This document shows, in pieces, positions 1 through 64,000 of a stretch of 64,000 nucleotides of DNA; the first letter of the stretch is position 1; every line of letters begins with the position of its first letter. The stretch lies in contig NC_087245.1 in assembly GCF_037042905.1 (NCBI RefSeq), positions 13,828,001 through 13,892,000 of the forward strand. The letters are read 5' to 3'. Origin of the DNA: Lytechinus pictus. Its lineage: Eukaryota. A program made the position numbers and the translations under genes. The notes beneath the pieces are model-generated. The model had not been told where the DNA came from. It saw only the letters and a program-made list of their open reading frames with translations, and ran no database searches.

Positions 1-100
1 GTAGAAACGTCCTCTCACTTATTGACCGAGTTCTGTGTAAATTTTTTGACCTCTTCTGCGTAAAGCAGTACATATAACTCAAGATCTCTTTTCTTTTCAG

Positions 101-254
101 TGGGTCAGCAATGAATGTTGCCTTTGGACCAGAGGAGCTCAAACGCTTCTTAGAGGAAGCTACAAAGGTATCCCAAGAACACCCTGTTGTCATCACTAAG
201 TTCATAGAGGGCGCTAGAGAGGTAGAAATGGATGCTGTGGCCAGGAACGGAAAG
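101..254 (+). CDS. CPS1: CPS1/CPS III-type carbamoyl-phosphate synthetase, internal exon (gene starts upstream of the window)
   Basis: ttttcag acceptor, gtgagt donor; [51 protein letters not shown] matches the second ATP-grasp domain of CPS1. Confidence 0.95.
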
Positions 255-542
255 GTGAGTGATAAACATTTATCAAAATCTCTTAAATATTTGTGCCCAT
301 TCCAGTTTTAGTTTGCCAGTATATGGCTTGTCTTTTCAAGTCTCAGTGCAATTTTATAATGAACTGATGTATCATATTTAAACTTCAGAAACATTATTCT
401 TTTGAATTGTCAAATCCACTGCATTATTTTTTGGTCAAATTTTTTCATGTGCACATCACTAATATAACCTTGCATTGTGTGAGGTATGAGACAATGAGAT
501 TGCAGATTTGGTAATGTTTAAAATTCTGTGTACTTTTTACAG

Positions 543-650
543 GTTGTTGCTCATGCAGTGACAGAGCATGTGGAGAACGCAGGGGTACATTCGGGAGATG
601 CTACTCTCATCTTACCCCCTCACACACTAACGGATGAACAACAGAGGAAG
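543..650 (+). CDS. CPS1: CPS1/CPS III exon
   Basis: AG/GT bounded, phase 0; [36 protein letters not shown] (EHxExAGVHSGD motif). Confidence 0.95.
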
Positions 651-699
651 GTGAATAGAATTTGAAATATGGTGATGAAAGCACTCTGGTTGAATGAAT

Positions 700-766
700 G
701 AAAGTCGTGGTAATGATGATTAAGATAATTATGATGATGATGATGATGGCAATCATAATGATGATA

Positions 767-814
<48 letters not shown>

Positions 815-1130
815 GTAATGGTAATGATGATGATAATGATTGTAATGGTAGTTATGATGATAATGGTGGTAATGATGATGATAATAACGATGACAAAGTG
901 ATGATGATGATGATGTTGATGATGGCAATCATAATTATGATGATGGTAATGGTAATGATGATGATAATAATTGTAATGGTAATCATGATAATGATGGTGA
1001 TGATGATGATGATTATAATGATGACAAAGTGATGATGATGATGATGGTGGTGGTGATGGTGATGATGATGAGGATGATGATGATGGAAAAGACAACATTG
1101 GAGGTTTATAAAGAGGATGATGATGGTGAT
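700..1130. repeat. (ATG/GAT)n-type compound microsatellite
   Basis: Long gatgat/aatgat runs; source of the spurious His/Ile/Met ORFs. Confidence 0.95.
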
Positions 1131-1265
1131 GTTTGAAATTTAAAAATTTACCATTGCATGCATGGTTGCCGTTCCTTTTTCACTCTCATGACATATTTCT
1201 TAAGGATTTTGTTTAAAAGGTTATGAAGAAATTGAATAGTATTATGTATACTTTACATTATTCAG

Positions 1266-1355
1266 GTGAGAGAAATGACGGCCAAGATTGCTCAGCGTTT
1301 CCAGATCTCTGGACCATTCAACATTCAGTTCTTAGCCAAGGACAATGAAGTCAAG
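1266..1355 (+). CDS. CPS1: CPS1/CPS III exon
   Basis: AG/GT bounded; VREMTAKIAQRFQISGPFNIQFLAKDNEVK. Confidence 0.95.
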
Positions 1356-2556
1356 GTTTGAAAAAAGAAATGTATTACTTCTTAATTTATGATATTGTAT
1401 GAAAATGACAATTATCCAATATATTCTCCAGGGATGGTACTTATTATTTTTTCTTCTATTTTTTGCTTCAGAATGATTTTTTTAAAATTTACATAAGGGC
1501 CCACAACACATGATTTTCCTTCTTCTTTTTTGTAAATATAAGTGGCAATTCCAGTATTTTTCACTCAAGCAAAAAGAAGGGAAACCTCTTCATTATATTT
1601 TATGTAAAAAATGTATTCATTTATAAAAAGAAATAATACATCATAACTTGATTTAGACTTTGCAAAGGTTTAAGGTTCTAATTTCCTTCACATACAAACA
1701 AATAAGTAGAATATGAAGTAGGTCAATATTTTGAACATATGAGACAGAATGATATACAAATATACCAGGCTTTAAGTAAGTACAGCAGGAATTATTTGCT
1801 CGAGGTTGGACTGATGTTACTATTTTTCCTGAGCCCAGAGGGAAATATAATTATTTTGCCAGTACAACCGAGGATGAATAATTCCCTCTATACTTTCAAA
1901 ATAAAGACCTGGTATAATTTGTTTTATATCCTACCTATCCTAATAAATTAGAAAAATAGAGCTTGATAATCTAGTTCTTGTAGGCCTACTCGTAGTTCAT
2001 CCTTTTTTAATTTGTACCAAAATCGAGGTAACATGCTGCATTGACTCACCTACTTTTCCTGAAGCCTACAGGCTTAGCGTAATGCGGATTAGTGCCTGCG
2101 CTGTCCCTTCATGGGACTTGCCTGGTGGAGACACCTCACTGACCGATGGTAGACCAATTATGGATTAGTGCACTATTCCATCATTGACGTCACAGAATAA
2201 CAAATTTTCTTCAGTGGGTGTTTCATTTCAACAGCATAGCTAAAATATGTTTGGTCACATGATGCTATTTCAACCAATCACTATAGAAGATTTAATTTAT
2301 ATATATATATTTAGATTTAATATATATATATATATATTTCTCTACATCTGTGTTTAAGGCAAATTTTTTGTCTTTCAATGTTCGTAATGTACCTTCGTCT
2401 TTACGTCTATATGTGTATTATGACGGAATAAACCCATTAATAGACTTCGCCCTTACGTAGGATGTATGCATATATGTATATATGTATATATTTATCAGCA
2501 AGCCAGATTTGATATTGACTAATAACCTGGGTGTTTTGTTGATTAACTCACTTTAG

Positions 2557-2727
2557 GTTATTGAGTGCAATCTGCGAGCTTCTCGTTCATTCCCTTTCGT
2601 CTCCAAGACAATCAACTGTGACTTCATCAATGTAGCAACCAAGATCATGGTGGGAGAACATATCGACCCTAGTCTCCTTCCAAGCCTTAAGAACCCATTT
2701 GTGCCACAGGGATATGTTGGCATCAAG
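2557..2727 (+). CDS. CPS1: CPS1/CPS III exon
   Basis: AG/GT bounded; [18 protein letters not shown]...PQGYVGIK. Confidence 0.95.
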
Positions 2728-3284
2728 GTAAATGAATCATATATCAAAATTTTAATGAATCAGAATGAAACTCCAAATTTTACATTTTTATTGAGTAGTG
2801 TAAACAATTTTCTTTAAGTTAAAGCACCAAAACTAAGAAAACCTGTATAGTAATGACAATGAAAATGATTTCATGTCTTTGACGATACGTCAAGGGTGAC
2901 AGCAAATGATTAAAAATCGTTTTGACTGTTCATGTGTTTAAGCAAGTCATTAGGCAAGCAGAAATGAAATAGAAATAGCCAAATATCCAGACCCGAGCAA
3001 AATTTACAATGGGGCATTTAATATGAGGAGGGAAAGGGGTGTGTCACTTTATAGACCAATATTGACAGAGACTGCGCTTAAGTATTGCAGGCAACTGATA
3101 CCATTAAAAGATTTTTATGAAAGATGTCCAAATCATGTTTATGTATCAATGAATGAGTAACTCAATCAGTTCTTGAATGACTTTATGATTGATTGATTGA
3201 TAGGAAGAAAGAGGAGAAACTAGTATATCAAGCATGTGTAAGATGTGCAGATAATAAAGTGAATATATACTTAACTTACTTAAG

Positions 3285-3419
3285 GAATGATAATAATAAT
3301 AGTAATAATGATAATAATAATGATGATAATGATTATAATAATAATGATAATAATAATAATGATCGTAATAATAATAATGATAATAATAATAATGATCATG
3401 ATCATGATAATGATGATAT

Positions 3420-3453
<34 letters not shown>

Positions 3454-3470
3454 GATAATGATAATAATAA
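3285..3470. repeat. (AAT/GAT)n microsatellite
   Basis: Directly visible trinucleotide runs. Confidence 0.95.
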
Positions 3471-3729
3471 CACATGTGACTTATTATCAGGAAGTCAAAA
3501 GAAAGGTTTTAATGAGATATTAATGACGTCCAATCAATCAAGAGTAGTTCTGAACAGCCATGATTTGAGGCATTGCTCGTCGAAAGTATTTCCTGAAAAC
3601 GTTGTGATTATGGATTCCATAGCATGGGCCAAAGATAGACACCCCTCCCTCCCCTCCTCCACAGAGTTTTAGTTGTAAGGACTACAAGAAATGAATAAGG
3701 CAATGATTTACTGTGTTTCTATTCCTCAG

Positions 3730-3804
3730 GCTCCAATGTTCTCTTGGCCAAGATTACGTGATGCTGATCCTCTTCTTAGGTGTGAGATGGCCTCTACAGG
3801 AGAG
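3730..3804 (+). CDS. CPS1: CPS1/CPS III exon
   Basis: AG/GT bounded; [25 protein letters not shown]. Confidence 0.95.
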
Positions 3805-4232
3805 GTATGTCTTTGGGATCATTCGCATATGGTTTGAAAAGGGTCAACCACAAAGCTTGCAACATTTCAAAGTAAAAAGTCAATGGAATATTGGGTGTTA
3901 ATGGATTTTGCAGAGGCAAGAGCCTTTTTTGGGGGGTGGTTGCAATGTGATAATAAGCTGCACACCAATCAACTTGTATTAAGAAAAAAAAAATGTTAAG
4001 GCAAGATAATATGTCAAGATTTTCCCCAGGCAAAATCACGATTTTATTATGCCTCCACCAATTGAAGGGTTTTGGGATTTGTCTGTCCATTAGTTCCATT
4101 TTTGTTCTAATATCAAACTAACCAGATGAATCTCTTCAAGGAAAATGCGACTCTGGTTTGGAAACCAAGTGGAGGTGTTGCTCCCTCTTGTTTGATTTTA
4201 ATCAGCCTTGCACATCACTTTCTTTCACTCAG

Positions 4233-4391
4233 GTGGCTTGCTTTGGTCCCAATGTCCAGACAGCATTCCTAAAAGCCTTGCTCTCTACAGGATTCAAGGT
4301 GCCCAAGAAGAGTATCATGATCGGCATACAGAAGACCTTCCAATCTGAGTTCCTTCCTACCGCTATGAAGTTCCATCAGATGGGTTACGAG
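4233..4391 (+). CDS. CPS1: CPS1/CPS III exon
   Basis: AG/GT bounded; VACFGPNVQTAFLKALLSTGFKVPKKSIMIGIQ...MGYE, start of the MGS-like domain. Confidence 0.95.
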
Positions 4392-4983
4392 GTGGGTCAT
4401 CAAGCTACCACCAGGGCCCTGTGACCTAAAGCTTAGTGACTGATTGCAGGGCTGAGTTCTATGATTGGTTACATTGATTATTGTGTATGATTAATCGTAG
4501 AAATCAGCATCACGATCAATCACAAAGCTTTATGTCGAGTGGTCCAGCTCTTTTATCTCATTTCAAGTTTGGCCTTCTTCAAATGATTTACAGAACACAA
4601 ATGATATGATAACTAAACTTTCATCTTCCCCCAGTTTGTGTAACAATGATTTTGTCTGATTATTACCAGCTCATTTATCTAATATTAGTTAGACTATTTC
4701 CACTTTTCTGTAGTATTCCTTCTCATACTTTTAACACATGTCCCATTGTAATCATAATGAAGCATGCTGATTGTTTTAATCAATGTTGCATGAACAATCA
4801 TGTGTAATTTCCCAAGAGCACTATGTTCTATGTTTTATTTAAATGATGAATTACAGTGTTACCATAGTTTAGAATGTATTGACTCAATTGAAGACTTCAT
4901 AAGGGCAGGGCCCAATTGAGGACAGTAGTTCGACCATGATTTGTAAATCTGGAGATTCTAACTGATGTATCGTTTGCTTTCAG

Positions 4984-5099
4984 TTGTATGCCACAGAGGC
5001 AACGGCAGAATACTTGGAGGCCCACAACATTCCTACCACAACAGTTGGCTGGCCGCTTGTTGACCTACACGAGAAGAGTGATGCCACAAATGCAACTAA
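4984..5099 (+). CDS. CPS1: CPS1/CPS III exon
   Basis: cag acceptor, gtgagt donor (phase 2); LYATEATAEYLEAHNIPTTTVGWP... Confidence 0.93.
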
Positions 5100-5434
5100 G
5101 TGAGTCCATCAAATGCACTCTACCATGACACCCCACTCGTCAAAATAGTGCTGGAAAGCTTTAGGATGTCCGTTATTTTTTTTTTCAAATTTATGATGCA
5201 TTCATGGATCACTGATATTAAGTCATCACTTTGCCACATTCCTTTGGGGGGAGGGGGGAGGATAAGTGGGTAGGGGCTATTCTATTATTATTGTTGTTAT
5301 TTGTCTTTTTTGTGTAACCAACTTGTGCTTATGTGATTTGCAATCACTTGATAATTGTTTGTAAATTTTGTAATTTACTTTAATTTGTTATAATAAAAAA
5401 CAGAATAAAATATAAATGAATGAAAAAAAACTTT

Positions 5435-5590
5435 GTTATGCATTCATGAAAGTTTCAAAATTAGCAAGCATTTGTGGATGTTTCAAATTTATTATGCATT
5501 CATGAAAGTTCAAAATTAGCATGCATTTGTGATGTTTCAAATGTATTATGCATTCATGAAAGTTTCAAAATTAGCATTCATTTGTGAAAG
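5435..5590. repeat. Short tandem repeat, about 56-bp unit x3
   Basis: ttatgcattcatgaaagtttcaaaattagc recurs three times. Confidence 0.8.
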
Positions 5591-6008
5591 TTATAAGCCC
5601 TTGAACACAAAAGCGAAAGGCTCAGTGCTCATTTTTTGTTGATAAACAAAATATTGCTAAACTTTGAAATTTAACAACTTTGTAATATGTTATTAGATTT
5701 TGATGAAATTTTCAGCATTTTGCTTGATGAATTTTATTTAGATACAAGTATTTCTTGTCCAGAGTACTCCTTTTAAATCATAGTACAAAATAAATGATAA
5801 GATAGAAAAGTATTCAGTGACCACCTCTCTTAACTGAACACTTATCTATATACAGAGGCATATCTCATGTTTTACTTGAAAACATCCTATTCAATTATGA
5901 ACAAAAATATAATCTGGCTACAAACCACCTGTTTTTTCCTGTCATCCTTGAGAAGTCTTTTTAAACAGGTTTTGATGTATGTATTTCTTTCTTCCTTTTT
6001 GTATCAAG

Positions 6009-6138
6009 GTTGATATATGAGGGTGATATTGATCTGGTTATCAACCTGCCAAACCATAACACCAAGTATGTGAAAGATAACTTCCTCATACGACGAGCTG
6101 CAATCGACTCCGGAGTTCCTCTCTTCACCAATTTTGAG
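6009..6138 (+). CDS. CPS1: CPS1/CPS III exon
   Basis: Phase-compatible with the previous exon; [43 protein letters not shown]. Confidence 0.95.
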
Positions 6139-6599
6139 GTTAGTTTGGTGTGTCCTGTTGGATGAAAAATGGTTTCTGAATTGGAATGACGATACAAGAA
6201 GCGTTATGATCAGCATCATCTTCCCGGTGACATGGGTAACATTGATGATCATTCTAACCATGGCAATGGTTGTAATAGTGGTGTTGATGATGATGCTAAT
6301 GACAGCAATAGAAGTGGTGATAGTGATGATGATGCTAGTGAATAGAGCGGTTGCGGTAGGTGATTAGGATAATCACTGCACTGGCACTGATAGTGATGGT
6401 AGTGGGGGTGATGACGAGGACAATGATGATGACGATGATGGTGAACAATGATGATGTTAATTGTGATGATGATGGTTATTATGTTGATATTTATGAGCAC
6501 AATAGAGACTGCTCTTGAATTAAAATTTACTTTACTTTAATCATTAATCTAGAGGTTCAACTGACTATTGATTTTTAGGTTACCTTTATTTTTGTCTTC

Positions 6600-8433
6600 G
6601 AACATTCTGCTTGAGTTTCAGGTCACCTGGCCAAGGTCAAAGGTCATTTAGGGTCGATGAACGTAGACCATGTTGGGGGAATCAATATCAAAATCTTAAC
6701 CAAGGTTAAGTTTTTGAAATGTTGTCATAACCTAGAAAGTATATGGATCTAATTCATGAAACTTAGACATAAGGGTAATGGTGTATCACTGAAGATCCTG
6801 CCTGAGTTTCAGGTCACATGACCAAGGACAAAGGTCACTTAGGGTCAACAAACTTTGGCCATGTTGGGGGTATTTGTGGAATCGACGTAACTTACAAATT
6901 TTATGGATTTAGTTCATGAAACTTGGACATAAGAGCAATCAAGTGTCCCTGACCATCCTGTGCGAGATTCAGGTCACATTACCAAGGTCAAAGGTCATTT
7001 AGGGTCAACAAACTTTGCTAATGTTGGGTGTATTTGTGGAATTGTCATAACTTTTAAAGTTTATGGATCTAGTTAATGAAACTTGGACATAAGAGCAACC
7101 ATGTATCCCTGAATATTCTGCACGTGTTTCAGGTCACATGACCTAGATCAAAGGTCATTTAAGGTCAAAGAACTTTGGCCGTGTTGGGGGTATTTGTTGA
7201 ATTGGCATTATAACTTGTTAAGTTTATGTATCTAGTTCATGAAACATAGACATAAAGGTAATCAGGTATCAATGATTGTTTTGCACATGTTTTAGGTCGC
7301 ATGATCATGGTCAAAAGTAATTTGGGGTCAATATAGAATTTTACTCATATGAATGATTTGTTTTGTGAATAATTATTCAATAGCTGTTTTTGTCTCACCT
7401 GCATAGCAGAGTGAGACTATAGGCGCCGCTTTTCCGACGGCGGCGGCGACGGCGACGGCGGCGGCGGCGTCAACACCAAATCTTAACCTGAGGTTAAGTT
7501 TTTGAAATGACAGCATAACTTAGAAAGTATATGGACCTAGTTCATGAAACTTGGCCATAAGGTTAATCAAGTATTACTGAACATCCTGCCTGAGTTTCAT
7601 GTCACATGACCAAGGTCAAAGGTCATTTAGGGTCAATGAACTTAGACCATGTTGGGGGAATCAACATCAAAATCTTAACCTAAGGTTAAGTTTTTGAAAT
7701 GTCATCATAACTTAGAAAATATATGGACCTAGTTCATGAAACTTATACATAAGGTTAATCAAGTATCAATGAACATCCTGCTTGAGTTTCACATCACATG
7801 ACCAAGGTCAAAGGTCATTTAGGGTCAATGAACTTTGGCCGAATTGGGGGTATCTGTTGAATTACCATCATAACTTTGAAAGTTTATGGATCTGATTCAT
7901 GAAACTTGGACATAATAGTAATCAAGTATTACTGAACATCCTGTGCAAGTTTCTGGTCACATGATCAAGGTCAAAGGTCATTTAGGGTCAATGAACTTTG
8001 GCCAAATTGGGGTATTTGTTGAATTACAGCCATAAATTTGAAAGTGTGTTGGTCTAGTTCATAAAACTTGGACATAATAGTAATCAAGTATCACTGAACA
8101 TCCTGTGCAAGTTTCAGGTCACATGATCAAGGTCAAAGGTCATGTTAAGGTCAAAGAACTTTGGCCACGTTGGGGGTATTTGTTGAATTGCCATCATATC
8201 TCTATAAGTGTATTGGTCTAGTTCATAAAACGTGGAAATAAGAGTAACCAAGTTTCACTGAACATCTTGTGCGAGTTATAGTAGTTTTCAAAATCAGCAC
8301 TGCTGCTATATTGAATCGCGTGATGCAGGTGAGACGGCCAGAGGCATTCCACTTTTTTTTTAAGTCGGCACAGCTGCTATATCGAATCGCATAATGCAGG
8401 TGAGACTGCCAGAGGCATTTCAATTCCACTTGT
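6600..8433 (+). mobile_element. Older Helentron/DINE-like element (5' end lost), interrupted by a younger copy at 7387-8355
   Basis: Tandem ~160-190 bp units (ccaaggtcaaaggtcatttagggtcaa) from ~6600 to 7386; its 3' end (atgcaggtgagac...ccacttgtt) resumes at 8361-8433. Confidence 0.75.
7387..8355 (+). mobile_element. Helentron-associated (DINE/HINE-like) non-autonomous element with central tandem array
   Basis: 5' TTTTT, subterminal IR GTCTCACCTGCAT (7392-7404) paired with ATGCAGGTGAGAC (8323-8335), 5' hairpin GTCTCAC..GTGAGAC, (GGC/GAC)n microsatellite, four tandem units, T-run insertion site with no TSD. Confidence 0.8.
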
Positions 8434-8562
8434 TCCCATTTGTCATAGACAAAGGTCTGGGCTTAATTTATAAAGAAATGTCGACTCAATATTTTTCAAT
8501 CCAATGAAAAATGTGTGATACTTGTAATAAAGAACGGTCTTATTCCATTTTTGTCTTTTTAG

Positions 8563-8673
8563 GTGGTGAAGTTATTTGCTGAAGCTTTAGATCACGTTGG
8601 ACAGCTTGATGCCACATCACTCTTTCACTACAAGCGCCCTACAGGCAAGTCGGACAAGGTGATTACATCCTGA
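8563..8673 (+). CDS. CPS1: CPS1/CPS III terminal coding exon
   Basis: ttttag acceptor; VVKLFAEALDHVGQLDATSLFHYKRPTGKSDKVITS* with a CPS1-like SLFHY C-terminus. The stop after the MGS domain argues against CAD. Confidence 0.9.
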   Translation: MVKLFAEALDHVGQLDATSLFHYKRPTGKSDKVITS

Positions 8674-10795
8674 ATGTAAACTACCCTATTTATTATGACA
8701 GTCCCTGCTCAGATTTGAAAGTAATCTTATTTTCTACAATTCAAGTATTTATTTCAAAAATTCATTAAAAAGAACACAATGAGAACAAAATTGTATATAT
8801 ATATATTCTGCCTGAAGATCGCCGAAAGCGTGAAACCGACAAAATATCTATATATAAAAGATATGAAATTAATCAAGATATCATCAGCGTCACATTGATA
8901 GTTTAGATTTAAAGTATGATGTGCTCATCTGTTCAATCACAGTAATTCAATCAAGTTCTGGACTAAGTGCTAAAAACTTTTTACAGTGGAAATGTATTTC
9001 ACTTATTATACTGAAATGGCTGATGTGAAGCGTGCAATGAAGTTTTGTATGACCATTCCAGCCTACCTTTCTACTTATTATTACTTAAAATTAATTTACT
9101 CACCATTTTGTATTTGGTTAAATAAAATTTTTAAATGGGAGAAAAATATAAATGATTGATTGATGAAAATATATCATTATGTATTAAAGCAAGGTGGTTG
9201 TCATTTTCATAGCATTATTTTCTGATGTCTTTTGCTAAATAATATTCCATATTTTATCTTTTAAGAAATACATGAACTGTACTTTTTTTCTTAAAAGTGA
9301 ACAGTTCACCTGTGCATTACATGTAAAATCATTCATTAAGAATATTTGCAGTAACCATGAATCAAGTCATGTCATGAAATTTACAATATTTGTCATATGG
9401 TTTTGCAGCTCACAAGTTAAGGTCACAAAATAAGATTTGGGTTACTGTACATATCATTTTATGGACTTCCATCAAACTTTTATTCTATTATTTTTCTAAT
9501 TTTTGTTCTACTTTTGTTAAAACCAATTTTGACAAAAAGATGGACTTCCGTTTTAATAAGAAATTGGTATTAGATTAAGATTTGAAACTTGGTCAGGATA
9601 TGTTGCGGTTGAAATTAAAGGTGTGAAAATAATGTTTTCACTTGGGCAAAGGTAAATCTTACCAAATCTTAACTTGGCTGAATATAGGGAATATGCAAAT
9701 ACTATTAAATTTGTAAGACTTGAATTATATTGTTTTGGTACAAAATGAGAGCAATATTTAGATATGTTATTGTATGTGTCTGTCGGTGCATGCATGAATT
9801 TGAATGTATACTTCTGAAATATGTGAAACAGGCAAGGTGTGATATTTATTCATTATTTATAATTTTTATTTCCAGTGGGTAGCATTGCCATTTACAAAAT
9901 TGTTTTCCACAATGGCTGCATAACTTGTTTTTTGTTGTGGAAACATTAGGAGGGCTTATTTAAAAAAAATATATATATGTATATTTCTCATGTATATTGG
10001 CCATATCAATAGGCACACAATGAAATATTTAAAGTTAAATACTCAATATCAAATATTGAAGTTTTCATAGTTCTGACTCTCAAAATTCACTGATATAAAT
10101 AAAAAAATCACTGACAGATATCCATTTATAACATTTTGATGGCTGAATGATTCTTTTATGTAAATTCTTTTAAAGATATCGGCTGAACAGGGTTCAATAA
10201 ACTTTATGAATATTTGTTTAATAGTATATTTGTTCATGAATTTATTTATGTATATTTCCATAGGAAGTGCAATTAGTTTACATCACATATGCATCATAAA
10301 AAACAGAACCAATATTTACGAGACATACAATTCTAGCTGTCTATAAACAGGGGCCAAGTCCACGATTGATAACAGTTCTATTGAATAATTTTCTATCTGT
10401 GTACCAATCTTTTAAATGAAAATCTGCCTATTTAATGAGAAAAAATGCACGAAAAATATTCTTTCTAATTTCATCATTATAGGATTATTTATAGTATCTA
10501 GTAAAGAAATATATTTTCTCTAAAATTGACATTATACCTTAATTTTGCAATGAGTTTATCATGTGAAAGAAATTGATATTGTAAAATTATCTACCCTTGG
10601 TATGATTTCAAAAACTTGGGACATTGTTTTGTTGCGCCTGTTTGTGCTTTTTTGTCACCTGTGACCCATCATTATGGGGTTTTTTTCTTCATGTTCTGAG
10701 GAAAATTATTTATTTAGTTAGTGCGACTATTACAGTACTGACATTTGGAAATACTTTTGTATTTTGTTCTTGGAAAGCAAGGTTTTTTTTTAAAT

Positions 10796-12760
10796 GTTTG
10801 TTGGCAGTGTGCTCTTGTTGAGTGATAGGCTGATTGTATATAGTGACAATCTTATCTGCTTCTGCACTATTAACCTTCTGAAGAATGGTACTGAAGTATA
10901 TAAATATTTTGATAAGTGTTCAAAGTGTTCAATTGTCAAACAATACCAAAACAAGGAGAAAGGAAAGCCAAACATTTTAGCATTTTGTTTTTATGCTCCA
11001 CTGCATAAGCCAAGCATACATCTGTATGCTTTACTCAAGATATACAGTTGAGGCCAAAAGGTTATACACCCAGGAAAATCAAAGAAAAGTTGACACTTGC
11101 CAAACATCATAAAATTGACCGTATCTTATAAAATATTTGTGCTATCATGACTAATTTGATATCAAACAAATGAGTATATCATGCCCCTTCTTCAAATTAC
11201 TTTGTCATTAGGAGCTGAAAATATTTAGGTGTCAGTTCCCCCCCCCCCCCCAAAGAAGAAAAAAAAATCTTCATATTTTAGACAAATTTGAAGTAAAAAC
11301 TTGACAAAAACATTTCATATTTGTGCTAGTTACTTCTCAATACAAGCATTTCAGATTACAATTTTTTGTTCAGTGGTGACATATCATGATAGAAAATGTA
11401 ATATAAATCATAGATTTGACATTTATATATTTCTATGAAACAATGTTTGAAAATATAAAAACAAAGAATATAATACATGTGGCAAGAATATTACTTCTTT
11501 TTCTTCAAAGAAAGTTCCACCTGAAATATACTTTAACCCCAACGGCATCCCAATCATGTGAAAGAACTTAATATGCTCTTTCATTTGGTACCAAATTCTT
11601 CATGGTAATATCAATATTTCTGAAGATATAGTAATTTTTACGATGTTTGGCAAGCAAACAAATTTACTGAATTTAATTGGTGTAGTTGAGGCCAAAAGTT
11701 TATATACACACACACAGGAAAATCAAAGAAAAGTTGACACTTGCCAAAGATCATAAAATTTACTATATCTTTACTATACGTTTGTTGGCAGTGTGCTCTT
11801 GTTCAGTGATAGGCTGATTATATATAGTGACAATCTTATCTGCTTCTGCACTATTAACCTTCTGAAGAATGGTACTGAAGTATATAAATATTTTGATGTG
11901 AAAGTGTTCAAAGTGTTCAATTGTCAAACAATACCAAAACAAGGAAAAAGCAAAGCCAAACATTTTAGCATTTTGTTTTTATGCTCCACTGCATAAGCCA
12001 AGCATACATGTGTATGCTTTACTCAAGATATACAGTTGAGGCCAAAACTTTACATACACCCAGGAAAATCAAAGAAAAGTTGACACTTGCCAAACATCAT
12101 AAAATTGACCGTATCTTATAAAATATTTGTGCTATCATGACTAATTTGATATCAAACAAATGAGTATATCATGCCCCTTCTTCAAATTACTTTGTCATTA
12201 GGAGCTGAAAATATTTAGGTGTCAGTTCCCCCCCCCCCAAAGAAGAAAAACAAATCTTCATATTTTAGACAAATTTGAAGTAAAAACTTGACAAAAACAT
12301 TTCATATTTGTGCTAGTTACTTCTCAATACTAGCATTTCAGATTACAATTTTTTGTTCAGTGGTGACATATCATGATAGAAAATGTAATATAAATCATAG
12401 ATTTGACATTTATATATTTCTATGAAACAATGTTTGAAAATATAAAAACAAAGAATATAATACATGTGGCAAGAATATTACTTTTTTTTCTTCAAAGAAA
12501 GTTCCACCTGAAATATACTTTCACCCCAACGGCATCCCAATCATGTGAAAGAACTTAATATGCTCTTTCATTTGGTACCAAATTCTTCATGGTAATATCA
12601 ATATTTCTGAAGATATAATAATTTTTACGATGTTTGGCAAGCAAACAAATTTACTGAATTTAATTGGTGTAGTTGAGGCCAAAAGTTTATATACACACAC
12701 ACAGGAAAATCAAAGAAAAGTTGACACTTGCCAAACATCATAAAATTTACTATATCTTAT
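10796..12760. repeat. Near-identical tandem duplication, about 985-bp unit
   Basis: gtttgttggcagtgtgctcttgtt starts at 10796 and 11780; the two copies align throughout. Confidence 0.9.
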
Positions 12761-13321
12761 AAAATGTTTGTGCTATCATGATGAATTTCATATCAAACAA
12801 ATGAGTATGTCATGCCCCTTCATCACATTGCTTTGTCATTTGGAGCTGAAAAAGATTCAGGTGTCATTTTTTCCCCCAAAAAATCTTCATATTTTAGACA
12901 AAATTAAAATAAAAACTTGACAAAAACATTTCATATTTGTGCTAGTTACTTCTCAACACAAATATCTTAGATTGCACTTTTTTGTTCAGTGGTGACATAT
13001 CGTAGTAGAAAATGTAATATAAATTATAGATTTGACATTTATATATTTCGATGAAACGATTTTTGAAAATATGATAAAGAATAGAATACATTTGGCATGA
13101 ATATTACTTTTTTTTCAAAGAAAATTCCACCTGAAATATACTTAAATCCTTACGGCATCCCAATCATGTGAAAGAGCTTAATAAGCTCAAGAATTCATTT
13201 GATACCAAACTTGTCATGGTAGTATTTATATTTCTGAAGATATAGCATATTTTATGATGTTTGGCAAGCGAACAAATTTCACTGAATTCCATGGGTGTAT
13301 GTAAACTTATGGCCTCAACTG
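11045..13321. mobile_element. Tc1/mariner-type MITE array (~640-bp units, head-to-tail)
   Basis: TA|CAGTTGAGGCC left TIRs at 11045 and 12033, variants at ~11684 and ~12671; a single right TIR GGCCTCAACTG|TA ends at 13321. Confidence 0.8.
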
Positions 13322-16300
13322 TATGTCTCCATTAAGGTTTTTTTGTACTACAAGCAACAAAAATTAGATTGCTTTTGCATGATTATCAAATATCACCATT
13401 CTCTAAATTGCTGTTTTTACTTTATTTTAGGTCTTTGGTTTGTCAGCATTTATAAAGTGATGACCCGCCCTCTCCCCCTGTCCAAAATAATGTATATTTA
13501 TAATAAATGAAAAAAGAAAAATCAATCAATAAATACTTGCCATTTTTTTGTTTCTGTTGAAAGGTATGAATGCAATAAACAGAAAGTTAATTATTCTGAC
13601 CACTAAGTTTTTCCCATACCCAGCCAAAAGCCTGTTATACCCTCAGCTTATACATACATGCTGTGTGCACATGCAAACTTATTACTTCTTACAGCTATCT
13701 CAGTGGTTTTTTTTTTTTTGTTATTCTGTGCAAAAAAATGACGTAAAATTTCTACAAATTATCACTTTTGGAGTGCTCTACATTTAGAGATCATCATATC
13801 ATTTTGAAATTTGTTTAACCCAATGTGCAAAAAAAATAATTAAAAAAATAAGTGATGATTTATTGTTTTGCACAGTAAAATAATTTGTAAACTTTATTTA
13901 TTGTATTTCAGTACGATGCACTATTTGTATAAGAGTAGGGGGAAACCCTGGTGTAGTGGTCCACTTGCACTCCCCCCAATCAGTTATATCGGGAGGAGAG
14001 ACCTGCGGGTCATAGTGATTCAGGCACAGCTGACGCCAAACAAATAATAATAATAATGATTATGTTCTAGTATTTCTTTAAACATAGTAACACAGATATG
14101 TGTTAATTGTATTTACAATGTACTTATTCTGTTTCTATCACCTTGGTGTTCTATTCTCAATATAGTAGCCTTTGTAACTAATTAGTATTCATTTCTGTGA
14201 GAAATTACATTCTGGATTTTAAAAGCCTCTTCTTTTTTTCTACAAATGTACTTAGTTATTTCTTAATTAGATAATGTTTGTATTTAATTATTTATTCATT
14301 TCATATTTATTGCTATTTTCCTGCTCGTGTTATTTCAATGACTGCATTCCCCCTAATTTTCTTTTCTTGTTATTTTGTTTGTTGTTGAGATGAATATTCA
14401 TTTCAGGAAGGGAGATCCCAATGCACATTGATCTTTCTGTGCTGTTGGTATTATTATACTCTCTTACTGAGTGACCCAATGGGTGTTTCATAAAGCTGTT
14501 CGTAAATTACAAATGACTTGACGCATGACTGGTGATCCTTTCTTGTGCTAAATGATATTGTGTAGCTGACTGAATTAACCAAATTACGGCATTCCCTTTT
14601 TTTGCATTAAATACAATTTTCTAAGGAAAAAATGTATCCTATTCATATTGAGAAAAATTGTCTCCATATAAATTTAATTTTGGGTAACTAAACCAAAGGT
14701 CAAAGATCGTCAGTAGGGCAGTATTTCAAAATGCAGTTATTGAGAATCACTCGGTACAGTTTCTCATTCCTATAGGTTGGAAATTCCTGTCTTTCTTTCA
14801 TATAATAATAATAATTATAATTACTTTCCGGGGAGGGGGTTGCACAAGATTGGCAGCTCTGCTTTTGGGAATGGGCACCATGGTAATTGTTATGCAACAA
14901 GGCCCAGAACAAACCTTTAAGAAGTCTACCATAAAGGTTTGTCCGCCGCCCTGTTGCATCAAGAGTTAGATCATGCAGTGAGTTTGTACATTTGATAGCA
15001 CATAAGGAGTATGTATGTTGGTAAATTGTATTTTGATTAAAGCATAATAGCTAACTTAGTTTTTATATAGCACTTTTCCATAATGGCTCAAAGCGCTTTA
15101 TAGCATATTATTACCCCGGTCATTGGATTCATTTCAATCCTGCACGAAAAGTGCACAATTTCCACTCCCTGGGGAGTGGAAATTGAGAGCATGAGACTGG
15201 AATTTCAAGTATACTGATTTACATCATTATGCATTTGATTCCTACCTGTTGAAAAGTCAATTATGAATTGCTTTAGATGGAAATGATTTTGATTGTAGTT
15301 GAGTTGTAACTTGAGTGAAATAGAAATAGTGCCTTTGAAATGGGTTGTAAACTAGTGGATTTTTATGCCTTTTTTTTTTATAGGTGTTTAGATTGAATAC
15401 AATCATAGATAGTTTATAGTATTTACATAAACCATGGAATAAAAATTGAAATAGATAGTTAAAATTGATTATAAATTCGGCTGAAAGAGTTTTATTTACT
15501 GCAAAGTTATGTTTGTCTTCATGAAGAGTGAAGTGAAGAGACTAGGGTTATGTTAAAGCAAATTACTAGTCATTTTCCTATTTTGTCAAAAATGAATTTA
15601 AAAAAAATCCATGTGGTATCAATTATACAACTTTTCATAAACCTCTTTTCCTTCAACTTTATATGATTGAAACTGATTGATAAATTCACTTGACTGTTTA
15701 TAAGTCAAGTTGCTTGTAAATTCATGATTCATTTCAGTGCAGAGAATTGGGATCGATCCTTTGATGTGAATTGTACATGTAGAAGGTCAATGACAACAAT
15801 ATCTGTTATTTGAATTCAAGGTGGGTTATCTTTTTGTTTATTAATTTTGTTTACAAAAGGGCATTGTATGTGCCTCTTGTTGGAACAGGTAAAATTATGG
15901 CTTTCTATAGTTGAGAAAGATTGGATAAATCACCATTCTTTTTATGCAGGGTTCTGGTATGGTGAGTAATAGAGTATAAAAGAAAGTGTGTGTTAATTCA
16001 AACAGGCATTGACTAAAATCCTTTTACAATTCGTATTTATTTTCACTCATAAAAAACACAAAATATATGATATATTTCAGGATGGGTACTACTATCTTGA
16101 AGAAAAATGTCAGATCATGATTGTGCTGGTAAAATGCTGCAAAGGATTTAATATGAAATGTAAACACAGTAAGTTTAAACATGCAGATAAAATCTGTCTC
16201 GTTTAAATCTTCTGAGGAAGTAGATACATGTATATGATATATAGTTTTGTACTAGCTGTAAATAATAGGTCTTAAAGACAACAGAAAATGACACAAGTCA

Positions 16301-18659
16301 GTATGAAAGTGGCTTTGAGATATATGCATGCGCTTTTAATACTTGATTCATGCTATTCTGTTTCTTATCTGAAATTCTGTAAAAATATTCTTCACATGAG
16401 GACAGTAATCATGATGCACTACTGTTGCCACTTTTACTTTACAGAGCATACCTGTCTGACAAGTATTGCCTACTTTGAAAAGAATTTGATTGGTCGATAG
16501 ATCCTCTGCATATAATTATATGTTTTGACGGGTTTTGACGCCTCATCCTTGCACAGAAATATTGCTTGGCTTTGTTGTGCTAAGTCTGGACAAGCCTTTA
16601 TTGGATATTAAATTGTGAAGGACATAACGCTTAAGACAAAAAAAAGGAAATATCTTCATACTAATAGTGTTTGAGTTACAGTTCAAAAGAAAAAAAATAG
16701 ATTCAGATTTACATCATTCTTGTGTTATTGTATGCTTGCTACTTTAAATGACAAAATACTTGTTTTGTTGTGTAGAAGTAGATTTTGAAATATTGAATAA
16801 GTTTGACTGGTTTTATAGACATGTTAATGATTAATTTTAGACTTAGAGGTATTTCTTGGTGAAGTACATGTATAGGACAATTTTCTCTTAGATCAATTAT
16901 ATGTACTGTAGCTTAATGGTGAAGAAGGTTTGATATTATGATTAATATTGTTATTATTGATATTGTTGAAATTAATTAATTTTGTTTTCGAACTACTCGC
17001 GTTAAAACCTGACTGATCAGCATGAAGTACATTTGATGAGTCCATGTTTTTTTCACATCCCTTATGAATATCTATGTCACATTCCAGTACTGCACTCTAA
17101 AATCATTTCCATGTGCAGTACAGGTAGGGGGCAATGCAATAGAGACTTATGCAATCCGTCAACTGTGTGCCCTTTTGTAATTAATAATGGACGTAAAATT
17201 AAAAAAATCATCAATTACATGTATACACTTGCATCGTATTTCAGAAGACGAACTGCATTTTCATTTATAACCCTGTTCGAACCAATGTGATGTTCTCAAA
17301 GATTTCTTTGTTTCTTTAGGGGGGTTATTGATCTTTTCCTTGTAATGATGCATTAAATGGATCGTTTACATTTTGAAAACCATTAAAAACTTTGACTGAA
17401 CTTGGAGATCTCACCTTGCTGTGTAAATATATTCTGAACGTGTCTCTTTTCACTTGTCCCTGTCTTCACCAATAGTTTTTTTTCCTTATGCATTGAAGAG
17501 TGCCATGAACCTCTTCCATGTTAGTCATGATTGTCTGGTGATATCCTTGAAGTATTCAATATTATTCATTCTTTGCCGAGACTTTCAGGGAATCGCATTT
17601 TGATCAATGATTTTGCATGGGATTGAAACCAAACAGAAAAAAAGTATTATTTGGTTCGGCAATGCACCCGATCAAAACAGATTTTATGTAATTAAATTGC
17701 AAAATGTATCCTATAGTCAATTATCAAAGACTTTTCAAAGTTTACTTGATATCCTGCAGCATGGTTCTTTTAGGGCAAATTGTTTTTTAAAACTTAGTAA
17801 TGAAATAAATGCATTGAGGAAATTTGTAAAGCCAAAGACAGGTTCTATGGTTTGCGACAACCGCAAGGGATAATCCGTATGGAAAGCCAACTTGTTCATA
17901 AACGCGTGTGCTGATTTCACGACTTATCAAGCAGGTCATTATGTATTGAAGTTAATGACATCTTGATTTCGTGACATATCAAACACGACATTAGGTATTA
18001 TAATTAATGTCATGATTTCGTGAGGTATCAAACAAGTCAATGCGTATTGAAGTTAATGACATATGACATAGTGACATCAAATTGAACACATCATTATTAG
18101 AATAGTTAAATGTATTAGTACGTGGGCTAATCAGAAAGCTTGTTATATATCAAAGTTAGTACATTTTCAGGGATTACCCAATAATATTTGCTTTTGAGAT
18201 GTTTAATGCCCATGTCCGGCCACAAAATTGGCGCAAATGCCCTCAAAATTTGTGAAAAAGATGGAAAATACAATATGATACAATAATAGTTTCTTTATTT
18301 GCTTCTTTAAAAAGTGCAATCACGTTCAAGCATTATACACAAGTTAACAAATAATGACATGACAACAAAAATGTATTAAGTAAGCAGTCAAGCAAAATAA
18401 CAGACACATTATATCAGACATATCATAGTTTACCCCCACTCACCCCCCCCCCCACCCCCATGACTGACATGAGCATTCTAAGACGTTATGGCAATGTACT
18501 GGATAAAACAGATATTATACCCCATCAGACACCCCAACACCCCCCCCCCTTCTGACTAACGTGCAACGGATTAATTCCCCGACATGAACAAGGAACAGAA
18601 ATCACTGTGTACATATGAACTCAATATATCACAGCAAAATCAATCCCTCATATCATTGC

Positions 18660-19160
18660 TTAAAGGGATTCTGAAGATATTTATGCTTTAATAACATTTA
18701 ATGTAGTAAAATTCCGAGAGCAAAATGCTGAAAATTTGATAAAAATCGGATAACAAATAACGAATTTATTAAATTTTAAAGATTTACATTATTCCGGTGA
18801 AACAGTTCCAGTTCTTTTGTATATGTGAATTAGGTTTATTCGGCATTTTGCTACCAAGAACTAAAACGATTGAATTGACAACTGAACAAGTGCATTATAT
18901 TGCTGCAACTTATTTATGATAATGAAGACACATCATTTACACATGAATGAAAAAATGAAACAATTATTTAATGTAATAATATGAAAAAGGAATACGGGAA
19001 TGTGACATCCTCAGCCCTCCTAATGAATATGACGACGTGCATATAACTGTTTTCACAAAATATTGTTAAACTTTATAATTCAATAACTTTGTTATTTGTT
19101 ATCCGACGTTGATGAAATTTTCAGCATTTTGCTCTGTGAATTTTCTCTATTTATTTAAAT
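18660..19160. mobile_element. Degenerate TTAA-AGG (Kolobok-like) MITE
   Basis: Starts ttaaaggg; IR gagcaaaatgctgaaaattt / gaaattttcagcattttgctc; related fragment at ~5640-5775. Confidence 0.45.
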
Positions 19161-19462
19161 ATACCTTAATGAGTATATCAAATCCATTTAGCACTTAGTA
19201 ATGGAAAAGTACAGGCTGACCTTCGACTGATCTTTACAGTTCTATAATTATTTATTCTTACTTATCCAAAAACATAACATGTTTTCGAGATTTTTGAGAT
19301 TTCAAAAGAAGTTTTCATGGTATCAGACTGTTATTTTTCTACACACCCTCACGAGACCATTTTACCAAACTTATCACTAGTCCATGTATTATAAAGGTGG
19401 GTATTTTCCGTCTAAATTAGGGTGGCATCCACTAAGCTCGGCCTTTCACTTATCAATAGCAG

Positions 19463-21494
19463 TTTTTGTCTCGCCTGCATAGCAGAGCGAGACTATAGGC
19501 GCCGCTTTTCCGACAGCGGCGTCGTCAACATTGAAATCGGAACCAAGGTTAAGTTTTTGAAATGTCATCATAACTTAGAAAGTATTTGAACCTAGTTCAT
19601 GAAACTTGGACATAAGGGTAATCAAGTATTACTAAACATACTGCCTGAGTTTCAGGTCACATTACCGAGGTCAAAGGTCATTTAGGGTCAATGAACTTAG
19701 ACCATGTTGGGGGATCAATATCGAAATCTTAACCAAGGTTAAGTTTTTGAACGTCGTCATAACTTCTAAAGTATATGGATCTAGTTCATGGAACTTGGAC
19801 ATAAGGGTGATAGTGTATCACTGAAGATCCTGCCTCAGTTTCAGGTCACATGATCAAGGTCAAAGGTCACTTAGGGTCAACGCACTTTGACCATTTTGGG
19901 GTATTGTGGAATTGTCATAACTTTGACATTTTATGGATCTAGTTCATGAAACTTGGACATAAGAGCAATCAAGTATCCCTGAACATCCTGTGCGAGTTTC
20001 AGGTCACATGACCAAGGTCAAAGGTCATTTAGGGTCAACGAACTTTGATAATGTAGGCGGTATTGGTGGAATTGTCATAACTTTAAAGTTTATAGATCTA
20101 GTTCATGAAACTTGGGACATAAGAGTAACCAGGTATCCCTGAATATCTTGTGCTTGTTTCTGGTCACATGAACAAAATCAAAGGTCATTTAGGGTCAGTG
20201 AACTTTGGCCGTGTTGGGGGTATTTGTTGAATTGGCATCATAACTTAGAGAGTTTATTGATCTACACATGAAGTTCATGAAACATAGACATAAGGACAAT
20301 CAAGTATGAATAATTGTTTTGCACAGGTCTTAGGTCACATGATCATGGTCAAAGGTCACAGTCAGTCTGCAAGCCCCTATGTTAATGAGCAAATGAGCAA
20401 GTCCTCCCGTGGCCGAATTCATATCCCTACAAAATCTCGTGAATTGTGAGACTTTTTTCTCAAAGAATTTAACCATTTTCTCCTTGAGTAAAATTGATTA
20501 TTTTTGTACCATATGAAAGAGTAAATGTTACTCTTTAATATTAGTTATGTCTTTTGAATAAAATATTTTGATAAATAGGTAAAATTCAGGCCTGAAAAGA
20601 GGCCTCAAACATAGTTTTTTTCCTCTATTTTCTCTTGCAAATTGTGCAAAATTTTGTGTTTTGGGCACAAACATTTATATCATCAGAAAGCTCAAACTCT
20701 CTACTTTCATACAATATCACTCTTGATATGTGACACCTTTTAGATGGGTCAGCAGCCAGCCTTTTCCATCAAGATGCAAGACGAGATTTCTGAAATTTCT
20801 GAGTAGCATAAAATCTAGAGTTCTGATTGGCTGAATAATGTTTTCAAAACAACAGGCGCGGGTAATTTGAAGAAATTACCACATGGTGAGTGTGACCTTC
20901 AGAGGCCCAGTGTGGGGAACATTGGAATTTGCGTGGGTGTGTGGTCTCTATGACCAATCAGAGCGCAGTATTCTTGTTTTTTAGCTGCTAAATGTACTTG
21001 GCCTATAAAAAACTGGCTGCTGACCCATCTAAAATACCTCTTCTTATAAAAGTTATATCATATTAAAGCTTAGATCTTCAGCTTTATCATAATCTAAAAA
21101 TCATTTGTGCTCAAACAGTAATTAAGGGTAAAAACAACATTTTTTGTTGCATGAAAATAATTATTTTGTTTCATGATTTAGATAAAAAATTTCCCCTATA
21201 TTACAACATCTTTTTAAAAATTCAAACACATGACCTGAAAGAATGATTTTTCTTCTTTATAAAGCTCATTAACAATGCAAAACCACTCTTGTCATGAATA
21301 TCACTTGGATAAAAGAAGCCACTTTTTGAGGGCTTGCCGACTGACTGGTCATGTTGGGTCAATGGACATAGTATTTCATTATCATATGAGTGTTTTCTTT
21401 TGTGAATAATTATTTAAAAGCTGTTTTCAAACTCAGCACTTCTGCTATATCGACTCGCGTAATGCAGGTGAGACTGCCAGAGGTGTTCCACTTC
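19463..21494 (+). mobile_element. Helentron/DINE-like element, full length, interrupted by a MITE
   Basis: Same 5' box (GTCTCGCCTGCATAGCAGAGCGAGAC), tandem units and 3' end (atgcaggtgagactgccagagg...ccactt) as 7387-8355. Confidence 0.8.
20359..21347. mobile_element. TIR element with 4-bp TSD (GTCA), superfamily unresolved
   Basis: GTCA|CAGTCAGTCTGCAAGCCC ... GGGCTTGCCGACTGACTG|GTCA; removing it restores the host consensus aaaggtcatgttgggtc; internal IR ttttagatgggtcagcagccag / ctggctgctgacccatctaaaa. Confidence 0.85.
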
Positions 21495-21614
21495 TTTCCT
21501 GATATAGCTACAATCACAGGCCTTCCAAGTACTCCTTTTTAAAAGGAGTTACTCCTTTTTGGAAATTTTTAATATACATTATATCATATAGGAAAAGAAA
21601 ACCCCTTTTTCTTT

Positions 21615-22280
21615 TCGCTGTTCCAACGGCGACGGCGGCGTCGTCAACATCAAATCTTCACATAAGGTTAAGTTTTTTTAATGACATCATAACTTAGAAA
21701 GTATATAAACCTAGTTCATGAAACTTGGACATAAGGTAATCAAGTATTACTGAACACCCTGCCTTGGTTTCAGGTCACATGACCAAGGTCAAATGTCATT
21801 TAGGGTCAGTGAACTTAGACCATTTTTGTTTTGTAGTAGTCTTTATTATTCATTCAAATAACATTCATACATACATGATCAAGGAAATATAAAACAAAAT
21901 GATAATAATTGCAGCTGTAATAAACACAAATCAAATTACACTGTAATAGACATAGCAGGCAAATTGTATCGGAACAGTGACATAATCCGAAATCATGCAA
22001 AAATAAAATTTCAATAATATGCAGCTAAAGCAAATAAAAAAATAAGGTCAAAGGTCATTTAGGGTCAATGAACATTGGCCATGTTGGGGGTATTTGTTGA
22101 ATTACCGTCATAACTCAGAAAGTTTATGGATCTACACATGTAGTTCATAAAATATAGACAAAAGGGTAATCAAGTATGAATGATTGTTTTGCACATGTCT
22201 TAGGTCACATGGTCATGGTCAAAGGTCATGTTGGGTCAATGGACATAGTATTTCATTATCATATGAGTGTTCTTTTGTTA
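21615..22280 (+). mobile_element. Truncated Helentron/DINE-like copy with an internal foreign insert (~21824-22043)
   Basis: ttccaacggcgacggcggcgtcgtcaac start plus the same tandem units. Confidence 0.7.
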
Positions 22281-22624
22281 ATGTAAAAAACGATTTTTAA
22301 AATATTGAAAAAAGGGGATATATTTTCAATACTTGTAGGGTTTCACAAGCCAAATACTTGTTAAGGGATGAAAGAATTTTCATAATCTGGAAAAGACTTG
22401 CTTCCCTTGTTTAGGTACGTGCTTTTCGAAACTCCATGGTCGCGCCTGATCCACCCGTCAATGGAAGTGGTTCCCCGGGAATTTGAATCTAATTCCCATT
22501 TCGGGGGAAAGTAAAACATAATGCCCATTACATTGTGTGCCAGAGGCATATCGTTTGTGTAGGAGGAGCAAGCAAAAGAAAAAAAACCCCGCAAATTCGG
22601 ACGGTTTTCAGACGGATAGGCCTA

Positions 22625-25597
22625 TTGAGTCTCCATGAATTTAGCCAACTCATCAAAGATGCAACCCGTGTCACTCACACATGTTCTTCTTTATTGGACC
22701 ATGTGATTTGTAATAACGAACAAAAAATAAGTCAAAGTGGTGTTTATTGATCTTGGTATAAGTGACCATTCTTTTACTTTCTGTACACGAAAGAAAATTA
22801 GGCTGGCTATAGGTGTTCACAGAACCACTGATATCAGATCGTTGAAAAAATATAGCGAAGAATCTTTCAATCTTAAACTGTCTGCCGTTGATTGGTCAAA
22901 TTTAACCCAATGCACTGACGTAAATAAGGCTTGGTCAGTTTTTCAAAATACTTTTATTTCAACGTTGAATATGATAGCGCCTCAAAAACGGATTAGAATT
23001 AAACAGAGATCAGAAAACTGGATGACTAAAGATATTATTTCTCTTATTCGAGAAAGAAATGTGGCGTATAAAAAAATGAAGAAAAATCTAAGCGATCAGG
23101 ATTATGACACGCTTTCCAAAAGATACAAGAAATTAAGAAATATGGTTCAAAGAGAGGTGAAAAAGGCCAAATTAGAATACCTACAAAATAAAATAGAAGA
23201 AAATAAAAATGATTCTAAAAGACTTTGGCAGAATCTAAAAAGTTTGGGATTAAAAAAGAAAAATGGAAAGGACCAAGAATTAGTCGTTTCAATTGACGGA
23301 GAATTATGTCATGATAAGATAACTATTTCCAATGAATTCAATTCCTATTTTACAAATGTCGCAGCTACGTTGGTAGATAAACTTCCATCTTGCAAAGAAA
23401 TTTTCAGTGCAGACAGTGAAAACATTCGTAAATTTTATGAAAAAAAGGGTATAAGCCAAGATAAATTTGAATTATTACCTGTTAGTGATCAATTCATTTT
23501 TAATGAGTTGCGTAAATTAAATGTATCAAAAAGCACTGGGTTAGATTTGATACCTGCTAAATTTCTAAAAGAAGGAGCAAAGAGTTTGTACAAACCATTA
23601 AATTTCTTAATAAATCTATCTATCTTTACTAGCACTTTCCCAGAGGATATGAAAATTGCAAAAGTAACTCCTATTCATAAGAAGAAAGATAAAACTGCTG
23701 TTGAAAACTATAGACCTATCAGTGTTTTAAGCATAGTATCCAAAATTCTAGAAAAGGCGGTATGTGTTCAGATCGAAAAATATTTTAAAGAAAATGATAT
23801 GATTTACGAATATCAGTCAGGTTTTCGACATGACTATTCGACTGAGACATGCCTTATTCACTTGACTGATTATCTGAGAACAAATATGTCTAAGGGACAA
23901 TTCGTTGGGATGGTACTCCTAGATCTTCAAAAAGCATTTGATACAGTTAATCACGGCATCTTATTGAAAAAATTACAAATAATGGGTTTTAACCAGGCTA
24001 CTGTAGCATGGTTCAAATCCTACTTGTCGAATCGACATCAAGTAGTGGCTATTCGCGATATTTGTTCCAAAATTATGCCTATAACGTGTGGAGTTCCACA
24101 GGGAAGTATTTTAGGCCCAATCCTATTTTCAACTTATATCAATGACATGTCTATTTGTTTAAAAGCTGACTGTAAATTATTATTGTATGCAGATGATAGC
24201 GTACTACTTTGTTCAAATGCCAACCCAAAATTTGTTGAGGAAAAACTTAGCGAACAGCTGTCTACATGTGTCGATTGGATGACTGATAATAGATTATCGT
24301 TACACTTAGGCAAAACCGAAAGCATTCTGTTTTGTTCTAAAAGTAATCATAAAACTTGATTTGAATTTGAAGTATCATACAATAATAAGATAATTCATAG
24401 GAAAGAATCTGTAAAGTATTTAGGCATTGAGTTGACTAGCTCCCTTTCATTTTCATCTTTAGTAGAATCAATCGTAAAAAGGGCGAATGCCCGTTTGAAA
24501 TTTTTGTACAGGTATCAAAGTTGTATGGATCAAAAAGCAAGGCGTATTCTCTGTTTTGCTCTTATTCAGAGTTTATTTGACTATGCCAACCCTGCTTGGT
24601 TTAGTGGCATAAGCGAACTCGATAAACAGAAGTTGAAAATTATACAGAATAAAATGGTTAGATTCATTAGCTGTTCTGGTCCCAGAACCCATGTTGGCTA
24701 CACCGAACTCTCTGGAGCAGGTTTTCTTGAAGTCAACAAAAGATCAAAACAGCTTATTTTGCACCACGTGCATAAAATCTATCACAATAGATCGAATCAT
24801 TACATTGGATCAAACTTTAATCTAGTTACCGAAATACATAACTATAATACAAGAAACAGCCATTTCAATTTTTGCTTACCAGAAAGGGTAGGTAGTATTG
24901 GTAACTCATTTTATTACAATGCTATAAAACATTGGAATTCCCTTCCAAATGATATAAAGGAAATAGGAAACTTTTTGCATTTTAAGAGGAAATTGAAAGA
25001 ATATCTTTCACTTGAGAGTCAAAAAGAAGATGCAAATGATATGTTGTACGGTTGATTTAGCCTGAATACTGACCTAGTTCTTTTCTCTTCTCTACTAGGT
25101 ATTATTATGTATTTTACATAGTTTGATTGAAGCTTCGATATGTCCTTTCTTCTATTCTTTCTATTTCTTTTATTTCTTCCTATTCTCCCCTTCTTGTTGT
25201 TATTGTCGTCACGTTTATGCTGTTGTTCTTCTCCTTATTTATTTCCCTTCGTTATCAGTTTCTTCCGTCTCCTTCTACTCCTCGTCCCCTCTCTTCTTCT
25301 GTTCCTCCTCTTCCTTCTCCTTCTTTTCTTCTTCTTCTTCGTTATATTCTTGTATATATCTTATTTATTGTCTATATATCTTATTTATTGGTAATAGTAA
25401 ATTCTGATTTTTTTCTTCATTTTTAATATGTAAATAGTATAATTTTAACATTTTATTATCTTAATTCTGTATATTGAGGACCCCACTGGAAATAAGCTTT
25501 CGAGCTTTCGTGGGTCATCCTGTGCAAGCCTGTTGTTTTAATGGTACTGTATATATGTTATGGTGACTTGCCAAATAAAATCAATCAATCAATCAAT
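22625..25597 (+). mobile_element. 5'-truncated L2-group (Crack/Daphne-like) LINE, ORF2 pseudogene
   Basis: APE tail (TRVT...SLLDHV...ISDH); RT motifs NYRPISVL, YQSGFR, LDLQKAFDTV, GVPQGSILGP, YADD, KYLG; frameshift near 22740 and in-frame TGA at 24357-24359; 3' stem-loop and AATAAAA(TCAA)n tail. Confidence 0.9.
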
Positions 25598-26962
25598 ATT
25601 GCATATGCTGTGTACATATCAACGCATGCGAAATGGTTTAGCTGGAGAGGTGATCTGACCCATGGAATCAATTACCAGTGATCCACCAATAATCCACAGT
25701 AGGTGCAACATCGATTCAATGGACTGTATTCTGAATTCGGTAAGTTTTTCCTCACTCAATATGTACTCGATTTGTTTGAAAAACCACTTTCTTATCCATG
25801 TCATAATCTACGTTTCGCCTGTCTCCAGCCAGCTGCCATATAGTCATGATAGTAAAGCGCCCCACCGCGAGCTCAGGCGGGCATATGCTATGATGACCAG
25901 TCGTACATGCATGAAAGCGGGATTTTAACCACTTGGAATGGCATGCTAGTGTTGCATGAAAGAATTTTACACACGAAAAGCAGATCAATAAGGCCTGTAA
26001 CACAAATCTTAGCAATGATTGTAGAACAGTTTTCTACGTTCGATTCTATTGACTATAATGTACAATCAATCTTAAATATCGAGTCTATGATTAATCGTTA
26101 ACTTTTGTGTTACCGGACCCTAATGTCACGTCCCCGAGGTTTGCAAAAACTCGCTATAATGCGTTGCTGCAACATTAATGGTTGTAACACCAGGCCCTGA
26201 TCGTAGTTTGTATTTGCGATGCAGTGCTTTGATAAGTCACCAAGGATACATATTGCCTTCGCTCTGGAATTCGAATTCAAATCACAGTGAAAGGTCCGAT
26301 CATTCTAAAGACGAATTGCCGAATCATCATTACAATGATGGTTCAAGATTCACGTGTGAAAAGGCCCCATGTTGAATCAGTCTTTGTTCGAATGGAAGTT
26401 TTTTTTTAACCTCATGTACCAATTTAGTTACACTTCTTCGTACATTTTCTAGTGCATGAATATGTTTCTTCAACTATACTCCATACGCCGCATGCGCATA
26501 CTCTAAATGATGTGGCCTTATCAACATGATCAAGGCTTTATAGGAGTAAAAAGTTCTCCTTGTGTAAACAAATGTTCTTAACAGATTCATTAACCTATTG
26601 ACTCTATTAATCTTTGCCGAAAATTTTGGTCAAATCAAAGCTTTGTGTCAATGACCACGTCTAAATCTACTGGTTTCAACTTGTGATAGATTACGTGGCA
26701 TTGCCATTGGGTATAGCCATTAAGTTAATTATTCTTTTTTTTCAATTGTAAGTACACAACATTTATCCGGATGGAACTTTAACAGCCACTTGTCAGACCA
26801 GAAACAATGCGATTAAAGTCTGCTTGTAATAACCCGGCATCCGATTGTCATTGATTGGTTAAATTTATTTAGTAGTATAGTTGCCCAACGCAGAACTTTT
26901 GCCATTTTGGTAATATGTTTCTCTAGATGAGGATGCCTTACAGGTGAAAAGTATTCCCTTAC

Positions 26963-28155
26963 AGCCCCTTTCACAATTGACGTACGACATGTTTACGACC
27001 ACCTGCAACAGTTTTTTCTTGTTGTTGCACGATCGATCTCTTGGTGTCTTGCGAGCACTCGCAGTCGTTGTAGACGATCGCACGAACTCGAGGTGGTCGG
27101 AGGTGGTCGTGACTGGTCGCATCTGAACTTTGAACATGTTCAAAATCCAAACGCGATCAAATACGATTGATTCACTCGCATAGTACCATCGGTCGGGCGA
27201 TCATCGTGTGAGTGTTGTTCAACGTTGTACGACTTGGTGCGAGATGTGGCACAACTAAGTATAGTCGCATTTAGTCGACTGGAGGTCGTACAACAGTGCA
27301 CATGTGCTCGAGACCTACAGAGACCAGTCTTGCGACTGGGTGCGATAATATATAGGCCATAAGACTGTTGCAAGACCGATCGAAATTACGGCTTACAACA
27401 TTCCACTACCGTTGATTCGCATGTATGCGACCGTTCATCCCCTTTCACAATTGACGTCCGACCAGTTTACGACCGCCTGCAACAGTTTTTTCTTGTTGTT
27501 GCACGATCGATCTCTTGGTGTCTTGCGAGCACTCGCAGTCGTTGTAGACGGTCGCACGAACTCGAGGTGGTCGTGACTGGTCACATCCGAACTTTGAACA
27601 TGTTCAAAATCCGAACGCGATCAAATACGATCGATTCACTCGCATCAGGTCGTACCCGGGGTCGTACCATCGGTCGGGCGATCATCGTGCGAGTGTTGTT
27701 CAACGTTGTACGACTTGGTGCGAGAGGTGGCACAACTAAGTAGTCGCATTTACTCGACCAGAGGTCGTACAAAACGTGCACATGTGCTAGAGCGACCTAC
27801 ATGTACAGATACCTGTCTTGCGACTGGGTGCGATAATATATGGGCCATAAGACTAGCCGTTGCAAGACCGATCGCAACGGCTTACAACATTGCACTACCG
27901 TTTCATTCGCATGTATGCGACCGTTCCACTCGCAACCCCTCGTGCAACACTCGCATGTGATCGCACGAACACAATAAGAGCATAAGCGACTTACTCGTGC
28001 AATGGGATTTACTGGTTGTTTTTGTTGTACAACAGCTGTTGCAACTGTGAAAGCCTCTGTGCGATCGTATGAGATGACTAGCGATTGATGCCTGTTGCAG
28101 CCTGTCGCACGACCAAAAGGTCGCAAATGGTCGTACGTCAATTGTGAAAGGGGCT
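26963..28155. mobile_element. PIF/Harbinger-like MITE with internal ~475-bp tandem duplication
   Basis: Perfect 26-bp TIR AGCCCCTTTCACAATTGACGTACGAC / GTCGTACGTCAATTGTGAAAGGGGCT followed by TAA; second left-end copy at 27438. Confidence 0.8.
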
Positions 28156-28265
28156 TAACGTAGGCATCACAGTCAATAAACAGACGCTTGATGACGGCTT
28201 GACGATTCCTACTTTACGGTTTGCAGCGTTGCAGCGTATAAGCAGTATCAACGCCAAAATTAAAT

Positions 28266-29248
28266 AACAAGTGGAATGCCTCTGGCCGTCTCACCTGCAT
28301 CACGCGATTCAATATAGCAGCAGTGCTGATTTTGAAAAACTACTATAACTCGCACAAGATGTTCAGTGATACTTGGTTACTCTTATTTCCACGTTTTATG
28401 AACTAGACCAATACACTTATAGAGATATGATGGCAATTCAACAAATACCCCCAACGTGGCCAAAGTTCTTTGACCTTACATGACCTTTGACCTTGATCAT
28501 GTGACCTGAAACTCGCACAGGATGTTCAGTGATACTTGATTACTATTATGTCCAAGTTTTATGAACTAGACCAACACACTTTCAAATTTATGGCTGTAAT
28601 TCAACAAATACCCCAATTTGGCCAAAGTTCATTGACCCTAAATGACCTTTGACCTTGATCATGTGACCTGAAACTTGCACAGGATGTTCAGTAATACTTG
28701 ATTACTATTATGTCCAAGTTTCATGAATCAGATCCATAAACTTTCAAAGTTATGATGGTAATTCAACAGATACCCCCAATTCGGCCAAAGTTCATTGACC
28801 CTAAATGACCTTTGACCTTGGTCATGTGACGTGAAACTCATGCAGGATGTTCAGTGATACTTGATTAACCTTATGTATAAGTTTCATGAACTAGGTCCAT
28901 ATATTTTCTAAGTTATGATGACATTTCAAAAACTTAACCTTAGGTTAAGATTTTGATGTTGATTCCCCCAACATGGTCTAAGTTCATTGACCCTAAATGA
29001 CCTTTGACCTTGGTCATGTGACATGAAACTCAGGCAGGATGTTCAGTAATACTTGATTAACCTTATGGCCAAGTTTCATGAACTAGGTCCATATACTTTC
29101 TAAGTTATGCTGTCATTTCAAAAACTTAACCTCAGGTTAAGATTTGGTGTTGACGCCGCCGTCGCCGTCGCCGCCGCCGCCGCCGTCGCCGTCGCCGTCG
29201 GAAAAGCGGCGCCTATAGTCTCACTCTGCTATGCAGGTGAGACAAAAA
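28266..29248 (-). mobile_element. Helentron/DINE-like element, near-identical to 7387-8355, inserted in an LTR
   Basis: Reverse complement aligns end to end with 7387-8355; inserted in the A/T run of the LTR without a TSD. Confidence 0.85.
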
Positions 29249-31209
29249 CAGGCAATACCAGGCGAGTATAGGAACGAGATGTGTGTTTAATTAAAAGCTA
29301 GCGGCCAAGAGACCGATCGCTAATCGAACAGGAATATCGATAACAGTTATAATCGATTAACAACATTTACAACAACAAACCATAATTATAAACATTATGG
29401 CGTGGCTAATTTCCTTTGTTTCTTTTCTCCATAAAATCACAATACTAGTAGTAAACCATTTTAAAAGAACTTTTAAACTTAACATCCAAACTGACACGAT
29501 ATATATTTTCCTACAATCCCAAAACACTAATGGTTGAATACAGCAATCAACAACCTATATCATTAACTTCTCAAATCTTATCTTGGTTAAAGCCACTTAG
29601 ATGAAACAGTCTAACTTTTCTAACATGTCTTGTACATATTATAACAACATATTTTTATGCATAAAATCAATTCAATAAACTGTGATTATGAAACAATGTA
29701 GATGTATGCCTGACACGTATAATTTACCACCAACATTAAAAATTAAATCCATAAACATGTATAACAATAGACCCACTAAACAAAACCAATTGTATTTCCA
29801 GTACACTCTCTAAGCATCTATTTCTGTGTATTTTTTCCTTTTTCCGTAAGCTGTTAAATCACAATAAAAATACAATCGTATTACCGTAACAGTAATATAC
29901 CCAATACATTCCAATATGATATTGATGCAGAAAGCGGATTTTCTTCAAAAGCACATACCAATTATCAATATCTCCATCAATCAATTACATGCACTAAAAC
30001 ACATCACTACAAAATACATCATTAAATATAAACGTAAAATAAACACAGTAAAGCATGTAAGAAGTATAGTCTTCGACGTATTATACAATCAAACAACTTC
30101 ATAATAATAATGAATTTCTGTTATTCTTATACATACACTAATATCACCGCTTTTTATTCCTCTTTCTTCAAGATAAAAAAACAACCTGTAGCATGATGAA
30201 TCAAATAAACAAAGTTAAGGCACTCGTACACTCTGTCACAATTACTACCAATACAACGGCAAAAACAAAACAAAACAAGAATCATCATCACAATCCAAGT
30301 CAAGGCTAACACCTTACATTCATGAAAACACAATTTACGACTTAAACAAAACTATGGAGCCATGCAATATGATATCGGTCTTGCCGCCAAATCCAAAATA
30401 CGGTGTCACTCTTTGATGCACAATAAAAAGCATTGTAACAAAATATGGGAGTATGACAAAATGGAAATGAAAGTAAACATGAAAAGGACATATCAGCAAA
30501 ACTATGTTCCTTAATTATCGTCAATATGAAAAACACATGATAAACGAAAAATGCAATAATGATCCATCAAAGTTAACATGATTGTCATCTCAAAATTCAC
30601 GTAAAATGGTCTCTAGTAGTGCAAAGCAATAACTCCTACATCTCTCTGATCTGTGTAACAGGTAAAGGGGAATAAACAGCTAAAAAATTCATAAGATCGT
30701 GAAAAGACAGAAAACCATGAAAAACACAAGTTATTAAAAATGAAACGATAACCACCATACCTGCAAACCAAGTGGGAGCACACTGCACTTCTCAACCACA
30801 CTGCATTCAAACAACCACATCCATTCGAACCAAGCAAAGGGAGCAGGTACAATTTCAAAGCCAAGCACATACATCACATAAAACAAACAACCGGGTGTAA
30901 CTGTATATCAAAACAAAGCATTACAATCGACCAACCAAGCATTACACAACTGTCATAAACCTTCATAAATGACACTCTATAAAAAAATGAAAGAAAATAT
31001 GAAGAAATCATGAACTCTCAAGCACTGTAGTCAAAATCCTATAATGTGTAATAAAATCAACATGGAAAAAATCAAACAATTACATACGAACATGATTATA
31101 CACTGTGTAAACAGAGTCCAATTGATGAGGCATTAGGGGGGCTTAAGAGCTTGATGGGGCGGCAAGGCATGCATTAGGGGAGGATGAGGCCACGAATGGG
31201 GGCTACAGT

Positions 31210-33088
31210 TCAGGGTACACGACTCTGGAGAGGATGGTTGTCTGCCGTACTGAAAGAGCCTGACCAGATCCAAAAGGCGTCTCTCCATGATGGGAAGTTG
31301 GGACCAAGGGTAGTTGGATAGGTTGCTGCACTGCGGGGGCCCAGAGGCTGGAAGGCAAGTACGTCACTTGCAATGGTATTGTAGGAAATTATCACATGAT
31401 ACCTAAGATGGGACCTACCAAGAGTAGCATGGGATATGGGGGACACTACATACGGACAGAAAGGGTCATGAGTATCAAGGGCTCTCATCATCAAAGGGAT
31501 GGGGACATCTATAGTAGATGGCAACTTGTTGGATCGGACGCCGACATCGACAGGCGGCTGGGGGTCCGGTGATCGAAGCATCAACATCTGAGTAAGATGA
31601 AAAATCTAAGTAATTGGTGGGGGCATCTACATCTGCTGGTGGTTGGTAGCGAAGGGTATCTACATGCATCTGTGGGAGGTGGGACATCTAGGTAGTTGCC
31701 ATGGGCATCTATATCTGATGGTGGTTGGTGAGTGTTTATGTCATTGTCACAAACATTGATGGTAGCTAGTTGATGATGGGCAGATGTGTGACTATCTGCT
31801 ATGTTGATGGCATGTAAGTGGGACTGAATTGTAGTGTGTTGGTGCTCCAGCCCTGGGTAGCTATTGGGCTCTGTGTGACTAGTGGTAAGTGGAGGGGTAG
31901 CCTGTGATTGACTGATGCCTGAGGTTGTGTGTGTCACTGTGTGAGATAGTTGTTGCTATGTGGTAGCGTTTACACTGCCGACATTATCGATCTGTAAATT
32001 ATCACAATAAAACGAGCAAGCGCATTTCGTCACGCGGAACGGGCAAGCACATTTCGATACACAGAACGTGCGAGTCGTTACGCGGAATGATCGAGCGTGT
32101 TACGTTTGACTCGTGTGTATCCGTCATGAGCAAATTGTTAACCGAGGCCGAGATGTTTACGTTGCCGAGCGATTTGTTGCTGCACGAAGTTGGTGTGCAA
32201 GGCTCAGACGTGAGTAGATCACTTTCTTCATTGTTACTGAGAGTGGGGCAGATGTTATTTTGCCCCGACAAATTGTCACACGATCCTGTATGAGTAGCCC
32301 TAAAACTAATAAAACTACTCTCAACACTATTCCCTGAAGTGAGATGAGCATCACCATGGCAACGCAAATTGCCAGTGAAACCAGAATGAATATGAGAAGA
32401 TTTAACCTCTTCAGACTCGGGAGAATCACTAAGGATGGGCCTACTACCACTACCAGATGAGCAAGGCTCATCATACAATGCATTCAAACTCTCACCAGGA
32501 AGGTTTTGCTCGGTAACCCTAATAACGGGTACCAGTCTAGATTCATGCACCACAGATTTTGAACAATCATCATTTTCATCGTATTAAAAGATTGCATTGT
32601 TACTGAAAATAATCTGATGCCTTGAAGGTCTTACCATGATGTCATTGTCTTCCATGAAAGGTGACCCAGCCACAATACCAACATCTTCTCCGACAACAAT
32701 TCCAAGATATTCCATTTTGACACCACTGCTGAACAGACTAAAGTATGAATAACCTACGACATCATACTTGATATAAATTTACTCTATCCATCTCGTACAC
32801 ATCATATATTGCTTGTTCATCAATAACAAACTCCAATCTTAATTCATCAATTATGTTCTCACCAATCATATTAATTTCACTCCCACTCTTCAATTCTACT
32901 CTTATTTTCCTTTCATCATCATGATCAAGATTAGCATAGAAGTAAGGAGGTGATTTCTTACCAGTTTTAACACTAGGGGCTGACTGCACTCTCGAGTCAG
33001 AAACTGATGAACGGGAGCACAGGAGCGGCTCCCCGGCAAAACTAACCGCAACGCCCTCTGGCGAAGCGATGCCCTTGGCCACAGGCAT
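31210..33088 (-). pseudogene. Disrupted retropepsin-like region plus low-complexity ORF of the LTR element
   Basis: KKSPPYFYA...RVELKSGSEINMI, then after a frameshift YDVVG...DVGIVAGSPFMEDNDIMVRPSRHQII, resembling invertebrate gypsy-type proteases; followed by Ser/Thr/Pro-rich frames with QPPADVDAPTNYLD-like repeats. Confidence 0.55.
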
Positions 33089-33146
33089 ATTACAACACAG
33101 TCATCAATATGCAAAGAGAGAACCAGTCACCGTAAGTACAACGGAA

Positions 33147-33264
33147 CAGGGGCGTCGATCCATTATTTTTTCAGATGGGGGGGGGGGGCAAAATCATGAA
33201 TCAACGTTCCAAATGCGCTCGATCATACAAACCAAACAACCTCACGCACACACACACACACATA

Positions 33265-33295
<31 letters not shown>

Positions 33296-33955
33296 GACTT
33301 TTGAGATACCGACACGTATCTCACCAACAAATTAATGCGAGTGCGAAGCGCGAGCTGAATTTTTTTTAGTATACTGACCTTAAAACAGGAAAAGGGTACC
33401 TGTTTAGGACAAAAATTTCTTTATATTCTGACCTGAAAGCTTGATATTCTAAGCATTATTGGTACCAATGATTAAGATTGGTATCTAAAAGAACAATAGA
33501 TGCGAGCGCGAAGCGCGAGCTGAAAATGTTGATATTTCGATCTGAAAAAATTTTACAGTTAATGGACGTTTTTGATAAAGAACAAGCTATATATCCAACA
33601 AAAGATTATTGCAAAGCGAAGCGGGAGTTCCTTTTGAGGTTTAGCACTGAAAACGGGACATTCTATTCACATATTTAATCATGAAAAGTATGGGTTTTTG
33701 CTACAGAAATGATGCGAGCGCGAAGCGCGAGCTGAAAATCTTTATATTCCAATCTGAAAAGCGGACATTTTGAGAACGATTGAAATAAAGAACGAGTCGT
33801 GTATCTCAATCTCGCTTGCTGAACATTACAATCTTATTTTATTTTTGCACATCCGGAATTATTGGGGGGGGGGGGCAAAACGATATGTTGGCCCCCCCCC
33901 CAATATTTTCATCGGTGGGGCGATCGCCCCCCCCCCCCCAGGATCGACGCCTCTG
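33147..33955. mobile_element. hAT MITE
   Basis: TIR CAGGGGCGTCGATCC / GGATCGACGCCTCTG; perfect 8-bp TSD CAACGGAA. Confidence 0.92.
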
Positions 33956-34024
33956 CAACGGAACGCCTGGCCCTCAGAATATAGGCTTGATTACCTGTAG
34001 CCTGGGTGGTAAGAAAACTATATA

Positions 34025-34635
34025 CCGTATGGGTACTAGTATTCAACCTGGCATAATTCAAAGATTTTGACATATTCCCCAAAATATTTAGAAATGGGGA
34101 ATTTATCTTAATTTCACACCTTTGTTATTTCCAGGGTAATCTGTTGTCGATATTTTCTTTGTCAATCTGTCGACTGTATGCGCGGAGGGTCGAATTATGC
34201 GGCGATGGCCTTTTGCACTGAATGGTACTAGTATTCAACCTAGTGAGGATTGATAGCAAATCTCAAAAGGGTTTAGATTGCTAAATTAGATCTAGATCTA
34301 TGTAAGTCTCTGGCTTTGATTAATTCCCTGTTTGGTCTCATCTCAAATGGTCTAGTCCATAGTCGGATGGGACAAGGGTAGATTGAGAGACAGGGCCATC
34401 ATTCATTGCTAGGTTGAATACTAGTACCGACGGGTTGAATACTAGTACCAAAATCCGTCGCCGTATAATTCGATCGCCCGTGCACACAGTCAACTGGTTG
34501 AAGAAAAAAATAACGGAAAAAGAATAACCAGCATTTGCTCTTGGAAATAAGACGGGTCTGAAATTCAGGTAAATTCTATATTTCTATATATTTGAGGAAA
34601 CTCTCCAAACGGGTTGAATACTAGTACCCTTACGG
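34025..34635. mobile_element. Tc1/mariner-type MITE
   Basis: TA|CCGTATGGGTACTAGTATTCAACC ... GGTTGAATACTAGTACCCTTACGG|TA; the GGTACTAGTATTCAACC motif occurs five times. Confidence 0.88.
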
Positions 34636-34849
34636 TAGGCCCTCAGTCCGAACCACGAGCTGCCACCACGCCAAAGTTATATAAAAACAGGCAATACCAG
34701 GCGAGTATATATAGGAACGAGATATGTGTTTAATAAAAAGCTAGCGGCCAAGAGACCGATCGCTAATCGAACAGGAATATCGATAACAGTCATAATCGAT
34801 TAACAACATTTACAACAAACCATAATTATAAACATTATGGCGCAATGTA

Positions 34850-35373
34850 TGATGGGGGGACCTAAAGCTACGCACTTTGTTTACAAACGATAAAAACTAG
34901 GCCTATGCCAATTTTAATATTCTAACAAATCATCTTTCACATATTTGTGTTAAATATTGTAAAGATTCATAACCAAAAAGAAAATATCACAAAACTCACT
35001 AATACGAAAATCCCGCCGTGTTTTCCGAACACCTCTTGATTTCGCCGCCTGATTAGAAGGGGTCCTAAAGCTAGGCACTCAATTTATCATGCAAAGAAAA
35101 AGTATTTCCTGTGCCTAAGCTTCTAAATAATGTTCATATTCTTATAGGAAAATATGAAATCAAAGTGAATATAACTCCAAAATTCCAAACAGTTGCTGGT
35201 TTTCTCTGTATTTAGCGATTTATTGCAGCCTCTGTAGAAAAACATTAATAGGAATCGCTCGTCACACTACAGTCATTAGCTCCACACAGAGTGCACATTT
35301 TGCAATTGAAATTGCATGCGCATTGGAGTGGTGCGTAGCTTTAGGACCCGCGTAGCTTTAGGGCCCCCTACCA
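34850..35373. mobile_element. TA-flanked MITE
   Basis: TA|TGATGGGGGGACCTAAAGCTACGC ... GCGTAGCTTTAGGGCCCCCTACCA|TA. Confidence 0.8.
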
Positions 35374-35761
35374 TATAGTTCCTACACGCGTTTATGAACA
35401 AGTTGGCTTTCCATATGACTGACCTGAGGTCGTTTTGACTATTCATTTTCTGACTCCCCGGGTCTCCCAGCTGCATACACGAGTAGCACGACCTCTAATA
35501 CAACGTGAATGCTTCTGACAGTGACAACAATCCGGCTTCAATCCGGGTCTTGGATACCACTAGTTAGGTTCGCAAATTGATCGGGCGTTGTGAAGTCTCA
35601 AATACTTTATCTGGGAGGATCAGTCTGAAGAGGCTCTGTAATTCTTCAGAGAAAAGAGGTAAGTCAGAGAAGCATATCGCAGTTATATCTTAATGACAGA
35701 TGCACACCTAATGTAGGATCCCCGATGTTTTTTGTATACGCAATGTGAGGGGAAACAAGGG

Positions 35762-35989
35762 AGGCGCGATAGCTCAGTCGGTAGAGCGGGGGTTTCGGAT
35801 TCCGGTGACCCGGGTTCGATTCCCACGTGGTGCGCTAGTGCCCTTTGGTAAGGCATTTATCCTCATTACCAGGTCCCTCGGAGAGGACCTTAAGCCGTCG
35901 GTCCTTTGGTTTCTTGCTCACAGGCATTCGTGCTTTCTTAGCAGTCAGGTAAAAACCTCGGTATAAGTATAACATAACATAACATAACG
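35762..35989 (+). mobile_element. tRNA-derived SINE
   Basis: A box TAGCTCAGTCGG, B box GGTTCGATTCCC, conserved gtgccctttggtaaggcattta core, (CATAA)n tail. Confidence 0.8.
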
Positions 35990-36326
35990 TGAATGTGGAG
36001 AGCCACGGAGAGTCATCCCATTCTGAATACATGCAGCGGGCCACATGCAGCTTCCTCTTTGCTGTTCAGAGTGTATGTAAATTATAATGAACAATGGTTA
36101 TTCTAAATCAGTTTGCTAATACATGGAATGGATCAATGGTTATCATATTAATGATTACGATCATCCGATCCCTTGCTATGGTATAACCATAATTATGGTA
36201 GGTCAGTATATTATAGGCTACATAGCCCTATATTCAAATTAAAATTCAAAAGTTTATCGATGTAAAATCCTGTAATATGTTCCACTGACATGTTTTAATC
36301 CTATATACTGTATATACACGTACCTT

Positions 36327-36576
36327 CAGGGGTGGAAATCTCTCCCAAAAGGTAGGGGGGACAAGGGGCTGGAAAATTTGACAAGCAAAAATAAAGGTTA
36401 TCCCAAAAGTAAGGTCATCTCGTCCTAAAATACATGTTTTATTTCGATTTTGAATGATGTATTTCTTACCATCATAAAAGACCACAAATAGTAGGGGGAC
36501 ATTTGATATTGTGTCCCCCTACTATTTTGAGTAGGGGGGACACGTCCCTCTGTCCCCCCTGGGATTTCCGCCCATG
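36327..36576. mobile_element. hAT MITE
   Basis: CAGGGGTGGAAATC / GATTTCCGCCCATG; 8-bp TSD CGTACCTT. Confidence 0.88.
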
Positions 36577-37683
36577 CGTACCTTCCGACTTTCAGTTCTC
36601 CCCCTCTCTCTATATATATACATAGACCTACAGTGCGTCTAAAAAAATACACTTTTAAAATTGCTACCAAACAAAAAAAATATGTCACTTTTGGGGATAA
36701 GCTTAGTTAATATACATGGAAAGCCAATAAAGTCACCTTTCAAATGACACCAAAAAGTTGTATTCACGCTTCAGTGAGCACGACCCTGACAATAAGGCTG
36801 GGTAGGAATTTTTTTTTTTGCAAAGTTGAGGGTGTTGTGATTAATTAATGATCAATCAAGATCAATTTTTATTGTTAGAGAAAATTTCATGAATTGAAAT
36901 TTAATGCATGAGTGAACATGAATATTGCAATTTTTAGCGCAGTATTTTGACTTTACTTGGTCAGTGTAGTTATCATTATTTATTGTATATTTTCAGTGTA
37001 TATTTTAACTCGGTGGCGCCTTTTTGTAAGCTCTGCTTTCTCCGGGGTCACCAAACCATAATTTCTTTTTTGCTATGTATCCTGTTTGTACTTGTATATG
37101 ATTATCAATATTGGTATGTATTTGTGCAATTGTTTGTACCTGATGATGGTTCAGGTTGAATAAATAAATAAATTGAAATTGAATTGACTTTTTCCATGTG
37201 GATCTCGGCAGTGTGTTCATGGGAGTCAGGAAAATAGGGTCGAAGAGGGTGAAGATGATTGATGAGATAAAGGTCAACAGAACATTTAGCCATCCTCCCC
37301 CCTCTATACCCCTTCTCCCCTCCTGAGAGTGAGAGACTAGGCTTTGCTTGGGTGGGCAGGAATTAACCTTCCAATTTTTTTAGAGGTTAGTCCTTTGGAA
37401 CATGGAAAGTTAAGGGTGTTATGCTAAATTAGTGATCAATTGAGATCAGTTTTTTTTTCTTAAGCAAATTTCATGAGTTAATGAATTGAAATTCAATGCA
37501 TGAGTGGACATGCATTGTTATTTCAGTGTAGTATTTTAAGTTTATCATGTTGATCTTAGCAGTGTGTTCATGAGAGTCAGAGTATGATGGTAGCTGTTGA
37601 TTGCGAGATGGCGAGATATAGTTCAGACTTGGTTAAAAGAGCGATCTTCTTCTTTGTTTTCTTTTACAAATTACAATTAGTCA

Positions 37684-39307
37684 CAGTGGCGTACCATGCG
37701 TCACGGCATTGGGGGGGGGGGGGCACCAGCAAAAATTTCGAGTCACTAAGTGAGCGCGCTTCGCGCGCTCAGTTGCCAGGTATACTGACCTAATAGAGAC
37801 ATTTACGGACATGCAGTGCCATTAAATGTATCAGTGAGATATGTATCTCACTGATTGAATAATGCGAGCGCAAAGCGCGAGCTGAAAATGTTTGATATTC
37901 AGACCAAAAAAAGGGACATTATAAGCAAATTTTTTGTAGTCATGATACGTACCTGTCTCGCTAAACAAAAATGCGAGCTCGAAGCCATAGGCATCTAATG
38001 CTAGTGCCGTGCTTTGCTGATTTTGTTAGAATTACATCTAAATACATGAAGTCATTGTAATGATTAACATACGCATCTCACTAATCAATTATTGCGAGCG
38101 CGAAGCGCGAGTTGAAAATTTTGGAAATTCAGACCAGCATTTTAAGGCTTGCTTGTAGGAATTAATAAAGACCATACGTATTTCACTAACCAAAATTATT
38201 ATATTCAAATCAGAAAAAAATGCACATTTTAAGGACTGATTTTAGGAATTCATGAAGAGCAGACATCTCACCAATCCACTAATGCAAACGTAAGCACGGA
38301 CAGGAAATGTTTTATATTTAGACCTTAAAATGGAGCAATCACTTTAAGTAGCCATCAAAAAGAAGCATACAGCTGTATGTCATTACATAAAACAATAATA
38401 ACTCGAATTGCGAGGAAATATATTTGGTGTATATTGACTTGAAAACGGGAGGATTTAGTACAACAGGATTAAATATCTCGTTAAACAGGCTATGCGAGCA
38501 CCAGGAACAATGGAGACATAGGCCCTGAGCAAATAATGTTTCATAAAGTTATGAAAAAAATGCTTGTTATGTAATATAACACAACATAATATAATATTAT
38601 ACAGATATTGCCTACCTAGAGTTTGAATATAACATTTCCTCTCCCTGACTGAGTTATATTTTTCCCAAGGGATTATATTTTGCCCGAAGCGCGCAGCGCT
38701 GAGGGAAAATGTTCTCCCGAGGGAAAAATATAACTTCGGAGGGGAGTTGAAATGTTATTTATTAAAACGATAGACCAGGCAATATCTGTTTTATTATATA
38801 GTCTATGTGGATTCGCCATCAGAGATTGCATTCATCATCCGGCTCCAACCCGAAATTCTTGCTACAGCTCTGATCCATCTACGTCATAATAGAAAATATT
38901 TTGAAAATGCATCAAGCGCGTTCTTCATGCAATCGACGCGTTAACACTAGCGCGTACATCAAACTACCTGATTACGCAACTTGTAAGCAGCGAGTGACGT
39001 CACCTTAGTGAATATAACGCTGCAATTGACAATACAACGCAGTTATATTCACTGAGGTGACGTCAAAACCTAGAATATAACAAATGCGATCCTCGCAGCT
39101 ATGGTCACGTGTTGGCGTATTGACCTATCACTGATTCGAATCTACATAACCTATGTAATATAGCATTCTAATGAACAATAATATCCTTTTCCCACTACGT
39201 TTCTCTTCCTTTCTCCCTCTTTTTCTCATTTTCCCTTTTTTTTGGCCAGCCGGATGGGGGGGGGGGGGGGGCACGTGTCCACCATGCCCCCCGTAGTTAC
39301 GCCACTG
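37684..39307. mobile_element. hAT MITE (nested)
   Basis: CAGTGGCGTA ... TACGCCACTG; 8-bp TSD ATTAGTCA. Confidence 0.9.
38596..39163. mobile_element. Double-hairpin repeat element without TIR/TSD, inserted in the hAT MITE
   Basis: IR pairs acagatattgcc/ggcaatatctgt and tatagtctatgtggattcg/cgaatctacataacctatgta; central cccgaagcgcgcagcgctgaggg palindrome. Confidence 0.55.
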
Positions 39308-40590
39308 ATTAGTCATGTTCCCACCCCCATCCATCCACCCCTTTCCTGGATGGTATTCAAAATTTAACTGCCAATTCACCAATGGTTGATGGGTCATTTT
39401 TTTGTTGTTGAATGATTATAAAATAATTATTCGAAAAAACCTGAATGTTTGATTGATAACATATTGAAAAAGGCTGAATCTTTAATTGATCACATTGATT
39501 GAGTTGATTCACTGATAAATTGTTGATTAAAAAGATTGAAAAGGTAAAAGCTGACGACCAAATATTTTCAGGATTTATTATTGAATTGACAGTCCTCTCC
39601 GCTCTGGACTTCATGCGTACATGTAATAGCAACCATTCTCGATCTCAACAGGAGGGGGTGGGGTCTGAAGGAGGGGTCTAAATGTATTGTTGACCAGTTG
39701 ACCCTTATCACATCAACCTACTTCACCAACCCAAGTCCTACCACTCCCATATTTTCCCGAGTCCCATGAACACACTGCTGAGATCCATACGATAAAGTTA
39801 AACGTTGCACTAAACATTGCAATTCATGTTCACTCATACATTACATTTGAATTTAATAAGTCATGAAATTTGCTCGTGATTGATCATTAATGTATCACAA
39901 GTCACAACAACCTCAACTTTGCAAGTTCCAAGGGACTCGCTTCTCAAAAACCGAAAGAAATTGGAAGTCTAATTCCAGCCCAGCCTAGTTGTCATACCCT
40001 TTGCTTAAGTGGGTGGGTCTCAAGCATGAATAGTTTTCCAACTGTTTGGTGCCATATGAAATTTGACTTTATTGGCCATCCATTATATAAAGATGTTTTC
40101 CCCCAAATTGACATATCTTTTATTTGGCTGCCATTTCAATTTTTTTTTAAGACGCACTGTATATTCACATGTAAATCTAGCCATGGACATAACATTATAA
40201 TAATATAGGTCCATGATCTAGCATTCATCTCCTTGTAGGGTACATGCTTGTACGCAGTAAGAAAGAAAGGACAAGAGGTCATTCACAGTAAGAGGCAAGG
40301 CTTGATGTAATAGAAAGTTCTTCTTTTCGAATCGGGTAATTAGTTTTTAGAACAGTCTCCCAGAAAATATGGTTTCAGCACCTTCGATAAATTCTTTCAA
40401 GAATCGGCTTGATAATCACTGAAAGGACATTGCTTTGTGTCAGACAATTAGTAATGAGTTCTTCTGCCTTATGCCACTTGCAACTACTCGAAACTTATAT
40501 TGTGGAACAAACAGTCCCATCGATCAATGAACAGGCAATTAAAGTCCTACAAGCATCAGTGCAATATGGATTAAAGTATAGTATACATAG

Positions 40591-40853
40591 AGCCTTTTCA
40601 CACGTGAATCTTGAATCATCATTGTAATGACGATTGCAATTCGTCTTTGGAATCATCGGACCTTTCACACTGAAGATTCGTACCGTAATTTGAGTGAAAC
40701 TAACTGAAATTCACCTCCGGAGTAGAATTTGAATTGGTGATCGTGATTATAGCGTTCGTGGTTTGGTTTCACACGTGCTAAAAATTCGTCATTAGCCTTA
40801 TTTTTCACTGGAATCATAATTCAAATTACGATTTTTTAATCCTGTGAAAGGGC
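40591..40853. mobile_element. Harbinger-like MITE (inverted fragment of the same family at ~26270-26366)
   Basis: GCCTTTTCACA ... TGTGAAAGGGC ends; ~80 bp aligns inversely with 26281-26365. Confidence 0.65.
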
Positions 40854-43306
40854 GATTGAGTATAGGCCTATGTCTGCAGCTGCAAGCCCATATTCAAAGT
40901 CTGAGAATTTTTTTTAGAGTGCACTGCGAAAGTGTGGATTATGATTGTATGAAATATGAAAGCAAACATTTGACGAGGCGCCAATATTCACGATCACATA
41001 GAGTGAGACGCTGTCGAACTATTGATGGGAGCTGCCGGGGGTATTCTGTTCTATTCGCTTCTGTGTGAAGGAGCATTAGCGGAGGCTCAGAAAATTAGCA
41101 CCTTGGTCAAAGCTGAAATTTCACTTTTCTAACGATGGTTATTCTTTCGTTTGAATATTAGTTTCACCCAAACTTATATTTTTCTTTCTTTTTTTAGTCG
41201 TGGAAAGAATAACTAATTCAATAGTAGCACAATGACTGACGGAGATCGTCAAACGAAGGAAAGGAGGAGGATGAGAGAGACAAGATATATGTTTTATAGA
41301 GAGGGAGAGAGAGAGAAGCGATAAAAGTGAAAAGCAATGTAAAGCTTAGAATCTCCTCTTTTATCTGAAGTTACTTAGATTATTCCTCTTTCACGCATGA
41401 GTGAGCAAAAACAATTTGAAGAAAGGATACCAAAAACTCATTTGGCGGGGGGTATCTGAATTTCAAAAAGAAAATCACATGCCTTAAAAGTTCAATATCT
41501 GCTCTTTTATTTGATACCTTAATCACAAAAAATGGTCAAGAAGTAAAAAAGTTATGTTCCCTCGGAACAATGCTTGTATTTCCATACTTTCATTGAATAA
41601 ACGTGTTTTCACTGGCTTCCCACAGAAGCTATCGCATGGTTAACAAAAGACTTAATGCATGGCTGATCGTCATCAAAACGGAGTGTCGAGTGAGTTTGAA
41701 TGCTAGCCTGTAACCTCTTCATTTTATGAAATTATTGAACTACTGGCACCCGGTATTGGCAAGTATTCCCTGAATTGAACCCCTGAGCAAATACAGCGAT
41801 ATTTCTTGTTATGTTACGGACGTCGGTCGTCCTTCACCTTTACCTACATCATTGTGTTTAGTATACAGCCCCACCTCCCACACCTCGCGCAAATCGTACT
41901 CTAAGCACGTAGTGTTGACTCTTGGGGCAAAAAGTACATCCTTTATAAAACATTTTAGTCTTAATTTTTTTATACCCTCGCAAATTTGACCCTAAACACG
42001 TAGCTTTCCTAACGAAAATAGATACTCTTTTTTTTTCATTATTTTAGCGTTTTGACACCCTTATTAGTTATTACGTTACGTACTAACGTGCCCTATCTTG
42101 AAAAAGACATAATTTTTACGTGTTTTTTGGTCGCGCATGGTATCCTCTTGTCAATGTAAGTGCCCCCCCCCCTCCCCCCGGGGTTGAAACAAAGAAAACG
42201 AATAGGAAATGAACAAGGAACGAAGAAATATGGGTTATGAAGTCATGTTTTGTCGCGCCTCTCTCGATATTTCAATAAGTTTTCTCTGAAAAGGTCATGA
42301 GTATCTACCAGATTTATGAGAGGCGATTAAGCAGGTATGTGCTTTCATCTGCAGAAAGAGGGCGTACCAAGGAGATATAACCTCTCTCCTTAGGCGTACC
42401 ATGGCGTACCATGTAAATAATTGATGCCTTTGAGCACCCGGCCACTTAAGCAAACAAAATATCCGTCATTTTCAATATGTACTCACCCAAACAAGTAATT
42501 CTCAAACCTCGTTCAATGTTCAGGAGAAAATCGGTTTCTTCGTGGGTAGGTCATGTGCAAGTCACAGGTCGAATAATAAAAGTGATCAGCTGCCAGACGA
42601 TAGGATCATTGCTATTTTCATCACAACGCCTGGTCTTTTCTCCCGCCTTTTCCTCTTATAGTGTACGTCATCTGGTAAGTTTTGATTTCAATAGCTCATT
42701 GATTCAAATTTCAGTTGTCGAGCCACGGTATTATAATTATGAAAGTGATATTACGTATTCGGATTATTTGATCTATTGGCACTTAGTATTGTATTGTCAC
42801 AATCATGACATCCGGGTTAGATTCATGGACCTATCCACGGAGGATTAGTCTATTGTTACTGGGGGTGCTGAGCATTGTCAAAGCACCCCCAGTAATAATA
42901 GATAATCCTCCGTGGCCAGGTCCATGGTTAGATTTTTGGTGTTACAATGATAAAAATATAATTTGTAAACAAATTTTCGGCATTACTCCTATGTGCTTAA
43001 GATCGCATGCTGGGTCTGTAATGATAATCATAAGTCAGAAAATATTGGAACCAGTGGGTTTCGAACCTGCCATCTATTGCTTTCCGGGCAGCGACTTAAC
43101 CACCAGGCTATTCTGGTTCACGGCTAAATTTCGATGAACTGGAACTCAAATACAATCGATCCTCTTATTTCTGACTCATTGATATGCAAATGCAGTCCGC
43201 CGTGGACAATAGATAGTGAATTATAATTTGTAAACAAATTTTCCACATTACTCCTATGTGTTTAAGATCGCATGCTCGATCTGTAGATCGATAAAAATAT
43301 GTTCCC

Positions 43307-43556
43307 TTTGTATAACGCAGCTACTATATTTGCATACTGCGCTTGGTAGCATAAATTATTATTACCCCGGCTGTAGCCGAGCCGCCATATAGGCGCTCAA
43401 GCATTCAAGGAATACTGGGTACCCATTCATCTCACCTGGGTCGAGTGCAGCACAGTGTGGGTAAATTTCTTGATGAAGGAAAACACGCCATGGCTGGGAT
43501 TCGAACCCACGTCCCTCTGATCGAAAGACGAGAGTCGTAACCACTAGACCACGACG
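43307..43556 (-). mobile_element. tRNA-derived SINE
   Basis: Minus-strand A box TGGTCTAGTGG, B box GGTTCGAATCCC, conserved tgcactcgacccaggtga..aatgggtacc core; fragments at ~15060-15180 and ~55540-55670. Confidence 0.8.
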
Positions 43557-43762
43557 ATAAAGACAATGATAAGATATGGAACATGGGACATTGAACAAAC
43601 AAACAAACAAAACACCTATTAAATAGTCTACTATCATTCCTCCACCTCCGGGCTCTTCTTTAAAATCTAAAAAATCTTGGTAATTCTATGAGGATATCAC
43701 TTTCATAGGGATGTTATTTTTAGACTGGGTAATAAAAGTTATTCCCAGCGTACTTGAGCAGA

Positions 43763-43919
43763 CAGGGGCCGCGGAAGCGCGGGGGGGGGGGGGATGGGGA
43801 TGGGGGGCTTCCAAAACCGTGTACAAAAACGTAAAAATTACCATAATTTTTTATGATTTTGATTTTTGCATGGTCAGCCCCCCCCCCCCCCCCACTTTGA
43901 AAACCGTTCCGCGGCCCCT
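43763..43919. mobile_element. Short hAT-like MITE
   Basis: CAGGGGCCGCGGAA / TTCCGCGGCCCCT; partial TSD agcaga on both sides. Confidence 0.7.
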
Positions 43920-46157
43920 AGCAGAGTTTGCCTTTGCTCTTTCCCTTACCGCAATTAATGGCCTTATGGCCACCGCACACCTAACGATTGCTCTGCGACC
44001 CGATATTGAAATCAAACCGCAGAAATTGATGCTAATATTGAGACATGCATGGAATATAATACTGTTTAATGATCTAAATCATCGTACGAATACCTATGTT
44101 CAATTCTGTGACTATATGCTATCATCCTTATCATAATAAAAGCGAATTTAATATTTTATCGTGGTGACGTCACATCAATCGTATGATTCGATTGGCTACG
44201 ATTTGAAACTAAATTGGCATTCGCTCCCGAATTAAAGCCTTGGAATCATCCAAAATTGTTATATTAGTATTCTTTCAGTTAATATTGAATCTCAAATAAG
44301 ATACTTTTTATTCACATTTTCAGAAATTAAGTACTGAATGCGATTTGTTCCTAAATCGGATCGTGGACCAGTCGTAAGGTGGCCTTTAGACCCGTTGTTT
44401 TCACTCTGGATCTGTCAATAATCCGAAATGTCATGATACCCCACTCCGGCACTTCGCAATTACCACAATATTGGATTTTGGATTGACTGCCATCAATTTA
44501 AATTCTAGCCTTAAATAAAAAAAGGGCGAGGATTTATACAAATATTGACTGTGCATGAGGATGACTGTGTAAATTATCATTCCCGATGTGCGTTTCATAC
44601 CAGCCCTTCTTCTATCACCCTGAGGCCTTGGCCGAGGGGTGATAGATGAAGGACCAGTGTCACAGCGTCAGATGTCCATCTGCGTCAGATGTCCATCTGC
44701 ACCAGATGTCCAAATCAATGTATGGTGTCTTCAAAGAGACCCAGCAAATTTTAAACGATGCGACCGCGTCCAATGTCCAGGCGTGATCGCGATGTCGTGA
44801 ATATTAGTGCACAGAGGGTCAACGTAGTCTAATTTTAAGACCCTTTATAAACTTAATACTGAAACTAAGGTAATGAGATAGGATTGTGTGACAAATGGTC
44901 TAATTTTGAGACTTGTTACTTTTCCTTATTATTCCAATGGACTGCTGGAATGGTAAACATAGTCTAATTCCGCAGAATTTTTTTTAAAACAAATTAATGC
45001 ATTATGGCATTGTGCCAAGTAGTTGCTGACTTTCTGAAAAATTGAAAATATTTAAAAGGAGATAATATTGACATCTTTACCTCAAGATCGATATATGAGT
45101 GTAATTCCATGAGAATTGGTTGAAAACAGACCTGACTAGTTCAAACAGCAACAATTTTACCTAATTTTACTATTTTTAATATACTGTTACCGTGGCAACA
45201 AATTTCTGACACGCACATAAAAATATGTCTTGGACATCATCTTTGCCCCAATTTAATGTGTATGCCAATTATGACAATTTGTTGAAAACTGATGAAGTAA
45301 TTTATGAACCGCAGGATTTTTACCCAATTTTCGCCATATAATATGTTGTTACCATGACAACACAACTTCCAACACATGGGGAAAATGTGTCTTGCACATC
45401 TACACCCAAGACCAATGTGTAGGCCTATTCCAAATTTCATGAGAATTTGTTAAAAATTGAGGAAGTATACTAGGCTTTAAAGTAGACGTCGAGGCCCACC
45501 ATATTTCACATCTTCTTATCTGCGTCAGATTTCCAGGAAAAAATGCAAGAATAATTTTGAAGGTACTAGCATACAAAATTTAAATTAGTTTATTTAAAAA
45601 ATGAGGGTAAGGTGTCTTAAAATGTGTCAATATATACGAAATTTAAGCGGGAGAAAAACATTTTGTGGCTTTCTTTCTTTGTTTATTTTTTGTTAAAATG
45701 CATGGGAAGTCATGTCTAACTATACTTTATTTGCCAGATTACACTGCCATCTGAATACAGAGCAGTCCATATTTGTTTTATTTCGTACCTCATCGATATT
45801 AACATGACTCTATCCCCAATCGACTACATTTCAGGCCCACTAATGCATCAATCTCAATTAGATTCGTCAAGTTGTAATTTAAACTAGCTGCACTTCAGGG
45901 GCTGCTTTGCTACTGGCCATGCAGGACAACCGATAAATCCAGTTGGCCAGTCAGCCCGGCGCGCCGTTGACTGCGCGTAAATGACCGAGCAGCAGCAGCA
46001 AAACGCAGCCACTGTACATAGTTTTGTAAATATATAAAATGCAAAAGAAGAATACATTGTAAAGTTTTCTCCAAAGTGGCTCCAATACCCCAATAAGGGT
46101 GACATGGGTCTAATAAATTAATTGTCATTGTCAGCTAGATGCGCGCGTAGAAACACA

Positions 46158-46480
46158 AATTGTGGTCCCGCCCTCAGGAGTTACGAGTACGATCAGAGGG
46201 TTTGGTAGAAGAAAATTGTACGGTAAGGAGACGATGATAGACGAAATAGCACCGCGTCACGTGATGCAGTTTTGACCAATCAGAGATGACAATCTTAGTA
46301 TGAGGTATATAACACAACTTGTGGCCCCGCCCTCAGGGGTTACATGTACAGGTACTCAGACGGTTAAAATTGACAGTAACTCAAACCCCTGAGATGGTGA
46401 AGGAGGAATAGCACCGCGTCACATGATGCAGTTTTGAAAATGCAATCAGTGAAAACAATCTTAGTATGAGGCATATAATA
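46158..46480 (+). promoter_or_regulatory. Tandem pair of promoter-like modules (GC box, E-box, CCAAT, TATA)
   Basis: CCCGCCC; GTCACGTGA 46256-46264; CCAATCAG 46276; TATATAA 46306-46312; second degenerate copy 46321-46480; ~0.5-0.8 kb upstream of the CYP ATG. Confidence 0.4.
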
Positions 46481-46623
46481 ATACACCCAACCCTCAGTAT
46501 TTTAACCCAGCTTCTCAACCTGGGTTTAGATGGACGATGTCATGCTTCTGATATTTGAAATGATAGCAAATCGAGTCAGCCAAAACTAGTTTTTTTTAGT
46601 TAGTACAAAATGACCTTCCTCTT

Positions 46624-46780
46624 GGGAGCGTTTCATCAACATTTTTGTCCGACAAGTTGTCAGATCTGACATCTTTCCTTGATTTTGATTGGCTGATAAG
46701 CAATGTTACTATGGTAACTGTCGGATAAAATAGGACTTGTCGGATAAAACGTCTGACAAGTCCTTTCATGAAACGCTCCC
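46624..46780. mobile_element. Short palindromic MITE
   Basis: GGGAGCGTTTCAT ... ATGAAACGCTCCC TIRs. Confidence 0.8.
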
Positions 46781-46954
46781 CAGATCATGCGTAGAATCTT
46801 TTGATCATGCGCAGAAAGGAACTACGAACTGGCTTGATCTACTCCATAATGAACCAGTACAATCTTTCAAATTGACTTTGCATTTTTTGTAGACGGATCA
46901 ACTCAAAAGTCTTGACAAGAAGTCTGGAGGCAGTGAAGAGAGCAATGTACAACC

Positions 46955-47187
46955 ATGTCTTCTCTAGTGAATATCCTTAAGGGTGCGGTGGAGTACATCG
47001 GGGTTACAAACCTCTTGGCCGCGACCACGTTGTGTCTTGTAACTTACTGGTTTATCCGTACCAACTATTGGACGTTATTCTATCGTCTTCCCCCTGGTCC
47101 GCCGGTCATCCCGCATCCCCTCGATGGTATTCTGGAATTGTTTCCAGTCAAGGATCGTTTCGGGCGTTTGATCCAACTCAGTAAAAG
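46955..47187 (+). CDS. Cytochrome P450, clan 2 (CYP2-like), coding exon 1
   Basis: accATG; N-terminal membrane anchor and LPPGPP hinge; gtaaag donor (phase 2). Confidence 0.9.
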
Positions 47188-48119
47188 GTAAAGTTGAGAC
47201 AATCACAGAATACCTTCAATAATACCTAACAGTTTTCATCAGAATGATAGCGAGTTAAATTTATTCATTGCGAATATGTACATAGAGGAATCAAATATGA
47301 TTTAAAAGTAAAATCGACTCGTGTCATCTGTCAACTTCTTGTATGTCTGTTAACTTGGGGATGAACGATTCTGGTGCCTGTTTCATAAAAAGTACAACTA
47401 CACTGAGTGATCCATGAATAGAAAACATCTAACTAATTCAAAATTGCGAGCGGGAAGCGCGAGCTGATTTTTTTTTAATAATTCAACCTGAACACTCGAT
47501 TGTAGCCATAAAGAGGATGGATGCAAACAATATTGATGCGAAGGCGAAGCGCCAGCTGAAAATTTAGATTTCCGACCAGAAAACTCGACATTTTTTAATT
47601 TTTAATTAACTGATCTGAAAAAAGCACCTGTTAATAACTGTTTGCAGTGACTCATGAATAAGGACGGTTAAGCACTTTTTTAAAATAAAGAACACAGTAA
47701 ACAAGCGAGCTTAGAGGGTGGGCATAGAACTAAATAACTTTTGCGACCGCGAAGCGCGAGCTGTTTTTTGTGTCGCACACCCACCCCCCCCCCCCCCCCC
47801 ATTTAACGACGGCCCTGCTTGTAACATTTCAATTGCTTCATTAATACTTCAGATTTAAGTGTGCATGGTAGTTCCCATAAGGGCAAAGAAATGGTTCCCT
47901 CATCAGTCTCATCACTTCTCGCAGATGGTATCGTTAAACGGCAACATGCATATTAACCTTCAGGGTTTGTTTCTTCTTACGATGAGATAATCAATGTGTC
48001 GAGGAATACATTTTTAAGTTTATTTGGCTATCGTTGTTTGCCTTCAAAAGACATTTATGTTGATGTGCTCTGAATAATTTCATCGCACTCTTCACTAACC
48101 TCTTGTTTATATTTTCCAG

Positions 48120-48271
48120 ATATGGCGAGATATATTGTCTGCGAATCGGCTCAAAAATGTTTACTGTGATTTCAAGTCCTAGTCTTGTCAAAGAACTCAT
48201 CGTAAAACAAGCTGATGTAACATCCAACAGAATCCCGCTTCCATTCTTAGCCCAAACTATGGGTTACACTG
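48120..48271 (+). CDS. CYP2-like exon 2
   Basis: RYGEIYCLRIGSKMFTVISSPSLVKELIVKQADVTSNRI...; phases are compatible. Confidence 0.92.
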
Positions 48272-48706
48272 GTAATTGCATAATTTTCTTGTCACAATAA
48301 TTATTAATCAAACATATCCAAATATCCACATAGTCTTTCGAAAATTTGAATTGCCTGCCATTGAACGTCTATAAGTGTTCGCTAAAATGGAGACTAGAAT
48401 CTTTGAGATCCTATATATATATGTATATGTATGTTATATGATGCAACCTGTTTTGGATAATAAAATCATCCCTGAAGAAGGTCTATGACTGAAAATTCGG
48501 AAGATTATGTCTCCTCACGGCGTCTTCTTTTGTTTATATATATATATATATATATACATACATATATATATATATACATATATATATTTAGTTATTTATT
48601 TATACATGTATATATGTCCACTCAGTTCTATCAATGTAAATATTCAAAGAACCATAATAAAGTTTATCAATGTGTTTAAAGGGCAGTTTCTTTTCTTTTT
48701 TATCAG

Positions 48707-49101
48707 GGGGTATTGCCTTCAGTGAAGGGGAACCCTGGCAGGAACTCCGTCGATTTAGTCTCTCTGCTCTCCGTAACTTCGGCATGGGTCGGAGGGGAAT
48801 CGAGTCGCGGATACAGGAAGAAGCGCACATCCTTTGTGATGCATTTGCTGGAAAGTCCGGAGAGGCATTCGACGCCATGCACCTCACAAATGCAGCTGTT
48901 TCCAACATCATCTGCACTATCACATTCGGGAGGCGGTTAGAGTATGATGATCCTATTTTCATTGATATGATTCGGAGGCTGAGGAACGTTACAAATGTAC
49001 TCGGGATAAATCCCATCATTCGGGGGCTTATGAGAAGATTCCCGGTGATACTAAGGACTCCGTTTCTAAAGGGACCAAGAGATAACATTCTGGGGATTAA
49101 G
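48707..49101 (+). CDS. CYP2-like exon 3
   Basis: GIAFSEGEPWQELRRFSLSALRNFGMG (WxxxR helix C), AVSNIICTITFGRR. Confidence 0.95.
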
Positions 49102-50052
49102 GTAAGAAAGCGATGCCATTATACAAATATTGACTGCGCATGAGGATGACTGTGTAAATTATCATTCCCGAGGTGCGTTTCATACCCGCCGGGTACCGTA
49201 CGCTGCCCAATTCTCGCTCACCCTCACAAGCGCGATGCGCACGCTGCTTATTATGATTATCATTTTAAATTCGTCCCAAATTCCTTATTGTTTAGTATAC
49301 TCGCATAATTAAGCACCCAAGAGGAGACCATTACATGAAAAAACAAATTGTGGAAAAATAAAATAAATCCCTTAATAAATCATCGTGAAATACTGCTTTA
49401 AATGTAGGGTAACCCGATAACTGTTTGAACTTCGATCAACTGTACCGCAACTGCACCAAATTACGGTTTTTTCAATCACTTTAAAAACTCCTAAAAACAG
49501 TGAAATTTTTTATATACTTATATGATGAATGAAAATGTGAGAGTCACAGGTGCGGGAGGTCCTGATATGTCGTCACGACAAATTTTTCTAGGATTGAATA
49601 TTTGTTGTGTGAATGAATTAGCGAGGGCATACCTTGAGATAGCAGCCTGCCCTAACTCCGCTCACCCTGATTGTGTATGATAATCATTGTAAGAGTATAG
49701 GGCCTAAACGGAATTGTCATAATTTTTCAAGTACACTTTTCTTTAGAATCTGATTTTTTGTGTCATTTCCTCTATTTTGAAGGTGCTGAACATGAATCCG
49801 CTTGTTGCCAGTTTCATAAATGCCTCCTTCCGCCGTTGCCATGGCAACTGATTAATATGTTTTAAAAAAATAACATATTGAGCCTATATATATGGCACAT
49901 TACCCTGTCAATTTAAATGGTCCAATCTATCATTCTTAAGCCTTCCAAATTCAATTTCTAGATATAGGCCTATCAAGTCATCAAAGTATTTGCAAAAGAT
50001 CCATTGCCATGGTAACGGTTTATCTTTCCCGCAGAAAAATAAAATTGTCTTG

Positions 50053-50330
50053 ATTGCCTGCAGAGACAGGGCGCCGCTTTTTCCGACGGCGCCGCGCGGG
50101 CGGCGTCGTAAACATTGAAATCTTAAAACAGGATAAGTTTGTGAAATGTAATCATAAGTTTGAAATAGGCCTACAGGTTTTTATAGCTATCATGAAACTT
50201 AGAAATAAGGGAGTCAGTGAAAATCCTATAGTGAGTTTCAGGTCATGCCACGGTCAAAGGTAATTTAAGGTCAATGAACTTTGGCCAATGACGTTGGGGG
50301 CATTTATTGAATTGCCATCATAAATCAACA
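50053..50330 (+). mobile_element. Degenerate Helentron/DINE-like fragment
   Basis: ggcgccgctttttccgacggcg...gtcaaaggtaatttaaggtcaatgaactttggcc. Confidence 0.6.
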
Positions 50331-53300
50331 TTATGGTGGGAAAAGATGAATGGTGGAAAATGACAATGAAAATGCCAAAATCTATATAGGTTTGACCAAT
50401 TCATTTGAATTAAATATCGAAAACAACAGAGTGTTCTGCATGGATATAAGTTCATTTGAATGCATGGTAATGGTATGTTGCCATGGTAACGCCTGATTAC
50501 TCTACTAATTCAACTCGTGAATTTAATATGAGATGAAAATTAAGTGTAAACAATGTAGGAATGTCTGAATTTATTTCAGGTCATAATTCAGTATAGGCCT
50601 ACCTCATAAGAAACATCGCTTCAATACGAATAGTGGTAATATTTGCTTGTACAACTTTCTAAGAGAAATCAGCTCGATTGATCAGCCTATATTATTATGC
50701 TCATTATGTTAGCTAGAGCAGATTATAACTGTAATGCATGAATAATAAAGTAAGTCTTAAAAGAGATCGAAAAGAGATCGAGTGTCATATGAATTCATGA
50801 ACAAATTTTTTGCCCCTTGCCCCCCCTACTTTTTGGGAAAGATTTCCGCCCCTGATTCAGAGAAAAAACGAGACATTTTAAGCACTTTTGTAATGATGTT
50901 TTATCTTACAAACCGAGAATGACTTGAAAACAAGACATGAATAATGAAACAAACGGGCAATGCGGGCGCGAAGCGCAGGCTAAATAGTTATTTTGTTCTA
51001 AATGAAGGGTACAGGTATTTGTCGGTCCCCCAACTCTCATTTTCGTCTTGTCTTCTTCCTTTTATTTTCCTTCCTCTTAATCTTTTTTTTTCATTTCATT
51101 ATTTTCCTATTCCGGCCTTGAATGATACCTCTTCCGTTGTCTTTTTTGCGACGCGGCCTTTTTTTCTTCTTTATACTCTTTTACATTTTCCTCTCTCACT
51201 TCTCCTATGATTTCTTCTGTATCTCCCCCTCTCTCTTCCTTTAGCTGAGGGTGACGAAAAATAAAAGCCCCTCGGTCGTCAACGATTTATCATGGAGCAG
51301 GCAGATAAGCTGACGTTTACAGAAATGTTGAAAGATGATAAAAAGAGTTTGTCACTGTTCACCAGAAATATTTCGAGATTTAATTGTAATCATTGTCCCG
51401 GCCCAAAGTGTTTGGGAAAAAGTTTTACAAAAATTATCTTGCTCTATAACGAATCGTAGGGTCATCAATGCTAAAAAATGAGACTTTGATGTTTATCACT
51501 AAATACCGACGTATACAAACAACTTGGAGATATAGGGATAGTTTTTTTTTCTGCAGGGGTGAAGCCCCTCCCCCGGTTCCGCGGCCCCTGGCATGTCTTC
51601 TAGGCTATTATCGATCGTAATACTGTTTTTTTTTATGTGGCGTATTCATATTTTGATGATTACCAATATTATTTACTCATAGTATGAAATTTAGGGATAA
51701 TTTAATTGGAATGAAACAAAGATTTTATACACGTCACCTCAAATAGATGTGTAATTAGGCCTATATGTGATAACTTATGAGCCTTATGATACATATATTT
51801 TATGTTAGGCCCATACGCATTATCTGCATGCCTATCTGATTCATATCTATAAATCTAAATAAAATAAAGAATTTAAATGAATAAATAAGAAAAAATCTCC
51901 CACTAATGGGCCTATATAGGCCTTTTGAACTCGGTCAGTAGTTTCCTGATTGATTTGAATAGATGAAACTTTGATGTTTCTGGAGATTTCCTTTTTTTAA
52001 TTGTGTTTTGTTTGAAAACGGAACAGGATTTAAATTGACCAATTTATTTTGAACAAATAGAATTTTCTTGAGTGCCTTTTTCCCTCTCCTATTATTGACG
52101 GGAGTTCGAATATGAACTTAAACCAGCGAGGTGATTAAATATTTATTGTTGTTTTTCAAGATGAGCTTTTTTTAAATGAAAGTCAATATAAGGGAATCCC
52201 CCCAAACATATTATCGGAGTTCAGGGTTCAAGGTTTATGCACATCAACATTTCGCATTTTCAAAAAATCAACAATTCAATACAAACAATAATATTATACA
52301 ATACAAGTTTTCATAGATAAGCATAAATAAACATCGTAAAAATATGAAATGTATACATAATATAACAATAGAAAAAAAGTACTAGAATGTATTCTTGTAA
52401 TTGGTTCTAAAATTATGACAAAGAAAGAAAATGTGAGATGTGGATATGAGGGAGCTAAAAGTAAAAGCAAAGCTTGTTGGATGAAGACTCCAAAGAATAT
52501 GCAGTGAGAGTCCCATAAAATATCAATACGACAAGAAAAAGTAAAGAGTAAACAAAAAAGTGGGATACACGAATACATACTTGATAAATAATGAGTCAAG
52601 ACAGTGTAAAACCAACAAATTTGAATTAGAACCTGAAGGAGGATGCAAATAATTATTTCTAATAAAAAAAATAAATAATGGAAATTAATGGTCAATGGCA
52701 TCAGGGGGCGATGAGCGGAAGGGACGACAAGGGGGGGGGGGCACTCAAGTTGGATGAGTGGCGAAAATGATTACTTTGAATGGCGAATGTGCTAAAAGAG
52801 CTTTATAGCGTTTTATTTATAAGAATGTAAATTTATCAATATTGATATTTTAAGTTAATTAAGTTAACTTAACTATATCAAGCATGTTATTCTATTATAT
52901 ATATTGTTTTTTAAACATTTTTGTTCATGCTGACTCTTTTATCCGCTTCCGATTTTATGTAAGCACCCTCATTATAGCACTGGTTAGGGTCATGGTCTTT
53001 ATTGACAACAGTAATTTATTTGACCCAGTGGGTGCTCAATCTATACTCTGTTATTACATTAATTGTTCCAATTTCATATACTTTTAATTTCCGAAATAAA
53101 TAAATAAATAATATACTCATTAAATTCATGAATGGATTAGAATCATATTCATATTATTAGACAATTGAAATCAGTTAAAAGTTTGTCGGGAAAGGTTTTA
53201 TGAAAATATGTATTTTATAAAAAAATACGGAATAATGTTTGGAGGATAAAAAAAAATGATATATAGGCGTAGATCAGTAACAAAAAGTTGAGGCCCTAAA

Positions 53301-54999
53301 AATAATTGCACTTGGCGAAAGAAACATTTTATACAGTGTATAGTACTATAAAACTTGTAAACAATACATTTAATCACAACAAAATTACACACTTTCTCAC
53401 TCAGAAGTGCAAGAAAAAAGGGTAGAAAACAGAGTTAGACAGTATCAGGCCTTATAAACTACATGTATGAATGCGCGCGCTAAGTGAGCGGAGTTAGGGC
53501 AGTGGTGAGCGGCGAATGGGACAGGCGCAAGGGGTGCCGAAAACGGCGAATTACACAGCGGTGCTTTGAAGACATATAATTATTATCCTATGAAACAATT
53601 TTCCAGTATTTTCTCTTTCAGTTGACATATAGAAGTAAGGGTATCATAGCTAATTGAATGGTATATATAAAAGGCACCGAGGGAGTGATAATTTTCACTG
53701 TCATCCGAATACAGAGCAGTCCATATTTGTTTTATATACCTCATCGAGAAGGCATAACTCTATCCCCAATCGATGAAATTTCAGGACCACTAGTGTAACT
53801 CTAATCTCAATTTGATTTGCTTAATCACTTAAGTTTTAATTTAAACCAGCTGCTTTGCTGCATGCTGGCCAGGATAACCGATAACTCCAGTTGGCCAGCT
53901 GCGGCCAGCGCGCCGCGCCGTTGCGTTGGCTGCGCGTACATGACCCAGCAGCCGCGCAGCAAAGCGCAGCCAGTTAGCTCGAGCCATGCGCCAGCTAGAT
54001 GCGCACGTATAAATACACTACTTATTAGAGAAAATTATATTTAGACAATTACTTCACAAAGAGGCCTAACACTTACAAAATGGAAAAATTATTCAACACA
54101 GCTAAATTAAAAACACTTCTAAATCTGGCTAAATTTTGTAAAATAATTATGCTTCGCTTCTGATAGAGTAATCAAAGAATAGAAGTATTCATTTATTTCG
54201 TTTTATTTGTCTTTTAATAATTTATCTTGATTACTATATAGATATAGATATCACATATGTATTATTTGATAAACTGTTTAATTTTTGTATTTAGTTTGCT
54301 GCTGGTGCCTTTGTACGCATCATGTTTTACTTTTTTTTCTGTTAGTTCTAAAATTTAGTAATTCAAAAAATAATTTATTTATATCTTATTATGTTATCAT
54401 AATATTTCACTGAAATATGTGGGTTTCTTGTTTGTATTTTTTGTTCATATATATTTTTTGTAAATATGTTTAAAATTCAAATGTAAATATGTTTCAAATG
54501 TTGTTATGTTCTCCAATACCCGTTGGGGGTGATCTGAGAATAAATATTACTGTCATTACTGTCATTACTGGCCCCGCCCTTAGGGGTTACGAGTACTATC
54601 AGAGGGTTTGATAGAAGAAATGTACAGTAAGTCAAACCCCTAGACGAAGATAGACGGAATAGCACCGCGTCACATGATGCAGTTTGGACCAATGAGAGAT
54701 AACGATCTTAGTATAAGGTATATAAAATGAATTATACGGTTCAAACGACAGGCCACACCTATCTTGTAGGCCTATACTCTAATAGGCCAATTAACTACAG
54801 GAATAGGTCTTGAGAACATACGAACTGAGTTCCATTTGTAGGATACAAACTAGCCAATGTAAGGACTTTGATCAAATACTATAATGCTTAGGGTGACCAA
54901 AATTATATCTTCAGATGAAAAGTCTTTGTAGTAAATGTGATTAAAATTTCCTATACACATTCATCTACACTAATACATGTCCATTAATTTCTTTCATAG

Positions 55000-55257
55000 G
55001 ACTTCATTAACAAGGAAGTGAAAGAACACATGGATAGCTATGATGCCGATGACATCCGGGACATTATCGACATGTACCTAGCGGAGGCGGAACGATTGGA
55101 AAACGAAGAAGGCGAATGGAGAAGCAAACCGTATTTAACCAAAGATGATATCTGGATGTGTGTTTTTGATCTATTCATTGCTGGATCTGAAACTACGTCG
55201 TCGTCGTTGCTTTGGTTCATTCTCGTAATGGCGAGCATTACAGATGTACAAGAGAAG
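55000..55257 (+). CDS. CYP2-like exon 4
   Basis: DFINKEVKEH...RDIIDMYL...I-helix DLFIAGSETTS; phase 0 at both ends. Confidence 0.95.
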
Positions 55258-55867
55258 GTAATTCATAATATTCTTACTAGTTTCTGTCTTCCTCTCTTTT
55301 GGCTTCTCGTGTAAAAACCAACTCCCGAGTAAAAGGTTTTTCCGCAGGCCTTGCGTCATGGTGAAACTTTATTCGATAAGTGATCAAAAATTAACTTTTC
55401 TGACCAAGAAAATGAAGAGAACGGCTTTTAAATTAGGCCTATATATCGAGAGACTCGAGAGAAAAAATACAAACATTGTATACACAGTAACGCATTTCTC
55501 ATTGTGGTATAATGGTTCTTTGCACTTCCAAAAGTCTTGAATTATTACCCCGGCTTTACTGCCAGCAGCCTTTTATAACGTTTTTGACGCATTTGAAAGA
55601 ATGAACCCTTTCAGGTCCCCGTTTATTTGTTGAGTGCAGCATATTGCGGATAAATATTCCGAGTTCAACTAAGCAGCAGGCAAATTTCCAAACTTATTAT
55701 TGATTCTTTGTCTTATTGGTGCAGATGAGTTAAAGGGAGCGCCAGCTCGAAATCCATGTACGATAAAAAATGTTTTCGCCGGCAGGCAAATTTCCAACCT
55801 TTTTATTGATTCTTTGCCTTTTTGCATGCCGGTTACCAGTAGTTGAACTCGGTCTCGCCTAACCGCT

Positions 55868-55950
55868 GGCCGCCTCTGTGGTCTAATGGTTAAGGCATTG
55901 GCGTTCAGAGCCAGTGACCTGGGTTCGTTTCCCAGCGGAGACATTTTTTC
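55868..55950 (+). mobile_element. tRNA-derived SINE head / tRNA-like fragment
   Basis: TGGTCTAATGG A box, GGTTCGTTTCCC B box; poor anticodon arm. Confidence 0.5.
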
Positions 55951-56095
55951 TACCATTGATTCAAATGGATGACGGTTCTGTTTGATGAATAAACACGACT
56001 TTCCCGTAGATTTGCGATCTGCCGTACAAAAATATTCCCCATTGATACTGGTGTAGCTTCCATTATTTGTTATACATTCATGATTCAAATCACAG

Positions 56096-56423
56096 ATCAT
56101 AACTGAGATCGATCGGGTTGTTGGAAGGGAAAGAGCTCCATGCGTTGATGATCGCAAGGATATGCCGTATACTGACGCAACTATAACAGAGGTCCTTCGG
56201 TTCCGACCTGTTGCACCAATTGGAGTCGGGCATGCCACTGCCAAGGACGTCGAGATCAGAGGTTACACCATTCCTAAGCGTACAATGATTCTGATTAATA
56301 TCGTGGCTCTTCACCTTGATCCGAATCTATGGGAAAACCCGGAAGAGTTCAACCCTGATCGCTTCCTGAGTGAAGACGGAAAGACTGTTATCAAGCATGA
56401 TGCGTTCACTGTATTTGGTGCAG
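56096..56423 (+). CDS. CYP2-like exon 5
   Basis: EIDRVVG, MPYTDATITEVLR (ExxR), FNPDRF, FGAG. Confidence 0.95.
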
Positions 56424-57766
56424 GTAAGGATTAACAAGATCGATTAATACCGTTTTCAGTAACTCATGATTTTTTGGTCGGCACAAGACACGCACTAAAA
56501 TAGTCCGCACCACAAGCGTTCAGTAACTTAGCAGAGCGGCACTACTCTTACGACCACCCATTCAAAAGCTCGGGTACATAATCATGATGGCGCTGGTCTG
56601 GTGATGCTAAGTACAAGCATCAAAATATCACCGCACAGTGGGCCAGAATTGAGCTCGAAGTGCGCCAAAATTATATTCCGCGTTATACTTATACCGAACT
56701 ATATCGCTCAGAGGTAATTTTGGGCGTAGAATCGACTGGGCATATTTTCAAGCCAATTGGACGTCACCTTGATACTAAAATTTTATTGGCTGCTTAAAGC
56801 CTATCTGTGAAGTGGTGAATAACACTAAATTATTTGGACTATATAAAATTTGTGTGTTACTTTAAGATTGACCTGACATAACATTGGATATGCCTCTCGC
56901 ATGTCTAAAAAGTGTGTACGAAATCCTGAAAATAATTATATGACATCAAACGGATCATTGAATGAAAAAAAAAATACTTCAAAATCTATAAACATTAACC
57001 GGATTTTGTAAAATGTGTAGACTGGGGTTGAAACGCAGATAGCTAGTATATCACACCGCGAATGTATCACTCGGGAGTGTTTTACGGCTGAATGGATTCT
57101 ACAAGTCACTTATCTTTGAAAGAGGGGTGGTCGATCAGCCCTTATATTAGCCTCTTGTCGAGGCCCTGGCGGCTGCTTCCCGAGCGAAGCGAGGGATTCC
57201 CTACCTGGCGCGAGCCAGGCCTGTCTCGCGGCGCTCTGCTTCGCTCTCTGCCTTGCTTTGCCATGTTCGCTCGGAAAGCAGCCGACAGGGCCTCGACAAG
57301 AGGCTACCCTTATATGGGCTATCAACCTTACTGTTGTATACACTATGCACGGAACGTCATGTCGTTTTCATGAAATCGGCGGGAATCGACCTCGCCGTGC
57401 AAAAGTGAATGGCTATCGGCTATGAACACCTCGCCCCACACGGTGCGTTTCAATGGCTGCGCGGTATAAAATGACCGTTTTTCGGGTGATGTGTCAAGTA
57501 AAATTGACTCTAACATAAGAAGTTGCAGAAGGTCGCAGCTAAATCTAGTATCAATTTAAAGCTTAGACATCAGAGAAAATTATGGTAATATAATTTTAGA
57601 CAAAAATCCACGAAAATTTAAACTTTTCTAATGTAAATGTAAAAAAAGGTGGATGCATGCGGCCTATTTCGTGGAATAATCGCCCTAGCTGTAAACCACA
57701 TGGGATGTGTATTTTATCTGTTTGTAACCCTTTCACACGAAAAGGAATTATATCAGGACTATGTAG

Positions 57767-60003
57767 CAGGGGCGTCGATCCATTTTTCAAATTGGGGGGG
57801 GGGGGGCAAAATTATGAATCAACGTTCAAAAGGCGCTCAATCACACAAAACAACACACACACACACCCACACACATAGGCCTATATAATTATATGTATAT
57901 ATATATATATTTGTATATATAAATATATATATATAAATATATATATATATACATATATTTATATAAATATATATATATGACTCATATACATATTCTCATG
58001 GTTGATATTATTCCTGAGAAAATGTTAAAAAGACTGAATTCTTTAATATATACTTTTATTTGGCAAACTAAGATAGAAAAAGTGAAAAGAACTATAATGA
58101 CCAACAAACTGGACAATGGAGGGGTCAACATGATTGATCTATATACCCAAAAATTGAGCTTTCGACTAAGATGGCTGGGGCGCACTCTTGCGTCTAGTAA
58201 AGGAATGTGGTGTAAATTCAGCCTTTATTGGTTTAATATTTTAGGTGGTTTGAAACTACTCCTTAATTCAGACTTTGATGCTTGGAATATTAAACATATA
58301 TGCAAGCACCATCTTCCAGTCTTTTACATTGAAATATTACAGGCCTGGTTAAAGATAAAGAATAATGCTTGTTTAAAATATCACCCTAAAGTACATGGTA
58401 TACAATACGAAATTTTGTGGCACAATAAAAATGTAACCTTTCGCAACATCACCCTATTTTTTTAAGGATGGTATAAATCTGGGATAGTATTTTTGAAAGA
58501 TATTCTCAGGAATGGAAGTTTCTTACCTACAATGGAAATCTATTCCCTTCTTAAATCGCAGAAGAGTAAGCAAAGATTTATATTTGACTATACTTTATTA
58601 CGTCAGGCTATCCCTAAAATTTGGATAAATGACATTACAACACATTGTACCAACCGCAATAATAAACCTTCTTTAGAGTTTCCCAAAATAGATGTAGGAA
58701 CAAAAAATCAAATTAAAAATATTCATGATATTTCAAGTAAACAATTCTATAGACTATTATCCTTAGATTCATCGAGCATTAACAGATGCTATCTGTATTG
58801 GGAACAGATAATAGGGTCATCATTAGATTGGACAAAAACTTTTAAAAGAAATTTGTGTCACTGTAAAGAAAATAAACTGAAAGAATTCAATTTTAAGGTC
58901 ATATATAATTTATTGCCAGTAAGAAAGAATTTGTTTAAATGGAATGCTGTAACAGATGGGAGATGCCCGCATTGTTACGTGGACGAAGATGTTGTACATG
59001 CTTTCGTTGAGTGTAAGCTAAATAAGAGATTCCTTTCTTATTTGACAACAGTAGCTAAGATTGAATACAATGTCGACCTTCAAATAACAGAATTTCATTT
59101 ACTTAAGGCTCACAAAGAAACCGAACTCGATTCATTTCTTACAATTGCTTTTTGGTGCATTTATAAATGTATACTTATAAGAAACAAAACAGGAAAAGAT
59201 TGTCGAGAACTTAATTTGGAATATTTGTTTGAAAAAGAAATATGTAAACATGTGATGTGATTTTGAATGTTCAATTGTGCATATAATAAATGCCCATGGT
59301 GGGTTTAATAAAAAAAAAAAAATATATATATATATATGACTCATAAGAAAGAGGCACATATCTCACCAACAAATTAATACGAGCGCGAAGCGCGAGCTGA
59401 AATTTTTTACTATACCAACCTGAAAACCGGAAAAAGGTACCTGTTTAGGAGTGTTTGTAGTAACTCATGAGGAGGATACATATGTCACTACACGGATAAT
59501 GTGAGTGCCGAATAAATTTCATTATATTCTGACCTGAAACTTGATATTCTAAGCATTTTTGGTACCAATAATTAAGATGGGTATCTAAAACAACAAAAGA
59601 TGCGAGTGCGAAGTGCGAGCTGAAAATTTTGATATTTCGATCTGAAAGAATTGACAGAGCAATGGACGTTTTTAATAAAGAACAATCATCTAACAAAAGA
59701 TTATTGCACATCGAAGCGGGTGTTCTTTTGAGGTTTAGAACAGAAAACATTCTATTCACCTATTTAATCATGAAAAGTATAGGTTTTTGCTACAGAAATG
59801 ATGCGAGCGCGAAGCGCGAGCTGAAAATTTTTATATTCCAATCTGTAAAGCGGACATTTTGAGCACGATTTTAAATAAAGAACGAGTTGTGTATCTCAAT
59901 CTCGCTTGCTGATTTCTGTGTAAGATTACAATCTTATTTTATTTTTGCACTTGCGGAATTATTGGGGGGGGGGGGGCAAAACGATATGTTTGCCCCCCAA
60001 TGT
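57767..60003. mobile_element. hAT MITE (same family as 33147-33955), right TIR deleted, interrupted by a LINE
   Basis: CAGGGGCGTCGATCC start; 59345-60003 aligns with 33300-33903. Confidence 0.85.
57987..59322 (+). mobile_element. 5'-truncated L1/Tx1-clade LINE (ORF2 C-terminal part)
   Basis: FIWQTKIEKVKR...GGVNMID...LRWL; C-terminal CPHC-x7-H-x4-C knuckle; frameshift near 58460; AATAAA and polyA; TSD (TA)nTGACTCATA on both sides. Confidence 0.9.
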
Positions 60004-60481
60004 TTTCAAAATGACTTTTTGCGCACTTTGGTTTCGTCCCGGCCCTCTGTGCACCGGTCTGGCGCGGGCTATTTAAGCACGCGGCATTCATAAACTCACA
60101 ATTATTTTTCGACTTAATTAGCCCGGACTAGCGAGTTACTGAAAGCGGTATTACTTTGTTGACAGAAAACAAATCTATTTCTAATTGAAGGAAATGTATT
60201 CGGTATTAAGGGTAATACTCATCTCATTTAAGTATTTCACACAGTGTTATTGTGTCGCGACCTCGGGGTTGCTAATCATCGTCATATAATCCAAATCCCA
60301 AAGTATAATAAATCAACCGAGAAGTTTAAGCATTTGTTTAACTATCGGCTATCATGGTAGGTTGTGTGACAGAGTTAATGACATTTTACAACTGGCCAGG
60401 GGACTGTAAGTGTACAATACTGACAATAAAAATATGAAAATTTGTTTTTGTCTCTCAAGAAATTATTTTATGTCGTTATAG

Positions 60482-60660
60482 GTCGACGTGTGTGTCTTGG
60501 TGAGCAACTCGCACGGATGGAGCTTTTCCTCTTTGCAACAACTCTCATGCAGCGATTTCGCTTTCATCTTCCGGAAGGAGATGGTGGCGACTTCGGCTTC
60601 GGACACTGCTATGGTACTCTTGTGCCAAAGACGTTCAAAGTCTTTGCACATGAGCGATAG
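60482..60660 (+). CDS. CYP2-like exon 6 (terminal)
   Basis: [16 protein letters not shown] completes the heme motif FGAGRRVCLG; TAG stop; the six exons total 1545 nt, or 514 aa in an open frame. Confidence 0.95.
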
Positions 60661-60822
60661 ATTTTGGTTTGCTTGTAGTTATAATACTGCCACAACACAA
60701 AGCTTCAGTGTGTCCTGAGGAGGAAGAGCAAATTCAATTGCTGCAGCTTGATACCTTTATTCTTTTATCGTGGATAATTTGACAACGATCAGCTTGGAAC
60801 ATGTGTCAAATATGATTTTAGC

Positions 60823-61873
60823 CAGGGGCAGCGATCCTGGGGGCCGGGGGACACAGTGCCCCCCACCGACTTTTTGAAGCACTGAAAAAGTGCCCTTTAT
60901 TACGCAATAAAAATGCCCCTCTCACGATCGTGTACTGCGCCCCTTTCTTTGGAAAAGGACCCATTTTAGGTGTTTCCAAGTGCCCTTTCTCGTGAGTGCC
61001 TTTTTTTCAACAAAAATGCCCCCCACGACGTGTTCTGTGCCCTTTCATCTAAGAAGTACCCGTTTTATGTGTGAGCAAGTGCCATATCTCGTATCAGTGC
61101 CAGATTTTTCCCAAAAATTCCCCCTCACTAACGTGTTCTGTGCCCCTTTCATCTTTAAAGGACCCGTTTTATGCCGTTAGCAAGTGCTCTTTTGCCTCTT
61201 ATATAGGTGCCCTTTCTCGTATCAATGCTCCGTTTTACCCCAAAAAGTGCCCCTCATGAACTTCGTGTTCTTTGCCCCTTTTACTTGAGAAAGACCCGTT
61301 TTATGTCTGAGCAAGTGCTCCCTTGCCTAATTCTTGTAAGTCCCTTTCTCTAATCAGCGCCCCTTTTTACCCAAGAAAAGTACCCCTCACGATTATGTCC
61401 TGTGCCCCTTTCACCCGATATGCCGTTAGCAAGTGCCCCTTTGCCTTCTTGTAGGTTCCCTTTCTCATATCAGTGCCCCTTTTTACCAAAGAAAAGTGCC
61501 CCACGAACGTGTTCTGTGCCCCTTTTTCCAGAGAAGGATCCTATTTATGCCATTAACAAGTGCCCCTTTGCCTTCTTATAGGTTCTTTATATCAGATAAG
61601 TTTTCCTGAAAACCACTTTTTTCATGCCCGACGAGCGCCCGGTTTCTTTATTTAGCGCCGTTCTGCTTCCTTCTGCAAGTGAAAAATAAATAAAAAATTA
61701 TAAAAATAATCATACGTGCCTTAGGTTTTCCAAAAAAGTTTACGCATGCTGCCTCCCAGTGAAAAAAAAATCTGCGTCCGGCCATGTTTAAGATAGTGCC
61801 CATTTCGAAAAAAATGGTGCACTTTTTTACTGTGCCCCCCACCCCCACTTTCAAATTCTCTCCGCCGCCCCTG
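60823..61873. mobile_element. hAT MITE with internal ~125-bp minisatellite, just downstream of the CYP stop
   Basis: CAGGGGC ... GCCCCTG; 8-bp TSD ATTTTAGC; repeated aagtgcccctt units. Confidence 0.9.
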
Positions 61874-63767
61874 ATTTTAGCAAATGCCATCCTATTAATA
61901 TTATTATTATTTGGTCACAAAAAACACACACAAAATTTACAATGTAAACACAAAAATACAATTTGAAATTGAGATGAGTAGAAATGAAAGAAAAAAAGAA
62001 GAGAATAAGAAAATTGTTATCCATGGGCCAGGGCTCGCAAAAGTAAAGTTCGGTACTATTGCTTAGAGGCATGCAAGCCTCATAGAATAAAAAACAATGA
62101 GTATTGCACATTCCGGTATATACAATTACATGTTATTAAAATTCAAATAAAACACATTCAACAAACATTGTTAACAAGTATGTAACGTCAGGCAAGATCA
62201 AAGAAACAAAGAGGGGCATTGGGAAGAATTTACATACCCATGCCGGACTGAATGCTTAACATAACATATCATGAAAATAACTTAAATTTTGTGTAAATAC
62301 TAGAGCCTGAAAAGCAACAATGAAACTAAGAGGAATGCCCGAGACAGCAGCAAAAGCATGCCTCCACATTCCTATTAATGACATGTGTACTCGCCAGGCT
62401 CCAGCACCTAACACATAACAAATCATAGAGACAACACATGGTAAAATTATAGGAAACTCGTCTCCTTGATGAAGAAAAAGAAGAGAAATTAAGAACTTCG
62501 TAAAAAAAAAATAGTAATGATATTTAGATTCTTAGATTTTTTACCAAATGGACATAACAGATAATACAGCATGTACTACTGTGAAACATTATTCTGAAAT
62601 ATTAATTGAATAAAAAGTAATATTTAATTATATAATAATTGCTTACTGATAGATAATTGATTCAAATTACGATACAGGAAACACAATTGTTGGATGCACA
62701 TCATAGAATGATGCAAAGTACATGTAATTATTTAGGTTATATGTCAAGCGTATCAAATTTCAGGAAGAGCGTATGGCAACAATTAATTTGGTATAAATAT
62801 ATGAAGGGATACATGCACTGTATATTGCACCAGACAAATATAATGCTTTAAGAATTATTCATCTCCCCCTCGAGCTTAAACATGCTTAGATCAGGCTTAC
62901 ACCAATGAGTTTAAGATATGGAGAACCATCCAACACACTCCTTTACAGCCACTTTGATGCTGCAAGGATAAAATATATGAGACATGTTGTTCATTGGATT
63001 TGTCTTGCAGGTTATAGACAAAAGATCCCTACCTAACTATAGGCTAATTGCTGGCCAGATATAACAAGAAATGTGCTTTTTAAATGATATTTACTTTTTG
63101 CTGCCTCTGGTCGGATACTCGTAACAGACACATGGCTAATTTATTTTTACGGGGGAAAGCAAAAATGAATGTTGAAATATAATTTAAAATTACTCGACTG
63201 GACGCATGTGTCACATAACACCACAAATAGATATATTCCCTGAAACAAATCTTAATGTTTGTAATGTGGAAGTATGTGGAGATTTGTAAAATGCTGATTT
63301 AAAAATGGTCAAATTCTTGATATTTTTTTTTACATTTTGAAACTGTTATCATACAATATTTCGCCCAATTTCAGGACAGATAAGGCTTGGAGATCGCCAC
63401 CAAAGGCTGCAGTGCACCTGTTTATTCTTCTGTACTTTTTTTTTGAATTCGAAAGCTACATTAATTAATTTGCATCTCGTTGTCACTCCATCTTTGCATT
63501 AGCTCCATGCTTACACTTTCTCAATAAGAGGTCGATATCCGTGTTACTCAAATAACTCTACCAAAATATCAAGTCAATAATCTTTATCAAATGCAGCAAT
63601 GGTAAGAAGAAAGATATGAGGCAATGGTATCGCCCCGCCATTGATCTCTTATGATGTTACCGTTTTCCTTCTTGAGATCATTTTGACTAGCCAAAAGTTA
63701 GATATGAAAATATTTGTCATTGTAAAAATGATTTATTAAGAAATGTACTTTGAGGATTTGTGGGATA

Positions 63768-63859
63768 TGAATGAATAAATAAATAAATAAATGAATAAGT
63801 AAATAAATAAATGAATGAATGAATGAATGAATAAATAAATAAATAAATAAATGAATGAA

Positions 63860-63946
<87 letters not shown>

Positions 63947-63960
63947 ACAAATAAATTAAT
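63768..63960. repeat. (AAAT/GAAT)n microsatellite
   Basis: Directly visible. Confidence 0.95.
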
Positions 63961-64000
63961 AAATTTTGACCGGCGTTTTTAGTGAGCTGAAAATTTGGAC

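Follow-up and report, generated by a model that had tools for sequence, protein, structure and literature searches.

A decayed non-autonomous Troyka LTR retrotransposon in Lytechinus pictus and its broken, catalytically dead protease gene

The window, a 64,000-nucleotide stretch of Lytechinus pictus DNA, carries at positions 28252-34842 on the minus strand an LTR element with CGCCA...TGGCG ends, in which three younger insertions are nested. It is a genuine Troyka LTR retrotransposon, non-autonomous and decayed, and this copy is now inert. Its features are listed below, where helpers denotes the full-length, pol-bearing Troyka copies of the same genome.

28249-28251, no strand: left copy of the target-site duplication, CAA (TTG on the element strand), read from the sequence
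28252-29402, minus: split 3' LTR (outer 14 bp at 28252-28265, the rest at 29244-29402, ATTAAA at 29286-29291), by BLAST
28266-29243, ends approximate, minus: candidate Helentron-type non-autonomous element (HINE-like) in a T-run target, by its features and copy comparison
29403-31100, minus: T-rich (42% T) non-coding 3' region, by composition; relatives are alike
29410-29430, minus: purine tract, separated from the 3' LTR by a 7-nt spacer ending in CA
31136-33126, minus: remains of a long reading frame, now broken into several pieces, by alignment with the helpers
about 32584-32962, minus: retropepsin-like domain within that frame, with a frame change inside and a stop after it
33147-33955, no strand: MITE bounded by terminal inverted repeats of 15 bp and flanked by the 8-bp duplication CAACGGAA (33139-33146 and 33956-33963)
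34025-34635, no strand: MITE flanked by a TA duplication, with CCGTA(T/A)GGGTACTAGTATTCAACC as its inverted repeats
34659-34668, minus: TGGTGGCAGC, the primer-binding site, which pairs over 10 nt with the CCA-tailed 3' end of tRNA-Leu(TAG)
34669-34842, minus: 5' LTR, 174 bp, CGCCA...TGGCG, ATTAAA at 34729-34734, read from the sequence and by BLAST
34843-34845, no strand: right copy of the target-site duplication, CAA, read from the sequence

An earlier note on this DNA had described two direct repeats of about 175 bp with these termini and CAA on both flanks, and the sequence and BLAST agree with that description. The right repeat starts with CGCCA, ends with TGGCG and is followed directly by CAA. 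The left repeat is split 14 bp from its edge, as claimed, by an insert of about 978 bp, and its remainder closes in TGGCG. The two LTRs match each other with an E value of 8.5e-68; their 156 aligned bases contain 3 substitutions, the outer 14 bp contain 2 more, and two indels, one of 4 bp and one of 3 bp, also separate them. The purine tract before the 3' LTR and the ATTAAA signal common to both LTRs also lie where the note had placed them. The interior measures 5266 bp including the two MITEs. A tblastn search of the element with two full-length Gag-Pol proteins found no RT, RNase H or integrase, again as the note had stated, and its matches were confined to the protease region (E values of 2e-8 and 5e-8). 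The T-rich 3' region has a counterpart in intact relatives, whose reading frame is followed by 1.1-1.9 kb of similar composition. The earlier account left out the broken protease-like gene in the interior and the two MITEs.

The primer-binding site adjoins the 5' LTR on the minus strand. Its assignment to tRNA-Leu holds when compared with the tRNA genes of this species, in which tRNA-Leu(TAG) matches over 10 nt and looser pairing is predicted beyond. A tRNA ending in AGCTGCCA, which would lengthen the site to 11 nt, was absent among 65 pattern matches. The junction of GGCG with TGGTGGCAGC occurs 75 times genome-wide and 0 times for a reversed control, and thus is not due to chance.

The HINE-like insert shares 97.6% identity with another copy at 7384-8363. 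It has subterminal repeats GTCTCACCTGCA, a 5' hairpin, a GC-rich microsatellite and internal repeats of about 160 bp, which agree with the features set out in the HINE description of PMC4067079. A HINE would be expected to have subterminal inverted repeats, internal repeats, a T-rich target that is not duplicated and a palindrome at its 3' end. Compared with shuffled sequences, the hairpin folds with a z-score of -3.8, and the 3' end folds no better than the shuffles (z 0.03). Both MITEs are missing from two other copies of the window's family (C2 and C12). The duplication length of the MITE at 33147-33955 leads us to assume that it is hAT-like, and the one at 34025-34635 is, by its duplication, presumably Tc1/mariner-like.

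Relatives of the element were collected at 74 loci genome-wide. Removal of 19 loci with no partner LTR within 9.3 kb and of one inverted artefact left 54 LTR pairs, of which 9 were dropped as incomplete. A target-site duplication of 3 bp, the length proposed for the window copy, is shared by 44 of the 45 complete relatives, and not one of the 45 shows a duplication of 4-7 bp. A further 17 complete pairs, read by eye, include 16 with the same duplication length. The outer termini are CGCCA at the start in 42 of the 45 and TGGCG at the end in 42, with a CGC-type motif filter applied to the start call and the inner end fixed by the search pattern. The tabulated repeats stop at CG and do not extend to TG...CA. 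None of the outcomes that the note had named as refuting it was observed. A canonical Gypsy, Copia or BEL element, with TG...CA ends and a 4-6-bp duplication, was rejected on these counts.

The duplication of the window copy, TTG, makes up 6 of the 44 duplications among relatives. The middle base of the duplicated target is A or T in 44 of 44. RNA reads from two runs (5 in one, 7 in the other) show an empty-site allele of one relative, L099, in which 4509 bp net are missing; this fits a 4506-bp element plus a 3-bp duplication. LTR pairs are identical in 19 of 50 cases. No other two-LTR copy of the window's own family was recovered, and the partner LTRs of the C2, C3, C8 and C12 copies were not found in the stretches examined; the duplication of this family is thus read from one copy, whose flanks match few loci. 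A 49-bp satellite grew out of the LTR of the window's family.

The helpers have single Gag-Pol frames of 1636-1715 aa, with a zinc knuckle (CX2CX8HX4C), a protease with DSG, an RT with LADD, RNase H and integrase. At least 35 RT matches are found in the genome. The nearest named relatives of the helper RT (71-76%) are in Nematostella, Ptychodera, Acropora, Porites, Mytilus and Haliotis, whose phyla are listed as Troyka hosts in the text of Kojima 2025 (PMC12440569). The earlier note had proposed a check for pol-bearing copies sharing the ends of the window element. Pol-bearing Troyka copies do exist, but their LTRs end in TGTCG or TTTCG rather than TGGCG, and apart from the terminal bases the window LTR is not similar to the LTR of either helper. 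The window element has the CG...CG termini, 3-bp duplication, LTR of 100-400 bp and interior of about 1.5-7.7 kb typical of Troyka, and the Gag-Pol traits (knuckle CX2CX8-10HX4C, PR-RT-RH-IN, I/V/LADD) are found in the pol-bearing copies of the genome. A protease-derived piece only (E 2e-8) is what is expected of a non-autonomous member. The note's classification as a non-autonomous Troyka-type element is therefore upheld by the ends, the duplication, the tRNA-Leu site and the presence of pol-bearing Troyka copies in the genome.

In the window copy, the retropepsin-like domain has Lys at the position of the helpers' catalytic Asp and an acidic segment in the flap region, and it is followed by a low-complexity tail with further breaks. 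Intact relatives keep a frame of 600-1100 aa composed of an Asp-less domain of retropepsin fold and then a low-complexity tail. The element is not coding-empty, as its ancestry lies in a class of elements in which a catalytically dead protease gene is conserved. The catalytic Asp is present in none of 38 short copies in which the site is aligned, versus 7 of 7 pol-bearing copies (71 copies in total, 26 of them without a resolved site). It is missing from all 20 readable database homologues of the dead domain and present in 76 of 85 full-length homologues, the remaining 9 being unread. Neither the window copy nor the 38 short copies with an aligned site carry the active-retropepsin signature Asp-Ser/Thr-Gly. 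All 14 rows compared (14 of 14) keep the Ser that follows the lost Asp, and the triad that includes this Ser forms the 'fireman's grip' of the obligate retropepsin dimer, as the account in PMC8537868 has it.

No Pfam family scored above cut-off in 19 frames from the short elements and the window pieces, and the link to the protease came from alignment with the helpers. The intact sister domain is predicted to adopt the retropepsin fold: a model of the L099 domain (pLDDT 75), the one sister covered, built from an alignment that took in two helper rows, matches the Ddi1 retroviral-like protease with a Foldseek E value of 3.8e-7 and a TM score of 0.66. The window's piece lies inside a 32-row Asp-less clade with support of 98/98. 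L084, a family with a retained zinc knuckle, falls on a long branch, and support values of 83/70 neither establish nor reject a single Asp-less clade; the Asp may have been lost once or twice. The dead domain is present in Lytechinus and Diadema. Its matches in the genome number at least 103, versus at least 35 for RT, and short elements therefore outnumber helpers. No second frame follows the stop in ten elements (longest 50-92 aa), and comparison of the tails with 85 full-length proteins matched no helper domain beyond Gag or protease. Two gag-type families, L142 and L160, multiply without the protease domain. RNA reads on L099 (34, 48 and 21 in three runs, 6% of each) lie mostly at the flanks and in the direction of the flanks. 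The frames of these short elements appear in sea-urchin annotations as host genes for an 'uncharacterized protein'.

The dead domain is under purifying selection in sister families, and at least six families keep it. Six pairs of families together give a pN/pS of 0.22 for the domain (72 synonymous changes against 54 non-synonymous ones), and none of 24000 neutral simulations reached 72 synonymous changes. Five pairs have domain values of 0.05-0.35, and 27 columns are invariant across ten diverged rows. The window family compared with its C2 copy gives a weak signal in the domain (10 synonymous to 13 non-synonymous) and 13 to 46 in the tail. Overall, the tail has a pN/pS of 0.70, versus 0.84 in neutral simulation, and indels in multiples of three make up 49 of 80 in the tail versus 79 of 325 after the stop; the pairs for the pN/pS and indel tests were picked from copies with open frames, which biases this sample.

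Our best explanation, to which we assign a probability of roughly 0.8, is a decayed Troyka element that lacks RT and integrase genes, was likely mobilized by helpers and carries a broken dead-protease gene. Full-length Troyka enzymes of the same genome likely copy and insert elements of this type. From retroelement biology, the RNA would be packaged by helper Gag-Pol, primed by tRNA-Leu at the 10-nt site and furnished with a plus strand starting at the purine tract. The helper integrase might then cut the symmetric CA/CG...CG/TG ends back to CG and insert them at a target opened with a 3-bp stagger around a central A or T. A rival view, in which two short sequences inserted separately or the ends of an ordinary Gypsy element were mis-called, draws on the finding of both LTRs in only one copy of the window's family. 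However, the primer site and the purine tract both lie on the correct, interior side of their LTRs, the LTR-interior junctions recur in the C2, C3, C8 and C12 copies, and the same anatomy is seen in 44 of 45 relatives. Together with the junction count of 75 versus 0, this rules out such a reading, which is almost certainly wrong.

The role of the dead domain is a more tentative matter. Of the roles considered, we favor docking: it might dimerize with helper Gag-Pol at the protease domain of the latter, by way of the retained dimer-forming Ser and the sheet, and such pairing would bring the element's own RNA into helper particles. We regard this putative docking as possible but somewhat doubtful. 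It needs an RNA-binding part, and none is evident in the protein of most families; the strong selection signal comes from sister families rather than from the window's own; and L142 and L160 have spread with no such domain. More speculatively, an old satellite class, now seen in Lytechinus and Diadema, may have turned a helper protease into a putative pseudoprotease adaptor that dimerizes with helper Gag-Pol to board or tune particles. The domain could instead act as a brake, with inactive heterodimers slowing Gag-Pol processing or limiting helper copy number. Troyka makes Gag and Pol in one frame (as in the helpers here and in the text of PMC12440569), and so diluting the protease could favor particle assembly for both partners. 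The loss of Asp with the fold and Ser retained, the acidic segment in place of the flap region and the excess of short elements over helpers are consistent with a brake. However, a benefit in trans would presumably reach gene-less copies as well, and so explains selection on a mobile family less easily than a benefit in cis does; we consider a brake rather unlikely. It is less likely again that the long frame is kept mainly for the RNA, with translation shielding the transcript and the domain serving as a stable folded start that binds nothing of the helper. The near-neutral tail that nevertheless stays in frame (a pattern subject to the open-copy bias) and the same layout with a different head in gag-type families would suit a shield, but the constraint on the domain exceeds that of an open frame, and more than a kilobase of non-coding RNA remains after the stop.

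Non-autonomous LTR elements are usually regarded as passive RNA. As an element, the window copy adds one further, inactive member to the Troyka of sea urchins; its cargo is what would matter. A dead domain under selection in at least six families offers a testable case of retroelement parasites exploiting a helper, to which the identical LTR pairs and the absence of the L099 insertion from some alleles also contribute. The domain may bear on protease balance in a one-frame Gag-Pol element, and the adaptor, if true, would represent protein-based hitch-hiking among LTR retrotransposons. The A/T target centers and the CA/CG...CG/TG ends are constraints for the unstudied Troyka integrase.

The window element resembles the non-autonomous Troyka elements of Kojima 2025 in its ends, duplication, LTR and interior size and lack of a functional Pol. 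The text of that paper (PMC12440569) reports LTRs of 100-400 bp, interiors of 1553-7691 bp, a 3-bp duplication, CGCCA in 573 and TGGCG in 522 of 603 LTRs, and 62 of 70 non-autonomous elements from Echinoidea, which apparently do not encode a functional Gag-Pol. Thus, the ends, the duplication and the abundance of non-autonomous members in sea urchins were to be expected; TGTCG and TTTCG, with which the helper LTRs end, are variants given there for a sea-urchin lineage. Its main text contains none of the terms 'PBS', 'tRNA', 'primer' or 'polypurine', and the dead-protease frame, the selection on it and the A/T target center are described here and apparently not in that main text. The helpers resemble the Kuafuorterviruses as presented by Gong and Han 2024 (PMC11673190), which include Troyka, in PR-RT-RH-IN, length of 5-6 kb and the LADD motif that marks this group. 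That survey is based on RT as its text describes it, and RT-less elements such as the window's are therefore invisible to it. The TR-GAG elements of plants, as characterized in PMC4350172, are also LTR elements that are short, non-autonomous and limited to one reading frame; theirs codes for Gag, whereas the frame here codes for an Asp-less protease domain and a low-complexity tail. L142 and L160, which keep part of Gag, are closer to TR-GAG. The intact sister domain shares its predicted fold with the Ddi1 retroviral-like protease and retropepsins (PDB 5yq8 and 3s8i), from which the dead domain differs in lacking the catalytic Asp, in its acidic insertion in the flap region and in being carried by a mobile element. 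We found no relevant paper on dead-protease cargo in the literature, Kojima's supplements aside, and what is less usual about the element is its gene for a conserved but catalytically dead protease.

The long terminal repeats (LTRs) and internal signals described in the earlier note are all present in the sequence: two direct repeats with CGCCA...TGGCG termini and CAA flanks, the left one split after 14 bp, together with a minus-strand primer site, a purine tract and an ATTAAA within the LTR.

Features of the window copy (28252-34842)
34669-34842, minus strand: right repeat (5' LTR), CGCCA...TGGCG, then CAA
34659-34668, minus strand: primer site
29410-29430, minus strand: purine tract
from 28252, after CAA, minus strand: left repeat (3' LTR), 14 bp, then an insert of ~978 bp, resuming at 29244-29402
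both LTRs, minus strand: ATTAAA
between the 14-bp LTR edge and 29244: Helentron-type non-autonomous insert, ~978 bp, with features as described in parts of PMC4067079
33147-33955: MITE with an 8-bp duplication, without counterpart in the C2 and C12 copies (fragments of the same family)
34025-34635: MITE with a TA duplication, likewise without counterpart in these copies

Three insertions are thus nested within the element. The Helentron-type insert has a twin at 7384-8363 of the window (97.6% identical), and a fold check does not support a 3' palindrome for it. More copies of its family lie in the window at 6600-8363, 19462-20307, 21635-22253 and 50100-50288. Two other LTRs of the window copy's own family (L005/L007 and L008) are each interrupted near the same place by a tRNA-like short insertion. 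The superfamily labels of both MITEs are presumptive. Between the two window LTRs there are 5 substitutions over 170 aligned bases and two indels, whereas the LTRs of 50 pairs from relatives have a median identity of 99.4%, with 19 of the 50 identical. Judged by this divergence, the window copy is older than most of its relatives.

The genome searched contains the junction GGCG|TGGTGGCAGC 75 times and its reversed control 0 times. Of the 74 other junction loci fetched, 55 have a partner repeat, and dropping one of them as an inverted artefact leaves 54 elements; the remaining 19 have no partner repeat within 9.3 kb. The claimed 3-bp duplication held up when the termini and flanks of relatives were tabulated: it is present in 44 of the 45 elements (from the 54) in which both LTR starts are complete, and none of these 45 has a duplication of 4-7 bp. 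A protein search added 20 loci with 17 complete pairs, where a 3-bp duplication was read by eye in 16 of 17. In addition, in two sequencing runs of a single study, RNA reads span an empty site of one relative, L099; they lack 4509 bp net, which amounts to the 4506-bp element and 3 bp more.

Of 44 sites (L070-L142), 31 have T and 13 have A at the centre of the duplication and none has C or G, a restriction with a chance of about 8e-10 at 62% AT, and the symmetrized target profile prefers C-W-G. Directly before the 3' LTR, TCA is found in 40 of 45 elements, TTG in 5 and CCA in the window copy, and TG directly follows the 5' LTR. Thus, unprocessed ends would read CA|CG...CG|TG. At locus L093 (near 27025500 on contig C4), two junctions of LTR end and primer site, each from a different family, point towards each other at a distance of 152 bp.

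Closest relatives of the window copy survive only as fragments. A search with its LTR matched a satellite and six other LTRs, the latter at five loci, and a search with its interior returned 22 matches; all are fragments, 66-95% identical, and no other copy with both LTRs was recovered from the stretches fetched. Their outer junctions (GTG|CGCCA, TGGCG|CTG twice, and TGGCG|TAA) stop at the CG ends, with no extension to TG...CA. The satellite is a 49-bp tandem array at C27:414952-421949 and C9:227787-235127 (L009-L030, L191, L194-L195), with about 80+32 and 88+32 copies at 93-97% matches. Its unit is built from positions 7-71 of the family LTR, and it occupies the expected 3' LTR place of a decayed copy, followed by interior pieces. 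Duplication of a single region may account for both places.

The proposed tRNA-Leu primer agrees with tRNA-Leu(TAG) genes of this genome. A tRNA 3'-end pattern gave 65 matches, and ARAGORN, run on 10 of these loci, called tRNA-Leu(TAG) in 2. The end of this tRNA with CCA pairs with the window site over 10 nt, and predicted pairing resumes past a 2-nt mismatch. Across 71 elements, perfect pairing extends only 10 nt in most families and is followed by a T; 18-19 nt of complementarity are kept in 5, and some elements, including one pol-bearing family, have mismatches inside the first 10 nt. At two loci without a partner LTR within 9.3 kb (L112 and L131), complementarity to tRNA-Leu starts just past the LTR-end motif and continues for about 55 nt, across the T arm and variable arm as far as the anticodon arm, which resembles a copy of the primer itself.

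Copies with reverse transcriptase (RT) and integrase, which the earlier note proposed to seek, do exist. A search with a Gag-like piece recovered frames of 1636-1715 aa, each carrying a CX2CX8HX4C knuckle, a protease with DSG, an RT with LADD, RNase H and integrase. The LTRs of these helpers read CGCCA...TGTCG or CGCCA...TTTCG and are flanked by 3-bp duplications; the window LTR has only the terminal bases in common with them. Helper RT has at least 35 matches in the genome, in two main groups, and among named sequences its nearest relatives come from cnidarians, molluscs and a hemichordate.

The relatives without pol are not empty. A frame of at least 600 aa begins near the primer site in 28 of 54 short elements, and although no Pfam family passes the cut-off in these frames, aligning them to the helpers reveals a protease domain. 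At the position of the catalytic Asp, all 38 short copies that could be resolved have K, R, V, H or F, and all 7 pol-bearing copies have D; 26 of 71 elements were unresolved in this comparison. The Ser after the lost Asp is invariant in the aligned rows, and all but the L084 family have an acidic insertion in the flap region. An AlphaFold2 model of L099 (mean pLDDT 75, with the five models spanning 43 to 75) has structural matches to Ddi1 and to retroviral proteases, and an Atlas search agrees.

In the window copy this cargo gene is in pieces: the Asp site has Lys, the domain contains a frame change and is followed by a stop, and the low-complexity tail has further breaks. Its C-terminal piece groups on a long branch within a 32-row Asp-less clade (support 98/98). 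The database homologues that share this layout are from Lytechinus pictus (which may be this very genome and does not count as independent), from L. variegatus and from Diadema setosum, along with 17 ENA records, and none of the 20 readable ones has the catalytic Asp. In a second class of short Troyka elements (L117, L126, L142, L160-L163), the long frame opens with the N-terminal 130-190 residues of Gag rather than the dead protease. The tail and the T-rich 3' region are of the kind seen in the first class, and selection is weak or unclear (dN/dS 0.42-1.16).

Selection on the cargo was assessed with six pairs, each from a different family. The domain has 72 synonymous and 54 non-synonymous differences (pN/pS 0.22; 0.00-0.35 per pair, the closest pair having only two changes), and the tail has a pN/pS of 0.70. 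In neutral simulations under four mutation models, 72 of 126 was reached in 0 of 24000 runs, with a maximum of 60. Because the two copies in every pair are alike in lacking the Asp and in having the tail, the constraint acted after Asp loss. However, all pairs were taken from open-frame copies, and the window copy's own family has only 10 synonymous to 13 non-synonymous domain changes, both of which weigh against a reading of selection.

From the element's anatomy and general knowledge of LTR elements, the window copy would have been copied by helper enzymes acting in trans. For the cargo, we favor a role in which the dead domain docks on the helper protease as a cis benefit to its own element (probability about 0.4). 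Retroviral proteases form obligate dimers, and the hydrogen-bond network of the catalytic Asp-Ser/Thr-Gly triad contributes to holding the subunits together (PMC8537868). An advantage to its own RNA is the simplest account of why a mobile family would be under selection. The same dead protease might instead act as a brake or tuner of helper processing, which we consider somewhat doubtful, and a role confined to the RNA seems unlikely.

No paper on a dead-protease cargo was found in literature searches. Such a frame does not appear in the main-text parts of PMC12440569 examined, although its supplements may contain the same families, and its main text does not mention the primer site. Troyka ends, the 3-bp duplication and non-autonomous sea-urchin copies are already reported in that paper (Kojima 2025), and the helper traits match the Troyka elements described there. 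Likewise, the helper LADD is the Troyka RT motif given in parts of Gong and Han 2024 (PMC11673190). The window copy is a decayed member of this known group, and it belongs to a variant class with a conserved, unexplained pseudoprotease.

Follow-up and report, generated by a model that had tools for sequence, protein, structure and literature searches.

The last intron of a cytochrome P450 (CYP) gene in the window, i.e. the whole 64-kb stretch of Lytechinus pictus DNA analysed here, contains an insertion bounded by RSS-like ends. Such ends raise the question of which kind of transposon they belong to, and whether they delimit one element at all. An initial annotation had proposed a non-autonomous element of the Transib lineage, with a RAG-like alternative. 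We examine below the insertion site, the interior, the ends, the related copies and the known elements that resemble it.

The host gene and its last intron

The host is a six-exon CYP gene with GT/AG introns, open over 514 amino acids, and this gene model confirms the location in intron 5 that had been proposed. Pfam p450 matches were obtained on the three CYP exons tested, and the motif FGAGRRVCLG spans the exon 5/6 junction. Intron 5 extends from 56424 to 60481, the element lying 210 bp from its donor and 430 bp from its acceptor. The features of the locus are collected in Table 1.

Contigs of four sequencing runs (X1, X2, X5 and X12) were aligned over 55900-57790; a joint across the whole element would lie outside that reach. 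Runs X1, X2 and X5 represent one organism, hereafter organism A, which differs by ~4% from the window in exon 5. A 1320-nt contig of X12 matches exon 5 alone with 0 differences, as expected of a spliced transcript.

Two other repeats were observed near the element. Just upstream of it, intron 5 carries a short high-depth repeat (56447-56528). Each of the four runs has loose contig ends at 56528, and contigs of organism A skip about 76-111 bp there. Downstream of the CYP stop codon, a degenerate tandem repeat of ~100-132 bp (60905-61600) probably lies inside another MITE starting near 60828.

Table 1. Coordinates of the CYP gene, the Transib-like element and the insertions nested in it (window positions).
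Feature	Position	Strand	Remarks
CYP exons 1-4	46955-47187, 48120-48271, 48707-49101, 55000-55257		gene model
CYP exon 5	56096..56423	+	Pfam p450, E 1e-42
Left target-site duplication CACCG	56629..56633	+	fits C-N-N-C-G
Left terminal inverted repeat, 37 nt	56634..56670	+	13-nt outer, 11-nt middle and 13-nt inner block ending AAAA
Transib interior, first part, non-coding	56671..57147	.	repeated in run contigs to about 56987
Nested hairpin MITE, 159 bp	57148..57306	.	41-nt arms, 95% complementary
Transib interior, second part, non-coding	57316..57766	.	contig joints to first part
Nested hAT-like MITE	57767..60008	+	without the last ~44 nt of the full copy at 33147-33955
5'-truncated LINE tail with poly(A)	57987..59321	+	within the hAT-like MITE, in its TA tract
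Transib right end, 43 nt	60009..60051	-	36-nt terminal inverted repeat at 60016-60051
Right target-site duplication CACCG	60052..60056	+	read from sequence
CYP exon 6	60482..60660	+	heme-binding cysteine and stop codon

Boundaries and target-site duplication

The element covers 56634-60051 (3418 bp), starts with CAC at both ends and is flanked on both sides by an exact CACCG repeat. The 5-bp duplication put forward in the initial annotation thus holds, and it is the only length that fits: repeats of 3, 4 and 6 bp do not. This length bears directly on a possible Chapaev/CMC element with CAC...GTG termini. Chapaev elements do have invariant 5'-CAC termini (PMC4079192), but the duplications described in the same source are of 3-4 bp, TWA in the case of Chapaev3, and the element has a 5-bp GC-rich one only. 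We therefore reject a Chapaev/CMC origin as extremely unlikely.

CAC ends associated with a 5-bp repeat are, taken alone, common by chance: 121 pairs made of CAC...GTG and a perfect 5-bp repeat, at most 10 kb apart, were counted in the window and 77-123 in each of 20 shuffles. For the similarity between the two ends, the element pair is the best of the window with 27/36 identical positions; the next real pair reaches 22, and the best pair per shuffle 19-23 (20 shuffles). A two-end pattern matched the two element ends alone in the window, a result that is circular by construction since the pattern was built from both of them, and gave 0 matches in 100 shuffles. No further end or interior copy was found in the 64-kb window, even with 3+3 mismatches allowed for the ends.

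The interior and its nested insertions

About 70% of the 3418 bp (2.4 kb) corresponds to three later nested insertions, a point overlooked in the initial annotation, and the Transib-derived part amounts to ~1008 bp. Its two interior parts are linked in other copies by contig joints of X1 (56939>57434 and 56825>57496). No transposase frame was found in the element: the longest stop-free frame outside the LINE has 104 codons, and that of 56634-57766 has 101. The non-autonomous status initially assigned to the element is therefore supported.

The hairpin MITE is flanked by a 9-bp duplication, CCCTTATAT, at 57139-57147 and 57307-57315. Its border appears in the four runs as loose ends at 57148, with 12-54 contigs involved in each run, and contigs of X5 and X2 skip the region (57144-57364). 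The target of this MITE was near-palindromic before insertion, over ~18 bp around the 9-bp duplication (57129-57327).

The second MITE is truncated and adjoins the last 43 nt of Transib. The label hAT-like is inferred from the 8-bp length of the duplication of its full copy. That complete copy (33147-33955) has an exact 8-bp duplication, CAACGGAA, and related internal repeats occur near 37844-38244 and 47445-47763.

The LINE tail has a 24-nt duplication (57963-57986 and 59322-59345, 23/24 alike) and consists of two frames parted by a stop; its Pfam zf-RVT match (E 5e-06) is borderline, at the cut-off. Elsewhere in the window, a LINE reverse transcriptase (Pfam RVT_1, E 8e-37) is encoded at 22731-25055, where one stop divides it into two successive frames. 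From the nesting, the order of insertion is Transib, then the MITEs, then the LINE.

The terminal inverted repeats

On re-reading the sequence the two ends are as initially described: CACAGTG + 23 nt + GCCAAAATT on the left (56634-56672) and, in reverse complement, CACAGAG + 22 nt + GCAAAAAGT on the right. They also have a second block in common, AAGTGCGC.AAAA, which had escaped the initial annotation. The middle 10-11 nt differ between the ends, the left middle block (11 nt) being one base above the family norm. Positions 8-10 are GGC in both ends, and A34 and A35 (nonamer positions 5-6) are present in both. The right end carries A for T at position 6 and A for C at position 32.

Transib ends are described as a heptamer, a variable spacer of about 23 bp and an A-rich nonamer-like box, most of them RSS23-like (PMC1131882). 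The element has the CAC terminus and a heptamer close to CACAATG/CACAGTG, a bipartite end of ~38 bp with a spacer of 22-23 on both sides, and a 5-bp GC-rich target-site duplication. All the features tested for membership in Transib are thus present, and we assign the element to this class, bearing in mind that a 2026 preprint gives transposase homology precedence over end features and the length of the duplication, both of which vary within Transib.

Related copies and the length of the spacer

The left part of the element is repeated in 4/4 runs, as expected of a dispersed repeat. At 56604-56795 the summed contig depth is 1283-2879 vs about 60 on exon 5 (X5), a depth that is not a copy number. 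The longest repeat pieces differ by 10-14% from the window copy. At 56988-57115 the depth in organism A is 5-30 vs about 60, a drop on which no conclusion is based here.

A clean empty site was not found in organism A, where in all three runs the flank continues to 56626 and is followed by a hAT-like terminus. The contig making this joint, at or near single-copy depth, matches 57767/57770 over 20-23 letters only. The joint reflects either a separate insertion, seven bases ahead of the Transib end, or a deletion that reached as far as the nested MITE. The hAT-like terminus seen at 56626/56627 in organism A belongs to the same family as the MITE nested at 57767.

Metagenomes were scanned with an end pattern that allowed end lengths of 34-38 and fixed GGC at 8-10 and the A-rich block. 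The scan yielded 11 loci (L001-L011), each with one end and a different flank, falling into about four groups by their inward sequence. None of them supplied a second copy with both ends. The same pattern gave 0 matches in viral contigs and 0 in prokaryote genomes. GGC at 8-10 and the A-rich block, present in 11/11 loci, were fixed by the pattern and are not independent observations; positions 6 and 32 were free in it and are T and C in 11/11. The left end agrees with that of L003 at 34/36 positions with one gap.

The five bases outside these 11 ends have 80% GC vs 35% in the loci and follow a CGNYG profile, with C at -5 in 10/11, G at -4 in 10/11 and G at -1 in 9/11. The window interior is shared by none of the loci beyond a 57-nt stretch in L011 (75%). 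Judging from this sequence comparison, the loci are therefore sibling families, from other organisms or families. In L001 and L005, which have the most inward sequence, there is no convincing transposase frame as judged by frame length only (longest 144 and 90 codons respectively). Five loci (L003, L004, L006, L007 and L008) have an internal tandem repeat of ~143 bp, beginning some 85 nt inside the end. A is found at position 42 from the end in 11/11 loci, a position not fixed by the pattern, and is absent from the window ends.

These data set the length of the spacer. Contigs over the left end are mostly one base short at 56649-56656 in the four runs: among the matches listed, the shorter end accounts for ~1599 of 1741 in X5, 3037 of ~3750 in X1, 1644 of 1939 in X2 and 399.7 of 399.7 in X12. 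The longer form is kept by a minority, e.g. 148 in X2 among those same matches. The related ends are 36 nt long in 11/11 loci, and in their alignment the extra base is seen in the window left end only. Thus the spacer norm is 22, the 23 of the window copy is a minority variant, and a 23-bp spacer as a family trait is rejected. The initial emphasis on a perfect heptamer and a spacing of 23 loses its support, as the 23rd base is such a variant and the heptamer is part of the published Transib architecture.

Comparison with sea urchin Transib elements

Transib-N1_SP is a non-autonomous element of Strongylocentrotus purpuratus whose 36-nt end is printed with 11 copies (Kapitonov and Jurka 2005, Fig. 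S4g, PMC1131882). The exact CACAGTG end was already printed there; the left-side target 5-mers of these copies fit C-N-N-C-G in 11/11, and the duplication is perfect in 8/11. Like the element, Transib-N1_SP is non-coding, has RSS23-like ends on both sides, a CNNCG target and a bipartite end of 36 nt that opens with CACAGTGGGCC and closes with GCGCCAAAA. By eye, the left end agrees with that of Transib-N1_SP at each of its first 13 and last 13 bases and has 11 vs 10 bases between them; the right end matches the Transib-N1_SP end at 30/36 positions. The sizes are also close: 1008 Transib-derived bp here vs 866-992 bp in 10/11 printed copies.

Differences nevertheless appear. The printed copies are symmetric and near their consensus, whereas the window ends differ from the consensus and from each other: the right end is off at 6/36 positions, and the left middle is different and one base longer. 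The three nested insertions are also peculiar to the window element. Compared by ends, target and size, the element would belong either to the same family or to a sibling family. The end motifs of the element gave 0 matches in one supplementary file of PMC9435367.

The mixed resemblance of the ends suggests another explanation, in which each of them would derive from its own Transib-family insertion or fragment and the CACCG match would be due to luck and a shared target preference. The left middle is indeed of the L003 type, the right end is closer to Transib-N1_SP, and the two agree with each other at fewer positions; moreover the run contigs stop well before the right end, of which only 43 nt are left. 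This seems very unlikely because the ends face each other, are the sole such ends in 64 kb even with the mismatches allowed above, and are flanked by the same exact duplication, down to the A at position 2, which is off the consensus. The assignment of both ends to one element rests on this orientation, on the shared blocks and on the exact duplication, the right end surviving over 43 nt only.

A single element is thus retained and, from its sequence features, it is very probably a non-autonomous Transib, now decayed, of the same kind as Transib-N1_SP. The copy is likely old and long dead: it has diverged from its kin, its end positions 6 and 32 have changed and it has been invaded three times.

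RAG-like transposons

A further explanation considered is that a RAG1L-RAG2L (RAGL) transposon gave rise to the element as a miniature derivative, mobilised by a RAG-like heterotetramer. RAGL transposons such as ProtoRAG/BbeRAGL-B, PflRAGL-A and TransibSU-1_PM share with the element the CAC terminus, an RSS-like heptamer and 5-bp GC-rich duplications (PMC7204232, PMC10629977). As described in these two sources, however, their heptamer is directly followed by the A-rich TR2, with AAA at positions 8-10 where the window ends have GGC. They also have ends that are asymmetric in length by 10-11 bp (10 bp in PflRAGL-A), whereas those of the element are of near-equal length. The end of the element further matches one filed under Transib, and stop-free frames outside the LINE reach 104 codons at most; by this frame length (101 and 104 codons) there are no RAG1L/RAG2L genes or remnants between the ends. 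We thus reject a RAGL identity, TR2 and the asymmetry being absent and the end being of the Transib type; such a derivation is very unlikely.

The likeness to the vertebrate 12/23 RSS lies in the CAC terminus and the heptamer-like end. Spacers of 23 (left) and 22 (right) are both RSS23-like, so that the 12/23 pair is absent, and the nonamer-like box agrees with ACAAAAACC at 5/9 positions on the left and 6/9 on the right. With GGC instead of AAA and no 12/23 pair, the RAG-like alternative of the initial annotation finds no support. According to PMC10629977, no intact RAGL transposon is known in echinoderms. A reading that places the ends in a RAG1L(-RAG2L) transposon, or that has RAG1L/RAG2L proteins of the host itself recognise them, appears if anything slightly less credible still. 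If true, the locus would hold an invertebrate 23-RSS with a perfect heptamer, excisable from a host intron by a RAG-like enzyme.

Proposed origin and meaning

A Transib origin is favoured by the identity of the ends, the fitting target, the ~1-kb remainder, the repeated left part and the existence of an autonomous Transib in sea urchin. The latter, Transib1_SP, is 4132 bp long, has a CGGCG duplication and encodes a 676-aa transposase (PMC1131882). It resembles the element by its CNNCG-type duplication and differs by its coding capacity; by analogy, it is a candidate for the kind of mobiliser that may have acted on the element.

Transib transposition is reported to involve nick-hairpin cleavage and to produce 5-bp duplications (PMC4840297, PMC10629977). 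From what is known of the family, a transposase made elsewhere in the genome and supplied in trans would have inserted the copy long ago. This enzyme would bind both bipartite ends, cleave at CAC through a nick and a hairpin, and insert the element into a CNNCG target, the cuts there being staggered by 5 bases. Decay would then account for the extra base of the left end, the two changes at conserved positions of the right end and the 10-14% divergence. Three other mobile elements have since entered the Transib copy, and a deletion would have taken the right end of the hAT-like MITE. The whole element would be spliced out with intron 5, leaving the CYP protein unaffected.

The element is therefore an ordinary one, a further decayed copy of a type known since 2005. 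RSS-like ends are a published hallmark of Transib, and the resemblance to RSS adds little. Intron 5 offers a tidy case of four-layer nesting, and these ends would gain importance only if an autonomous partner encodes RAG1L-RAG2L.
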